Assembly: GCA_002104905.1 (NCBI GenBank)
Contig: MCFE01000001.1
Coordinates: 62,001 to 126,000, forward strand
Length of the DNA: 64,000 nt
Direction of reading: 5' to 3'
DNA from: Basidiobolus meristosporus CBS 931.73
Lineage: Eukaryota > Fungi > Basidiobolomycota
Shown here: positions 1 through 64,000 of the stretch, piece after piece
Layout of the letters: every line of letters begins with the position of its first letter
Position numbering within the stretch: the first letter of the stretch is position 1
Program-made: the position numbers and the translations under genes
Notes under the pieces: model-generated
Seen by the model: only the letters and a program-made list of their open reading frames with translations
Told to the model about the DNA's origin: nothing
Database searches by the model: none

Positions 1-3000
1 AAGAACCTTGCAGTATTAATACTGGTGAAGATGATGAAGAGAAGATACTCTGTCTGCTTTGCAGCTTACCAGACAAGTATGAGCTACACATACTTTCTTT
101 TGATAGCAGACAAAATGAACTAACCTTAGACTATATTAAAGGAAGACTTCTCCATGAAGAACACAGATGTAATAATTAAGCAGAGAAAATTGACATAAAA
201 CTTGATTTGCCTCAGAAAGGCACACAGAAATAATGGCAACAACAAAACCAAAGAAAACCTGCTTGCTGTATCTACTGAAAGAAGCCAGGGCACTGGGCAA
301 AAGAATGCAAGAGCCAAGCAGACAAAAAACAGAAACTAGAGCAGGCAATCAATACAACTATAGATGAGCACTTATTTGTAGCAGCACATGATATTACTAG
401 TAATCAAAGTAGTGAACAGTATAAGTACTCCAGAGCATCACAGCATATTTGCAATATAATAGAGTTGCTCAGCAACTCAAAGACTATTCCAGTAAAAAAG
501 TTTATCTGGGAGACAACTCTGCACTGAAAGCTACTGGTTGTGGGTATTTGCTGATAAATATGAGTGACATCTCAGGGGCAACAACAGTAAACTGACTGAC
601 ATAATATATGTGCCTTGAATAGCTAAGAACTTACTCTCAGTTGGTAAAGCAACTACTCAGTAATTGGAATTTGTCTGTACTAAGCTAGGCTGCTTAATAT
701 TGAGTGAAAATGGGCAAATATTAGCTTTGGGAATCCAAGATTGCAATATTTACAAGTTACAATGCAATATTACTCTACCTGAGCAAGTCAGCATTGCTGA
801 AACTAATGAAATTAACTGGGAGACTTGGCACAGGAGGCTAATGCACATTGGAGAACAGAGAATGAACCAATTGGTAATAAATCAGCTTGTTTTGGGCCAA
901 AGCTACTCAATACCAATCAAATTAAGTGTCTTTAAGGAAAGTTCATATGGGAAACCAGATTGGCAATGTTTCAGGAGCTCAACAGGCAATAGTTCCCCAA
1001 AAATACTGGCTATTTTGCACGCACACATGTGTGGGCCCATGAAAAAACCCACCTTTGAAGCTAAGAGATACTTTATGGCGTTCAATGATGACAAGACACA
1101 ATATACATGGGTGTACTTCCACAAAACAAAGACTGAGTCTTGAGAGACATTCAAGCACTTAAGAGCATGGCAGAAATAAAAATTGGCATAAATTGAAGCT
1201 ATGTTAAAGAAACAATGGACAGGAATACTGTTCTAAGAAGTTTGCCATGTAGTGCTTAACAACTGTTGTACTTCAACAAACTACTGTTCTACATACTCTG
1301 CAGAAAAAAAGGAGTAACAAAACATGCAAATAGAATAATAGTACAGATGGGAGGATCTATATTACATGATTGAGGAATAGACTACAGGTTTTTGGCTGAA
1401 TCTGTTGCCACTGCAGTATACAGCAAAAATAGTTGCTGAACAACAGCACTACATGATTCTGCACCCTTTGAAGCTTATACAGGCAAAATCCTGACCTCCA
1501 GCAACTCCAAATCTTTGGCAGCAATTTATTCTATCACATTCCTGTCAAAAAAAGCCCATGGCTGGAACCAAAGCGCAACAAAGGGATCTTTTGTGGGTAT
1601 TGTGAAGGTAATAAAGGATATAGAGTCCATAATGGAAGAATTCAAAAGCTGATCAAGTGCAGGGACATTATGTTGGGGGGAATTTGGATCAGAAAGTCAC
1701 GGATATCATTGGTCAGCTGCCTGATGAACCAATCAACACTAATGAAGAAGATACATACCAAATTCAGCCAGATATGGAAGATAATTCTAACAGTTCCAGA
1801 TCAGAGCAGATTATCCCAGTTAGGAGATGTACCAGAGTAAGAAATGCCCCTAGGTCCTGGAGGCAGACATCCAATGATCATGAAGAAGCTTATCTTGCCT
1901 TATGTGCCCAACCTCAAAATCTGGAAAAGGCAATGCAAAGTCCAGATGCTGCTATATGGCAATAAGCTGTGCAGGAGGAGTACTAATCATTGAACAGGGT
2001 AAAAATATGGGAACTGGTTGATTTACCAAATGGCAGAAAGCCAATAGGTTGTAGATGAATCTACAAGATCAAGATAACATCAATGGTACTATTCATAAGT
2101 TCAAGGCCCATTTAGTGGCTAAGGGTTATTCCCAGTTCTGGGGACTAGAGTTTAAGGAAGTAGTTGCTCCAGTTACCAAGTTTAACTTTGTGAGGACAGT
2201 TGTAGCCCTGGGATCTGTACCCAGTCTGGATCTGCACCAAATGGAGGTCAAAACAGCATTTCTAAGTGGGAACCTGCACAAAACTATATATATGAAGCAA
2301 TCAAAAGGCACTACCAACCCAAAGGTCCCTATAAGGTGTGCAGACTCAGAAAATTGTTGTGTGGACTTAAACAGGCACCTTGAGCATGGTATAGCAAGAT
2401 TGATACATATCTAGAGGAGATTAGGTTTATATGTAGCACTACAGATTACAGTAAATAAGTGAAATTGTCTAAAATGGGTATGAGCATCCTAGTCCTTTAT
2501 GTGGACAACCTAATAATAGTTGCAAGTGACCAGGAGGCACTTAAATAGACAAAATTGAAACCTCTCAGAAATTTGAGATGAAACATCTTGGGAAGTTGGG
2601 CTATTTTCTTTAAATTGAAGTCAAATTTGATAAATGTATGCAAAAAACTGTGCTGCATCAGTCTAAGTAAATCAAGGACATTCTTAGATGCTTCAAAATG
2701 GAAAATTACAAGCTTGCAGCAACCCTCATGGACAATAACCTGAATTTGGGCAAATATCAGCCAGTATTAGTTGAAAACAGCCCTGATAACTGTCTACATG
2801 TCAAGATATTGTAGTGGCAGTAGAAATACTCATTCAATATATGCAAAATTATGGATTAGATCAAATTACAGCAGTTAAGCAGATTTTTGAATATCTATAA
2901 GGTATCATAAACATGCTGTCAGAATACTCTGGAGCAGCTAATAGACAAAAATCTGATGGCTTTAGTGATTCAGATTGGGATAGGGATCTGATTGATAGAT

Positions 3001-3193
3001 GCTCTACCATTGGGTATGCATTTCTATATGCTTGTGCAGCTATCTTCTGGGGTTGTAAGAAACAACCAACAGTGGCACTCCCACTACTGAGGCAGAGTAT
3101 ATGGCTTCTTGTCAAGTAACTAATGAGGCTATATGGTTGCCAAAATTATTTGAAGAGTTGGGTTTTAATTTAGATGAACAAACATATATTTAT
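1..3193 (+). mobile_element. Decayed Ty1/copia internal region (gag tail, protease, integrase, RT, RNase H); 5' end outside window
   Basis: Fragments ETWHRRLMHIG, LHAHMCGP, KFKAHLVAKGYSQ, HQMEVKTAFL and FSDSDWDRDLIDRCST in ORFs 664..1143, 2055..2414 and 2913..3119; many stops and frameshifts. Confidence 0.9.
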
Positions 3194-3562
3194 GGCTGAA
3201 ATATTGTCTATTTGGTATCAGTCAGCAGCTAAAAATTTACTTAACAGCTCTGAATTATTATCAGTTACTGTATGACTCATTTGCACCCTAACACTGCTTC
3301 TTCCTTTCAGATATATGATCTTATGAATGCTTCCCTATAGTCAGGATTAAAATAGTACTTTGACCAAGCATTTTGTATTAAACTTGAAACTGCCACAATG
3401 TGCTCCTGAATGTTGAGAAGCTCTCCTAACTTAGTGCTTAGAGTTGTACTACTTCTACAAAGGTATAAATACTGAGCTCCTTAATGAAAAAATAATAGAT
3501 CCACTAATATCACTTTTACTTGATAAGTTCCTTGAGTCCTAACCACTTCATAAATTGCAATA
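3194..3562 (+). repeat. Copia family-A LTR (3' LTR of the element above), ends approximate
   Basis: Aligns with 13852-14204 (+) and the LTR starting at 14482 (-): tgaaatatt...cagcagctaa and ctacaaaggt(a/c)taaatac. Confidence 0.7.
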
Positions 3563-4320
3563 GTTAGGTCAGCTCAAATTAATTCAGAGCTCATTAGGAT
3601 TATTAGAATGCATTCCAACTCTTGACAAATGCTTGCTAGTCCACTATCAAGTATTTAACTTTATTTTGCAGTAAAATCAGTAAAGCACTGATGCAGTCCC
3701 ATTATAAATCTGTGACTATGGTCAATAAATCCAAGCTGCCAGCATTATGACAGATACATTGCAGGATCTTGACAACTTATATGGATTTGATTAACCTGCA
3801 TGACCAAATCGGTTTTTGATTGGGATACCTTTGGCATTAAAAAGTTAAGCAGCCTATTACATGGGTATTTATTAAGTGAGACATAGTTGGGTTGAATGCA
3901 CCATGTTACTACTTTGAATGGAACAACTTGACTAAAGTATGCTAGGTATCACCTAGGTGCAGGTCAACTTCTGCACCTCTTAATAGAGGACTCTTGTCAA
4001 CAAGAATCAGTGTTGACCAATAACAAGGACTATACTATTACAGCAAAAAGGAATATATTGGCTGTGCACAATATTGCATTTATCAGATGGTACAAAGGCA
4101 TTAGTGGCAGAATTATTAGCATTTAGGCATGTGTTTGCAAGAGATTTATACAAATTGTTCTGATACTTAGTGCCACATTGTGCCATGAGTGCCAAGTACT
4201 ACCAGAGAGCCGTAGCAGACCTGTACATTGCCATTCAATGTGAAACCTCACTCAGCATCTTCATGCAAAGTAGCCCTGGTGTCTCACCTGTTGCACTGGA
4301 GAAACTCTATTCTTTGATCT

Positions 4321-5019
4321 TGTTGTATCCAAGTGAGAAGTGTAATTAAACACTTGAGCAATGTAACTGTGCCAAAGGGAAAATTCAATGCAGAATCTTA
4401 GGTTTGAGACAGAGTGGTAGAAATATTACCAGATAAATTCTGGTTTAACATTGGTCCTGGATTTTGCTGTGTTTGGCAATAAAGGTAATTGAAATGGCTG
4501 GCTATGCTTGCTAGACTTAAGGTTCTTGGAAGTGCTAGGTATACTAGGCTTGAGCAGAAGCTAGAATATTAATGTTGAACCATATTTTTGCTCAGATACA
4601 GTTTGAATTTTGTTAAGAAACATACTAAACCAAGAGGCGCAGTAAGCTTTATTTATACTTCTTGGATCCAAAAGAATTAGTAAGTGCCAAGCAACTAGAT
4701 TAATTAGAGTTTCAATGGGTCTTGATGGGTGCATAAGATAAATGAGAATTGTATCATCATATCTGCTGATGTCCTGGTAACTGCCATGTGGTTGGATAGA
4801 TATTAGGTGACTATTCACTTAGTAATGCTTTAGCAGATGAGTTGATAACATAATGACTGCATGAAATTGCCAAGGTTTGATATCTAAAAATAGATTCCAA
4901 GGCAGGAACAAGTAAACAATAACTGGGACTTCTTATGCATTTACTGGGGAAAATCAGTCAGATTACTAGATTTTCTAATTGAGTCAAATTTGGTAAGTTT
5001 GAAGTGTTTGTGTACAGCA
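4321..5019 (-). repeat. Solo LTR of gypsy family B (~699 bp) inserted in a MITE arm
   Basis: TG...CA ends; flanks gatct/tatct (4/5 TSD match); aligns along its length with 39708-40404 and, inverted, with 19182-19875. Confidence 0.75.
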
Positions 5020-5599
5020 TATCTATATCTTGGGATCAATGTTGGGGACCATTGGTATTTGCATACGAGGATTGAAGATATGCATGTGGGACTGAATAAC
5101 TCTGACACTTTGAATTTGGTTCAAAAACCCAGTAACTTGTCACTCAAGTGTAAAGCGCTAACTTAGTTGACTGATACTCTCTGTCACCATAAGTGCTTTA
5201 CATATGGTTCACTACAGGCCCAATGTCTAAATAAAGTGCCAGATAGCTCCAGTGGACCAAGATAGTGCCATGCATTTTTATAACAAGTTACAAACCTCTG
5301 GAGGTATATTTAGAGAATGTTCACTGTTTGATCATTTTTTGGATCAATGCTGTGCATTATGAGCAAGAGCACAGTGCAAATGAAGGGATCTAATTGGTAC
5401 TACCCTACAAGAAATTATTGTTATAATCCTGTCAAAAGGCCATCACAGACTCAAAGTTGTGTGACTAAGAAGTATTGATCTCATCAAGACACTGTGCAGA
5501 GACCGTTGAGAAATAATTGCACCCCAAATTTACAAAAACTTGGCCATAATCTCTCATTGCAACAGTATATTGGTAGCTTTTGATTGATTCCCTGCCAAT

Positions 5600-7790
5600 T
5601 TGCTCACTTTCTGATCCCAGACATTCAATCACCTCCTAAACTTGTCTACATTGATTGGCTGGTGCCTCTTTGGCACTCTCCTTACTTTCTGACTCAATTG
5701 TTTCTCTTACTCTTTATGCATACAAAGTGATTCATTTTTGCGGAAACTTCAGTCGCACCTCAGCTGCCTATTGGATTGACCTAAATAAGTCCCTGTACCC
5801 TACACCAACACAGAGCCCAGCCCCACATTCAACAAGTAACTCCATTAAAAACCAACACTCAATAAGTATTTCTGCTGCAATGCTCACTTTGCATGACTCA
5901 GGTAGGAACTCAACAGCTTTATGCCACTGTTCATTCACTGGTTTCCACATGTACTGGTCTTCAGCTGGTACTACAAGGTCTATCATCTCATCTGCCAGTC
6001 TTCACAATGGATCCTTGGAACATTCAAGTGCATTTTCTTAAGCACTGCTCTTGAAGATATGTTGCAAGCTCTTAGTGTGCCAACTAATGTTGCACAATTC
6101 CACTGAAGGTATTGTGATAATCTCTTGAGTCCTTGATGTTGTATCCTTGTCTGTCAGTGGGATCTCCACTCTGTCAACAATGGTGGATGTGGAGGCTGTG
6201 GTAGACAAATTGCCTTTCTCTGCAAACTAATTTACTTTGGTGGAGTGTAGCTCCACTGCCTGTACTTCCAACTCCTGAGAAAGCAGTTGTTTTTTGTTAG
6301 TAACTCTCTTTGTCTATGATGGGATTCAGGCTGTGCTGGGCTTGAGGTATAAATTGCAAGAACTGCAGTTTTTTTTCATGCTTCCCCGCAACAGACTTGG
6401 GTATGCATATTTCCCTTTACCTTTTCCTTTATCACTGCTGGGCCATTCACTGCTACTTTGTCTGAGTGCTTTTTATAGTGAACTACAGTTTCTCCTAGAT
6501 GCATTTTACTCTGACACATTTGTTTTGGCCTGCTTGTCCCTTGCTGACACTCTTCTGGCAGCCTGGCATTTTGTTACTGCTTGTTTTGAACTTTCAGCCA
6601 TAAGTGTGATGGGCTCCTGAGAAAGCTGCTTGTTTTTATTGCTGGGCAGTCCTTCCCTGATCCTCTGACTGAGTGCTTCTTGAGTGGCACTATGCTTTTT
6701 CCCTGATGAATATTGTGCTGGCACATTCATGTCTGCCTGCTTGGCCCTTATTGGCACTCTTTGAGCTACCTGATGTCTCTTTGACACTTGTTTGGAGCTT
6801 TTGGCCCTGTAACATGCTCTTGGGGAAGTCACTGGTTTTTAGCCATGGCACCCTTGTTCTTCTGCCTTTTATAGTTTCTGCTATTTTAAGCTACTTTTGT
6901 GGCATACCAATGCTGGCTCAAAATCCATCTGTACATTTGAATCCAGGATAATGCTAATGGATCACGTCAAGTGTATTCTGCTTGGCCTTGAGTTCCTGAT
7001 GGTCCCATGGTATGCCAGCCTTCTGACAACCTCTTGAATATTAGCCCACTCATCATTATAGCACTCAATGGCCTCATGGATCTTCAATGTCTTTTGATTT
7101 TTAGGCTTTGGTATAAGCTCCACATTGTCTCCCTCCCATGCTATGATAAGCTTTTTGGTGTGACTTACCTTTGGGCACTGTTGTTGTTCTTCAAAGACTG
7201 TATAATGTTCCTCTGTTGTTACATTGAGAAATGGCTCATTTTTGGCTGTGACATTGAGCTTCTTGAGTTCCTTCTTTGCAGCAAAGATACAGCATTCTCT
7301 ACCTGGTATATTGAATGCTCTATACATATTATCTACTCATTCTGTTTCTGGACTATTTTCTGATTTCCCTGGGCCAGCACATCTATCCTACAAATCACTG
7401 CACCTAACTGCTTCTTTAATGCTTTGGTATGAGTTGGCAACATAGTTGCTAATATGGGTGGTGATGTTATGACAGCCACTTGATGGTCATCAACTAAATG
7501 TACAGCATTTACTACACTCTTATCTGCCATAGCATTATGGTTGGCTTTTGGCTCCACAGAGATTTTCAGTTGCCTACTTGACTGAGAGACTGAGGAGTCT
7601 GTGTTATTACCTTCAATGGGCACACTGCAAACATGGCCTTTTTTGGATGTAGCCCTGCTTAATGCACTGAATGTCAAAGCAAGCTGTTGTCCAATGGTTC
7701 TTCTGCTGCTCTCAGCAGTGGGGTGTAGCTGAGAACCAGACATTTTTACTTTATTTTTGGCAGCATATATACAGAAGTGAATCAAATCAA
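5600..7790 (-). pseudogene. Decayed accessory gene of the CACTA-like unit (coiled coil, low-complexity repeats)
   Basis: ORF pieces 7333..7785, 6962..7327, 6506..6832 and 5768..5986 match 34664-36600 (+), e.g. AWEGDNV.xIPKPKNQK and LAVPAEDQ. Confidence 0.6.
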
Positions 7791-8099
7791 AGGGGACATA
7801 GTGTTATATACAAATGGGTATGTGGTGCCATAGCTTTGTTAATAATGCTTACTATGGTGGGTCATCATTGAATCTTACATTCATGTAGGTACAATGTCAC
7901 AAATACAAGACTGTCTTAAATTCAAATGATTACTGACCAAAAGGTGTTTTGATAGCATTTTGTTCCAGAAGGTCAAATTGTTTGCCCCATGGACAGGACT
8001 ATTTAATTCAATGCTGTGAGAGAAGAGAAAAAGACCATATAGCTATTGTAGCAAGCCACTCAGCCATAAAGCATGCAGACAGCATAGGAAGTACTACCA

Positions 8100-10780
8100 T
8101 AATGACGGCTGGTGTTTTGCCACATAAGTCATATCTGACCATTCATCAGTCACTACTGTACCAACATTATCTTGCAGGGGAGTGCATACGCCTATATTGG
8201 CACTTGTCCATCTTTGTAACCTTGTGCAAACTGAGTCAGATGAGTTTGTGATGTCTTTAGGCTCACCACAGCCTTCTGAATATGGCACACAGAGTGATAA
8301 CTCTGGCAAAGAAGGCTCACTGATGGATTGTGAGCCTATCTCCCCTGACAACAGTACCATGCATGAGCATGGTCAAGTCCCAATATTCAATGAGACAACA
8401 CCTGTTCAAACAAATGCCAAGGATACTTTAGTGAGCCATGTGAGCACAGTGATCTATCTACTTGTGATCAATGTAGTGTTGTGGCTAGAGAAGTGGCACA
8501 TTTCCACTAATATCAGTAATGGGGGCTTTGAGGATTTACTACTATTTCATGCCAAAGTCATTCCAGGATGCAACTTACCTTATACATGATAAAAGTGGTC
8601 AACCATCATGTGGCTGGCAAGATATAACCCAGAGACTCTGCTAATTTCAGCATGTGTTGACAGTTGCATAGCATTCACATCAAAAAATGACACCTTTGCA
8701 ACATGTCCAAATTGTTGGGAATTCACCACCATTGCGGGAAAACATTGTTCACACTCTAGATATATTGCAATAATGCCCTGTCTAAAGAAGTTAATACAGT
8801 CCAACAAATATTGGAAAGCTATAAAGTACTGCACTCAATATCTATCAAGTACAAATATATCCTATATATTTAATGGCAAGCATTACAAATAGCCAAGAAG
8901 CAGGGGCTACCTCAAAGGTATGTATTATCATGCCTTTGTCTTAGCACTTGATGGATTCTCATTAAACAGGTACTCTATCACGGAATTCTGCTGGCCACTG
9001 ATTCTCATCCACCTGAATCTCCAACCTATCTTACGGTATCAGAGCAATAATCTGATGGTAGTCTCACCGGTAACTGGGCCAAATCACTGTTCAACCTTGA
9101 TAGCTACCTGTATCCATTGCCCAATGAATTTTGTATGCTTTCCAGCAGGATAACAGTAAGTGGCCATCATGTCAAAGTGCATTTTACTTTCTGCATTGGA
9201 GATACCCCAGCCATCAGCAAGATAGACAGCTTTTCTAGGCACAATGCATGGTATTGCTGTCAAATGTGCAAGATCCAGGAGATTTTCTCCATATCTCACA
9301 TGCATTATTATTATCCAAACATCAACACTAAGAACATCATCTTCCCACAGAGAGAACATACAGAAGTCAACATACAATTGCAGCAAAGTAGGCAAGCTAT
9401 AAGCCATTGGCTGGAATAGGGAATCTGTTAGAAACCAGAGACACTTAAGATAGTTAGGTTCAAGCATAAGCTTTCCACTGGGAGCAATATATTTGCATTT
9501 CAACAATATCCCTAAACCAATGACCAAGTTGCGTATGGAGTATTTCAAGCTAAATGAACCCTTTGAGACACCAAAGAAATTTGAAAAAATTAGCAAGATA
9601 TTACAGAGTATCTGATACCCTAAGCACCTCTCATGGGCTCCAATCAGTATTCATATGCATATGAAACAATGTAAATGTCAGGACTAGATGAAATGGATAT
9701 GTATTTATTCAAGGGGTGTTCTGAAGCCATTTCCACCAAGTGTGAATTGGAAGTATTGTAAGTTTTATATGGATATTGTAGGAATATTTATCCAGAAGCA
9801 GATCACCAATGTCAACTGGACACATCAACAGTTGTTGTGCCAAGAGTCTGTAATGGGATTTGAGCGGCTTTACTACAAACACAAACTTGAACACATGGAT
9901 CTCTGCTGCTACTGTATCCATTCTTGACTCCATCTTGCTTGGTGTGAGGAGAATATTAGGCCTTGTTTCACCTTTTGGGAGTTTTCTATAGAGCAGATGT
10001 GTGGGAAGATAGGACAACAAGTCAAGTTGCAGGTACCACTAAATCCCAATCCCATCAAAAATATTACCTTTGAGTCCATGATGGATGTGATGAAAAGGTA
10101 AATGGAGGACAGCCAGGAAGATTTGGAAAATACCAAGGACAAATATGCACATAAAGACACCTATACCTATGGAATTAAGAAGCTAAGCAGCACCAATGCA
10201 AAGATATTTAGTTAAGTAATGCAAAGTTGGGTTAGGTGCAACAAGCAACACATTTTTATTAAGAAAGCTACCAAATTATGCTGGGTTTCTTTTGGTCACA
10301 AGTCAACTTCTGCACCAATTGACAAGGAATTCACACAAACAAGAGCCAGAGCACACCTATAAGGGGGACTAGAATCCAGCAGGAAGAAGGAATATATTGG
10401 CTAAATCCAAAAATCTCTTTGCAGATATTCAGGAGGTATTTGTGGCAGAAGTGGCAGCAACCAAGCATTTGTTTGCAAGATGTATACATTACCAGTGGTA
10501 CAAGGTATATGGCTACTTTGCAAGTATTATACTAAAAAGCCATAGAGTTGAGGTAATAAAAATATGTCAATTGTGGCAGGTGTGTGTGTTTGCGGAGGTT
10601 AGTATGCAGGAGACCATAGTATTTTGATTCAATCTATATGTGGAATACACAAGGTAGTAGTGGGTAAGCAACTACAGAGGGGTGATTCTGTAGTGCAATA
10701 TATGAATTGTACAAGGGGAGGTAGAAAAAGGAAAAACCATTTGGTAAATTGGTTCAGCAGCATTTTATAAAACTATCTTT
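8100..10780 (+). pseudogene. Decayed CACTA/En-Spm (Transposase_21-like) transposase, copy 1
   Basis: ACVDSCIAF..CPNC, IFNGKHY, LALDGF..CWPLILIHLNL and GDTPAISK..HNAWYCCQMC; multiple stops. Confidence 0.8.
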
Positions 10781-11139
10781 AGGCCACCATACGGCCATAT
10801 TAATGCCATCAGAGACTTGCAATGTGGCCTTCAAGACACTGTCAAGTTTATTCCTATACCAGGCAATTGGATGTACTGGCTGGTTAGATCTGTTCCAAAT
10901 TGTTGTACAGTGCACCAAGACTGCAACAATGCCATACAATTACAGCTACAGCACTAATCAGACCCTGTCAAGTCTTATAACTTTATTTGGCAGTAAAATT
11001 AGCTAGATACCATTGTGAGCCTGTCAAAAGATTGTTAAGAGAGTTATTAATTCTGAGCTGCTAGTATTATGATGGTATGCCAATGGGATCCTGATGGCTT
11101 CTCTGCATTGGATTCACCTGCAAGAACAACACATTTTTT

Positions 11140-11634
11140 ATAGGAACTCAATGCTCATGATACTCTGAATCTAGGCCCAAAGGTTTGTAATTTGTCACAA
11201 AAATGCGTGGTACTATGTTGGTCCACTGGTACCATCTTGCTCTATGAGTGCTTTGTACAGGTTTTACTCAAAGGATAAAACTTAAGCATGGTTCCAGATA
11301 TGAACAGCAGACCAAGTTAGTGCTATATCATTTTTGGGGCATATTACCAACTACTGCAGCTATATTCAGAGTGTCACAAGTCTTAAGTTCTAAATGCACA
11401 TCAGTAGTCCTTCTATTCTCTTACACATGGTCCCCAACATTGGTACCAAAGAAGAGGTCAAAAGGTGGATATCTTCCAGCACTGTAGATGGAGCTCAGTG
11501 GCTGCTTTGCATGAAGATGCAGAATTATACATGACAACATATGGTCAGGTATAGGTGTACTTTGTCTCTCTGCCAGGCTATGGCATTGTTTGGCACTCAT
11601 GGCTCAGTGCAGCACCATGCAATGAACCAAGTCT
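11140..11634. repeat. Partial foldback-MITE copy (inner left arm, spacer, full right arm with TIR)
   Basis: Matches 20160-20649, e.g. gctgctttgcatgaagatgcaga and tttggcactcatggctca...caagtct. Confidence 0.75.
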
Positions 11635-12199
11635 ATAGCACAGCAACAATGGTCAGCAGCAACTTTGCAAGATTACATTGTAAAGCTGTAAAGTAGAGAT
11701 GATTCAGGTGTAGTAATATGCTGCCTGTGTGAATGTACAGAGATTCTTGCAAAAAAAAGACAGTTTTTTTTATTCAAGCAATATTTGGAAACTCTTGATA
11801 GCTGTGGACAAGCAAACAAGGAGGCAAGACTTTGAAGGGGAGGAAGAGCAATAAAGCACTGATTGGTAAGCTGGGATAGTACACTATGCAAAACTAGCCA
11901 CAGGCCACTGTACTGTCATGATGTTGCCAACAGACACCTACATCAAGGCCATTAAAACATCCTCATGTCTTATACCATATAAGTCAGTTGCATTTTGTGG
12001 CCAGTTAGGTCTGCATTTGTTTGTGCAGACCACACAAGTGCATCCAAATCCCATGTTTGTCCTGCAAAAAGACTTTCAAGCATTGTCAAATTTGCAATTT
12101 ACTTGGCAGTAAAAACTGCAAAATACTGCTACAATTGCATCACAAGATCATAAAGAGGGATAGAGATTCCTGGCTGCTAGCATCATAGTGGCCCATTAC

Positions 12200-13850
12200 T
12201 GAGTTCCACTTGCTGATTTGAGTGATATTTTTACCAGTCCAGTATAAGAGTTGCTGAGAAATGGGGAGGTTAGTTAGTCCCAGGTGCACTTCCTAGTGGT
12301 TGGCAGTCTTGTAACAAAGTGAGTTTCTTATATCTCAAACTATCCACAGGGTCTGAGGGGAAGAGTTTAGCATTTTTTGGTGGTCAGCCATAGCTGATGT
12401 AGCAGTTTGGCTCTGATATTTGATTTGCATTAGTGCTGCTCCTTGAGGTACCATATCTTACTAAGATCACTTGGGTTACACTCATGGGAATTAGGCAAGT
12501 TGTAACTCAGTCTGGCAGGTGGTAGCACATATGTCCTGTTACACTTCTGCATCTTAGTGGCATGGATGCTCCAATCAATCAATGAGTCACAGCAGAGTAG
12601 CCAGCTTTTCCAAGTATATGGTCAATCTTACAGCTGTCATATAATTAGGCCTTAAGATCTTCAGCAAAGTCATTGATTGTGATTCGTGGTTTCACAGTGA
12701 TATGATTAATTATGTCAAAGCACCCATCAGCTTTAGTGACTGGAGCTGATTTGTTGAGTGCTGCAATATCTCCAGGATTCAAGGCATTCATAGGAAATAT
12801 ACTGATGCAATGCCCTTGATTCAATCATGCTCTTGGCAGGTACTCCATCAACTGCTCCATTCATATATGGAAGCTCTTTTATATAGGAGACTACTTGAGA
12901 TACTTTCCGCTTTCTGATGAGGTTGGATTCTTTTGTAAAGCATATATCTTCAGAGATACAGCTTCTAGTTGTTTTCTTTCAAGGTGATTGTAACCATTCT
13001 GAATGGTCATTATTGTCTTTACAATCTAGCTTGGCTGAGCCAAGTAGTTTTCTTCAGTCCATCTGCAAAGCACTCACCATCATCAAAGAAGTCCATTTTA
13101 GTAATTTGCGCAAGTTAACATCTATACTCATGTCTTTATTCTGGAACCATAGGTCTATATTATGGTATCTTCAGCTTCCATTGATGTAGTTTCAGCTGGT
13201 GAGGAGGCTCAAATATATCTAGAATCTTTAGCACATGTTCATCCCTGGTTGAAGTACCTGAGTGGTCCATTGTGCTGCCTGACCTTGTCATTTAACAGTA
13301 GCATTGCAAGCTGCATCTGCCAAATAACAAGCTTTATTAATCAACTTGATTTCTTGGGCTACTCCTTTAACCATGATGGCCTCCTCAATTTGGAAGTCCC
13401 ATGTTCTAAGATCTTTATTGACTTTACCGTGTAACATGTTGACCTTGCTAGTTAAAGTGGTAGATCACAGCAAACTCACACAATCTTTTGCACATGGGTG
13501 TCAATGTAGCTTCAGCATACCGCAGGAAGATTGCCTGAGCCTGTTCACCAACCTTTAAGCATTTGCTTGAAATAGAATCTTTATGTGTCAGCTCAATCTG
13601 GTGATTGCTCAAAGTATATAGTCCTGGGTGATTTTCACAAATAAGGACTGTTTATGACGCCATCCAGGGCTGATTTTGATGGGATCTACTATGGCTAGCA
13701 CTATCTCAATGAAACTATATTCTGGAAACTTGGTACTTATTTTCCCAAAGAATTGAATTAGAGTCCAGAATTTGGCTTGAATGGCCAATCAGGTCTTATG
13801 CTGATTAACCAAGGCATCTCTACTGGTCTTGATGTTGAACAGCCCTGTAC
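12200..13850 (-). mobile_element. Heavily decayed Ty3/gypsy gag-protease-RT remnant
   Basis: Minus-strand translation shows a protease-like VDGVPAKSMIESRA and an RT N-terminus-like APVTKADGCFDIINHITVKPRITIND; broken frames. Confidence 0.45.
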
Positions 13851-13851
13851 T

Positions 13852-14204
13852 TAGTGAAATATTTCACTATTTGGTGTTTTTCAGCAGCTAACATATAGAT
13901 AAAAAATCTGAACTACTTTTAGTTACTATGGGACACACCTAGAGCCTAAAATGACCATTTCCTTCAGATAACTGAGCCTATAATAGTCCCCCTATGTTTA
14001 AGATCAAGTTATTACTTTTACGCACACTATGTATTAATTGTGAAGCTGTTGCACAAAGCTCCTGAATATTAAGGCACTTTACCCCCTGTACTTCCTCTAC
14101 AAAGGTCTAAATACAGATCTTCTTCACAAGTAAACAGCAGTTCAATACTTATAACTGTTTTTTGATAAGTTTCTAATGTCCAAGACACTGCTCAAATAGC
14201 AACA
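13852..14204 (+). repeat. Copia family-A LTR, isolated
   Basis: Homologous to 3194-3562; ends in gcaaca; flanks gtact/gggct do not form a TSD. Confidence 0.75.
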
Positions 14205-14329
14205 GGGCTTAATATAAGCTTCCCCATATGGAGGTTACCAGCTCCTAGGTTTTTACTCTGACAGGTAATTGTTACTTCTGGTTGTTAGATTGTTGAGTAA
14301 CAGCCTAATGATTGAATTCTGCATTTTGA

Positions 14330-17200
14330 TCTTCACTTCAGGGGAATAATCATAGGATCATAGATGTGAAGAAACTGGCAAAGTAGGGACTGCAAATTAG
14401 TCCTACGGTGAGTAAGACTAGTTTAGAATTGCTAAGTAAGTTTTAGCTGCTAAATGATCCAAAATAGTCTAATATTTCAACACTCCCACTCAAATAAATA
14501 ATATTTCAATCCTGGCTCCTCTCTGAGATTCTCAAATTGTGGTCTAGCTGGAGGTTTTGTCAGTATATCTGCCACCATTTTGTCAGTTGGGAAGTAAACT
14601 AGCTCTACCAAGCTATACTCTACATCTTCCCTCACAAAGTGGTGTTGTATAACTGTATGCTTAGTTCTGGCATGATTAGTAGGATTCCTAGCTAATGAAA
14701 TACATCTTTGATTATCTTTGTAAGTACATGTTTGCTCATCTGAATTAAAGCCTAAGTCATTGCGTATTCCATAATTCTGCATGAATTCACCAGCTCTTCC
14801 AACTGCCACTGCAATATCTTGACATGCAGACACCATCAAGTATATCAGGCTACCAGACATTGATTGATAGGGAAAGTTTTAGTCCATATTTAAGCCATTT
14901 TCACCCAAAACTGGCGGAGATTTGCTCTATATTAGATTATTGTCCATAAGGGCAGCTGCAGGCTTGCAGTTTTTCATTTTGAAGCATTTAAGAATGTCCT
15001 TGAGGTACTTGGACTGATTCATCATAATCTTTGAGTAGGTGTGTCATAATTTACTTCAATTTCAAGAAAATAGCTCAATTTTCCAAAATTTTACATCTCC
15101 AATTTGCTGAAGAGATCTGATTTTGTCTGTTTAGGTGCCTCCAGGTCCCTTGTAGCTATTATTAGGTTATTTAAATGAAGAACTAGGATGATCACACCCC
15201 TTTTCAGCTGTTTCACATGTATACTGTTATCTGCAGAGCTACAAATGAACTCAATCTCATCTAGATATGTGTAAATCTTGTTATACCATGCTCTTGGTGC
15301 CTGCGTAAGCCCATACAATAATTTCTGAGTCTGCACACCTTATAATTGCCTTTTGGATTGGTAAAACCTTTTGGTTGCTCCATACATCAAGTTTTGTACA
15401 AGTCCCCATTTAGAAAGGCTACTTTGACGTCTATTTTGTGTAGATCTGAGCACTGTACAGCTGCCAAGGCTAGAACTGTCCTAATGGAGTTACTCATGGC
15501 AACTAGAGCAAAAGCTTCCTTGAAGTCTAGTCCCTGAATCTGGGAACAGCCTTTAGCCACCAATCCAGCATTGTACTTATCAACAGCATCATTTGAGGTT
15601 ATCTTGACCTTGTAGACTCATCTATATCCTATTAGCTTTCTCCCATGGGGTAAATCTACCAGTTCTGATGCTTTTGCTATGATCAGTGATTGGTACTCCT
15701 CCTGCATGGCTTGTTGCCACATGGTAACATCTGGACTTTGCATTGCCTGTTCCAGATTCTGAGGCTTAGCACATAAGGCAAGATAAGCTTCTTCATGAGC
15801 ATTGGATTTCAGCCACCAAAATCTAAGGACATTTCTTATTCTGGTAGATCTCCTAGCTGGGATAATCTGCTTGGATCTGGAGCTGGTAGAGTTTTCTTCC
15901 ATATCTGGCTGAATTTGGTAGGTGTCTTCTTCATTAGTGCTGATTGCATACTCAGGCAGCAGGCCAATGATTTCTGTGGCTTTCTGATTTGTATTCACCT
16001 TAAATACAATGTCCCTGCTCTTGATCAGCTTCTGAATTCCGCAATCATACACTCTATACCCTTTAGTATCATCACAATACCCAAGAATGATCCCCTATCT
16101 ACTCCTTGGTACCAGCTTTGAGCATTTTTTGTCAGGGATGTGATAAACAACACCACAGCCAAAGATCTTGAGGAGCTGGAGGTCTAGTTTTTTGCCTGAA
16201 TATGCTTCAAAGAGTGTAGAATCACATAGCGCTGTTGTTGGGCATCCATTCTTGATTTGTACTGTGGTAGCAACAGATTATGTCCATGTCTTATAGTCCA
16301 TTCCTTTATCATGTAGCACAGATCTTCCCATCTCCACAATTGTTCTATTTGCATGTTCTGCTACCTCATTTTGCTATGGAGTACTTGGAAAAGTGGTCTG
16401 TTGAAGTATACCAGTAGATCAGTGGTATTTTGCAAGCTTCTTTGAGCAGTATTCCCCTCTATTGTTACTTTGGAGTATCTTCAGTTTACACCCAGTTTAT
16501 TTTTCTGCCATGTTCTTGAAGTTTTTAAATGTCTCTAAATCCTCTTCTTTGTCTTAAGGAAGTATAACCATGAATATCTTGTCTTGTCACCAATAAATAT
16601 CATTAAGTACATCTTGGCTCCAAAGGACAGTGTTCTCATGGGCCCACATATGTCTGAGTGTACAATAGCCAATATTTCAGTGGTGTTGATGCCTCCTGAG
16701 CTCCTAAATCACTGCCCAGCTTGTTTGCCAAATGAACATCCCTTACAGACACTCAATTTTATCAGAATTGAGTAATTAGGCCTAAAACAAGATGACCTTT
16801 CACCAATTGACTCATTTTCTGTTCTGCCACGTGGCCTAGCCTCCTATGCCACATCTCCCAGTTAGTTTAATCAGTTTCAGCTATGTTAGCATACTCAGGT
16901 GCAATGATCTTGCATTGTAACTTATATACACTATGATCTCTGATTTCCAGAGCTAATTTTTGTCCACTTTCACTTGATATTGAGTAGTTCAGCTTAGTGA
17001 ACACAAATATCTGTCCCTGAGCAATTGCTTTACTGACTGAGAGTAGGTTCTTAGATATTCCAGGTACGTAGAGTATGTCAGTCAGTTTGGTTGCTGTAGC
17101 CCCTGAGATAAGTCTGTATCCTGATTCTCCAAAGTCTGTAGCTCTTCCCATCAAACCTCTCCTTTACAGGGAAGATGTTTGTATTGTTCTCTTTGCTTGT
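14330..17200 (-). mobile_element. Decayed, internally deleted Ty1/copia family-A element
   Basis: PPT gagtgggag (14483-14491) next to LTR start tgttgaaatatt (14482); RNase H HARTKHTVIQHHFVRE..MVADILTKP; RT YGLTQAPRAWY; GAG-pre-integrase KNLLSVSK. Confidence 0.85.
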
Positions 17201-17204
17201 ACAA

Positions 17205-17610
17205 GTCATCATCAATGACGTAAGAATGTATTAAGTAGGTGCTGGAAGGTTCTAAGAGGCACAGCACATCCAACCAATCAGGAATCAGTACCTTGAAATC
17301 CATGTGACTTAGGGATACCATATATGGTATAGAAATGGTAGGGATGGAGACATGGGCTGACTATGTGCCACAGGTACTGATGCAGGTACTTGCTTAATAT
17401 AGAAGCACTTGCTGCTAGTAATTCTACATTAAGTGAGGGATAACTTATGCAATAATGTAAGCAGGTGGGATAGTCAGCCAGCTTATGGAATAGTACTGAT
17501 CAGGTAAGACAAATGGGATAACACTAAAATAAGTGTAATAGTGATATAGAGAAGTGGAAAATATGGGAATGGGCACATCTGTCAGTGGGTGTTGCTGTGA
17601 CCCCACTACA
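17205..17610 (-). repeat. Gypsy family-C LTR; distal end uncertain
   Basis: Inverted homologue of 21962-22331 plus 27018-27060; both copies start tgtagtggggtcacag, with unrelated flanks. Confidence 0.65.
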
Positions 17611-19181
17611 ATGGCTGACAGCACTCAATATCTTGGGTACTGATTGTTGGGCAGGCAAGCAGACAGATTGTCCTGGAGGGGACTAGGCCTGCTTGCAATC
17701 ACACAAACATGGTCATGAGCTGCTTGTTACTTGCAGCAAGGATTGCAATGTAAAATCAGGGGAAAATCTGCTGAATACTGTTGTTAGAAACGTGAGATAT
17801 TGTATATGCATTTGGGTACAACTTAACTGAAGAACTAACTTGTAACTCAATGTGCATATCTACGTATTTGTAGGCTTAAAGTTGGAAAAATTTGATCAAA
17901 ATTCTAATCTTCTTCTTTGATCCTTTGCACAGGCTTAAATAATATGCTGAATCCAATTTTCAGATCATAATATTAGTATTTATTGCGTCTGGGCTACTCA
18001 ATGCTTCTCATTTGAACTCCATTGACCCACTTGTGGTCATGTTAAGGACTTGTTGTTTATGGCAGATCTGGAGTTTCCTAATTTCTGGGCAACAGTTTTA
18101 TTTGTTTAGACAACTTCACTCTATGTTCATATTATATTCAAGGACGGTTACATACATTATATAGACTCTATATGAGGTAAAAGAGATGACCTTTATTGGC
18201 CCATGTTAAGGTTTTGCGCCTGGGCCAGATCATCCTCACTTCCTGGAACTAAGGCACATACAACATGGCTAAAAAAGGTGTTTGCTCAACTCTGAGCTGC
18301 ATTGACTTGCTCCCACTTGGACCACTTTAGTTTAGCAATTCAAATCCACAAAAAAGAATCTATTATGGTCATCTTTGTCTTCCTCAAGTAGCAATAACTT
18401 TAACTGGATTGATTTCTTCATTTATAGTTAATTCAAGATCCATTTGCTTCTTCATTCACCCAGTTTGGTATCAGAAAGTGCCATTAGATATTTGGTAGCC
18501 ATTTTTAGAGTGCATCTACTGATTTGGACTGATAAAGCTGCTTTTGTCATATCAGAATATACTTGTAGAGTAGAGGTAGGTGCTTTTTCTAAAGTGAGAC
18601 TCTGCTTGACAAGGACTTTGAAGATACTTATTCTCCTGATAGTAACTTGCAACCATGTGCTTGGCTTGAAAGGCCAACAGATTGTCTTAGTACCTTCAAA
18701 ATCTTTAAAAACTATCTGGCTGATCCTTGCATCTTTTTCTTTCAGCTCTATAGACAGCAGATATCAGGATATCTGCTTTATATAATATGCTCTGATATAT
18801 CCTACAATGTCTGACAGATCCTGTTGAAATTTCTGAGCACTTCTGGGCTTTCTGGCTTAAGAACTTTATACAAAATGCTCTGTAGAGCATATCTGCATTG
18901 CCAGATAGTCCAAACAGAGCTTACATATATTTTGTCTCCATTTGGGAAGTGCCCCAATTTGCAGCAATAGTATTTTCCATTTTTCTTCTTTTTCTTTTTC
19001 TGCTGATGACCCAAGGGAGCTTCATTTTGTGATATGGTTCTGGACTTCCTTACAGGTGACACCACAGTGTGTTGGAGCATATCAGATCTCATGACATTGT
19101 TAGTCCAGAATGTTTGACTATTGGAGAGTGATACAGTCAATATTGATATCCACCTAGATCATTAATTACTTTGATTAGAGT

Positions 19182-21290
19182 TGTTGTGCATCTACATTTA
19201 AAACTTGGCCAATTTCACTCTGTTAGAAAATCTAGTACCCCATTGATATTCCAAACCCAACAATAACTAATCCCTGTTATGGTATATTTTATCACATCTC
19301 AGAATCTATTTTTAGCTGTCACACCTGATCAATTTTCTTATAGTCATTACATCCTCAACTTATCTACCAAGCCTTTGCACATGATTAGTCATCAGAGATC
19401 TATCCAGCCACTTGGTAGTTGCCAAGACATTGGCTGATCAATGATGCATATTTCCATTTATCTTATGCGCCTATCAACACCCCACCAATTTCAATTAGTT
19501 TAGCCTTTTGGTGCTCACTAATCAACTTGATCAGAATAGTATAAACAAAGCTTACTGCACCTTTTGACTTAGCATGTGTCTCAATAAAATCAAGATTATG
19601 TTTCAGCAAAATTAAGAATTCAACAATTCTGTTCTAGTTTCTACCCAAGGATAGCATATCTAGCACTCCAAAGAGCACTAATCCCAGCCTGCATAGCAAA
19701 CTAAACCTGTTGCCATTATAGCCCAACTCAGCTATATACAAGACCAATATTAGACCAGAACCTCTCTGCTAGGATCTCTGTCACTCTAGACAATTCTAAG
19801 ATTCTGCACTTAGTTGTCACTTAGGTTCAGTTAACTCATTCAAGAGTTTTATTACACTTTTCTCTTGATATAACTTCTTTTTTGTCGAATTCCATTACAT
19901 TCAACCACTTAAAGTATAGACTTGTTCCATTGGATAGTGCCACATTGAGCCATGAGTGCCATATAATGCCATAGTGTGCCAGAGAGGCCAAGTGAGCCTA
20001 TACTTGGTCACTGAGTGTGAAACATAGCTCTGCATCTTCATGCAAAGCACCCCTTGTGTTTCACCCTTTGTGTTAGAGAAAATCCATTTTTGGTTGTTTT
20101 TTGTAGACCAATGTTGTGAAGGATGCATAAGAGCACAGAAGAACTGAAGACATGCATCTGGTACTCAATACCCATGGCACTCTGAATCTAGCTCCTGTGG
20201 CTTGTAACATGTCACAAAAATGCATGGCACTATCTTGGTCCACTAGTACTATCTGGCACTATATTTAATTATTAGCCCTAAAGTAAGATTTATACAAAGT
20301 ACTAATAGTGCCAGATAGTACTAGTGGACCAAGATAGTGCCATGCATTTTTGTGACATGTTACAAGCCACAGGAGCTAGATTCAGAGTGCCATGGGTATC
20401 AAGTACTGGATGCATAACTTCAATTCTTTTGTGCTCTTACACATCCTTCACAACATTGACCTAAAAAAAAGGTAAAAAAATGGATATTCTTCAGCACAAC
20501 GGGTGAAACACAGGGGCTGCTTTGCATGAAGATGCAGAGCTATGCTTCACACTCTGTGGCCAAGTATAGGCTCACTTGGCCTCCCTGGCACACTTTGGCA
20601 TCATTTGGCACTCATGGCTCAATGTGGCACTATCCAACAGAACAAGTCTTATGTCTTCAGCACCAAGTAATCCAAATCCTTCCATATTGGAAGAGGCCCA
20701 AAGAAACCAGGAAGAACTGAGTCAACAGCTTGAGAACATCATGCATGAAAGATACACCTTGATGCTTGAGCACTCAAAGCTTGCCAAGATAAGATCTGAA
20801 AACTGTTGTAGAGATGAACTCCTTGAAGGTATATCTGGTTACCAAGATAAAATAAGAATTATCAAAGAAGCTCTGGAGATTGTTGCCAGTGTAATTGACC
20901 TCATTAAAGTCTGCCAAGCCTTGCTCTGCATCAACCACCAAGAATCATGCCTTTGGATCTTCCAGATTAACATCTTCCTCTAGACCTGCCTTGGTAGTTG
21001 TCCCAAGATCCTTGCCTCTTTATGCTGAAGGAGCCAAGACCATACTGAGTCTACTGAGCTTCTTTACAAGTTTAGTTATCTCTTAGATGCACACCAGCAA
21101 GACCCTGACACCAATTGGGCTAGACTTCTGCCTCTCTGTCTCACAATGCAAGATGCTGACTGAGTTGAAGTGAACAGTCTTTCCAATAGTACATGGAAAA
21201 TTGCCCAAAACCTCTTTTGCAGCCATTGTGAAGATCCCCTCAAGAAAGCACATTTGAACCAGATCTATACTGACAATATTTTATTGGTGC
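19182..21290 (+). mobile_element. Partial gypsy family-B element: LTR 19182-~19875 and ORF1 from 20651, interrupted by the MITE
   Basis: LTR matches 39708-40404 inverted; MSSAPSNPNPSILEEAQRNQEE matches MSSAASNPNLSMLEEAQRNQEE at 39667 (-). Confidence 0.7.
19918..20649. mobile_element. Foldback MITE, 732 bp: two 345-bp inverted arms with a 42-bp spacer and TAT TSD
   Basis: Starts agacttgttccattggatagtgccaca, ends tgtggcactatccaacagaacaagtct; tat at 19915-19917 and 20650-20652. Confidence 0.9.
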
Positions 21291-21955
21291 TGTAACAATA
21301 TTTGCATGGTATTGTTGTGGTCTTGTAGTGCTCTATAACTATTTTAAGTGGATCCAATTGGCCAGGACATGCAATTGCTTTATATGGCAAGAAACTTGAC
21401 AGTATTTTGACAGCCTCACTGCAAGACTCTGATGGCATTATATTGAGAGTACAACAGTCTACTGCTGGTTCTGTATAATGCTACAATACCAACTTACCAA
21501 ATGGTATTTCCTTTTTCTACCTCCCCTTGTGCAATTCATATACTCCACTGTAGAATCACCCCTCTTTATTAGCTTACCCACTACTACCTTGGGTATTCCA
21601 CATATAGATTGAATCAAAAAAACTATGGCCTCCTGCTTACTAACCTCTATAAATGCACACACCTGCTGCAATGGACATACTTCTATCACCTAAACTTTAC
21701 AGCTTTTTAGCATGATACTTGCAAAGTTGCCATATACCTTGTACTGCAGGTAATAAATACATCTTGCAAACATATGCTTTGTTGTTGCCACTTCTGCCAT
21801 GAATACCTCCTGAACATCTGCAAAGAACTTCTTGGTATTTAGCCAATATAGTCCTTCTCCCTGTTGGATTCTAGTCCCCCTTAAAGCTGTGCTCTGGCTT
21901 TTGTTTATGTGAATCCCATATTGAATGGTGTAAAAGTTGGCTGTGACCATGAGAA
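21290..21955 (-). pseudogene. 3' fragment of the CACTA-type transposase and its downstream region
   Basis: FADVQEVFMAEVATTKHMFARCIY matches 10397..10627; inverted DNA homology to 10330-10970. Confidence 0.75.
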
Positions 21956-22679
21956 ATCCGGTGTAGTGGGGTCACAGTGACACCCACTGACAGATGTGCT
22001 CATTCCCATATTTTCTACTTCCCTATTTCTCTACTACACATCTTTTAGTTTTATCCCATTTGTCATACTTGATCAGTACTATCCCATAAGCTGGTTGACT
22101 ATCTCAACTGCTTACCTTAATGCATGATTTATCCCTCACTTTATTTAAAATTACTAGCTGTAAGTGCTTTTATACTAGGCAAGTATTCTCACCAGTACCT
22201 GCAACACATGATCTACCTGTGTCACCATCCCAGCCATTTCCACACCATATATGGTATCCCTATATTACACAGGTCTCAGAGTACTGATTCCTGATTGGTT
22301 GGATGTGCTGTGGCTTTTAGAACCTTCTGGCTGTTGTAAAATTTGTAATTCCACCTAAATATTCACCTAACTTAGTCACTTAGATCATTACCCTTATATC
22401 CTAGAGAATACTGACCAAATTCCTTGTCAGGATTTACTTAGAATATTTTCACCAAAATGCCAGGTACCCAGAACATGAAAATTCTCAAAGTTGTCCAAAC
22501 AGCCTCAAACTTTGCACACATGTTCTTGGGACCTTCCTTAGCCTATTCTATGTGCTTGTAATGCCAAGACCAGGTAAAAGTATAAATACTACTTTTACAT
22601 TCAATAAATTGTTAAGTGAAAACCACATAATCTACTTGTTCTCCCAATCACTTCCAATATCTCCAAGACTCTTACAACA

Positions 22680-22691
22680 GGTTATGAGCCC
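22680..22691 (+). promoter_or_regulatory. Copia primer-binding site complementary to the anticodon region of initiator tRNA-Met (half-tRNA priming type)
   Basis: GGTTATGAGCCC directly after the 5' LTR; it is the reverse complement of GGGCTCATAACC. Confidence 0.85.
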
Positions 22692-22710
22692 CAAGCTGTC
22701 ACTCTCTGCA

Positions 22711-25700
22711 ATGTCTACTACTGCTATTACTGGAATTTTTTCTCTGCTGAAAAGTTGGATGGATCTAACTACCAAGTGTGGAAGGTGAAGATGAAGATGC
22801 TGCTACAAGAAAGAGGCCTTTGGGATATTGTCATGGGAGAAGAATGCCCTCCTAAAAACGTGGGAGAGGAAGCCTTAAAGTACCAGAAGAAAGAACAAAG
22901 TGCCTTTAACTGCATTTGCCTTAATGTCAAGGACAAATTGCTAATTCAATGCTCAAGAGCAAAAACGGCAAAGAATGCCTGGAAAGCATTGGAAGACACC
23001 TACCAGTCATGTTCAGCTGCCAAGAAAATGTATCTGAGACAAAAATTCTTTACTACAAAGATGCTGCCAGGTGAAGAAATGAAAAATCTAATTAACAGAA
23101 TTACCCTGCTGGTAGATGAGATGGAATCTGTGGGCGTACCAACTACTGATGAGGATGTGATAGTTACCATCCTGAATAGCCTGACAGACAAGTTTCAGGG
23201 TCTTGTATCAGCCCTAGAGTCCAGAACTGACGATTTGACCTTATATTATGTATATGGAAGGCTCCTGGATGAAGAATTAAGAAAATCAAGCGCCAATAAA
23301 AAGGAAGAAAAAATGCTTTAATAAGCAATGATAACCAACAAAGGAGGTACCCAAGACCCTACAAAGGCAACAGCAACCTATTTTGCAACTACTGCAAGAG
23401 GAAAGGACACACATCAGACTGGTGTCTCAAAAAGAGAGATTATCAGCAAAAGAAGCCTGAATATGGAAATGCTGCAACAACTGAAGATAGACTATTCATA
23501 TCTGCACTAAATATGACCACAAACAAGGATTCTCAGACGTGGTATATTGACTCTGGAGCTTCTTAACACTTTACACACCAAAAAGAACTTTTTACCCAAT
23601 ATCAAGAAATTCCAATTAAGAAGGTTTTCATGGGCAACAATAGAACACTTGATGCAGTGGGAGAAGGAACCATCCAAGTAAACCTTAGAAGCAGTGAAGG
23701 AAGCCATACACTGACCTTTAAAGAAGTACTCTATGTACCAGAAATAGCCAAGAACCTACTCTCTGTAAGCAAGGCCACAGCAGAAGGACTCAGTTTCACT
23801 TTTGACAATTCTGGATGCAGGATCACTGATAAAAATGGTGCCCATATTGCTTTGGGCATCAGAGATCAGAATCTATACAAGTTGACTTATATTCCATCAT
23901 ATTTGGAAGCCAATATAAGTAACTTAAGTGAAGAAACACCAATGCTTTGGCACAGGAGATTTGGACACATCAATTTGGATTATTTGCGTAAAATGATCAA
24001 AGATCAGCTAATTTCTGGAGTAAGAATTGATCCCCCAGCTAGTTTGGAGCACTATGAAGCCTGCATACATGGGAAACAAGCCAGACAACCATTCCAGAGC
24101 TCTGGGTTAATCAAAACTAAGAAAAAATTAGATCTAATTCACTCAGATCTGTGTGGACCTATGCAAAATTCATTCTTAGGCGGGATGAAGTATTTAATCA
24201 CTTTTATTGATGTTTATACAAGATACACATGGGTCTACTTCATGGAGAGAAAGGAAGAAGCTCAGTCTAAGCTCAGGGAGTTTAAAGACATGGTGGAGAG
24301 AGAAACTGGTGAAAAAATCAAGAAAATACGCCCTGACAATGGTGGAGAATATACCTCAAAACTCTTCATCCACTTCTGCAAAATTCATGGGATAAAGCAA
24401 GAGACTACTGTACCATACTACCCACAGCAAGATGGAGTAGCCAAACGAGCTAACAGATCAATAATTTATATGGCAAGATCTATGATCCATGATCAAAAAT
24501 TATCCTACGATTTTTGGGCGGAATCAGTTGCCACTGCTGTATACCTTAAAAATAGGAGTTATAACAGAATACTTCGTGATTCTACTCCATTTGAAGCATG
24601 GTATGGATGCAGACCAAGTGCAGAACATCTAAGAATATTTGGGTGTACAGCATATGCCAAAAAACAGGCCGGAAATCAGTCAAAATTTGAGCCAAAAAGT
24701 GTAAAATGTAAATTTTTGGGCTACTGCAATGAGAGTAAGGCATTCAGACTCTACAATACCCAAGCAAGGAAGCTTATCAAGTCCAGGGATGTGTTGTCTG
24801 ATGAAAATTCAAAATTTTCACAAAAAATGACATCAGATGATGACGAAAATTTGATCTCAAGTCCACCAATTGTCAGGATTGAATCAGAGCAAGACAATGA
24901 AAATTTTTTCACTCCAGAGGACTCTGCAACCGTGGTTCAGCCAGAATCAGTGCCCAGGAATATCCCAGAAGTGATCATTCTGGTATCAAATGCCCGGAGA
25001 CCAAATCAGACAAGAAATAGCCCAAATTACTATATTAATGAGGGTACAAACTTAGCCTATGCCTACTCAGTCCATATTGGTGAACCCCAGACTGTAAAAG
25101 AGGCCCTAATTAGCCCTCAGACAAAGTTTTGGAGATCTGCAATGACTGAAGAATATCAGGCCCTGATGGAAAATCAAACTTGGGACTTAGTCAAATTACC
25201 AATCAACCAAAAATCAATTGGATGCAGATGGGTCTTCAAGACAAAATACAAGGCTGATGGTACAATTGAAAGATACAAAGCAAGACTTGTAGCCAAAGGA
25301 TACTCTCAAACAAAAGGACTCGACTATACTGAGACCTTTGCACCGGTAGCCAAGTTTAATTCCATCAGATTAATTTTGGCTATTGCAGCCAAATATACGC
25401 TTTTTATTCATTAAATGGATGTAAAAACTGCATTTTTGAATGGAGAACTTGATGAGGGCATGTATATGGACCATCCTGATGGATTTGTTGACCAATATAA
25501 CCCCCATTTGGTCTGCAAGCTTAAAAAGTCACTATATGGTCTCAAACAATCACCAAGAGCCTGGAATTGCAAGATAGATTCTTATTTGGAATCTTTGAGT
25601 TTCAAAAGAAGTAATGCTGACTATAGTATATACTATAAGCCAGATAGAGCAAATCCAGTTCTATTAGCTCTATATGTGGATGATCTTATTATAGCTGCCA

Positions 25701-26653
25701 ATAACCTAGTTACATTGGAAGAAACTAAATCCAGCCTATCTAAGGAGTTCAAGATCTCTGATTTAGGAGAACTTAGTTACTACTTAGGGGTTAAGTTCGC
25801 CATAGACAGAAGTACCCAGACTATCACCCTAAGCCAATCCAAGTATATTCAAGATATACTAAAGAAGTACCAAATGGAAGACTGTAAACCAGCAGCTACC
25901 CCAATGGAGACAAACATTAACTTGGTCAAAACTCAACCAAATCAAGAGAGCTTGGTGCCATCTGAAAGCCCTGACTTCCCTTATCAATCTATGGGCGGCA
26001 GTCTGATGTATATCATGCTTGGAACATGTCCAGATATCTCATATTCAGTGGGAGTTGTCAGCCAACATAATCAGAACTATGGATCTGATCATATTGCAGC
26101 AGTTAAGCGGATTTTTAGATACCTAAAAGGAACTGCTGATATTTGCTTAAGATACACTTATAAGGACTCAGAACAAGATCTTGTGGGATACTCTGATGCA
26201 GATTGGGGACGAAATTTAGAAGACAGAAGATCCACCACACAATACACCTTTCTTTAGTGTAAAGGAGCAATTCCATGGAATTCAAGAAAGCAACCAACTG
26301 TAGCACTTTCCACCACAGAGGCAGAGTATATGGCAGCCTGTGAAGCTACAAAAGAAGCAATGTGGTTAAGAAAGCTGTTTTCAGATTTAGGCCTATGTCA
26401 AAAAACGCCTATTACTTTATTTCAAGATAATCAAGGATGTATACAATTAGGTAGAAATCCAACTTTTCATGCTAGAACCAAGCACATAGATATTAGACAT
26501 CATTTCATACGTGAAGCTATAGAGAATTACTTAGTTAGCTTAGTTTACTGTCCTACAGATGAAATGATTGCAGACATATTTACCAAACCATTAGCTAGAG
26601 ACAAGTTTGAATATCTCAGGTCAAAATTAGGACTAGTCAGTATGAACATTTAG
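22711..26653 (+). pseudogene. Copia gag-pol with a few lesions
   Basis: KLDGSNYQVWK gag start, CNYCKRKGHTSDWC, WYIDSGAS*, HRRFGH, HSDLCGP, LYVDDL and YSDADW; frameshifts near 22740 and 23320; stops near 23565, at 25412 and at 26255. Confidence 0.92.
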
Positions 26654-29589
26654 TTGAGTGGGAGTGTTGTAAAATTTGTAATTCCACCTAAATATTTGCC
26701 TAACTTAGTCACTTAAATCATTACCCTTAAATCCTAGAGAATACTGACCAAATTCCTTGTTGGGATTTACTTGGAGTATTTTCACCAAAATACCAGGTAC
26801 CCAGAACATGAAAATTCTCAAAGTTGTCCAAACAGCCCCAAACTTTGCACACATGTTCTTGGGACCTTCCTTAACCTATTCTACGTGTTTGTAATGCCAA
26901 GACCAGGTAAAAGTATAAATACTACTTTTACATTCAATAAATCATTAAGTGAAAATCACATAATCTACTTGTTCTCCCAATCACTTCCAATATCTCCAAG
27001 ACTCTTACAACACTGGCACCTACTTAGAATACTTTTAGCTCATTCTGATGTACTTAAGATTTCTATTGATATACAGAACCTTCTGGAACACCATAATTAG
27101 TAATCACTTAGCTGGTTAGAAAAGTATATGAGAGAGGCAATCCCTCAACAATAAAGCATCATTCCTTTTATCAATATTCCAACCTGTTGGTTAGTGTGAT
27201 CACTGCAACCTGCTGCTACCTGACCTTCCAACCCTACACCACAGGACACTCCTAGGAAACTGCACTGACAGCCAACTGGCCTTGGAGGCACTACTTGTGA
27301 GGAATGCTTAGAGTAGGTATCTTCTATTATATTTGATTCTTTCCCAAGTTTGTACTTGTACAGGCAAAGATACTTCTCTGCCTTTGTAGCTATTGACCAC
27401 AGCTGTATTCTTATCAAGTCCCAGCAGGTGGATTTTACAGTTGTTTTGACTTTGGAAGCTTTAGTACATTGTCATCTCAAAGGACACTGAACCCAATATA
27501 TACTTTTGTTAAGATACCAACTAACTTGGAGATTGTAGCTCAATAACTTTCCATTGACAAGCTTGTGACTTTATTCCCCATCACATTAGATTAAAGACAG
27601 AACCCAAGTATTTCTTGCAAGCTTTTGCCAGAGGTTATTGCACCCAGTGAATGCCCCACACTAAATACACTTGAAAAGTGTTGGATGTATCTCTCCCTTG
27701 GACTTATACACCACCACATATTTGGCACCTAATGTGGGGGGGTTCATACAGGCTCCCTAGGACCCAACAAGATTTACCAGAAGATTTGAGCCATCATCCA
27801 CTTGCTGAGAAGAGACTACCAATATTATCAAGATTACAACACCAACCTACCTACCCAAAATGAACTCTATGCCATTACCACTCTCACATGGAGCCCCACA
27901 GCTTGATGGAAAGAATGCGGAAAGCTTCATACTCAAATGGGAGAAGCTCTGCAAGATTTGCAGCTTATCTGAACAAGAAATGGCTGAAGACTTCCCTACT
28001 ACTGCACCAAGGATATTACCACTAAGCTTCCCAGGCAAGGAGATGCTCTCACTAACTGGATCTTAATGAAGACCTACCTACAAACCATGTATGGTAGACC
28101 CCAGATATACTATGGAGTTGAAGACCTCAGACACTTTGGAAGGACTGGACTTCCAAGCCACCCCTTGAAGAGTTCATTCAACAGTATGAAGTCATGGCCA
28201 AGCCACTCCTAGAGTCCTGGGCTATAACTGAGCTTACCATGAAACTTTACCTTGCACAAGGGCTTCCCCAGTCCTTGGCAAGGAAAGTTGACTTACATGC
28301 AGCTAAGGATGACAGGTCTGGCATTCCATGCTTTGCAGAGACAAAGCATGTTTTCCTAGAGGCAAAGGAGACTTACACCTACATGAGACTTCTGAAGTCT
28401 AATCTGCCAGAGCAGTCAATCAAGGAACCAAGAAGTGCTGTTGCTGACAATTAGACTTAAACTACCAACAGAATTGATCAACTTGCTGAACAGCAACAAA
28501 AGCTAGCCCTCAAGATTATTGGCTCAGCTGAAGTAGCTACTAAGAGCCAAAGACCTTTGCCCATACACTGCATCTGGTGTGACTCTACTCAGCATGCAAG
28601 AAGAGAATGCTCAGAGCTTAATCAGCTACTTAGAGAAGGAGCTGTGCAGTTTGATGCTGATGGAATACCGGTTGACAGGGGAGGAAGAAGGATCCCCACA
28701 AATCTCCAAAGAGGAGGGGTGAGAGCTCTTTTCCAGAAATCTGACTCAGCAACCAGAAAGATCACTGTTGATGCCCCTATTGGGGCTCATACAGTGAGTC
28801 CAAGCAGCCCTGACAACAGACAATGCAAAGTTGATGCCTTTGCTACCAAAAGACACCTCCCTGAAGAACCTGCCAAGCCCACCCTTGGAAGACCATTGTT
28901 TGAAGAGCCCAAGGTTATCATTGCCAAGAGGCTTGGTATACAGCCCACCCAAGATCCATTGCCTCACTTTGAGATGACCTCAAAGATAGCAAGCAACTCA
29001 AGCCCTCAACTGATTACTGAGAAGCTGCTGAAGCAGAACCTCACTTTGTCTGTTGGAGAAATCATGAGTGTATCCCCAGTTGTTAGGAAGACCTTTGATA
29101 AGCAGCTTAGAACAAGACAACAAGCCATTGAAAATATGGACACCCATATAATTCAGACAAACCATGAAGACTACCAAGTGGATGGCAACACTACTGAGTA
29201 TAAGACCTTTTACTCAGTTGCAACTGCTGTGGTGAAAGGGTATATATATGATGACCCTGTTGACTGTCATATTGACAGTGGTTCAGAGATTTGTGTTGTG
29301 CTGCTAGACTTCTGGAAGGCCCTTAGAAGCAAGGAGCTACTGCCTGTTGATAGAGATATTGGATGGAACATGACTGATGTAAACTCAGGATCTAGTCCAC
29401 TCTATGGTGTAGTGCACAGGCTCCCTATTGAAGTACAAGGAATTAAGGTCTGGCTTCCCCTTTTATCTGCCAGAAGGCTAACTTTGACCCTTGGCTAGGC
29501 AGACTATGGGATACCAATACTAAGGCTGCAACCACCAATTACTTCAATGGGTCAGTGTGGTGTTCTAATCAAGGATCAAACCCATAGCT

Positions 29590-31083
29590 ACAGTCAATGT
29601 TCTGTGGTGTAACAATTTAATAATAATGTGTGTGAGTTATGGAGTAAATTCCCTTGATCTACAACATTTGACAGCAATACCAGCCATTGTGCCCAGAAAA
29701 GCCTGCTATCTTGCTGATGGCTGGGGTATCCAATGCAAATAACAATACATGCTTTTACCTGACGGCCATTTACTGTTATCCCACTGGAAAGCATACAAAA
29801 TGCATCCAGCAATGGATACAGGTAGCTATCCAGGTTGGATGGTGATTTAGGCCCAGATACCAGTGAGACTATCATCAGATTATTGCTCTGTTACTGTAAG
29901 ATGGGTGATAGATTCAGATTGATGAGAATCAATGGCCAGCAGGACTTGCCAGTAGAGTACTTGTTTAATAAGAGTCCATTAAGTGCTAAAGTAAAGGCAT
30001 GGCCATACATACCTTCAAGGTAGCCCTTGCTTCTTAGCTGTTTGTAATGTTGACCTTTGAATATATTGGATATGTTTACGCTTGATTGATACTGAGTGTG
30101 GTACTGTATATCCTTGCAATATTTGTTGGACTGCATCAGCTTCCTCAGATGGGGTATGACCAGAATATATCTGGAGTGTGAATAATGTTTCCCTCAATGG
30201 TTGTGAATTCCTGACAATTTGGACATGTTGTAATGGTAGCATTTTTGGATGTGAATGCCATGCAACTGTTAACACATGCTGGAATCAGGACAGTCTCTGG
30301 ATCATATGTTGCCAGCAGCAGGATAGTTATCAACTTGTACCATGTACATGGTAAGATGCATCCTGGTATGATTTTGGCAAGAAGTAGTAATGAATTCTCA
30401 AAGCCCCCATTACTGATATTAGTGGATATGCACCACTTCTCTTGCCACAGCATTGCATTATTTACCAGTAGATGGATTACTGGGCTCACTTGGCTCCATA
30501 AAGTATCCTTGGCATTTGTTTCAACAGATGCTGTCTCATTGCAAATAGGAATTTTACTGGGCTCATGCATGGTAGTGTAGTTAGGAAGATAGGCTCAATA
30601 TTCATCAGTGAGCCTTCTTTGTCAGAGCTATCACTCTGCATGCCATATTTAGAAGGTTGAGGTGAGCCTTAAGGTGTCACAAACTCATCTGACACAGTTT
30701 GTGCAAGGTGACAAAGATGGCCAGGTGCCAATACAGAAGTATCAACTGGGTGGCAAGATAATGTTGATACAGTAGTGATCAATGAATGGTCAAATATAAC
30801 TTTGGTGGTAAAACACTGGCTGTGATCCTTGCAATACTTCCTATGCTGTCTGCATGTTGCATGGCTAGGAGGCTTGCCACAATAGCCACATGGTCTTTTT
30901 TCTCTTCTCTTACAGCGTTAAGTCAAAGTAGTCTTATCCATGGAGCAAACAGTGTGACCTTCAGCAATGTAATGCTATTATATCACTTCTTGGCCAATAC
31001 TCATGTAAACTCAAGACAGTCTTGTATTTGAGACATTGCACCTACATGAATGTAAGATTCAATGATGACCCGCCATAGTAAGC
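29590..31083 (-). pseudogene. 5' part of the CACTA-type transposase, copy 2
   Basis: IFKGQHY..LALNGL..CWPLILINLNL and SGPKSPSNLDSYLYPLLD; inverted DNA homology to 7840-9340. Confidence 0.8.
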
Positions 31084-31269
31084 ATTAGACTTGTTCCGTT
31101 GGATAGTGCCACATAGCGCCAGCCTGTTTATAGTGCCGGATCAATCTGGCACCCTACAGCACTATCTGGCACAATAATTTCTACCATGATGTCAGTGGTA
31201 TGATACAGTTACTGGTAATTTTACTCAATCTTACTTATGTTGCTCAGAATAGTGCTTTCCTTGCTTTAT

Positions 31270-32154
31270 TTACTCTTCATAATGCTCCAGACACATTTCT
31301 CTCAGTGGATGTCTTCTTGTATGAACATACTGTGCATTAATAAGTATCTTAACTATTTTACCTATTCTGCTGTTTTCACCTATATATGACTTTCCTCTGT
31401 ATTTACCTGCCAATATGCTGAATCTCTTCAGATATCCAAATGTGTGCTCTACCCTTACTCTGAAATGATTAAATATCTCATTGTAGAGCTTCTGCTTCCT
31501 GCTAAGCACACCATTCCTTGGCTTCCTATAAGCTGTAATACATCCTAATCTCTGACAATCCTCTCCTATATAGGCTAAGTCTGCCATACATTTCTCCCCT
31601 CTACTGAATTCAGGATGATTCTCTACCCAGAGTGCTCTGTCATGCCTACTTCCAGCAAATGGCCCACTAAACCAGATGATGTTACCCTCAATGTCAGACA
31701 GTGCTTGAAACTTCACACAGTGTGCCTTGTACTTGCCAGAATAAAAGTGCCTCTGCCCTCTAGAAGGTCTGTTAATCCTCACTGGGAAGGTATCCAAAAT
31801 ACTCCTGATATGGAACCTGTTGCTGAACACTCTGGGATATGGAAGTCTATTGGAGCTTCTGAACCTAGTATTCCAAGCTTGCTCTAAGTCATTCATACCC
31901 TCTGCAAGGTGGTTCTCCATTGCTGTCAGCTGGGAATGAAAGCTTCTAGGACTTTTGTTGCCATGGATGGTGGGATGAAACCTTGTAGGGCAATAGTTCT
32001 TGTAATAGCAGAGAAGCTTAACAAGGAATCTCCTTGAGTAGATTGGGGTTGATGGTCCACAGTACTTGGTATAGATCTCCTCCAGTGTGTCAAAAGGAAA
32101 TCCAGTGGTAGTGATGGGATTGATGAGAAAAGACCATTCAGATGAGTAAGTCAT
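31270..32154 (-). CDS. DDE_Tnp_4-type transposase, 294 aa, intact
   Basis: SILDTFP (D), YSGKYKAHCVKFQ..SGPFAGSRHD, MADLAY (D) and YN..FNHFRVRVEHTFGYLKRF (E). Confidence 0.9.
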   Translation of the reverse strand: MTYSSEWSFLINPITTTGFPFDTLEEIYTKYCGPSTPIYSRRFLVKLLCYYKNYCPTRFHPTIHGNKSPRSFHSQLTAMENHLAEGMNDLEQAWNTRFRSSNRLPYPRVFSNRFHIRSILDTFPVRINRPSRGQRHFYSGKYKAHCVKFQALSDIEGNIIWFSGPFAGSRHDRALWVENHPEFSRGEKCMADLAYIGEDCQRLGCITAYRKPRNGVLSRKQKLYNEIFNHFRVRVEHTFGYLKRFSILAGKYRGKSYIGENSRIGKIVKILINAQYVHTRRHPLREMCLEHYEE

Positions 32155-32513
32155 ATTAAAATTGATGGATGATTGTATAGAGGCGGTTTGAATTGATTTA
32201 GCGCAATCTGCATTATTTATCTGATTTTTAACACATTATGGTTAAATCTCCATCAATTGCCATGTATCCCATCATTATGTCGCAAAAATCATCCGCAAAC
32301 AATACCTTGGTACTTTTATTGATGCTTTAATTATAGGTCTATAATCAAATAGGAAATCTGCAATTGATGTGATCTGATCCGTGTCAATGCAATCCAAGAT
32401 GCATCATGCATAATATATGGAAAATTCAACAATCACTTTAGTTTTCATATATATTTCATATAAGACCAGGTTGATGCCAATATACTGCTGTATAAGTATC
32501 CAAATCCGTTGCT

Positions 32514-33746
32514 ATGGTCCCCATACCAAGCCTCAACTCATCTTTAGTACAACCCAGACAAAACCCATCCCCCAGCTCACAAGCGCGGTCCAGACCAGAA
32601 AAGTCAATGTTGGATCCGTTTGAGTTCTTGCCAAATGATTTTAGTATGGCCCAAGTGTCTATGATGAGCCTTCATACAGATATTTGGACACTACTGATTA
32701 ATCTAGCAGAACCAGATACCTTAGAGAGTTGACAAAGATGGAAGAATTTGAGTAGAAAGCTGTGGCATGAGTTCTACATCAAGATGCCAGCCAATGTATG
32801 TAAAAAGATATATAACAAGACAAGTATTGAAATCAAGAATGAGCTGAGAGTAAAGGGATTTGACAAAGAAGCCGCGCGGGAACAATTTTGCGCGCAATTT
32901 GCACAGTACAGGCCGGACACGTCCGTTTGGGCCTCAACTTTGGGAACCAAAGAGATTTTGAATGAGTTTTTGCCTCAAATGACTAATGTACTACGTGGTA
33001 TATTAGTAGAGCTAAGTGGCTTCCAAGAGCAATATACACAGGACTCATCCAGGCAACAGCTCCAAAGTATCAGACAGAGGGTAAGTGAATACCTTGAGGA
33101 ATCCAATGGTGAGCTTCAGGAGGAAGAATACAGACCGCAAGCAACATCGTCCAGATTGCGCCAGCACACCTTGCTGGATTCCCTACCATCTCTTGCAACC
33201 ACAGCGCACCGGCGCACGTCAGTCCAGACTACGCCAACACCCTTTACCAGAACACCCTGCGTTGGGTCAACACACGCGCTTCAGAGCAAAACTACAAGAA
33301 CTTGCCAAACTGCTCATTTAGACACAAGTCCATTGGAGCGGACCAAGTTGCATCAACATGCGGCATCACATTGAACTCAGCCAAGGGCCATCTCAACGCA
33401 TCAAGGCGCGCCTGCGTGTGCTGTTTTGCCTGACCATCAGCAAGTTACTTCTGGTGAACTGACTGATGATGACCAACATGAAGTGCCTCAACCGCCGGAG
33501 CCCTTGGCAAGTAAAAGAACATGCCAGCACATGGCACTACAGGCCGGTTCAGTTGGTTCAGTTGGAGCAATTCAGCGCGGCCAAGCTGCAGCATTGCACT
33601 CATCAACTAGGAGGCAAAATACTGACTACAAATACACAAGTAGCCAAGATGATAGTCAGCCAGGAAGTAGTATAGGTGTGCAAAGTGAGTCACTACCAAA
33701 TGCTTCAGTAGTAATCCCTGTGAAAAAAAAACCCAGGAGAAGATGA
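32514..33746 (+). pseudogene. Accessory ORF of the PHIS element (~410 codons) with two in-frame TGA stops
   Basis: ORFs 32514..32732, 32748..33374 and 33426..33746 share one frame and are separated only by single TGA codons at 32730 and 33372. Confidence 0.65.
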
Positions 33747-34472
33747 TGCCATTGCTTTGAATTGCTCACATTTGTAATGATCCCAACAACCCTTTTTTTT
33801 TGCAATCCAAATTGAGCCATTGCAAATCAGTGATCATCAAATTTTTGATATAAGTAATATCAAGGTCATCTCACATTTGAGACAGAACCCCTATAAATAA
33901 ACACCCTGCATATATATATGTCATCTGTAATACCAGTGCAGCTATTGGATTTGTTTTGCACCTACACAATTGCTTGTGTGCTAGCTATGACACCTTGTCC
34001 AGTCACCAGGATCAGGGATTTACTTGCTCAATTGGCAAAATGGGATATTTGATGGCAAATCAGGTAGCTTTTTCAGTAGTCAATGAGCCAATTGGGGGCT
34101 GCCAGCTTCAGGATACTTTTGGACCAATTAACCACTGAGATACCGTCCAATTCGAGTGAGGGTAACCAAAATGGTAAGTATCAGTGTAGTTTATAGTGTG
34201 ATACACATTTATTTCCATTTACATTAAAGAAACATATCCAAATACCGGATTTTACCTGCCATTATAGCGGTATCCAATTGCGCACGTGATGCAAACATTA
34301 CAAGTTGGCGCAATCATCCGCGTCAACCTCATTGTGTCAGATTGTGCCATAGTGTGTGAGATTGTCCAAGAACAATCCTGCCTTCTGGTAGCTATAATAT
34401 TGCGCCCAATTGTTCTTTGCAACCGCGGATTGCGCCATGCGCCCTGGCATGGTACAATGGAACAAGTCTATT

Positions 34473-36750
34473 ATAAATAAAGTTGTGGCACCACATTCAC
34501 AAAATACATGTAACACTATTTCCCCATTTGTTTGACTCACTTCCACATATATGCTGCCAAAAAGTAAAGCAAAGTTGTCTGGTTCCCAGCTAAACCCCAC
34601 CACTGATGGCTACAGAAGAATGGTTGGACCACAGCTTGCTTTGACATTCAGTGCAACAAGCGGGTGACATCCAAAAAAGGCCCTGTGGACAGTGTGCCCA
34701 TTGAGGGTAATACTGCAAACTCCTCAGGCTTTCAGTCAAGTAGGCAATTGAGAACCTCTGTGGAGCCACAAGCTGATTGTTATGCTCAGGCAGATGACAA
34801 TGTAGCAAATGCAGTACCCTCAGCTGAAGACCAGCAAGTGGCCATAATAACATCATCACCACCCATATTAGCAAGTATGTTGTGAGCTCATATCAAAGCA
34901 TTAATGAAGCAATTAGATGCAGTGACTGATACAATAGATGCAATGGCCCAGAGAAATCAGGAAATAGTCCAGAAACAGGATGAGCGGATAATACATGTGG
35001 AGCAATCAATATCACAGGTAGAGAAAGCAGTATTGTTGCTGCAAAGAAGGAACTCAAGTAGCTCAGTGTCACAGCCAAGAATTGAGCCATCTCCCAATGA
35101 AACAGCAGAGAAACACCATACAGTCTTTGAAACACAACAACAGTGCTTGAAGATGAAGCCCACCAAAAAATCTATCACAGCATGGGAGGGAGACAATGTG
35201 GTGTCTATACCAAAGCCTAAGAATCAAAAGTCATTGAAGATCTGTGATGCCATACAGTGCAATAATGAAGGGTGTACTAAAATACAAGAGGCTGTCAGAA
35301 GTCTAGCATGCCATCACCTTAAGGCCAGCATACCATGGGACCATCAGGAACTCAAGGCCAAGCAGAATATATTTGACTTGTTCCATGAGCATTATCCTGG
35401 ATTCAAACAGGCAAACAGATTTTGGGCAAGCATTGGTATGCTAAGAAAGTATCTTCAGAATAACAGAAACTGTCAAAGACAGAAGAATAAGGGTGCCATG
35501 GCTAAAAACCAGTGGCTTCCTTAAGAGCCCATTACTAGTCAGGCCCAAAGCTCCAGACAAGTGTCAAGGAGATGTCAGGTAGCTGGAAGAGCACCAAATA
35601 GGGACAAGCAGGCAGATGCATATGCACCAGCACAATATTTATCAAGGAAAAAGTGTAGTACCACTCAAGCAGCACCCAGTTAAAGTACCAGTGATGGATC
35701 TGGCAGTGATAAAAACCAGCTGCTTTTACAGGAGCCCATCACAACTGTGGTTGAGAGCCCAAAACAAGCGGAAAAGAAATGTCAGGTTGCAAGAAGAGTG
35801 CCAGCAAGGGACAAGCAGGCCAAAACAGATATGTCAGAGCAGAATCTATCCAGGAGACAACATAGTTCTTTACAAGAAGCACCCTAAGTAGCAGTGATAT
35901 ACCTGGCAGTGACAAAGGAAAAGGTAAAGGGAAAAATGTCTACCCAAGCCTTTGTCAGGGAGGCATGCAAAGAAACTGCAGCTCTTGCCAATTAACACCG
36001 CAAACCTGGAGCAGAGTGAGTCCCATCATAGCCAAGAAGAATTACCAACAAGAACACAGCTGTTTTCACAAGAGGTGGAGGCACAGCCAGTTGAGCTACA
36101 CTTCAGCAGGGTAGATGAGTTTGCTGAAAAAGACAATTAATCTACCACAGCCTCCATATCCTCCATTTTTGACAGAGTGGAGATCCCACTGACAGTCAAG
36201 GCTACAATGTCAAGAGCTCAAAAGACTATCACAATGCCTTCAATGGAGTTTGGGAACATTAATAGGCACACCAAGAGGTTGCAGCATGTCTTCAAGAGCA
36301 GTGCTCAAGAAAACGCTCTGAAATATTGCAAGGATTTATTGCAAAGACTGGCAGATGAGGTGCTAAACCTTGCAGTGCCAGCTGAAGACCAGGACATGTA
36401 GGAACCAGTGAGTGAACAGTGGCATAAAGCCATTGGGTTCCTGCCAAAGTTGTGGAACCACAGGGTTACAGCAGAAATACTTATTGAGTGGTGGATTTTA
36501 ATGGAGTTACTTGCTGAGTGTGGGGTTGGGCTTAATGTTAGTGTAGGGTATAGGGACCTGTATAGTTCAATATAATGGGCAAGTGAGGTACAACTGAAGT
36601 TTCAACAGAAATAAATCAATTTGTACGCATGAAAAGTAAGAGATACGGTTGAGTCAGGAAGTAAATAGTGTGAAAAAGAGGCAATAGCCAATCAATTCAC
36701 ACAAATGTAGGAGGCAATAGAGTGTCCAGGATCAGAAAGTGTTATTGATA
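34473..36750 (+). pseudogene. Accessory gene region of the CACTA-like unit, copy 2
   Basis: Inverted homology to 5600-7830; ORF 34904..35524 has a coiled coil and IPWDHQ..YPGF..WASIGMLRKYLQNNR. Confidence 0.6.
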
Positions 36751-36814
36751 CACATAAGCAATAATACAAATACCTGAACTGGATGAGCTGCATATGTACT
36801 TATTCAGGTGGCCT

Positions 36815-37162
36815 TGTTGTAAAATTTGTATTTCCACCTAAATATTCACCTAACTTAGTCACTTAGATCATTACCTTCAAATCCTAGAGAATACTGACCA
36901 AATTCCTTGTTGGGATTTACTTAGAATATTTTCACCAAAATACCAGGTACCCAGAGCATGATAATTCTCAAAGTTGTCCAAACTGCCCCAAACTTTGCAC
37001 ACATGTTCTTGGGACCTTCCTTAACCTATTCTATGTGTTTGTAATGCCAAGACCAGGTAAAAGTATAAATACTACTTTTACATTCAGTAAATCATTAAGT
37101 GAAAACCACATAATCTACTTGTTCTCCCAATCACTTCCAATATCTCCAAGACTCTTACAACA
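36815..37162 (+). repeat. Solo LTR of the 22332-27012 copia family (348 bp)
   Basis: Full-length match to both LTRs; flanks ggcct/gagaa are not a TSD. Confidence 0.95.
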
Positions 37163-40100
37163 GAGAATTCATGGGCAATGAATAAATGTATATTTGTAAT
37201 CATGTAGAGTATCAAGCCAGTTGGTAAGCATTGGAGTCAAAGTTTTTTGAATGCAGATATAGACAAGGGCTTAGTGGTCAGTGTGCAAAGTAAAAGGGTT
37301 ACCCCATAGATACTGGTGAAACTTCTTCAAGGCAAAGACTATGGTAAGTAGCTCCTTCTTAGTGGTAGAGTAGTTTCTCTCAGCAGGCTATAGGGATCTG
37401 GCTTGAAAAGATATCCAGTGAGGTGGATTTTGGTCTCTATCCCAGTATTGGACAGCCCCTGTCCCAACATTATATGATTCTGTAGCAACAACAAAGGTCT
37501 TAGTAAAGTCTGGGTAGGATATGGTGGGTGCTTGTGGAAGCAATTGGCAGAATGACTCAAATGCTTGGTCATGAGCCTTGTTCCTGGCTGAGGGAAGATC
37601 AGGACTATGGTATAATGTATCCATAGGGGCACTCATTAAGGACATGAGTGGTATGTGTTCCCTGAGTTAGTTGAATAGTCCTATATAGAGTTGAAGCTGC
37701 TTACTGCTAGTGGGTGTTTTCAATTCAGGAGTATTTACCAGTTTGAAAGGGTCTAGTTGGTGGCCTACTGGTGTGACTATGAATCCAAGCAGATTGATTT
37801 TGAGGCAAGCAAAACTACACTTTTCAGCATTGAAAATTAGTCCAGCTGCTGTCAATCTATTGATTATGTCAGTGACATGAGTTGCGTGATCATCACAGTT
37901 TGTGGAAAATATGATGACATCATCAACAAACACTAATACTTATGGTGCCTTCTTGAGTATTATTGTCATAACTCTCTGGAACTAGCTGGTATGTGTCCTT
38001 AGGCCAAAGCAAGCTCCCTGAAACATCCATTGCATATTATTCCAAGTAAAGGCAGCCTTATGCTAATAATTGGGATGGATCTGGAATTGGTGATATGCAT
38101 CATCCAAGCCTGCCTTGGAGAATATTTTAGCTCTTGATAGTGAGGAAAAGATATCCTGAGTTCTTGCAATTGGATGTTTATGATCTTGGAGAAGTTTGCT
38201 CAGAGGTCCAGGGTCCAATCAGGGTCTCTTCAGATTTGAATTTCCATCAGTATATTTCCTAGGTGCCAGCATCAAAGGGCTGCTAAGTGTTGTGATGACA
38301 GGGGTTTGAGTGCTAATTCCATTGTCTGCCCACTTTTGGACTAATCATCAACTAAGTGTTGACATAAATGTGGAATGGGTATTGTCTCTTCTATGTTGAC
38401 TCACCAGATAGGGTTTCTAGTGTAACAATAGATTCTGCAATAGTGCAAAAACTGTTTCCTGGAATGGCTTGGTTTCTCTCTATGGCTAGCTGATTATCCA
38501 ATTTGACTGATTGAGAATATGCTTGAAAAGTTGGGGTTGACTCCTCCTCATCTGGATGGGGTGAGATAATTTCTGGAATCTGACTATTATGGGTGGCTGA
38601 GATTTAGTGATTCCAGAATAGGAAACTGGTAGTCTGCCTATGTGAAAGCCAAGTTTGATGAAGGTGTCTAGACCAATGACTACCTGAGGTCCAACTGGAA
38701 TGTCAATAACTTCTTTTCATCGATTATAGTTATTGAACCACAATGTATGCTGATTGGGTTGGTGATACCAATTCCTGTGGCTGAGAGGTCCTTAACAGTA
38801 AGTATGATTTTCCAGGTTGCTCTTGTATTCTTAATTTGAGTACTTTGACTACATTAGGTGATACAATAGAGTTGAATGATTCAGTATCAAGAAATGCTAC
38901 ATATGATTGGCTGCTGAGATTCAGTGGCACCTTTATGGCTTTTATCTGAGTGATTGGTTTCTTCTTTTCTTGAACAGTTGCCATTTTAGCTGGAAATTCA
39001 AAGAGGTTGTGATAATCTCAAACTCTAAGTTCTTCATATGCTTCCTCATACGCTGTCATATCATTGGTAGAGTGATCATCTAAGATCTGAGCAATTCTTG
39101 CCAATGGTGTAGAGTTCTTCTCAGGACAGGCAGGTAATTTATGTCCTATCTTTCCACACTTAAAGCATTTGTCATCAGCATGTGGATTATCAGTTCTGGT
39201 GTTTTGCTGCTTCCCTGAGGTGTTTCCTGACTTGTTTGACTGCTTGGTGAAGCCTTTGTATTCACTAGTAGAATGATAGCATCTTTCATGAAGCACACAA
39301 TGCTTAGTAGCAGTTGAATTCCTTTTGGTCACATGATAGTTCTCTTTTCTGGTTGTTGCCAGATATTGAGTGGAGTTGCCTGAAGCCTGGCAAGCAGGAT
39401 TAGAGGATTTTCAATGCTGTCAATTACTCTAGGAACAGTCTCCAGAGCTTCTTTGATAATTCCAATTTCATCATGGTAAGCAGATATAACTTCAAGGAGT
39501 TCATCTCTACAATGATTGTTAGATCTTGTCTTGGCATGCCTTGAGTGCTCAAGCATCAGGGTGTTTCTTTCATGCATGATCTTTTCAAGCTGTTCAATTT
39601 GTTCTTCCTGATTTCTTTGGGCTTCTTCCAGCATGGAAAGATTTGGATTGCTTGCTGCTGAGGACATCTTATAAAGTGGTTGAATATAATGGAATTTAAT
39701 GAAAAAATGGTGTATCTAAGAGAAAAGTGCAATAAAAATCTTGAATGGTTTAGCTGAACCTAGGTGACAACTAAGTGCAGAATCTTCAAATTGTCAGAGA
39801 GTGGCACAAATATTAGCAGAGAGGGTCTGGTCTAATATTGGTCTTGTATATAGCTGGGTTTGGCTACAAAGGCAACAGAGTTGGTTTGCTATGCAGGCTA
39901 GGCTTGGTGTTCTTGGGAGTGCAAGATATGCTTGGCTTGGGTAGAAACTAGAATGTAATTGTTGAGTTCTTAATTTTGCTGAGACAAAATCTCAATTTTG
40001 TTGCAACACTCACTAAACCAAAAGGTTCAGTAAGCCTTATTTATACTTTTTGGATCAAGTTGAATTAGTAAGCACCAAGACACTGGACTAATTGGAATCA

Positions 40101-40404
40101 GTTTGGATGTTGATAGGCACATGAGATAAATGAAAATTGCATCATCAATCATCTGATGTCTTGGCAACTGCTAAGTGGTTATATAGATTGCAGATGACTT
40201 ATCACTTGGAAAGGCTTAGCAGATCAGTAGAGGACATAATGACCACATGAAAATTGATCAGGTGTGATAGCCAAAAATAGATTCTGAGAAGTGATAAAAT
40301 AAACCATAACAGGCATTTGTTATGTTTAGGTCAGGGAAAATGGGTTAGGGTACTGATTTTCTCACAGAGTAAATTGGCTAAGATCTAAATGTTGATGCAT
40401 AACA
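37163..40404 (-). mobile_element. Gypsy family-B element: 5' LTR 39708-40404, ORF1, gag, protease, RT, RNase H; integrase missing
   Basis: CFKCGKIGHKLPAC, AFLDTES, FVDDVIIFS and FVVATESYNVGTGAV; stops throughout. Confidence 0.85.
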
Positions 40405-41552
40405 CCATGTATCCCTATGAAAAATGCCACAGTTGGTATTTGCTGGAATCTAAGCTAGTATTGAGCTGTTGTACTGATGGTATCATGCCAGTATTGGGCT
40501 GGTGTTTCTATTTCAGATTTCCAGTTGCAAATCATGGTGGAAGCAATCAGTAGCTGATTACCAGATTTGGTATGAATGATAGTCAGCCTAGTTACCCCTG
40601 GGAAAGGATGTCTGGTTGTCTGCTGTGTAGCTAGTACCTGATATATTTGGAGTTGTCACTTTTGGGAAAGTCAAAGTTTGATAGATATTGCAACATTATT
40701 CTACTGGCCTTTTCTTAGACTCCTTTTCTTTGGGCATTACTGGCTAATAGAAGAAATAGTTGCAAATATACCAACCAATCCATTATCTAGAGAGAATTTT
40801 AATATTACAGAATGCAGTTAGACCTTTTGAATATATGCATCTGGTATCTTACACTGTGTATTTGCTTTGGAATATACACTTAGCTTGGTGACTTATGCCA
40901 CAATCTACAAATCCTGAAGAATTCTGGCCATAACTTTTATTGGATGTATGAGGAGTGTTCCTCCAGGATATTAGATACCCAGGACATGCAGGATTGCAGA
41001 GCTGTCCAAAACACTCCAAGCTATGCATATATTCTATTGGGATACTCCTTAGCATATCTAAGAGGTTTTGCTTTCAAGACTTTGTAAAGTATCTATATTA
41101 CTTAAACACTTGATGAATCATTGAGCAAGAACCTCAGGATCTTCTTATGCCACCAACCACTTGCAATATGCCCAGACCTTGCACAGCAAAAGCTGCATAA
41201 CCTCCTTGTTCTAGTCATACCCCAAGAAAAAAACTGAGAAAAGGCTGGCAGAATATCCTCATAATATCAGCTCAACTCCAAGTTTCTCAAAGATGACAAC
41301 TCTCAACATCTAGGTACTGGCTCTTATGCTAACAAGTTGACATATTCTCCTGGAGGAGAATAAATCAACCTGTATTCATACTAAGCTTGGTAATCAGCTG
41401 CTCACTACTTCTGCCAAGAATTGCAACTGAAATTTTGAAGAGTGAGCACCAGCTGAACACCAGGAAAGTACTATTGGAACAGCAGCAGAATACCAGCTGA
41501 GAATCAGATGAATTTCAAGTCTGGGATGTTCTGTAGGGAATGGATACATTCA

Positions 41553-41685
41553 TGCTTAGAAAGCTCCCAAGAACATGGATACATAGTTTGTGGATCTTTG
41601 GACAACTTTGAGATTTTTCATGTGTTGACCACCTGATATTTTGGTGAAGTATTCAAGTAGATCCTAACCAGAGATTTGGGCAGAA
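41553..41685 (-). repeat. Diverged fragment related to the 348-bp copia LTR
   Basis: The minus strand reads ttcaccaaaatatcagg...catgaaaaatctcaaagttgtccaaa...catgttcttggga. Confidence 0.6.
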
Positions 41686-42234
41686 TTCTCCAAAATATGT
41701 ATGCTGTGGCCCAAGTCAGATGGAGCATAGAGTCATTTGTTTTGTTTTGGGATCTAATTGCAAGGTGGGTCAGTAGAGGGTTAAGGGCAAGGGTGGGGTT
41801 ACAAGTGCACCTATACATCCACAGTTGGACAAGTGGTGAGCCAGCACTATCATATGTGGATTCAGCTGATAGGTAAAGGGCGGTTGGAAAGAGTTAGAAT
41901 AAAGCTACCATGTAAATGATGTTGTTAAGCCTAGTATCCCCAAGTGGGCATGATTACTGAGTGAAGGTGGTGCCTGATGCTACAAGGAGCTATTTTATCC
42001 AAAGGTAGACCTTACCAGATAGATGATAAACTCCAGCTGGGGGCAATCATGATGTCACATCTCTCAGTAAAGGGCTACACAGGGAAGATGGTATGGGTAC
42101 ACGGGAGATGGGGGACTGAAAGGGCAGTGGGATTGGGTCTGATGAGAAGATTCGGCGTAAACATCCACGAAGACATGGAGACACGGGTAAAAGTGGACAT
42201 GGACGTGGAGAAGGGGCCCCGCGCACGAACCAGG

Positions 42235-44540
<2,306 letters not shown>

Positions 44541-44896
44541 CTGCTTCGCTCACCAAACGCAACGATAACGGGAAAAAGGTAGGTACGACTGAGAGCACGT
44601 CGAGCAAACAACCACTCAACGCAATACGAAGTAGGAGAATATCGGAAGCTAGGCTAACCAGTGGATGGTTGGCTTTGGACACGCACCAACGCAGAATACC
44701 GGTGATGTGTCTAGGGCTGGGAATGACTGCTTCCGGAATCCATGGGGAATACTATGATCGATGTCAGAATCCAGGAGCTTTTATTGCCGGACAAATATGG
44801 TGGTTCTATTCAGAATGGGATCATTGGTTGGTAGGATCCAGGGGAATTTACAAGCTTCGAGGGGTAGTGGTGATGCTTACTAGTGTTACAATTTGT

Positions 44897-46315
44897 CTAT
44901 TCTACGTGGAGGTGGCCACGGGCCTCGTGCGCGGCCACCTTCATGATGAACGATACTTGGTTGGCGACATCGCGCAGGGAGCCGATGACGATCCCATTGC
45001 CTTTGATGAAGCCGTGGTGATGGTACTCCAGGTCAACCTCATCGCAGAACTCCTGGACGAGAGGCTGAACGCGTCGGAGATTGTGGCGAGGCACCCGTGG
45101 GAAGAGGTGGTGGATGGTTTGGAACTGCAGTCCACCATGGAACCAGTCGAACCAGGCGGGGCAGTCGACATCCATAGTGGTACGAAGCTGGCGAGAAGCG
45201 AAGCTCTCATCCGGGCCGTGGTCATCGGTGGACATCCCGTAATGGGAAAGGGTGATCTGAACGTGGAGCATCATGGTGAAGACGTGGGATACCATAATGT
45301 ACATGAAGATCATCCCCCAACTAGGAAGGAACGACACCAGATAGGAATACCACGAGCAGAAGAATGCCAGTCCCAGCAGCTCCCACTTACGAAGAGGGGC
45401 GTGCTCGTCGGTGATTAGGAAGATTAGCCCCTGGACGTAGAGGTTGAACCTGCCAAAGCAAAGGATGGGATAGTACAAGTAATGCTGGACCGAGATGAGC
45501 ACCTTGGAGGCGCCGTCGAATTCCAGGATCTTGTTGTGGTAGGTGGAGAACAGGTTGTTGAAAAACTGGGACGTGACTGCAAAGAAGGGTAGGAGCTGGA
45601 TGTCGGGGTCGTGCTCGGGATGGTTGGTGATGATGTGATGAACGTTGTGGCTCTTCTTCCACCAGCCGATGGACAGGCCGCCCAGGTAGTTGCCCAGGAG
45701 AATCCCGATAACGCTGTCATACTTCATGTTCTGGGTGATCTCGTTGTGGCCGGCATCATGGGCACAGAAAGCGCTTTGGTGCCAGACGAAAGCGTTCGCC
45801 AGCGCAGCAATGAGATAGTTCCAGTAGGTTTTCGGTCCCCAGAGGATCAGGCCCACCATGATTGCAAAGGCGATAGTGCAACGGATGGCCTCCCACGCGT
45901 AGCACCGATAGTTCGTTTCGTACAGACCAAGCGAGCGAATCTTTGTATCAAGGCGCTTGTAGGACTCGGAAATTCTTTGCTGGGCTTTCAGATCGACCGT
46001 GCGGCCTGCGCTCATGAGAGGCTCTTCCACCAGATCTCCGACGTAGAAGTGCTTCATTTTCTTGGTGAGGACCCATTCGGGATGCATCGCCTGAACCACG
46101 TCAGTGGCATCTTTACCGAGCATGTGTCTCACGGCAAGCTCACCACCAGGATGGTACTTGATCCATTTGTTCAATTTGTAGACCTGTGCCTTATAGATGA
46201 TTAAGATCTCCCCGTTCTGTACGCGGGTCCTCACCTCCGACATGGTGAAAGACGGAGGCCCATGTGGCAAAGGGGTGTGGACATGAACTGCCTCAAAGGA
46301 CTGTGGAGGAGACAT
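44897..46315 (-). CDS. SLD1: Cytochrome b5-fused front-end desaturase, most like sphingolipid delta-8 desaturase; intronless
   Basis: HPGG, HDAGH, HNVHH and QTIHH boxes in a 472-aa ORF. Confidence 0.88.
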   Translation of the reverse strand: MSPPQSFEAVHVHTPLPHGPPSFTMSEVRTRVQNGEILIIYKAQVYKLNKWIKYHPGGELAVRHMLGKDATDVVQAMHPEWVLTKKMKHFYVGDLVEEPLMSAGRTVDLKAQQRISESYKRLDTKIRSLGLYETNYRCYAWEAIRCTIAFAIMVGLILWGPKTYWNYLIAALANAFVWHQSAFCAHDAGHNEITQNMKYDSVIGILLGNYLGGLSIGWWKKSHNVHHIITNHPEHDPDIQLLPFFAVTSQFFNNLFSTYHNKILEFDGASKVLISVQHYLYYPILCFGRFNLYVQGLIFLITDEHAPLRKWELLGLAFFCSWYSYLVSFLPSWGMIFMYIMVSHVFTMMLHVQITLSHYGMSTDDHGPDESFASRQLRTTMDVDCPAWFDWFHGGLQFQTIHHLFPRVPRHNLRRVQPLVQEFCDEVDLEYHHHGFIKGNGIVIGSLRDVANQVSFIMKVAAHEARGHLHVE

Positions 46316-46880
46316 GAGCGAAGGAAATTGTCAGTCCAGATGTGTAATGTGCTGCGTTTTATTCCAATCCACCGCCAAGCAACCTCGATGTGTATTGTCA
46401 TAATACCTGCCAAGCATTGACCAATCATCTCCCCTCGCTTGTGGCACCGTGGAAGGTGTCTCTGGGAAACTCTATTGAAATATCCCAATTGGGAAGTCCT
46501 TGGACGACGCTAATAATCCTAATCTAAGATTCTTGACTGGCCCAGCACCTCCAAATAAGATTATCAGCTCCATTGCGCTTTGGACCAAATTGGCCTGAAG
46601 TAACGTTTATTCTTAGGGAGCAATCCGATTAGTAGCAATGGTTGCCATCTGGGCGTACAAGCTCGCAAAATCATGACAACTGGAGAGCAACTGCACCACC
46701 CTCCCACCTTGACTCTCGACACGCATTGGCTAGAAGAAAAAGGGAATGAATCCGGCTCTACCCCATTCTTACATATTCACATTCATTTACTTGATTCCTA
46801 TACATAGATATCACCATCCCAAAGTGTGTCATGCACGCAATTTCCACGGTTGGCGGCGACTAATCAAGCTGGTTAAGTAC

Positions 46881-46905
46881 AATCAACTCTCGCGGAGAGT
46901 TGATT
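46881..46905. repeat. Perfect 11-bp inverted repeat in the divergent desaturase/SIT4 promoter
   Basis: aatcaactctc-gcg-gagagttgatt. Confidence 0.8.
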
Positions 46906-47111
46906 AAATCCCACCAAAGTATATAATCACTTGAGGCCACTCAAAATCCGCCCAAGATCCACATTAATACCATCATCAATAGCATCATGGACGCCCTGTC
47001 TCTTTGCGAATCCCTTTTTTATACACAACCTATCCCTCCCTGCTGGTTGACGTAGTTCCGCCAAACCCCACATATTCGTTCTACATACACACCCACACAC
47101 ACATACAGAGC

Positions 47112-48549
47112 ATGGGCTGTCCTGCGGAATGGTTGGATACGATTCTCGAGTGTAAGCACCTGTCGGAGCAGGACATGAAAAAACTTTGCGAAATGGTAAC
47201 CACCTCACTTCCACACCAACTTCCACCCAAAACCCCGACCCCGACGCCCTTTCGGGCCTCCGGGGAGTTGCGTATGTGGAGAACGGCAGATCCTTTGGAA
47301 CATGTACTTACGGTCCTTTATTTCTCCCTTGGGGAAACGTGGTTCTCTCAGGTCAAAGAATTGTTGATGGAAGAGTCGAACGTTCAACCAGTCCATTCCC
47401 CAGTCACCGTGTGCGGTGATATACACGGGCAATTCTACGATCTGAAAGAGCTGTTTCGCGTTGGTGGAGAGATCCCCGAAACCAACTACATCTTCATGGT
47501 ACGGTAGTCGAGTTCTTCCGGAAGAGCATTCACCCCCCCCCTCACATCTGCGCGTCTGACCACTTGCGTTCGCTATAGGGGGATTTTGTAGATCGAGGTT
47601 ACTATAGTTTAGAGACGTTCACCTTGCTGATGGTATTAAAAGCACGGTATCCGGACAAGATCACCTTGTTACGCGGTAACCACGAGAGCCGACAGATCAC
47701 CCAGGTTTATGGCTTTTATGGTAGGCTCACCCCCCCCCCTCCTTATTACAACCACCCGTTTTATGCTGAGCAACAACCAACTCATCTCTTCTCCTCCCCC
47801 TCCCGACTCTCATCAGACGAGTGCCAGACCAAATATGGAAACGCAAATGTCTGGAAATACTGTTGCCAAGTGTTCGACTACTTGACCGTGGCCGCGGTAA
47901 CTTCACCCTGTTACTTCTGCACCGCCAAAGAACCCACACTAAACTGCGCTTGCTTAGATCATCGACGGGAGTATCCTATGTGTTCACGGAGGGCTTTCCC
48001 CTGATGTGAGAACCCTAGATCAGATCCGAACAATACAGCGCTGCCAAGAGATCCCACACGAAGGATCATTCTGTGGTAAGTACAGCATTCGACAGCATGA
48101 CAAGGCAACTTTCTCACGCAATCCCGCTTAGATCTGATGTGGTCGGATCCCGAGGAAATAGATGGCTGGGCCGTGAGCCCAAGAGGAGCCGGTTGGCTGT
48201 TTGGAGGTAGAGTGACCAGCGAGGTAAGTGAACCCAAGGTAGACCGGTTCGATGCACATGTCGAAACTGAACCACACCCCGACAGTTCAACCAAGTGAAC
48301 GGACTTGACCTGGTCGCACGTGCGCATCAGCTTGTCCAGGAAGGCTACAAGTTCATGTTCCCGGACGAAAACCTGGTCACCGTGTGGTCCGCTCCCAACT
48401 ACTGCTACCGCTGCGGGAATGTGGCGAGTATCATGCAGGTGAAAGAGAATTCGGTGGTCGACGAGAGAAGCTTCAAAATCTTCGAGGCGGTTCCAGACCA
48501 GGAACGTACCGCTCCTGCCAGGTCAGGTGGCACCCCGTATTTCCTCTAA
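47112..48549 (+). CDS. SIT4: PP6/Sit4 Ser/Thr phosphatase catalytic subunit, multi-exon
   Basis: [40 protein letters not shown] and C-terminal TPYFL. Confidence 0.93.
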
Positions 48550-48804
48550 TCCTCCAAGTATGCACACACAATAAATTGGTCTTGTAACATCACCCCAACA
48601 CCACACCTCGCATAGAGTCACGTCCCGTTTTATTCAAAAAGTATCTGGGTAGCGAAGCTGGATAGGACATGAGGATTAGGGTGCATAGAAAGACCGGTTT
48701 TGTCCACCTCAGTTGAGGTCAACTGGAGTAGTAAAGAAGGTTCAAAAATAGTGAGTGCGTTCTTCTACCAAACGAATAGAACTGGTGGTCATTCTTTGGG
48801 TAAC

Positions 48805-49185
48805 TTAGTCTCTATGTTGTTTCTTGTGAAGCCATGTCTAACGAAGGAACCGGTGAGTCATCTGAAATGGAAAGCAACTGGTGGAGGGTGCATGACGTAC
48901 CTGGCAGAGGGACAACGCCAAGAAAGCAGCGTAGATTCCGGCGGCGACGAAACAGCCAAGGGCAACAGCCTGGGGATCCTTGGGCGCCTTGTCGCCTTCA
49001 GTAAGCTCGTGGACCTCGATTTTGAAGAGAGCACCAAGAACAACCTAACAAACGTGGACCTGGAGGGTCAGAAAAGGGGAGCCAACTCTGAGATGGAAGG
49101 GGCCACTTACCAGGAAAATGATACCGATCACGCTTAAGATGCTACAGCAGATAGCGCATGCTGGGGGACAGAAAGCCAACTTCAT
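48805..49185 (-). CDS. RNASEK: V-ATPase Vo subunit f / RNase-kappa-like membrane microprotein, 83 aa, 3 exons
   Basis: Exons 49185-49111, 49044-48901 and 48837-48805 give MKLAFCPPACAICCSILSVIGIIFLVVLGALFKIEVHELTEGDKAPKDPQAVALGCFVAAGIYAAFLALSLCQTWLHKKQHRD; GT-AG introns. Confidence 0.8.
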
Positions 49186-49717
49186 TTGGAGGGGAAAGGA
49201 CTGAAGGAAGGGGGGCTGGCGGCTGAGTTACCAAGGAGGGAACCTGAATAACAATTCTTGACGACAAGGTGGCTAAAAGTAGGTACCAATAGGCAGGCCC
49301 CTTAAAATCAAAGTGTGGAAGTGTAGGAAATTCCTACATAGGCCCCGGTTTTGCCACACGATTTGGGATTAGGAAAAATGGTCATGCATATGTATATATG
49401 TATCAAATGAGTACTTGATGAACGACCAAGAACGTTCTAAAAGAATTTGTTTATCCCAAGTAGTCGTCCTCGCCCACGCATCCCAAGCAGGCAGCAGTTA
49501 ATGATTCACTCAATACCACATTCCCTTGGGATTAAGCTTAATTTTGAGTAACCATGGGAGCAATGATCCACTCTGCCTAAACACTTGCTTTGATTCTTAC
49601 TATGCTGACTAAATTCATGTTTATCAAGATTAGTCATCCTATATGAGATTGCTACTCTTCGGGACATTGAAAAGGTGGTGGTAGGCCCTCAGGTTCTGGG
49701 ACCTTCGCCTGTACGAG

Positions 49718-50626
49718 ATGACCAAATTCTATTCCAAGCTTTCTATAGTTGTCGCCAGACACGGCGAGACCGAATATAATAAGCCTCCTGTGAGGCTGCA
49801 AGGGCAGCTTGGTAAGACCAGTCAAACCATTCGCATAGGCTACGAACCACTCAATCTTTTCTCCTCCTCACAGACGTGCCGTTGAATGATACCGGAAAGT
49901 TGCAGGCGAGGGCGTTGGGAGGTCGTTTGAGTACAGAAGAGTTTGACGTCGTTTACTGTAGTGACCTGTCACGTACGAAGCAGGTCAGTTGCAGGAGAGT
50001 GGGTGGTGCTTCGGTTGGATGCTAAGTGCTTGAGACGTTTAGACTCTGGAACCATTGTTGGAGGTCAAACCGAATACCCGAGTGGTTTACGAACCTAGAT
50101 TACGTGAACGAGTGAGTAAAGCAGGTCTCCACGATAGATACCCCTGACCGGAAGGCTAAACCCCCTTCGGTAGGATGTAGGCTCCTTGACCGACATGCTC
50201 TGGTCGGAGGCCAAGACCACCATCGACGAAGCAGGAAAGACTTTCGAAGAGTACGTCGCGCTGAGTGGAGAGAGCGCAGAGCAATTTTACAGTAGGGTGT
50301 GCGAGTTCTGGGACACGTTGGTCAAGACATATCTGACCAACGATGAGCAAGAGGATGGTGACGAGCTTAGGGTCCTTATCATAACTCATGGTGGAGTGAT
50401 CGCCAACCTGATGAAATATCTGAAGAAGCAGCTCCACTACGAGAACACAAACCCTCAGGCGGAGAGACAGATCAGCAAAAACACCGCGGTCTACAAGATA
50501 CAGGTGGATCGGGGTGCCGGGTCGATACTGCTGAATAATTGCACTGCACACCTTGACGTCCAGCCATCCGAGCACTACAGCGCAAAACTCTTGAGCGATT
50601 TCGCACAGAAGATGAATTACTATTAA
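49718..50626 (+). CDS. Histidine phosphatase (phosphoglycerate mutase/TIGAR-like), multi-exon
   Basis: VARHGETEYN, LNDTGKLQA, YCSDLSRTKQ, LIITHGG and NCTAHL. Confidence 0.85.
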
Positions 50627-50898
50627 ATAATAAATGACGCGCTGCGGATACCCAGAACAAAAGAGGCACTTGGATTGTTTCCTATGAAAGATGTCTAGTC
50701 TCTTGATAGTTGTTGCCCGACACGGCGAAATCGGTGAGGCTACAGGGGCAGAAATGTAGTGACGCTGGATGAAGGGCAGGTTGTGGGGTAAAGTACGTGT
50801 GGACGGTGATAAGAGCGAGGTGCTGGTGCGCAACTGTACTGCGCATCTCATTGAACGATACATGCAACATCCCAATAAATTCGAATCATGCCATGCTG

Positions 50899-50922
50899 CC
50901 ATGACCATGACCATGACCATGA
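50899..50922 (+). repeat. (CCATGA)4 microsatellite upstream of the OCRL-like gene
   Basis: ccatgaccatgaccatgaccatga. Confidence 0.9.
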
Positions 50923-51002
50923 CCTGGTGTGCAGATTAATCGATTTAATCAAAAGTGAATTTCCATCTACACAGCACCCACGACCAAGTGGGTCAACACA
51001 GA

Positions 51003-54000
51003 ATGAACTCTTCGCATGACCAAGTGATATCGCAACTACGGCCCACCGACATCTGCACGATAATATCCTTTTTTGAGGACCGCACCCCGTGCGTTCTTGA
51101 TACGTCGCTCGACGTTATCCTTAACTCCTAACCACTCGGCTGAGGTAAAGTACAAGACGTCGACGGAGAAAAAGGTCCCAGGGGTCGTTGCGGTGGTGGT
51201 GAACGGTTTGACCGACAGGTCCATGGAGGCTTGGTAAAGTCCTTCCCCTCCCCTCTTTCCAACACTTTCCCTCCATTAACGACGACCATCTTCACACGGA
51301 TAGCGTGATACTGTTCAAAAAGTCGAAGGAGAATATCACCATCGCTGGGACTTATCCGATTTACGAGGATTTCGACCTGTCCATAAGTAGGCTTTTCGGG
51401 TTGTTGGTGCGCCACCCGCCTGGCACTAAGCTTTGTCCTGTTTAGGAAAGATCGCCCACAAAGAGAACAAAAAGGACGAGCAGCCGGTGTCCAGTGAGAC
51501 AGGTGAGTTACCTCAGGTCTGAGCGTTGTTCACGGACTGAAGGAGCATTCTAGGGCATGTGGTGGAGATAAGGAGCAAAATCAAGTATCTGATGTTCATT
51601 ATCAAGAACGACAAGGCCGTCCAGACGATGGAATATGAGATCAACAAATACCTACAGATTGCCAGTAAGTGATTCCCGGAGTCGTACTAGGCCTCTCAGC
51701 GCATTCACCCCGTCCATAGAGAAGAACAATTGGCGCGCCGACGGAAAGTCCCACCAATGGGTCAAGCTATACAAGATTCACAAGTTGGACGAGAGACTAG
51801 CGTTGGAAAGCAGTATGTTGATCGATCGAACTCACCCATTGCCAGGTCCACTGACTCATTCTCCACGCAGGAAGGAACTCATTAGCGGGTGCGTAGCGTT
51901 CGCAGCATCACGGCTCGTCCCATACTCACCTGTCTTTAACCAGGACTGAAGCTGAGTCAAGACAACCCATTCTTGAAAAAGGCCCAACTGGAATCAACCA
52001 TGGAGGCCAGCGTCGAACCGGACTCGGACCAGATCAAGGAAGACTACATCCTGAATAAGATGCAAGAAAGGGAGAGCGAGTTTACCCTCGTGGACAACAT
52101 CAAGTAGTCACCACCCATCGTCAATACCAACCACCATGCTTTACTGACCCCCATTTTGCAGGCTGTTCATCGGGACCTGGAACGTGAACGGAAGGCCCTC
52201 GAAGGAGTCGTTGATCCCGTGGTTTCAATCCTCGAAAGAGCTGGTGAACGCCGATATCATCGCGATTGGGTTTGTCAAGTTCGTTGTTCATGGCTGATCC
52301 GGTTGCTAATGCTGGTGCGGGTTTACACAGCTTCCAGGAGATGGATCTGAGCCCGGAGGCTTACTTGCTGAACGACGGTACGAAGGAGGAGGAGTGGGAT
52401 AACAGCGTCCGACAAGTCTTGGCCTTGATGAAGGATTCATATACGAAGGTAAGTGGCTGAAAGGCAAACGCCGGAATCATGGAGCTGACCTTTTGACGTC
52501 GGAAGCTGAGGTCCAAGCAACTGGTTGGGATGCTGCTGATGATATATGTGAAAGAGCAGCATGTCAAGGATATCGAATACGTGGCAGACAACTCGGCCGG
52601 CTGTGGAATCATGGGAATGATGGTAAGCATCCCACGCTGTCCACAATCCCCCACAAACTGATCTCACTCCACGTCCAAGGGAAACAAAGGCGGGGTGGCC
52701 ATCCGGATCAAATTTCGGGACACCTATCTGTGCTTTGTGAACTGCCATCTCGCTGCATCAGTCAGCGAGGTATCCCGCAGAAATCAGGATTACAAAGAGT
52801 TGTGCCGTCGACTGGTCTTCCCTTCGCACATAGGAGTGTCGAGATACTTCGCCACGGCCCCTGGGGTTGCAGGGGCGACTGGGTTGAGTAACACTATCAG
52901 CAACGTACACACCAGAGGACTCTCCGTGTACAACAACGAGTAGGAGCGTTTTGATACAACCAAGTAGCATTGAAAGATATTAACCCGCCTCAGTATCCTG
53001 TTCTGGCTGGGTGACCTGAATTATCGAATTGACCTTCCCGAGGAAAAGGTATTCGCCCTACTGAACGAGAACAAACTGGGTGAGCTTATCGAAAAAGACC
53101 AGGTACATTATTGGGGGGGGTAGTTCGCATTCCCAGACCCAAACTAACCCGGCATCGCCTCGTAGTTGAACGCACAGAAGAAACTCAACTTGGCATTTAG
53201 CGGGTTCTCGGAAGGAGAGCTGAACTTTTTGCCTACGTACAAATACGAGATTGGTAGCGAGGTGTTGACCCCCAAGTATGTAAAACGTTTCGACCAGTGG
53301 AGTGCACAGTCAGAGATCTGAGTATCGGCTCTTTAGCGAGAAGAAACGGATCCCCTCGTGGTGCGATCGAATTTTGTGGTGCGCCAACAAGGAGGAGAAC
53401 GTGAAGCAGCTCTTCTACCAAAGCCAAAACTCCATGGTGTCCAGCGACCACAAACCAGTGAGCGCACTGTTCAACGTTAGCGTAAGTCATCCCACCCCTG
53501 GCCCATATCCAGCGCTGCTCGACTGATGCCTCGTTTGAATCTCAGGTGAAGACCCTGCTTACTGGGAAATACGAGGAGGTTCGAGGGGAGATCTCCCGGG
53601 TATTGGACAAATTCGAGAACGAAGTCACAGCGGTGGTCTCGGTGTCGCCGCTTTCAATAGATTTCGGGGAAGTGAAGTACAACTGCTACGAATCTCGAAC
53701 CATCACCATTGAGAACACCAGTCCGGTAGGTTGATTTCTTGGCTGTTTGATATTGGTCGCTAAGCCTTCGCCATGTAGACCTGCGCGCACTTCGAAATTC
53801 TACCTACCGGGGATATCATGAAGGCCGCGAGGCCATGGCTCTGGGTGAACCCACCCAAGGATATGCTCTTGCCAGGTATTTCTTACTTTCTTGAGTGGTG
53901 AGGTCTGCGCACTTACAGTGGGCACCCAGGTGAGAGCAAACAGTACAACGTCACCATATTGGTGGATGAGAGCTCGGCGCCTGCGCTCAACATGGGCCAG

Positions 54001-54859
54001 GAGGAGCTGAAGACCATCATCAAGATAACGCTCAGAAACGAGAAGGCCTATTTCGTGGATGTGTTCGGCGAGTACAAGCCCACCTGCTTTGGTACTGCTC
54101 TCGGATATCTTGCCAAACTGACCGGGCCTATCAGGGAGGCAAACCCAAAAGAGATCCAATCCCTTCCCGCGCATTTCGAGCGCAGTATTCCATGGGAGAT
54201 ATGGAGGATGTGCGATTTCCTCTCGCGCTACGGGGCCACCACGGTAAGTCTGGGAGTCTGGCAGCGGCCCTTGTTCATGCATTCATCGCTGTGTTGTAGG
54301 AAAAACTCTTTTTGGAAAAGGGGGACGATGACCTGGTGACCTATATCAGAGAATGTCTGGATACCGGCGAGGAGTTTGATCACAAGATACTGATGAATGA
54401 CTCAAGCACCAGCACCAGAACCGCCGGAGGGAACAGTGGCATCTATTCAATGGCTGAGGCATTGATCAACTTCCTGAGGGCTCTGCCGGAGCCGGTTATC
54501 CCATTCGATTTATACGACAAATGTCTGGCCGCCGTTACTAAAGGCAAGGAGGCGATCACTGATGTAGGTGGCCCTTTTTTGAGCGAACATCAGCCCCTTT
54601 TTTACTGATTCTCCTGTAGGTGCTGGAGGAGCTACCCAGAGTCCACCTGAACGTGTTCATCTATCTCACACAGTTCCTAAGGATGCTGATACAGAGCGGG
54701 CCTTCCAACGACCCTGACCTCAAAGACAAATTGATCCTGTTCTCGGCCGTTCTGATGAGAACCCGCCAGTACAAGCCCAACCAATTTTATTTCATAGAGG
54801 AACGAAAGCAGACGGCGCTGCTCACCATCTACCTGGCTGAGGATGAGGAGTTTGACTGA
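51003..54859 (+). CDS. OCRL: OCRL/INPP5B-like inositol polyphosphate 5-phosphatase (PH-like, IPPc, ASH, RhoGAP-like); 5' end uncertain
   Basis: [61 protein letters not shown]-like SIDFGEVKY and RhoGAP-like [11 protein letters not shown]. Confidence 0.9.
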
Positions 54860-54885
54860 TCAACAAGCCATCGGTATATTTGCTA

Positions 54886-54916
54886 TGTTTCCCTGTGTTT
54901 CCCTGTGTTTCCCTGT
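54886..54916 (+). repeat. 10-bp tandem repeat (TGTTTCCCTG)3 just after the OCRL stop
   Basis: Read directly from the sequence. Confidence 0.9.
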
Positions 54917-55127
54917 ACCATTCGTCAATAAACTGCCATTCCTGTAACGCGAAAAAAAGGGACCAAATGCAGGGTCACTCGATGGAGGATTTACCCCATG
55001 AACATCGAACCCCACACATGGCAACAAGTAAATCAACTTTCATCAGGAGATATCATCAAATAAGCCCAGCACCGGTGTCGTCGGTTCTCGGCTAACTTTT
55101 ACCACTGTTACCTCGATCTCGTTCACA

Positions 55128-55310
55128 ATGGCTAACGGACCACTCCCTAACGACCCTTGGGCTCGTCGTGAAGCTTGGCGCTACAACGCATTCTTCTCCC
55201 GCGCCAGCAACGCCCGCCACATGTTCCCTGGACTGGGCATCGCCACTGTCGCCTTCACCATCTACTGCGGTGCGGAATACCTGTTGACCAAAAACTCGGA
55301 CAAACACTAA
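55128..55310 (+). CDS. NDUFB3: NADH dehydrogenase 1 beta subcomplex subunit 3 (B12)
   Basis: DPWARREAWRY...FPGLGIATVAF followed by one TM segment; 60 aa. Confidence 0.92.
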   Translation: MANGPLPNDPWARREAWRYNAFFSRASNARHMFPGLGIATVAFTIYCGAEYLLTKNSDKH

Positions 55311-55586
55311 GGAAACTCGACCCCCTTTCCGTCCACGGAGAGACCCGACCTAGCTTTCTTTACCCTTCACCGCTTACTCACCTTCTCCCCCCCCCCTCAA
55401 TGCATTGACAAAAGATTTTCCCGCTGCTGCTCTGCACAATAAACGAGCTTAAAACAAGGAAACCCAACGTGGCCACTCAAGGTTTATTCGGTTTGGTGAC
55501 TGGATTAAGGAATTAGTTGGATTGGAAGATACATACATGCATAAGTTCTATATCGACGATGGGATGGAGAATAGGTTGTGGATGGG

Positions 55587-57345
55587 TTAATCGAGGTGAA
55601 GGGTAGCGAGACTTTTGGCCCTTTGATCCAGAACTCTCTGGCGAAGGGATTGTTGCTCTTTGTGGAGAGATTTGCTCTGCTTCTTCTCGGAGCGTCGGTT
55701 CTTTCTCTCCTCCTTGATCGCAGCCTTTCGTGCCTTCTTCTCCTCGGGGGTTTCCTTCTTAGAGCGAGGGACTCCCTTGTTGATCTTCTCCGCCGTGTCC
55801 TCCTCTTCCTCTTCATTCTCCTCCTCCTCGGCCTGTTGCTTGGGCACCTCTACGACGGGAAACCCGTTTTTGTCGAATTTGATCCTACGTTTAGGCTCCT
55901 CACGAATCAGCGAGGGATGGTTGTCCAGGTTGGAGTAGGTACTCAGGATAGACTCGCAATCCCACATCTCCCTCTCCCTCTCGGCCCTCGACGCCACCGG
56001 CATGAGCATGGGGGTGGAGTCCTTCTCATATTTGGGGGGAGCGTTCATCTGTTGCTTTTTTTCCTCCAGACTGACCTCCAGGAATGCCTTTCTCATGGCC
56101 TCCAACTTCTCCTCCGAATCCCCCTCCAGCTTGGGGACCATCTTCTTACCCACCAGCTCGTACTTGTCCAAGAACTCGTCCAGGATATCGTCCAGGTCCT
56201 CTCGCTCCGGTCTTTCCGAATCCGACTCCGACTCGGTCTCGCTCTCCTCGTACTCCTTCTCGACCTTGTCGAACTGCTCGTCCAACAGAGTGAGCTTGTC
56301 GTTACGGAACATCACGGAGGAGGACATGGTGAAGTTGGTTCGGGTGTCCTCTTCGTACTCGTCATCCGAATCATACTTGGCTCCCATGTATCTACGGGCA
56401 GGGTGAGCGGTGAGTTGGGGCCGGTTAGGTCAAGTGGTACATGTAAAGGTTACCTTCTGATATTGGCCCATCCGGTGGTATCCTCCTCATACTCCTCATC
56501 ATCATAATCAGCGTAATCATCGCCATACTCCTCACCCCCTTCCGCGTCCAAGGATTGGATAAAGTCCTCATCCAAATCTCCATCATCGATGCCATCCTCG
56601 TCGTCCAAAGCCTCCAGTACTGCTCTCAATTCGGGGTCCATGTCGGGTTGTAACCCTTGAAGATCTTCGGGTAGGGCGGACTGATTCATCACACCGGTGG
56701 AGAGCTCATACTCGGAGGGCAAGGCGTCCTGTGGGAGGTCGAAGGTAACCTTTCTCTCTCTTCTAGAGGAGACGGAAGCCTGAGAAGTGTGAGCCGGCGA
56801 GGTCGGAAGCAAAGAGGAAATCCAGGGACTTACCACGTCATCGTCGACGAACTGAATCCCCGTATGTCTGGTCTTCTCCTGCTTTTTGGGTGCGGCTACG
56901 AAAACAGCATCAGGGTTCTCGCCGATGGGACGTAAATGCTGGGTGTAGTCGTACTTGGAATCATCATAGTAGATTCCGTACAAGGCAGCCTGTCCGATGC
57001 GTCTAGACAGAGGAAAGTGGGTTTAGAGGTTTGGCCAATATGACTTCGCCCTGGAGCGTTGAGCGTTATTTGTTGGTATTTACTCTTCGAGATCTTCCTT
57101 GTTCCCCTCTTGCGCTTCAAGACGTCTCTCCTCCTTGTTCTCTTTCTAAATTCAACCTGATCAGTATGGCCTCTGTAGCATACGGTCCGGTTTCCGTATC
57201 TAACCTTTGCTACGTTCAAGGGCACCACTTCTCTTAACACTCTGCTGGAGGAGTCACCATCACCAGCCAGGGGATCACGCTGGGAACGATGGACCACCTC
57301 GAAGTGGCGAGCGTTTTTCCGATCGATAAATTGCTTCTTTCCCAT
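55587..57345 (-). CDS. LTV1: 40S biogenesis factor LTV1, multi-exon
   Basis: MGKKQFIDRKNARHFEVVHRSQRDPL, YGIYYDDSKYDYTQHLRPIG, FTMSSSVMFRN, WDCESILSTYSNLDNHP and ETPEEKKARK. Confidence 0.95.
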
Positions 57346-57402
57346 GTCGCTTCTGATACACACAAGGCAACCCAGCAGAATACACGGGTAGTCAAAATCT
57401 CA

Positions 57403-57414
57403 TTAGGGTTAGGG
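57403..57414 (+). promoter_or_regulatory. Tandem TTAGGG (telobox-like) site upstream of LTV1
   Basis: TTAGGGTTAGGG 58 bp before the LTV1 ATG; regulatory role inferred. Confidence 0.4.
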
Positions 57415-57535
57415 TTGGGGTTGGTTTTTTTTCTTTTTTCGCACAATCATGAATAATTCATCGTTTAGTTGCAGCAAAGGAAAAGCAAAGGAAAATCTAG
57501 ATTTTTATTGATGGGCGAATCGTGCTTCACCGCAC

Positions 57536-58921
57536 TTAATCGACCATGATCTTGGAATCCAGTTGCTGGTACTCTTCGAAGAAGGCAGTGAACAATTGGA
57601 TGGACTGCTTGACATCCTCAGTACCGCACATCTCACGAATACTGTGCATGCTCAATTGCGGCGCCCCGACATCAATCGTACGCATGCCCAACTTGGCACT
57701 CAAGATAGGGCCAATGGTGGAGCCGCATCCCATGTCATTTCGGACCACGAATTCCTGAAGTGGGATGTGGTGGGATTTGGCCAAAGCCTTGATAGCCAGC
57801 GAAGTGGCCGATGTGGTTGCGTATCTCTGGTTAGCGTTCACCTTGATGACAAGTCCCTTGTGCATCGCGGGGCGGTGGTTCTCCTCATGTTTCTCGGGAT
57901 AGTTGGGATGGACGGCATGGGCCATGTCCGCACTGATCATGAAGCTTTTGTGGATCGATTCCTCGAATCCGGTGGTGTTCTCTCCGGACTGTAGTCTGCG
58001 CAGAGTGGCCTCTAGCAGATGCGAGTTCGCTCCGTAGGCCGATTGGGATCCGATCTCCTCATGATCGAAGAGTGTCACCATACGAATGTTGGCATCCTCG
58101 CTCAAAGACTCTAGAGAATTGATCAGGGCATCGATGGAGCAGTGTGACATCAACAGGTTGTCAAGGCGTGGCGAAAAGATGAATTCGTCCATGGCACCAC
58201 CAATGGCGGATGGCTGGGTATCGTAGAGGCATAATTCAAAGTCCTGAATCTTCTCTCCGGAGACCCCCAGTTCCTTGGCCAACAACTCGATCAAGACCGA
58301 ATGATGCTTGGACATCTCGTCCGATCCTTGGCTTTCTACGGCTTTGGAGTTCAAGGCCTTGGCTGCGGTGGCAAGGACGGGGGTGAGATGGGTCTCCTTG
58401 TTCAGGGTGAAGTTCTCACCTGAGCCACGGTCCAAGTGAATGGCTAGGTTAGGTACGCGAAGAATGGGTCTTGCAATTCGTACCAGTCTGCTTTGGTAGC
58501 TGCCGTCTTCATTCGCCACCATCACTCTTCCAGCAACACTCAGATCTCTGTCAAACCAGGTGTGCCATAAGCCACCACCGTAAGTTTGAACGCCCACCTG
58601 AAGGTAACCCTCCTTCTCCTTCTTCGAAATGGGCTTCATCTTCAGACAGGGACTGTCAGTGTGCGCTCCCACAATGGAGACCCCGTTGCCTTGCACAAAC
58701 TTGCCACCCACGGCGAAAGCGATGATGGAGGACTTGTTACGGGTGAAAAAGTATTTTCCGTTTTGTTTGATCAGTCCAGCCCAGCTTTCTTTTTCCTTGA
58801 TCTCCACGAAGCCCGCTCCTTCTAGCTTCTTCTTGCTCTCCTCGACCGCATGGAAAGGACTTGGACTGTTGTTCACAAAGTCCAGAAAGTCTTGGGCATA
58901 GGCGAGAGAACTCTTCGACAT
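57536..58921 (-). CDS. APE4: M18 aspartyl aminopeptidase, intronless
   Basis: GAHTDSP, WFDRDL, RLDNL, DHEEIGS, SADMAHAVHPNY and QLSMHSIRE; ATG at 58921. Confidence 0.95.
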   Translation of the reverse strand: MSKSSLAYAQDFLDFVNNSPSPFHAVEESKKKLEGAGFVEIKEKESWAGLIKQNGKYFFTRNKSSIIAFAVGGKFVQGNGVSIVGAHTDSPCLKMKPISKKEKEGYLQVGVQTYGGGLWHTWFDRDLSVAGRVMVANEDGSYQSRLVRIARPILRVPNLAIHLDRGSGENFTLNKETHLTPVLATAAKALNSKAVESQGSDEMSKHHSVLIELLAKELGVSGEKIQDFELCLYDTQPSAIGGAMDEFIFSPRLDNLLMSHCSIDALINSLESLSEDANIRMVTLFDHEEIGSQSAYGANSHLLEATLRRLQSGENTTGFEESIHKSFMISADMAHAVHPNYPEKHEENHRPAMHKGLVIKVNANQRYATTSATSLAIKALAKSHHIPLQEFVVRNDMGCGSTIGPILSAKLGMRTIDVGAPQLSMHSIREMCGTEDVKQSIQLFTAFFEEYQQLDSKIMVD

Positions 58922-58967
58922 TGTAAAAAGAGGAGGAATGATTGGCAAGGTGGATGTTTTTCCATTT

Positions 58968-59036
58968 AATTAAGGGCTTTTTCTGGATAGAATCAGGTTT
59001 TCGTTAAATTAAGGGATTTCTCTGGATAGAATCAGG
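58968..59036. repeat. 30-bp direct duplication (period 39, 28/30 identical) between APE4 and the chitin-synthase-like gene
   Basis: aattaaggg(c/a)ttt(t/c)tctggatagaatcagg occurs twice. Confidence 0.85.
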
Positions 59037-59203
59037 GGAGCCAAATCTCGGTAACTTTCTCGAAGGTTGCACAGCATCGCTTATTTCGGTAATTCCGTGT
59101 AGCATTCCCGAATAACCAGATTCATGTTTACTCCTTTCGTTTGGTTTGATGTAGGATTGATGGGTTTATTTACATAAAATAGTCAGGAGTTTAACAAAAT
59201 CCT

Positions 59204-62200
59204 CTATGGAGACTGCGGCGTGCTGTTGGTTGGCAAAAGGGCCAACTTCTCCAGGGTGAATTCCTCGATACAATCGTGAATATAATCATTGTGAAGGGTA
59301 ACCGCGTCCCCGAAATGCTCGAACAGGTGCTCTTTGACGTCTCTTCGAGTGATCGAATTGAGATTGGAGTCCTTGAGGAAGAAGTACACCTCTTCCCGCA
59401 ACAGCCGCTGCACTAGCGCTGTCTTGGAGCCATTGGTGGGCCCGTTCAGCAGATGGGAATGGTCTCGGTTGGAACTCCGGTCGCTTTCCGGTCTGGACCT
59501 GGGTTGGGATTCTGTCTCGTTGGTAACGGCGTCTAGATGGCGTGAGTAAAAGGATAGTGTTCTAGAGGATCGGGTGTAGTCACTGCTGTACTCGGATTGC
59601 TGCATGGAGCTGTAGGTGACTTGCGAGAGGCGGCTGGCGGATTTCGGGGAACAGCTTATTGAGAGTGGCTCGTCGTTGTCCAAACTTTTGTGCGATGCGC
59701 CGCTGAGATGATGGGTTTTCGAGATGGTGCTCCGGGAGGATTGATATTCAAAGGGCAGGCTGATCAAAATCTCCTCTGCTTTCTGATCCACTTGCGTTGT
59801 CAGATCCGACTCCACCACCTGGATCCCCGGAATGGTATCCGTGGAACTGGCATCCTCCACCGAAATTAGTTGTTGTGTTCCATCTCCGAGTCCATCCTCC
59901 GCATTCTCCAGCTCATCATATTCGGCGATGGTCAACAATGAGATCTGCATGCTGACTTTGTACTGGCTGCTGGTGTCATCCAAGATCCCGTGTTTACGAC
60001 GGATCGATTTGGCCCCGGTTGGGATGGTGTCCACCCACCTACGGTCGTCACGGTGCCACAGCGAATACAGCGGGATGATAAAGCAGTAGAAGGGAAGGGA
60101 GAAGAGGAGCGCAAAGACCAGCCAGAAGACCGATGAAAACATCCCCCGCACGGCCAGAATCATAACATTGAAGCCCAGCATGCAAAGCAGCGTGGCTCCC
60201 ACCACCAAGTACGATAGCTCGTCTGTGGCAACACTTCGGATCACCACATAGTATAAATAGAGCAGAAACACCGGCATAACCATGTGACTCAGCAACTTCA
60301 CTCCTGTGACAACCTGATGGATCAGCCCTCGATGCACCCTGGCCAGCTCGAAGTGGCTGTGAAATGCCGCGCTGGTGGCCCTGCCTTGTTGCCCAAGGAA
60401 GACAGAGAATATTGGGGTGAGTTTGGTGTAGAAGATTGCGGAACTCTCGAAGCCTAGCCGCAACTGGGGAAAAGTCTTGAGCAGGATGACGGAAAAGAAC
60501 GAATCCTCGCCCAGAAGCAGTGTGTTTTGCAGATGCATTGTGTTCGGTCTGGGTGTACTGAATCCAACGATGGCCGAGGTATCCACCACACAAGGCTTGT
60601 TGTCGGCGAATTTGATCCGGTACATGGTGCATGGGCCATGTAGAAAGTTCACCCCACCGACCATCGATTCGAAGGCCGGTTTGAAGTGATGTGTCATAAA
60701 GAAAGGGTAGACTTGAAGCATCGTAATGAACGAGTCCGACGGATTGGCTGGCTTCACATGGCCTGAGAGAGCCATCAGTTGCTGGTTCTGGTCCATTCGA
60801 TCGATTAATTTAGAGAGAGCTCCTGGGGTGACATACGTATCAGCGTCCAGTACCAATGCATACTGGAATGAGCGCGGATCCATCCCGATCACGTTATTGA
60901 TGTGGTGATATAGCTCGTATTCTAGCGGTGTTAGCTTGTTGTGAGGATCCAAAAGGCCCTCCAGTAGGTTCCACATGATCAGTACTGAGTCCCGCTTACC
61001 ACGGTTGCCTGCATAGCGAATCTCCATGGGATTCCCACACTTGACCACCACCACATAAGCAATTCGATGCGTTCCGCATGAATAGAAACCTGAGTAGACC
61101 TTGGCCAGGTTGACATTCTTGTTCCCCTCGCCCAGAGAGATGTAGGCCTTTAGCTCGGGTTCAGGGCCACTAAAGCCCAGCACATCTAACACAAGCTGAT
61201 GTGTGTATACGGTGGATCCAGGTGGAGTGAAGACCCCGTCGCAGATAACCATCAACAGCTTATTGCTATCATCCAAGTTTGTTCTGGCCACACTGTCAAA
61301 ATTCAGTTTCAAGGTCAGCTGGTCCTCTCCGTAACAAGGCACCATCACGATACAGTTGGACGATGGCATCAACTTCCCTTTGTGTGGGAACTCTAGCAAT
61401 GCCACTACAGTGTAGGTGGTAAGAATCATGAAGGGAAGGCCAAGAGTGAGCCAAAGAATGGGGTTGAAGGAGTTGCATCTTGGATAGACGACCTCCTTCA
61501 CCGTGCCTTTGTAGAAAAGCTTGTCCATACAGCGCAAGTAGATGTCGCTGTGCTCCAGTTTGCTAAACGGCTCGGTCGCATCCTGGCCTACATGTTGGAC
61601 GATCAGGTCGGTGACGTCGCGCGGAAACAATCGGGCATCCGGGTCAGCTTCGGAGTACTTGATCAGGTCGGAGACATCATAGAGGTGATCGTTCACTATC
61701 ATGTGGCCCAGTTGTGGCGTATCACTGCTTCCTAGGATAGAGTAATCAAAAACCAGATCTGTAACACAACACAGCAGCATTAATTGTATGCAATCAACAG
61801 CAACTCCAAGCATGTATCGTTACCTCCAATGGTTGCCTTGGCTACTTCGAAACGCACAGAGATGTTGTAGAAGCAGTGGGTGGACGCCCGAGTGGGCTGA
61901 ACCATCGGTCTGTCTGCTGGACCAGGGCACTCGATCAGCTTCTGGTTGGAAACGCGATAACCAGGATCGTTGAATATCCTCTTCTCCAGCCAATTATCCG
62001 CTTTGGTTAGGTTGTGGATGCAGCGATTAATCTCATGATCAGGATACTCGGTGGCTCCTCTGGTGCGCGCAAGCAGGGTGAATGAGGGAAACATGGGGGA
62101 TACATCCTTGCCCAAATATCGCCTAACCTCCTCCCCTACCGTGGATGTGGAGTGAGACAGATCAGCGATCTTCCCATTGATGGCGACATATTTCGACCCA

Positions 62201-62771
62201 CTCAACTCCTCAGGCGAGTACAGCTGCTTGGGAGTGCAATAGGAGTATGGAACGATCTCCACCCAAACAACAAACAATGAGGACACACCCAGCATGAGCA
62301 GGAACAGAGTTATTTTCTCTCGTAAAGATTGTCTAGAGGCTGTATCTGGGTTAGTTGGCTGTGGAGATGGCAGGCGGACCACAACCTACCGGCATCTTTT
62401 CCCCCCAGCCATGTGAGTATAAGATCTGGAATAAGAAGAGTGAAGACCCGTGAAATCAGCTCCCAGCCTCTCCGAGTTTTGGATGGATTTGGGTAGCCGT
62501 GCGACAATGCGAGCGAATTTTGGGAACCTCTTCGAAACGATCCTGCCTCTGACTGTGACGCGTAAAATTTCTCGGCCTCAAACGATGGAAGCTTCTTGTG
62601 GTCATCCCATGGATTGAAGTTGAACTGTGTAGTGTATTCGCCATCTTTACATGGTAATATCAGCGTTTGACTGAGTGACAGCGCAAGAATGTGCGTACCT
62701 TGTGACCCTCTGTGACCGCGAAGTTGCCGATATAACGAAGGTTTGCTGTATTTCTTGTTTGACGATGTCAT
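59204..62771 (-). CDS. Chitin-synthase-like protein (cyt-b5-like, GT2 core, TM, DEK_C; no myosin head) with degenerate catalytic motifs, 1132 aa
   Basis: Exons 62771-62699, 62644-62390, 62339-61824 and 61758-59204 sum to 3399 nt; VPCYGE, ICDG, GNRGKRDS, LDADT and C-terminal DEK_C-like ITRRDVKEHLFEHFG. Confidence 0.9.
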
Positions 62772-63277
62772 ATTTCCAATAGCCAGCAGCAAGGGTTGTA
62801 TTAGCGATCAATCAATATGGCATATTCGAGTGGCTTGATAGAGAAAATCCGCCAGCATTATGAGGCCTCCATATATATATATAGGCGGTTGTCACAAGGA
62901 GGTGCATCCAGTCCCTACTCTGCATCCAATGCTTACTGCCATCCATGTAATTTTCCGATATATGAGACCTGTGCAGCGTTGGACCAAGACGTTGAGTGTT
63001 CAGCCAGATGTATGCGTACACATGCCATTGTTGACAGGAGATATCACTAACACATATCACACGTGATTTAGATTAACCGAGATTTATTCAACTTACGCAG
63101 CATTTCAATTCAACATCTCAATTTTTTCGAGAATGAGGATTACGTATTCGGTGAAGTGATCCTGCTTAGGTTATCATCTAGGGGAGTAGAATAGAGACTT
63201 CAGCTAGTGGAAAGTCTCTTATTTATCCCATACCAGTGTGAAGCTCCCAGCCAAAGAGTGACTTGGTAAAATACATC

Positions 63278-64000
63278 ATGGTATGTGCTTGCGCACTAGC
63301 GGTTTGGTAGAAGAACTGGAAAGTAATCGTTCTTTGTTGGACTTTATTTAGTTTAGAAACCAATACGATAACGACATTTCTACTTGGAGTCCACAAGGAC
63401 GTATCCATCAAGTGGAATACGCCTTGGAGGCTGTCAAACAAGGTTCAGCCGCAGTGGGTCTGCGCTCAAATACCCACGCCGTGTTGGTTGGTTTGAAAGT
63501 AAGTACAACGCCGATCTTGTGATAGCACAATGCGGACGAACCCGGATTAATGGGACGTTGCCAAACAGAGAACCCCTGGTGAGCTCGCCTCCTACCAAAA
63601 GAAATTGTACCGTGTCGATGACCACATGGGGATTGCTATCGCTGGATTGACTTCGGATGCCCGTGTCCTAAGGTATATGACATATGCAGCAACAGATCTA
63701 AGCACCACTCTCTTGTCCACAAAATTGACCTCGTTTGTAGTAACTTCATGAGAGCTGAAGCCATGAAGTCAAAGATGCTCTACAACCGCCCCCTTCCTAT
63801 TCTTCGCATCGTTTCAGCCATCGCTGACAGTAAGTGGATTTGCGTGGTATATAATGGACACTGGCTAATCGTATCTGATAATACCAGAGGCCCAAGTCAA
63901 TACTCAAAACTACGGAAACAGACCTTATGGTGTCGGATTGCTCGTGATTGGATACGATGTTCGTACTTTGCTCGTTTGTTGATTGGTTTCATGTAGCGTT
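63278..64000 (+). CDS. PRE5: 20S proteasome alpha-6 subunit (PSMA1), partial; runs off the window
   Basis: ATG-only first exon, then [51 protein letters not shown] and [11 protein letters not shown]. Confidence 0.95.

Follow-up and report, generated by a model that had tools for sequence, protein, structure and literature searches.

Chitin synthases are antifungal targets, and the QxxRW motif is regarded as indispensable in processive GT2 enzymes; what, then, is the role of a synthase fold that lacks QxxRW? The question is raised by a chitin synthase-like (CHS-like) gene in the window analysed here, a stretch of 64,000 nucleotides from Basidiobolus meristosporus CBS 931.73 (contig MCFE01000001.1, positions 62,001 to 126,000), a member of a genus currently placed in Zoopagomycota. 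The initial annotation described the gene as an intact chitin synthase paralogue in which the nucleotide-sugar motifs are kept and those of the acceptor/product side rewritten, and proposed either a maintained non-catalytic partner or an enzyme making a different or short product. The clade to which the gene belongs makes this neglected question directly testable; it has lost the Trp of QxxRW and rebuilt the channel entrance, and yet its donor pocket has been under strong purifying selection since before the divergence of Basidiobolus and Mucoromycotina.

The gene is intact and encodes a membrane GT2 fold

The CHS-like gene lies on the minus strand at 59204-62771 and consists of four exons (3399 nt, 1132 aa) separated by three GT..AG introns of 54, 50 and 65 nt, with no internal stop or frameshift across 3.4 kb. 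Its CpG o/e is 0.76, like that of the neighbouring genes, so that the intact frame, clean introns and normal CpG reported initially are all borne out. The public gene model at this locus is only partial, and a full-length corrected model is given here. Exon 1 (62699-62771) starts with the ATG at 62771, the same point as the annotated starts of the paralogous genes L002 and L003, with which the N-terminus of the model is consistent. Exon 2 (62390-62644), flanked by the 54 and 50 nt introns, encodes an N-terminal region with the first hydrophobic segment, and exon 3 (61824-62339) a transmembrane segment (aa 117-142) and the region after it; the translation of exon 3 is 72-80% identical to L002 and L003. 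The remainder, from a cyt-b5-like region through the GT2 domain, C-terminal transmembrane helices, linker and DEK_C domain to the stop codon, is encoded by exon 4 (59204-61758). An M18 aspartyl aminopeptidase gene downstream on the same strand (57536-58948) serves as a syntenic marker and lies outside the function of the CHS-like gene.

The Chitin_synth_2 domain (PF03142) with its C-terminal membrane helices occupies 59951-61363 and is matched with 357 bits (E 1.8e-106) over profile positions 24-514 of 527. The DEK_C domain (PF08766; 59258-59401), which is also found in the Mucoromycotina members discussed below, scores 28.6 bits against a Pfam cut-off of 24.8. The match to the cyt-b5-like domain (PF00173; 61499-61708) is weak, at 21.6 bits slightly below the cut-off of 23.7, and paralogue P0003 reaches 31 bits. 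A Pfam search gave no match to the myosin head (PF00063) in any exon.

The AlphaFold model of the protein (pLDDT 71.7, pTM 0.76) matches hyaluronan and chitin synthase structures in Foldseek with an E value of 1e-14 and TM-scores of 0.5-0.62, and as modelled the protein keeps the GT2-plus-transmembrane fold of the processive membrane GT2 synthases. Searched by sequence (phmmer, clade profile), the solved relatives are hyaluronan synthases only. Confidence in the model is moderate, and pLDDT falls to 44-54 in residues 231-250 and 271-300, the blocks on either side of the QVYPF, gate and GEDS motifs described below.

The UDP-sugar side is kept

The roles of the motifs on the donor and on the acceptor/product side are taken from a review (PMC12653383). 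All four nucleotide-sugar motifs named in the initial annotation are present in the translation, on the minus strand within 60836-61339: PCYGE (61339-61325, aa 422), ICDG (61246-61235, aa 453), GKRDS (61000-60986, aa 535) and DADT (60847-60836, aa 586). The Asp residues D455, D586/D588 and D700 are likewise present, and every donor-side residue that is 100% conserved in 101 canonical enzymes is kept (E426, D455, G456, G532-D538, D586, A587, R741, H748 and W856). Among these, R741 is the third Arg of QRRRW, a contact of the diphosphate, and was overlooked in the first reading.

The whole clade retains the full UDP-sugar "tub", made up of PCYxE, CDG, GNRGKRDS, DAD, the third Arg of QRRRW and the base carboxylate. 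Its donor-side core residues (the E of PCYxE, DG, GNRGKRD(S) and DAD) are 95-100% conserved, as they are in canonical synthases, and across this very deep clade there is little or no variation at the leading Asp of DAD, at the Arg that binds the diphosphate or at the base carboxylate. DAN replaces DAD in two Mucorales members, and the Thr that follows is gone in several. The general-base Asp survives as D700, as was claimed; across the clade 46% of members have Asp here and 54% have Glu, and the G and E of GEDS are invariant. Such free switching between Asp and Glu at the general base fits a relaxed catalytic geometry.

The acceptor and channel side is rewritten

Five motifs on the minus strand are altered. 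QxxEY, in interfacial helix 1, reads QVYPF at 60701-60715 (aa 630); the motif had been recognised correctly and its coordinates (60702-60716) were one base off. The gate motif TCLPGCF, the equivalent of VLPGA, is replaced by FLHGPCT (60626-60646), a fifth rewritten motif that had been missed. GEDR reads GEDS (60500-60511, aa 698), with the acidic base kept and the Arg lost. QRRRW reads QQGRA (60377-60391, aa 738), with Q and the third Arg kept and the acceptor Trp lost. The late SWGxTR reads RWVD (60029-60040, aa 855); its Trp is invariant and its Gly has become Val in Basidiobolus and Tyr in Mucoromycotina. These last three changes agree with the original description, that of QRRRW precisely so in its coordinates.

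Conservation among the 101 canonical division-2 synthases is 100% at the E and Y of QxxEY, at the D and R of EDR and throughout QRRRW and TCLPGCF, and the motif changes are therefore far beyond chance. The same comparison upholds the near-invariance of QRRRW and EDR on which the initial annotation relied, and makes the division into a kept nucleotide-sugar side and a rewritten acceptor/product side sharper than had been claimed. Alanine substitutions in QRRRW abolish the activity of yeast Chs2 and Chs3. The replacement residues are themselves conserved within the clade (A611 100%, S613 92%, P633, the Pro of QVYPF, 92% and Q739 95%); all three channel-entrance motifs (QxxEY, TCLPGCF and the Q-R-R-W residues of QRRRW) and the SWG loop have thus been exchanged for clade-conserved ones. 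In the profile alignment QQTRW of the Chlorella virus hyaluronan synthase is matched by the clade consensus LQSRN, and QQGRA falls in the same columns. The QxxRW Trp is kept in that solved synthase and in 101/101 canonical division-2 enzymes.

Gonçalves et al. 2016 (PMC5122149) required the signature D, D, D, QxxRW of a bona fide chitin synthase, and the Trp of QxxRW is described as the acceptor binding site (PMC12653383). The CHS-like protein has the three Asp residues and, in place of QxxRW, the Trp-less QQGRA; the signature motifs QxxEY and EDRxL are likewise absent, the protein having QVYPF and GEDSF. An assembly or sequencing artefact can be rejected because an independent B. ranarum assembly has identical motif states.

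The gene belongs to an ancient clade

The paralogue, two genes of B. ranarum and a clade of Mucoromycotina (Mucorales, Umbelopsis, Jimgerdemannia) show the same five-motif rewriting, and the rewritten motifs are common to 39 clade members. The architecture is uniform over the clade, with cyt-b5-like, Chitin_synth_2 (CS2) and DEK_C domains and no myosin head. The gene is not, therefore, the single odd paralogue that it first seemed, but a member of an old family, and absence of QXXRW is already in the literature (PMC5122149). Clusters scoring at least 550 bits number only about 20 in 1.84 billion representatives; the next matches, at 403 bits, are canonical synthases with intact motifs, most of them about 1.8-2.0 kaa long, which is the typical length of the myosin-fused class V/VII enzymes.

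In the tree, which is unrooted, the bipartition that separates Basidiobolus plus Mucoromycotina from class IV plus the V-like proteins has a support of 100/100, and the grouping persists after the motif columns are removed. AU tests reject the alternative placements of the clade (p 0.005-0.006), including one in which Basidiobolus and the V-like proteins are held together (p-AU 0.005). Branching inside the clade follows the species tree, with Basidiobolus, Endogonales, Umbelopsis and then Mucorales. The sequence comparison thus argues for common ancestry of the Basidiobolus and Mucoromycotina members that lack QxxRW, with the caveat that some contribution of long-branch attraction is conceivable, given the length of both clade stems. 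The ancestry from class V/VII without the myosin head that was suggested initially is plausible, since DEK_C is present and the best canonical matches are of the myosin type; the trees, however, place the clade outside both the class IV and the V-like groups and so not inside superclass V.

No conserved neighbour is common to the Phycomyces, Umbelopsis and Jimgerdemannia loci. Virus-like chitin synthases cluster with UDP-GlcNAc dehydrogenase, and no comparable clue is seen at the Mucoromycotina loci examined.

The window copy belongs to an old duplicate pair under purifying selection

The M18 peptidase gene follows the CHS-like gene in the window and at L001 and L002; the L003 contig stops shortly after the CHS-like gene. 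Only the window and L001 have an LTV gene after that. B. ranarum has an orthologue of the window copy at the corresponding position, and both B. meristosporus and B. ranarum keep the duplicated segment of CHS-like and M18 genes. The duplication therefore predates the split of these two species, which makes the window copy a member of an old pair of duplicates.

Between Basidiobolus gene pairs, pN is 0.08-0.15 and pS 0.73-0.9 in every region, including the catalytic core. Since the synonymous sites are saturated, mostly beyond the Jukes-Cantor limit, dN/dS is given as a bound (pN/pS about 0.16 or lower in all domains, for pairs including the window copy); the few finite estimates are 0.05-0.13. 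Comparison with orthologues thus points to purifying selection, with the degenerate motifs conserved in B. ranarum and in Mucoromycotina, and the word "maintained" in the initial annotation is justified by the intact frame, the low pN, the positional orthologue and the clade-wide motifs. A young pseudogene is rejected by the intact frame, the shared motif states and the low pN/pS. A search for sequencing runs yielded none of RNA.

The window copy is nevertheless the fastest-evolving of the four Basidiobolus genes, and the faster of its own pair; its terminal branch measures 0.26 and that of its orthologue 0.089. It carries 68 private substitutions, compared to 15-26 in its three relatives, and seven of them are at clade-conserved sites; the private changes at conserved sites are mostly conservative (F>L, E>D, D>N, T>S, M>L).

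Relation to known synthases

Mélida, Sain, Stajich and Bulone (2015, Environ Microbiol 17:1649) reportedly gave the name "class VIII" to CHS-like proteins of Mucoromycotina. Gonçalves et al. 2016 (PMC5122149) left class VIII out because QXXRW is absent, and called such proteins dubious on account of the lost acceptor Trp. Inactivity is classically argued from the loss of this Trp. The clade of Mucoromycotina proteins in the present analysis is probably class VIII, an identification that we infer, the class entry in the supplement of PMC5122149 reading only "VIII* Mucoro (Melida)", without accessions. The Basidiobolus protein resembles class VIII in lacking QxxRW in an otherwise complete CHS-like protein, in grouping with, for example, Rhizopus delemar RO3G_08731, and in sharing the cyt-b5-like, CS2 and DEK_C architecture without a myosin head. 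It differs in forming a sister branch to the Mucoromycotina proteins and in having a CS2 domain without the insertion of roughly 100 aa that splits theirs. The motifs also differ: the gate is HGPC in Basidiobolus and NGG(F/L) in Mucoromycotina, the SWG region WVDT and WYDVW, and the QRRRW site QQGR(A/I) and LQSRN, respectively. A literature search found nothing on RO3G_08731 and no paper tying Basidiobolus to the clade; proteins of this kind are already known, and the membership of Basidiobolus appears to be unreported.

With the class V/VII enzymes (superclass V; CsmA/CsmB, Mcs1) the CHS-like protein shares the Chitin_synth_2 domain, the cyt-b5-like region, the C-terminal DEK_C and identical donor-side motifs, and its best-scoring canonical relatives have the length typical of that group; PF00063 is listed for P0030, P0031 and P0048. 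In contrast to these enzymes it has no myosin head, it carries other sequences in place of QxxEY, TCLPGCF, QRRRW, SWG and the Arg of EDR, and it is not nested within the V-like group in the trees. The class I hyaluronan synthases (Chlorella virus HAS and Xenopus HAS1; PDB 7sp6, 8smm) give the top TM-scores, 0.54-0.62. QxxEY is missing from them as well, and their gate is of the GP type (SGPLGMYR, compared to HGPCTMYR in the CHS-like protein), but they keep QxxRW (QQTRW), have neither cyt-b5 nor DEK_C and are only 14-16% identical.

Discussion

The CHS-like protein is probably a maintained GT2 that would bind a UDP-sugar and be catalytic, with its acceptor and channel side rebuilt, and the sequence evidence on activity leans toward a retained donor site and acidic base. 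We give about an even chance to the full reading, in which the gene is functional and maintained and belongs to an ancient division-2 CHS-like GT2 clade of Basidiobolus and Mucoromycotina whose proteins would bind UDP-GlcNAc and most likely still catalyse glycosyl transfer or hydrolysis of the donor. With neither the Trp platform nor the salt bridge that links interfacial helices 1 and 2, the protein would handle acceptor and product differently from processive chitin synthases, and the product would therefore be something other than ordinary long-chain chitin, or a different acceptor would be glycosylated. Some zygomycetous wall polymers, for example those containing glucuronic acid, are not known to have an assigned synthase. 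It is a speculative step further that the clade is an active membrane glycosyltransferase which, without the QxxRW Trp, makes a non-chitin product, be it a glucuronic-acid-containing or other wall polymer, short chito-oligomers, or a GlcNAc-lipid or GlcNAc-protein conjugate. If true, this would be the first demonstration of a processive-type GT2 synthase fold with a re-engineered acceptor site and channel entrance.

Alternatively, the protein may be a non-catalytic pseudoenzyme in which the UDP-GlcNAc pocket is a ligand-binding module, acting as a scaffold, a sensor or a partner in a heterodimer with active chitin synthases and polymerising nothing. Several observations would fit this reading: QRRRW has lost its acceptor Trp and first two Arg, QxxEY its Glu and Tyr and EDR its Arg, the gate motif is gone, some Mucorales members have DAN for DAD, and Asp alternates with Glu at the base position. 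A non-catalytic protein could also be under strong purifying selection. Pseudoenzymes, however, usually lose their catalytic and metal-binding residues first, and here the first DAD Asp, the diphosphate-binding Arg and the base carboxylate are precisely what has stayed (nearly) invariant; moreover, the replaced motifs have been rebuilt as new conserved motifs rather than drifting, and the transmembrane helices that surround the channel are retained. We regard a pseudoenzyme as a serious candidate, though a doubtful one.

Should the motif changes instead be tolerated, with other residues compensating, the product could be normal chitin. The very high Chitin_synth_2 score and the canonical donor-side motifs agree with this, and hyaluronan synthases are processive although they lack QxxEY and have a GP-type gate like the HGPC of Basidiobolus; the QxxRW Trp, however, which is described as the acceptor binding site (PMC12653383), is present in all 101 canonical division-2 enzymes and in the aligned hyaluronan synthases, and an ordinary chitin synthase is for this reason improbable. 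Still further from what is seen is a window copy that is a redundant duplicate under relaxed constraint, heading for pseudogenisation while the paralogue carries the function. Its long terminal branch, its many private substitutions, some at clade-conserved sites, and the partial public model could be read in this way, but the frame and splice sites are intact, pN/pS is low in all domains, the changes at conserved sites are mostly mild and the duplicate has been retained since before the two species split; decay is thus very improbable.

Published classifications set these proteins aside as dubious. The range of the clade now extends beyond Mucoromycotina to Basidiobolus, and it is present in agents of both mucormycosis and basidiobolomycosis. 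Of the chitin allomorphs of Mucorales, only one is removed by nikkomycin, and the many synthase families of these fungi are without assigned roles (PMC11437000); it would therefore be of practical value to learn whether the proteins of the clade take part in building the wall.

Gene model and motif content

The chitin-synthase-like (CHS-like) gene at 59204-62771 on the minus strand is duplicated and maintained, and belongs to an ancient clade of proteins lacking QxxRW; the donor pocket of its product is intact, and the channel entrance has been rebuilt in a coordinated fashion. Three overlapping minus-strand ORFs were spliced into a 3399-nt coding sequence, with ORF joining placing exon 1 at 62771-62699, exon 2 at 62644-62390, exon 3 at 62339-61824 and exon 4 at 61758-59204; the three introns (54, 50 and 65 nt) are all GT..AG. 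This rebuilt four-exon model yields the 1132 residues of the initial annotation, and the CpG content described there as normal (o/e 0.76) is similar to that of adjoining genes. The product contains the Pfam domains Chitin_synth_2 (E 1.8e-106) and DEK_C (28.6 bits against a cut-off of 24.8); a cytochrome-b5-like stretch scores slightly below its cut-off (21.6 vs 23.7 bits), and there is no Pfam match to a myosin head. Hydropathy indicates one strong N-terminal membrane segment, another immediately preceding the catalytic domain and three that follow it. The public model K493DRAFT_250389 of Basidiobolus meristosporus CBS 931.73 (P0004, 755 aa, "partial"), which is 100% identical to the window protein, spans only residues 129-883 or so; it lacks the initial exons and, at the C-terminus, the linker and DEK_C.

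The motifs had initially been read correctly to within one base, and the observation of rewritten motifs in an intact gene, with the donor-side motifs kept, was confirmed. PCYxE reads PCYGE (first residue 422), CDG reads ICDG (453), and GKRDS (535) and DADT (586) are unchanged; QxxEY reads QVYPF (630), GEDR reads GEDS (698), QRRRW reads QQGRA (738) and SWG reads RWVD (855).

Motif changes are common to the clade

Alignment shows that the Mucoromycotina members of the clade carry the changes too, with LQ(I/V)(F/Y)P for QxxEY, GE(D/E)(Q/R/K/S) for GEDR, (L/Q)Q.R followed by a non-aromatic residue for QRRRW, and W(Y/V)D for SWGxTR. Residue conservation was compared between 39 clade members and 101 canonical division-2 enzymes. 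Nearly all donor-side positions that are 100% conserved in the canonical enzymes are kept in the clade: E426, D455, G456, N498, K521, G523, E527, G532-D538, D586, A587, D588 (95%), G614, N620, Q630, E645, H690, N693, G698, E699, R741, H748 and W856. The changed positions are G611, C613, E615, T616, E633, Y634, K642, F648, all of TCLPGCF (652-658), R701, Q738 (retained in 31%), R739, R740, W742, N744 and G857, several of the replacements being nearly fixed (A611 100%, S613 92%, P633 92%, Q739 95%). At the base position (700), 46% of the clade has Asp and 54% has Glu.

In a review of cryo-EM structures (PMC12653383), motifs 1-4 make up a "substrate-binding tub", the catalytic base belongs to ED, and the mouth of the chitin-translocating channel is built from QNFEY, VLPGA and QRRRW; a salt bridge joins QNFEY to QRRRW, whose third Arg contacts the donor diphosphate and whose Trp binds the acceptor. 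Taken together with these roles, the residue pattern of the clade means that the tub, the diphosphate-binding Arg and the carboxylate have been kept, and that the channel entrance and the SWG loop have been rebuilt as a set. The identity of the missing Trp is confirmed by the clade profile alignment, in which the consensus LQSRN pairs with QQTRW of the Chlorella virus hyaluronan synthase and QQGRA of Basidiobolus occupies the same columns.

An AlphaFold model of residues 405-880, with the clade alignment as input, is of moderate confidence (pLDDT 71.7, pTM 0.76) and is least certain in the blocks of residues that flank the rewritten motifs. It predicts a GT-A domain, an interfacial helix bearing QQGRA and then three long helices, and matches hyaluronan synthases (TM 0.54-0.62) and the chitin synthases of Candida, yeast and Phytophthora (Foldseek E ~1e-14).

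Some Mucorales members have DAN for DAD, or Ile/Val for the Thr of DADT (P0023 and P0028, from Cokeromyces and Benjaminiella; P0018, P0019, P0022 and P0027); because of these replacements, catalytic competence may differ among members. The Mucoromycotina proteins also contain about 100 inserted residues, with much low-complexity sequence, between the gate motif and GE(D/E) (e.g. P0005:294-858); this insertion divides the Pfam CS2 match in two and is absent from Basidiobolus.

Phylogeny and duplication

In a search of 5.8 billion proteins, the nearest relatives besides the public model were a paralogue in the same genome (P0003, 71% identity) and two B. ranarum proteins (P0001 and P0002, 71-73%), followed by about 24 Mucoromycotina "chitin synthase-domain-containing" proteins (35-40%), with canonical synthases ranking after these. 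In a maximum-likelihood tree, four Basidiobolus and 24 Mucoromycotina proteins split from class IV and V-like enzymes with 100/100 support, and the split persists without any of the rewritten motif columns. Forcing Basidiobolus beside the V-like or class IV enzymes costs 53 log-likelihood units (p-AU 0.005-0.006). Both clade stems are long, so a degree of long-branch attraction is possible; genuine common descent is supported by the shared domain architecture and by a branching order that matches the species tree (in sequence Basidiobolus, Jimgerdemannia-like, Umbelopsis, Mucorales).

Profile searching across 1.84 billion representatives gave only about 20 clusters at or above 550 bits; after a gap, the next scores, from 403 bits down, belong to canonical synthases with intact motifs, most of them 1.8-2.0 kaa long. 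Named members include Rhizopus (RO3G_08731), Mucor, Backusella, Hesseltinella, Umbelopsis and Jimgerdemannia; among the matches inspected there was none from other Zoopagomycota, Mortierellomycotina, Glomeromycotina, chytrids or Dikarya. The Phycomyces, Umbelopsis and Jimgerdemannia loci showed no conserved gene neighbourhood that would hint at function.

Within Basidiobolus, the order CHS-like gene, M18 aspartyl aminopeptidase (57536-58948, minus strand), LTV gene (55590-57345, minus strand) is collinear between the window and the P0001 contig, making P0001 the positional orthologue. The peptidase gene also follows the CHS-like gene at the P0003 locus, and LTV comes next only in the window and at the P0001 locus; the P0002 contig ends directly after the CHS-like gene, too early to show the peptidase. 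P0003 and P0002 have upstream neighbours in common (CDC24 with a PB1 domain). From these neighbourhoods, the CHS-like and peptidase segment was duplicated before B. meristosporus and B. ranarum split, both copies being kept in both species. The segment is a sign of an old duplication, either segmental or of the whole genome.

Selection and possible function

In the last exon, non-synonymous differences amount to 0.08-0.15 per site (0.05-0.11 in the catalytic core taken separately); synonymous differences, at 0.73-0.9, are saturated, which puts pN/pS at about 0.16 or below; the few finite dN/dS estimates are 0.05-0.13. These values exclude a young pseudogene. Of the earlier interpretation, a maintained non-catalytic partner or an enzyme making a different or short product, the part that stands is maintenance: the proposed dN/dS check gave values not near 1, and both duplicates have been kept. 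The window copy is the fastest evolving of the four Basidiobolus genes (terminal branch 0.26 vs 0.089 for its orthologue; 68 private substitutions vs 15-26 in the other three). Seven of the 68 affect positions conserved across the clade, most of these changes being conservative (E508S, F546L, E604D, D606N, T676S, M691L, S851R); that this copy in particular is decaying seems highly improbable.

Judged from its residues, the window protein may still bind UDP-GlcNAc and catalyse transfer but treat the acceptor or the product differently, a reading to which we give about even credence. The missing Trp, the DAN motif found in two Mucorales members, and the alternation of Asp and Glu at the base position would each suit a ligand-binding pseudoenzyme, which we consider rather unlikely. 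That the protein is an ordinary chitin synthase is more doubtful still.

EDRXL and QRRRW are conserved across all classes (Li et al. 2016), and proteins without D, D, D, QXXRW have been "considered as dubious" by Gonçalves et al. 2016 (PMC5122149), who mention "a recently proposed class VIII" of Mélida et al., given in their supplement as Mucoromycotina-only. We infer that the clade found here is class VIII of Mélida et al. 2015; our literature search found no publication tying Basidiobolus to that class. The Basidiobolus gene is a new addition to a kind of protein already noticed but set aside, and the interest lies less in the gene itself than in a testable question, the role of a conserved synthase fold without QxxRW.

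Remainder of the window

Positions 1-42000 have a GC content of 0.40 and a CpG o/e of only 0.09, switching sharply at about 42 kb to gene-rich DNA (GC 0.50-0.57, CpG o/e 0.76-0.81). Within the CpG-poor part are Copia-type retrotransposon ORFs (23630-26257, plus strand) and a Harbinger-type DDE transposase (31273-32154, minus strand), a pattern that fits CpG loss confined to repeats, methylation-driven or RIP-like. An intronless 472-aa ORF for a cytochrome-b5-fused fatty acid desaturase (44900-46315, minus strand) lies within the most GC-rich stretch (42-46 kb, GC 0.54-0.60). Upstream of the CHS-like gene, a short ORF (63605-63751, plus strand), resembling a proteasome alpha-subunit fragment by eye only, probably belongs to the next gene as an exon.
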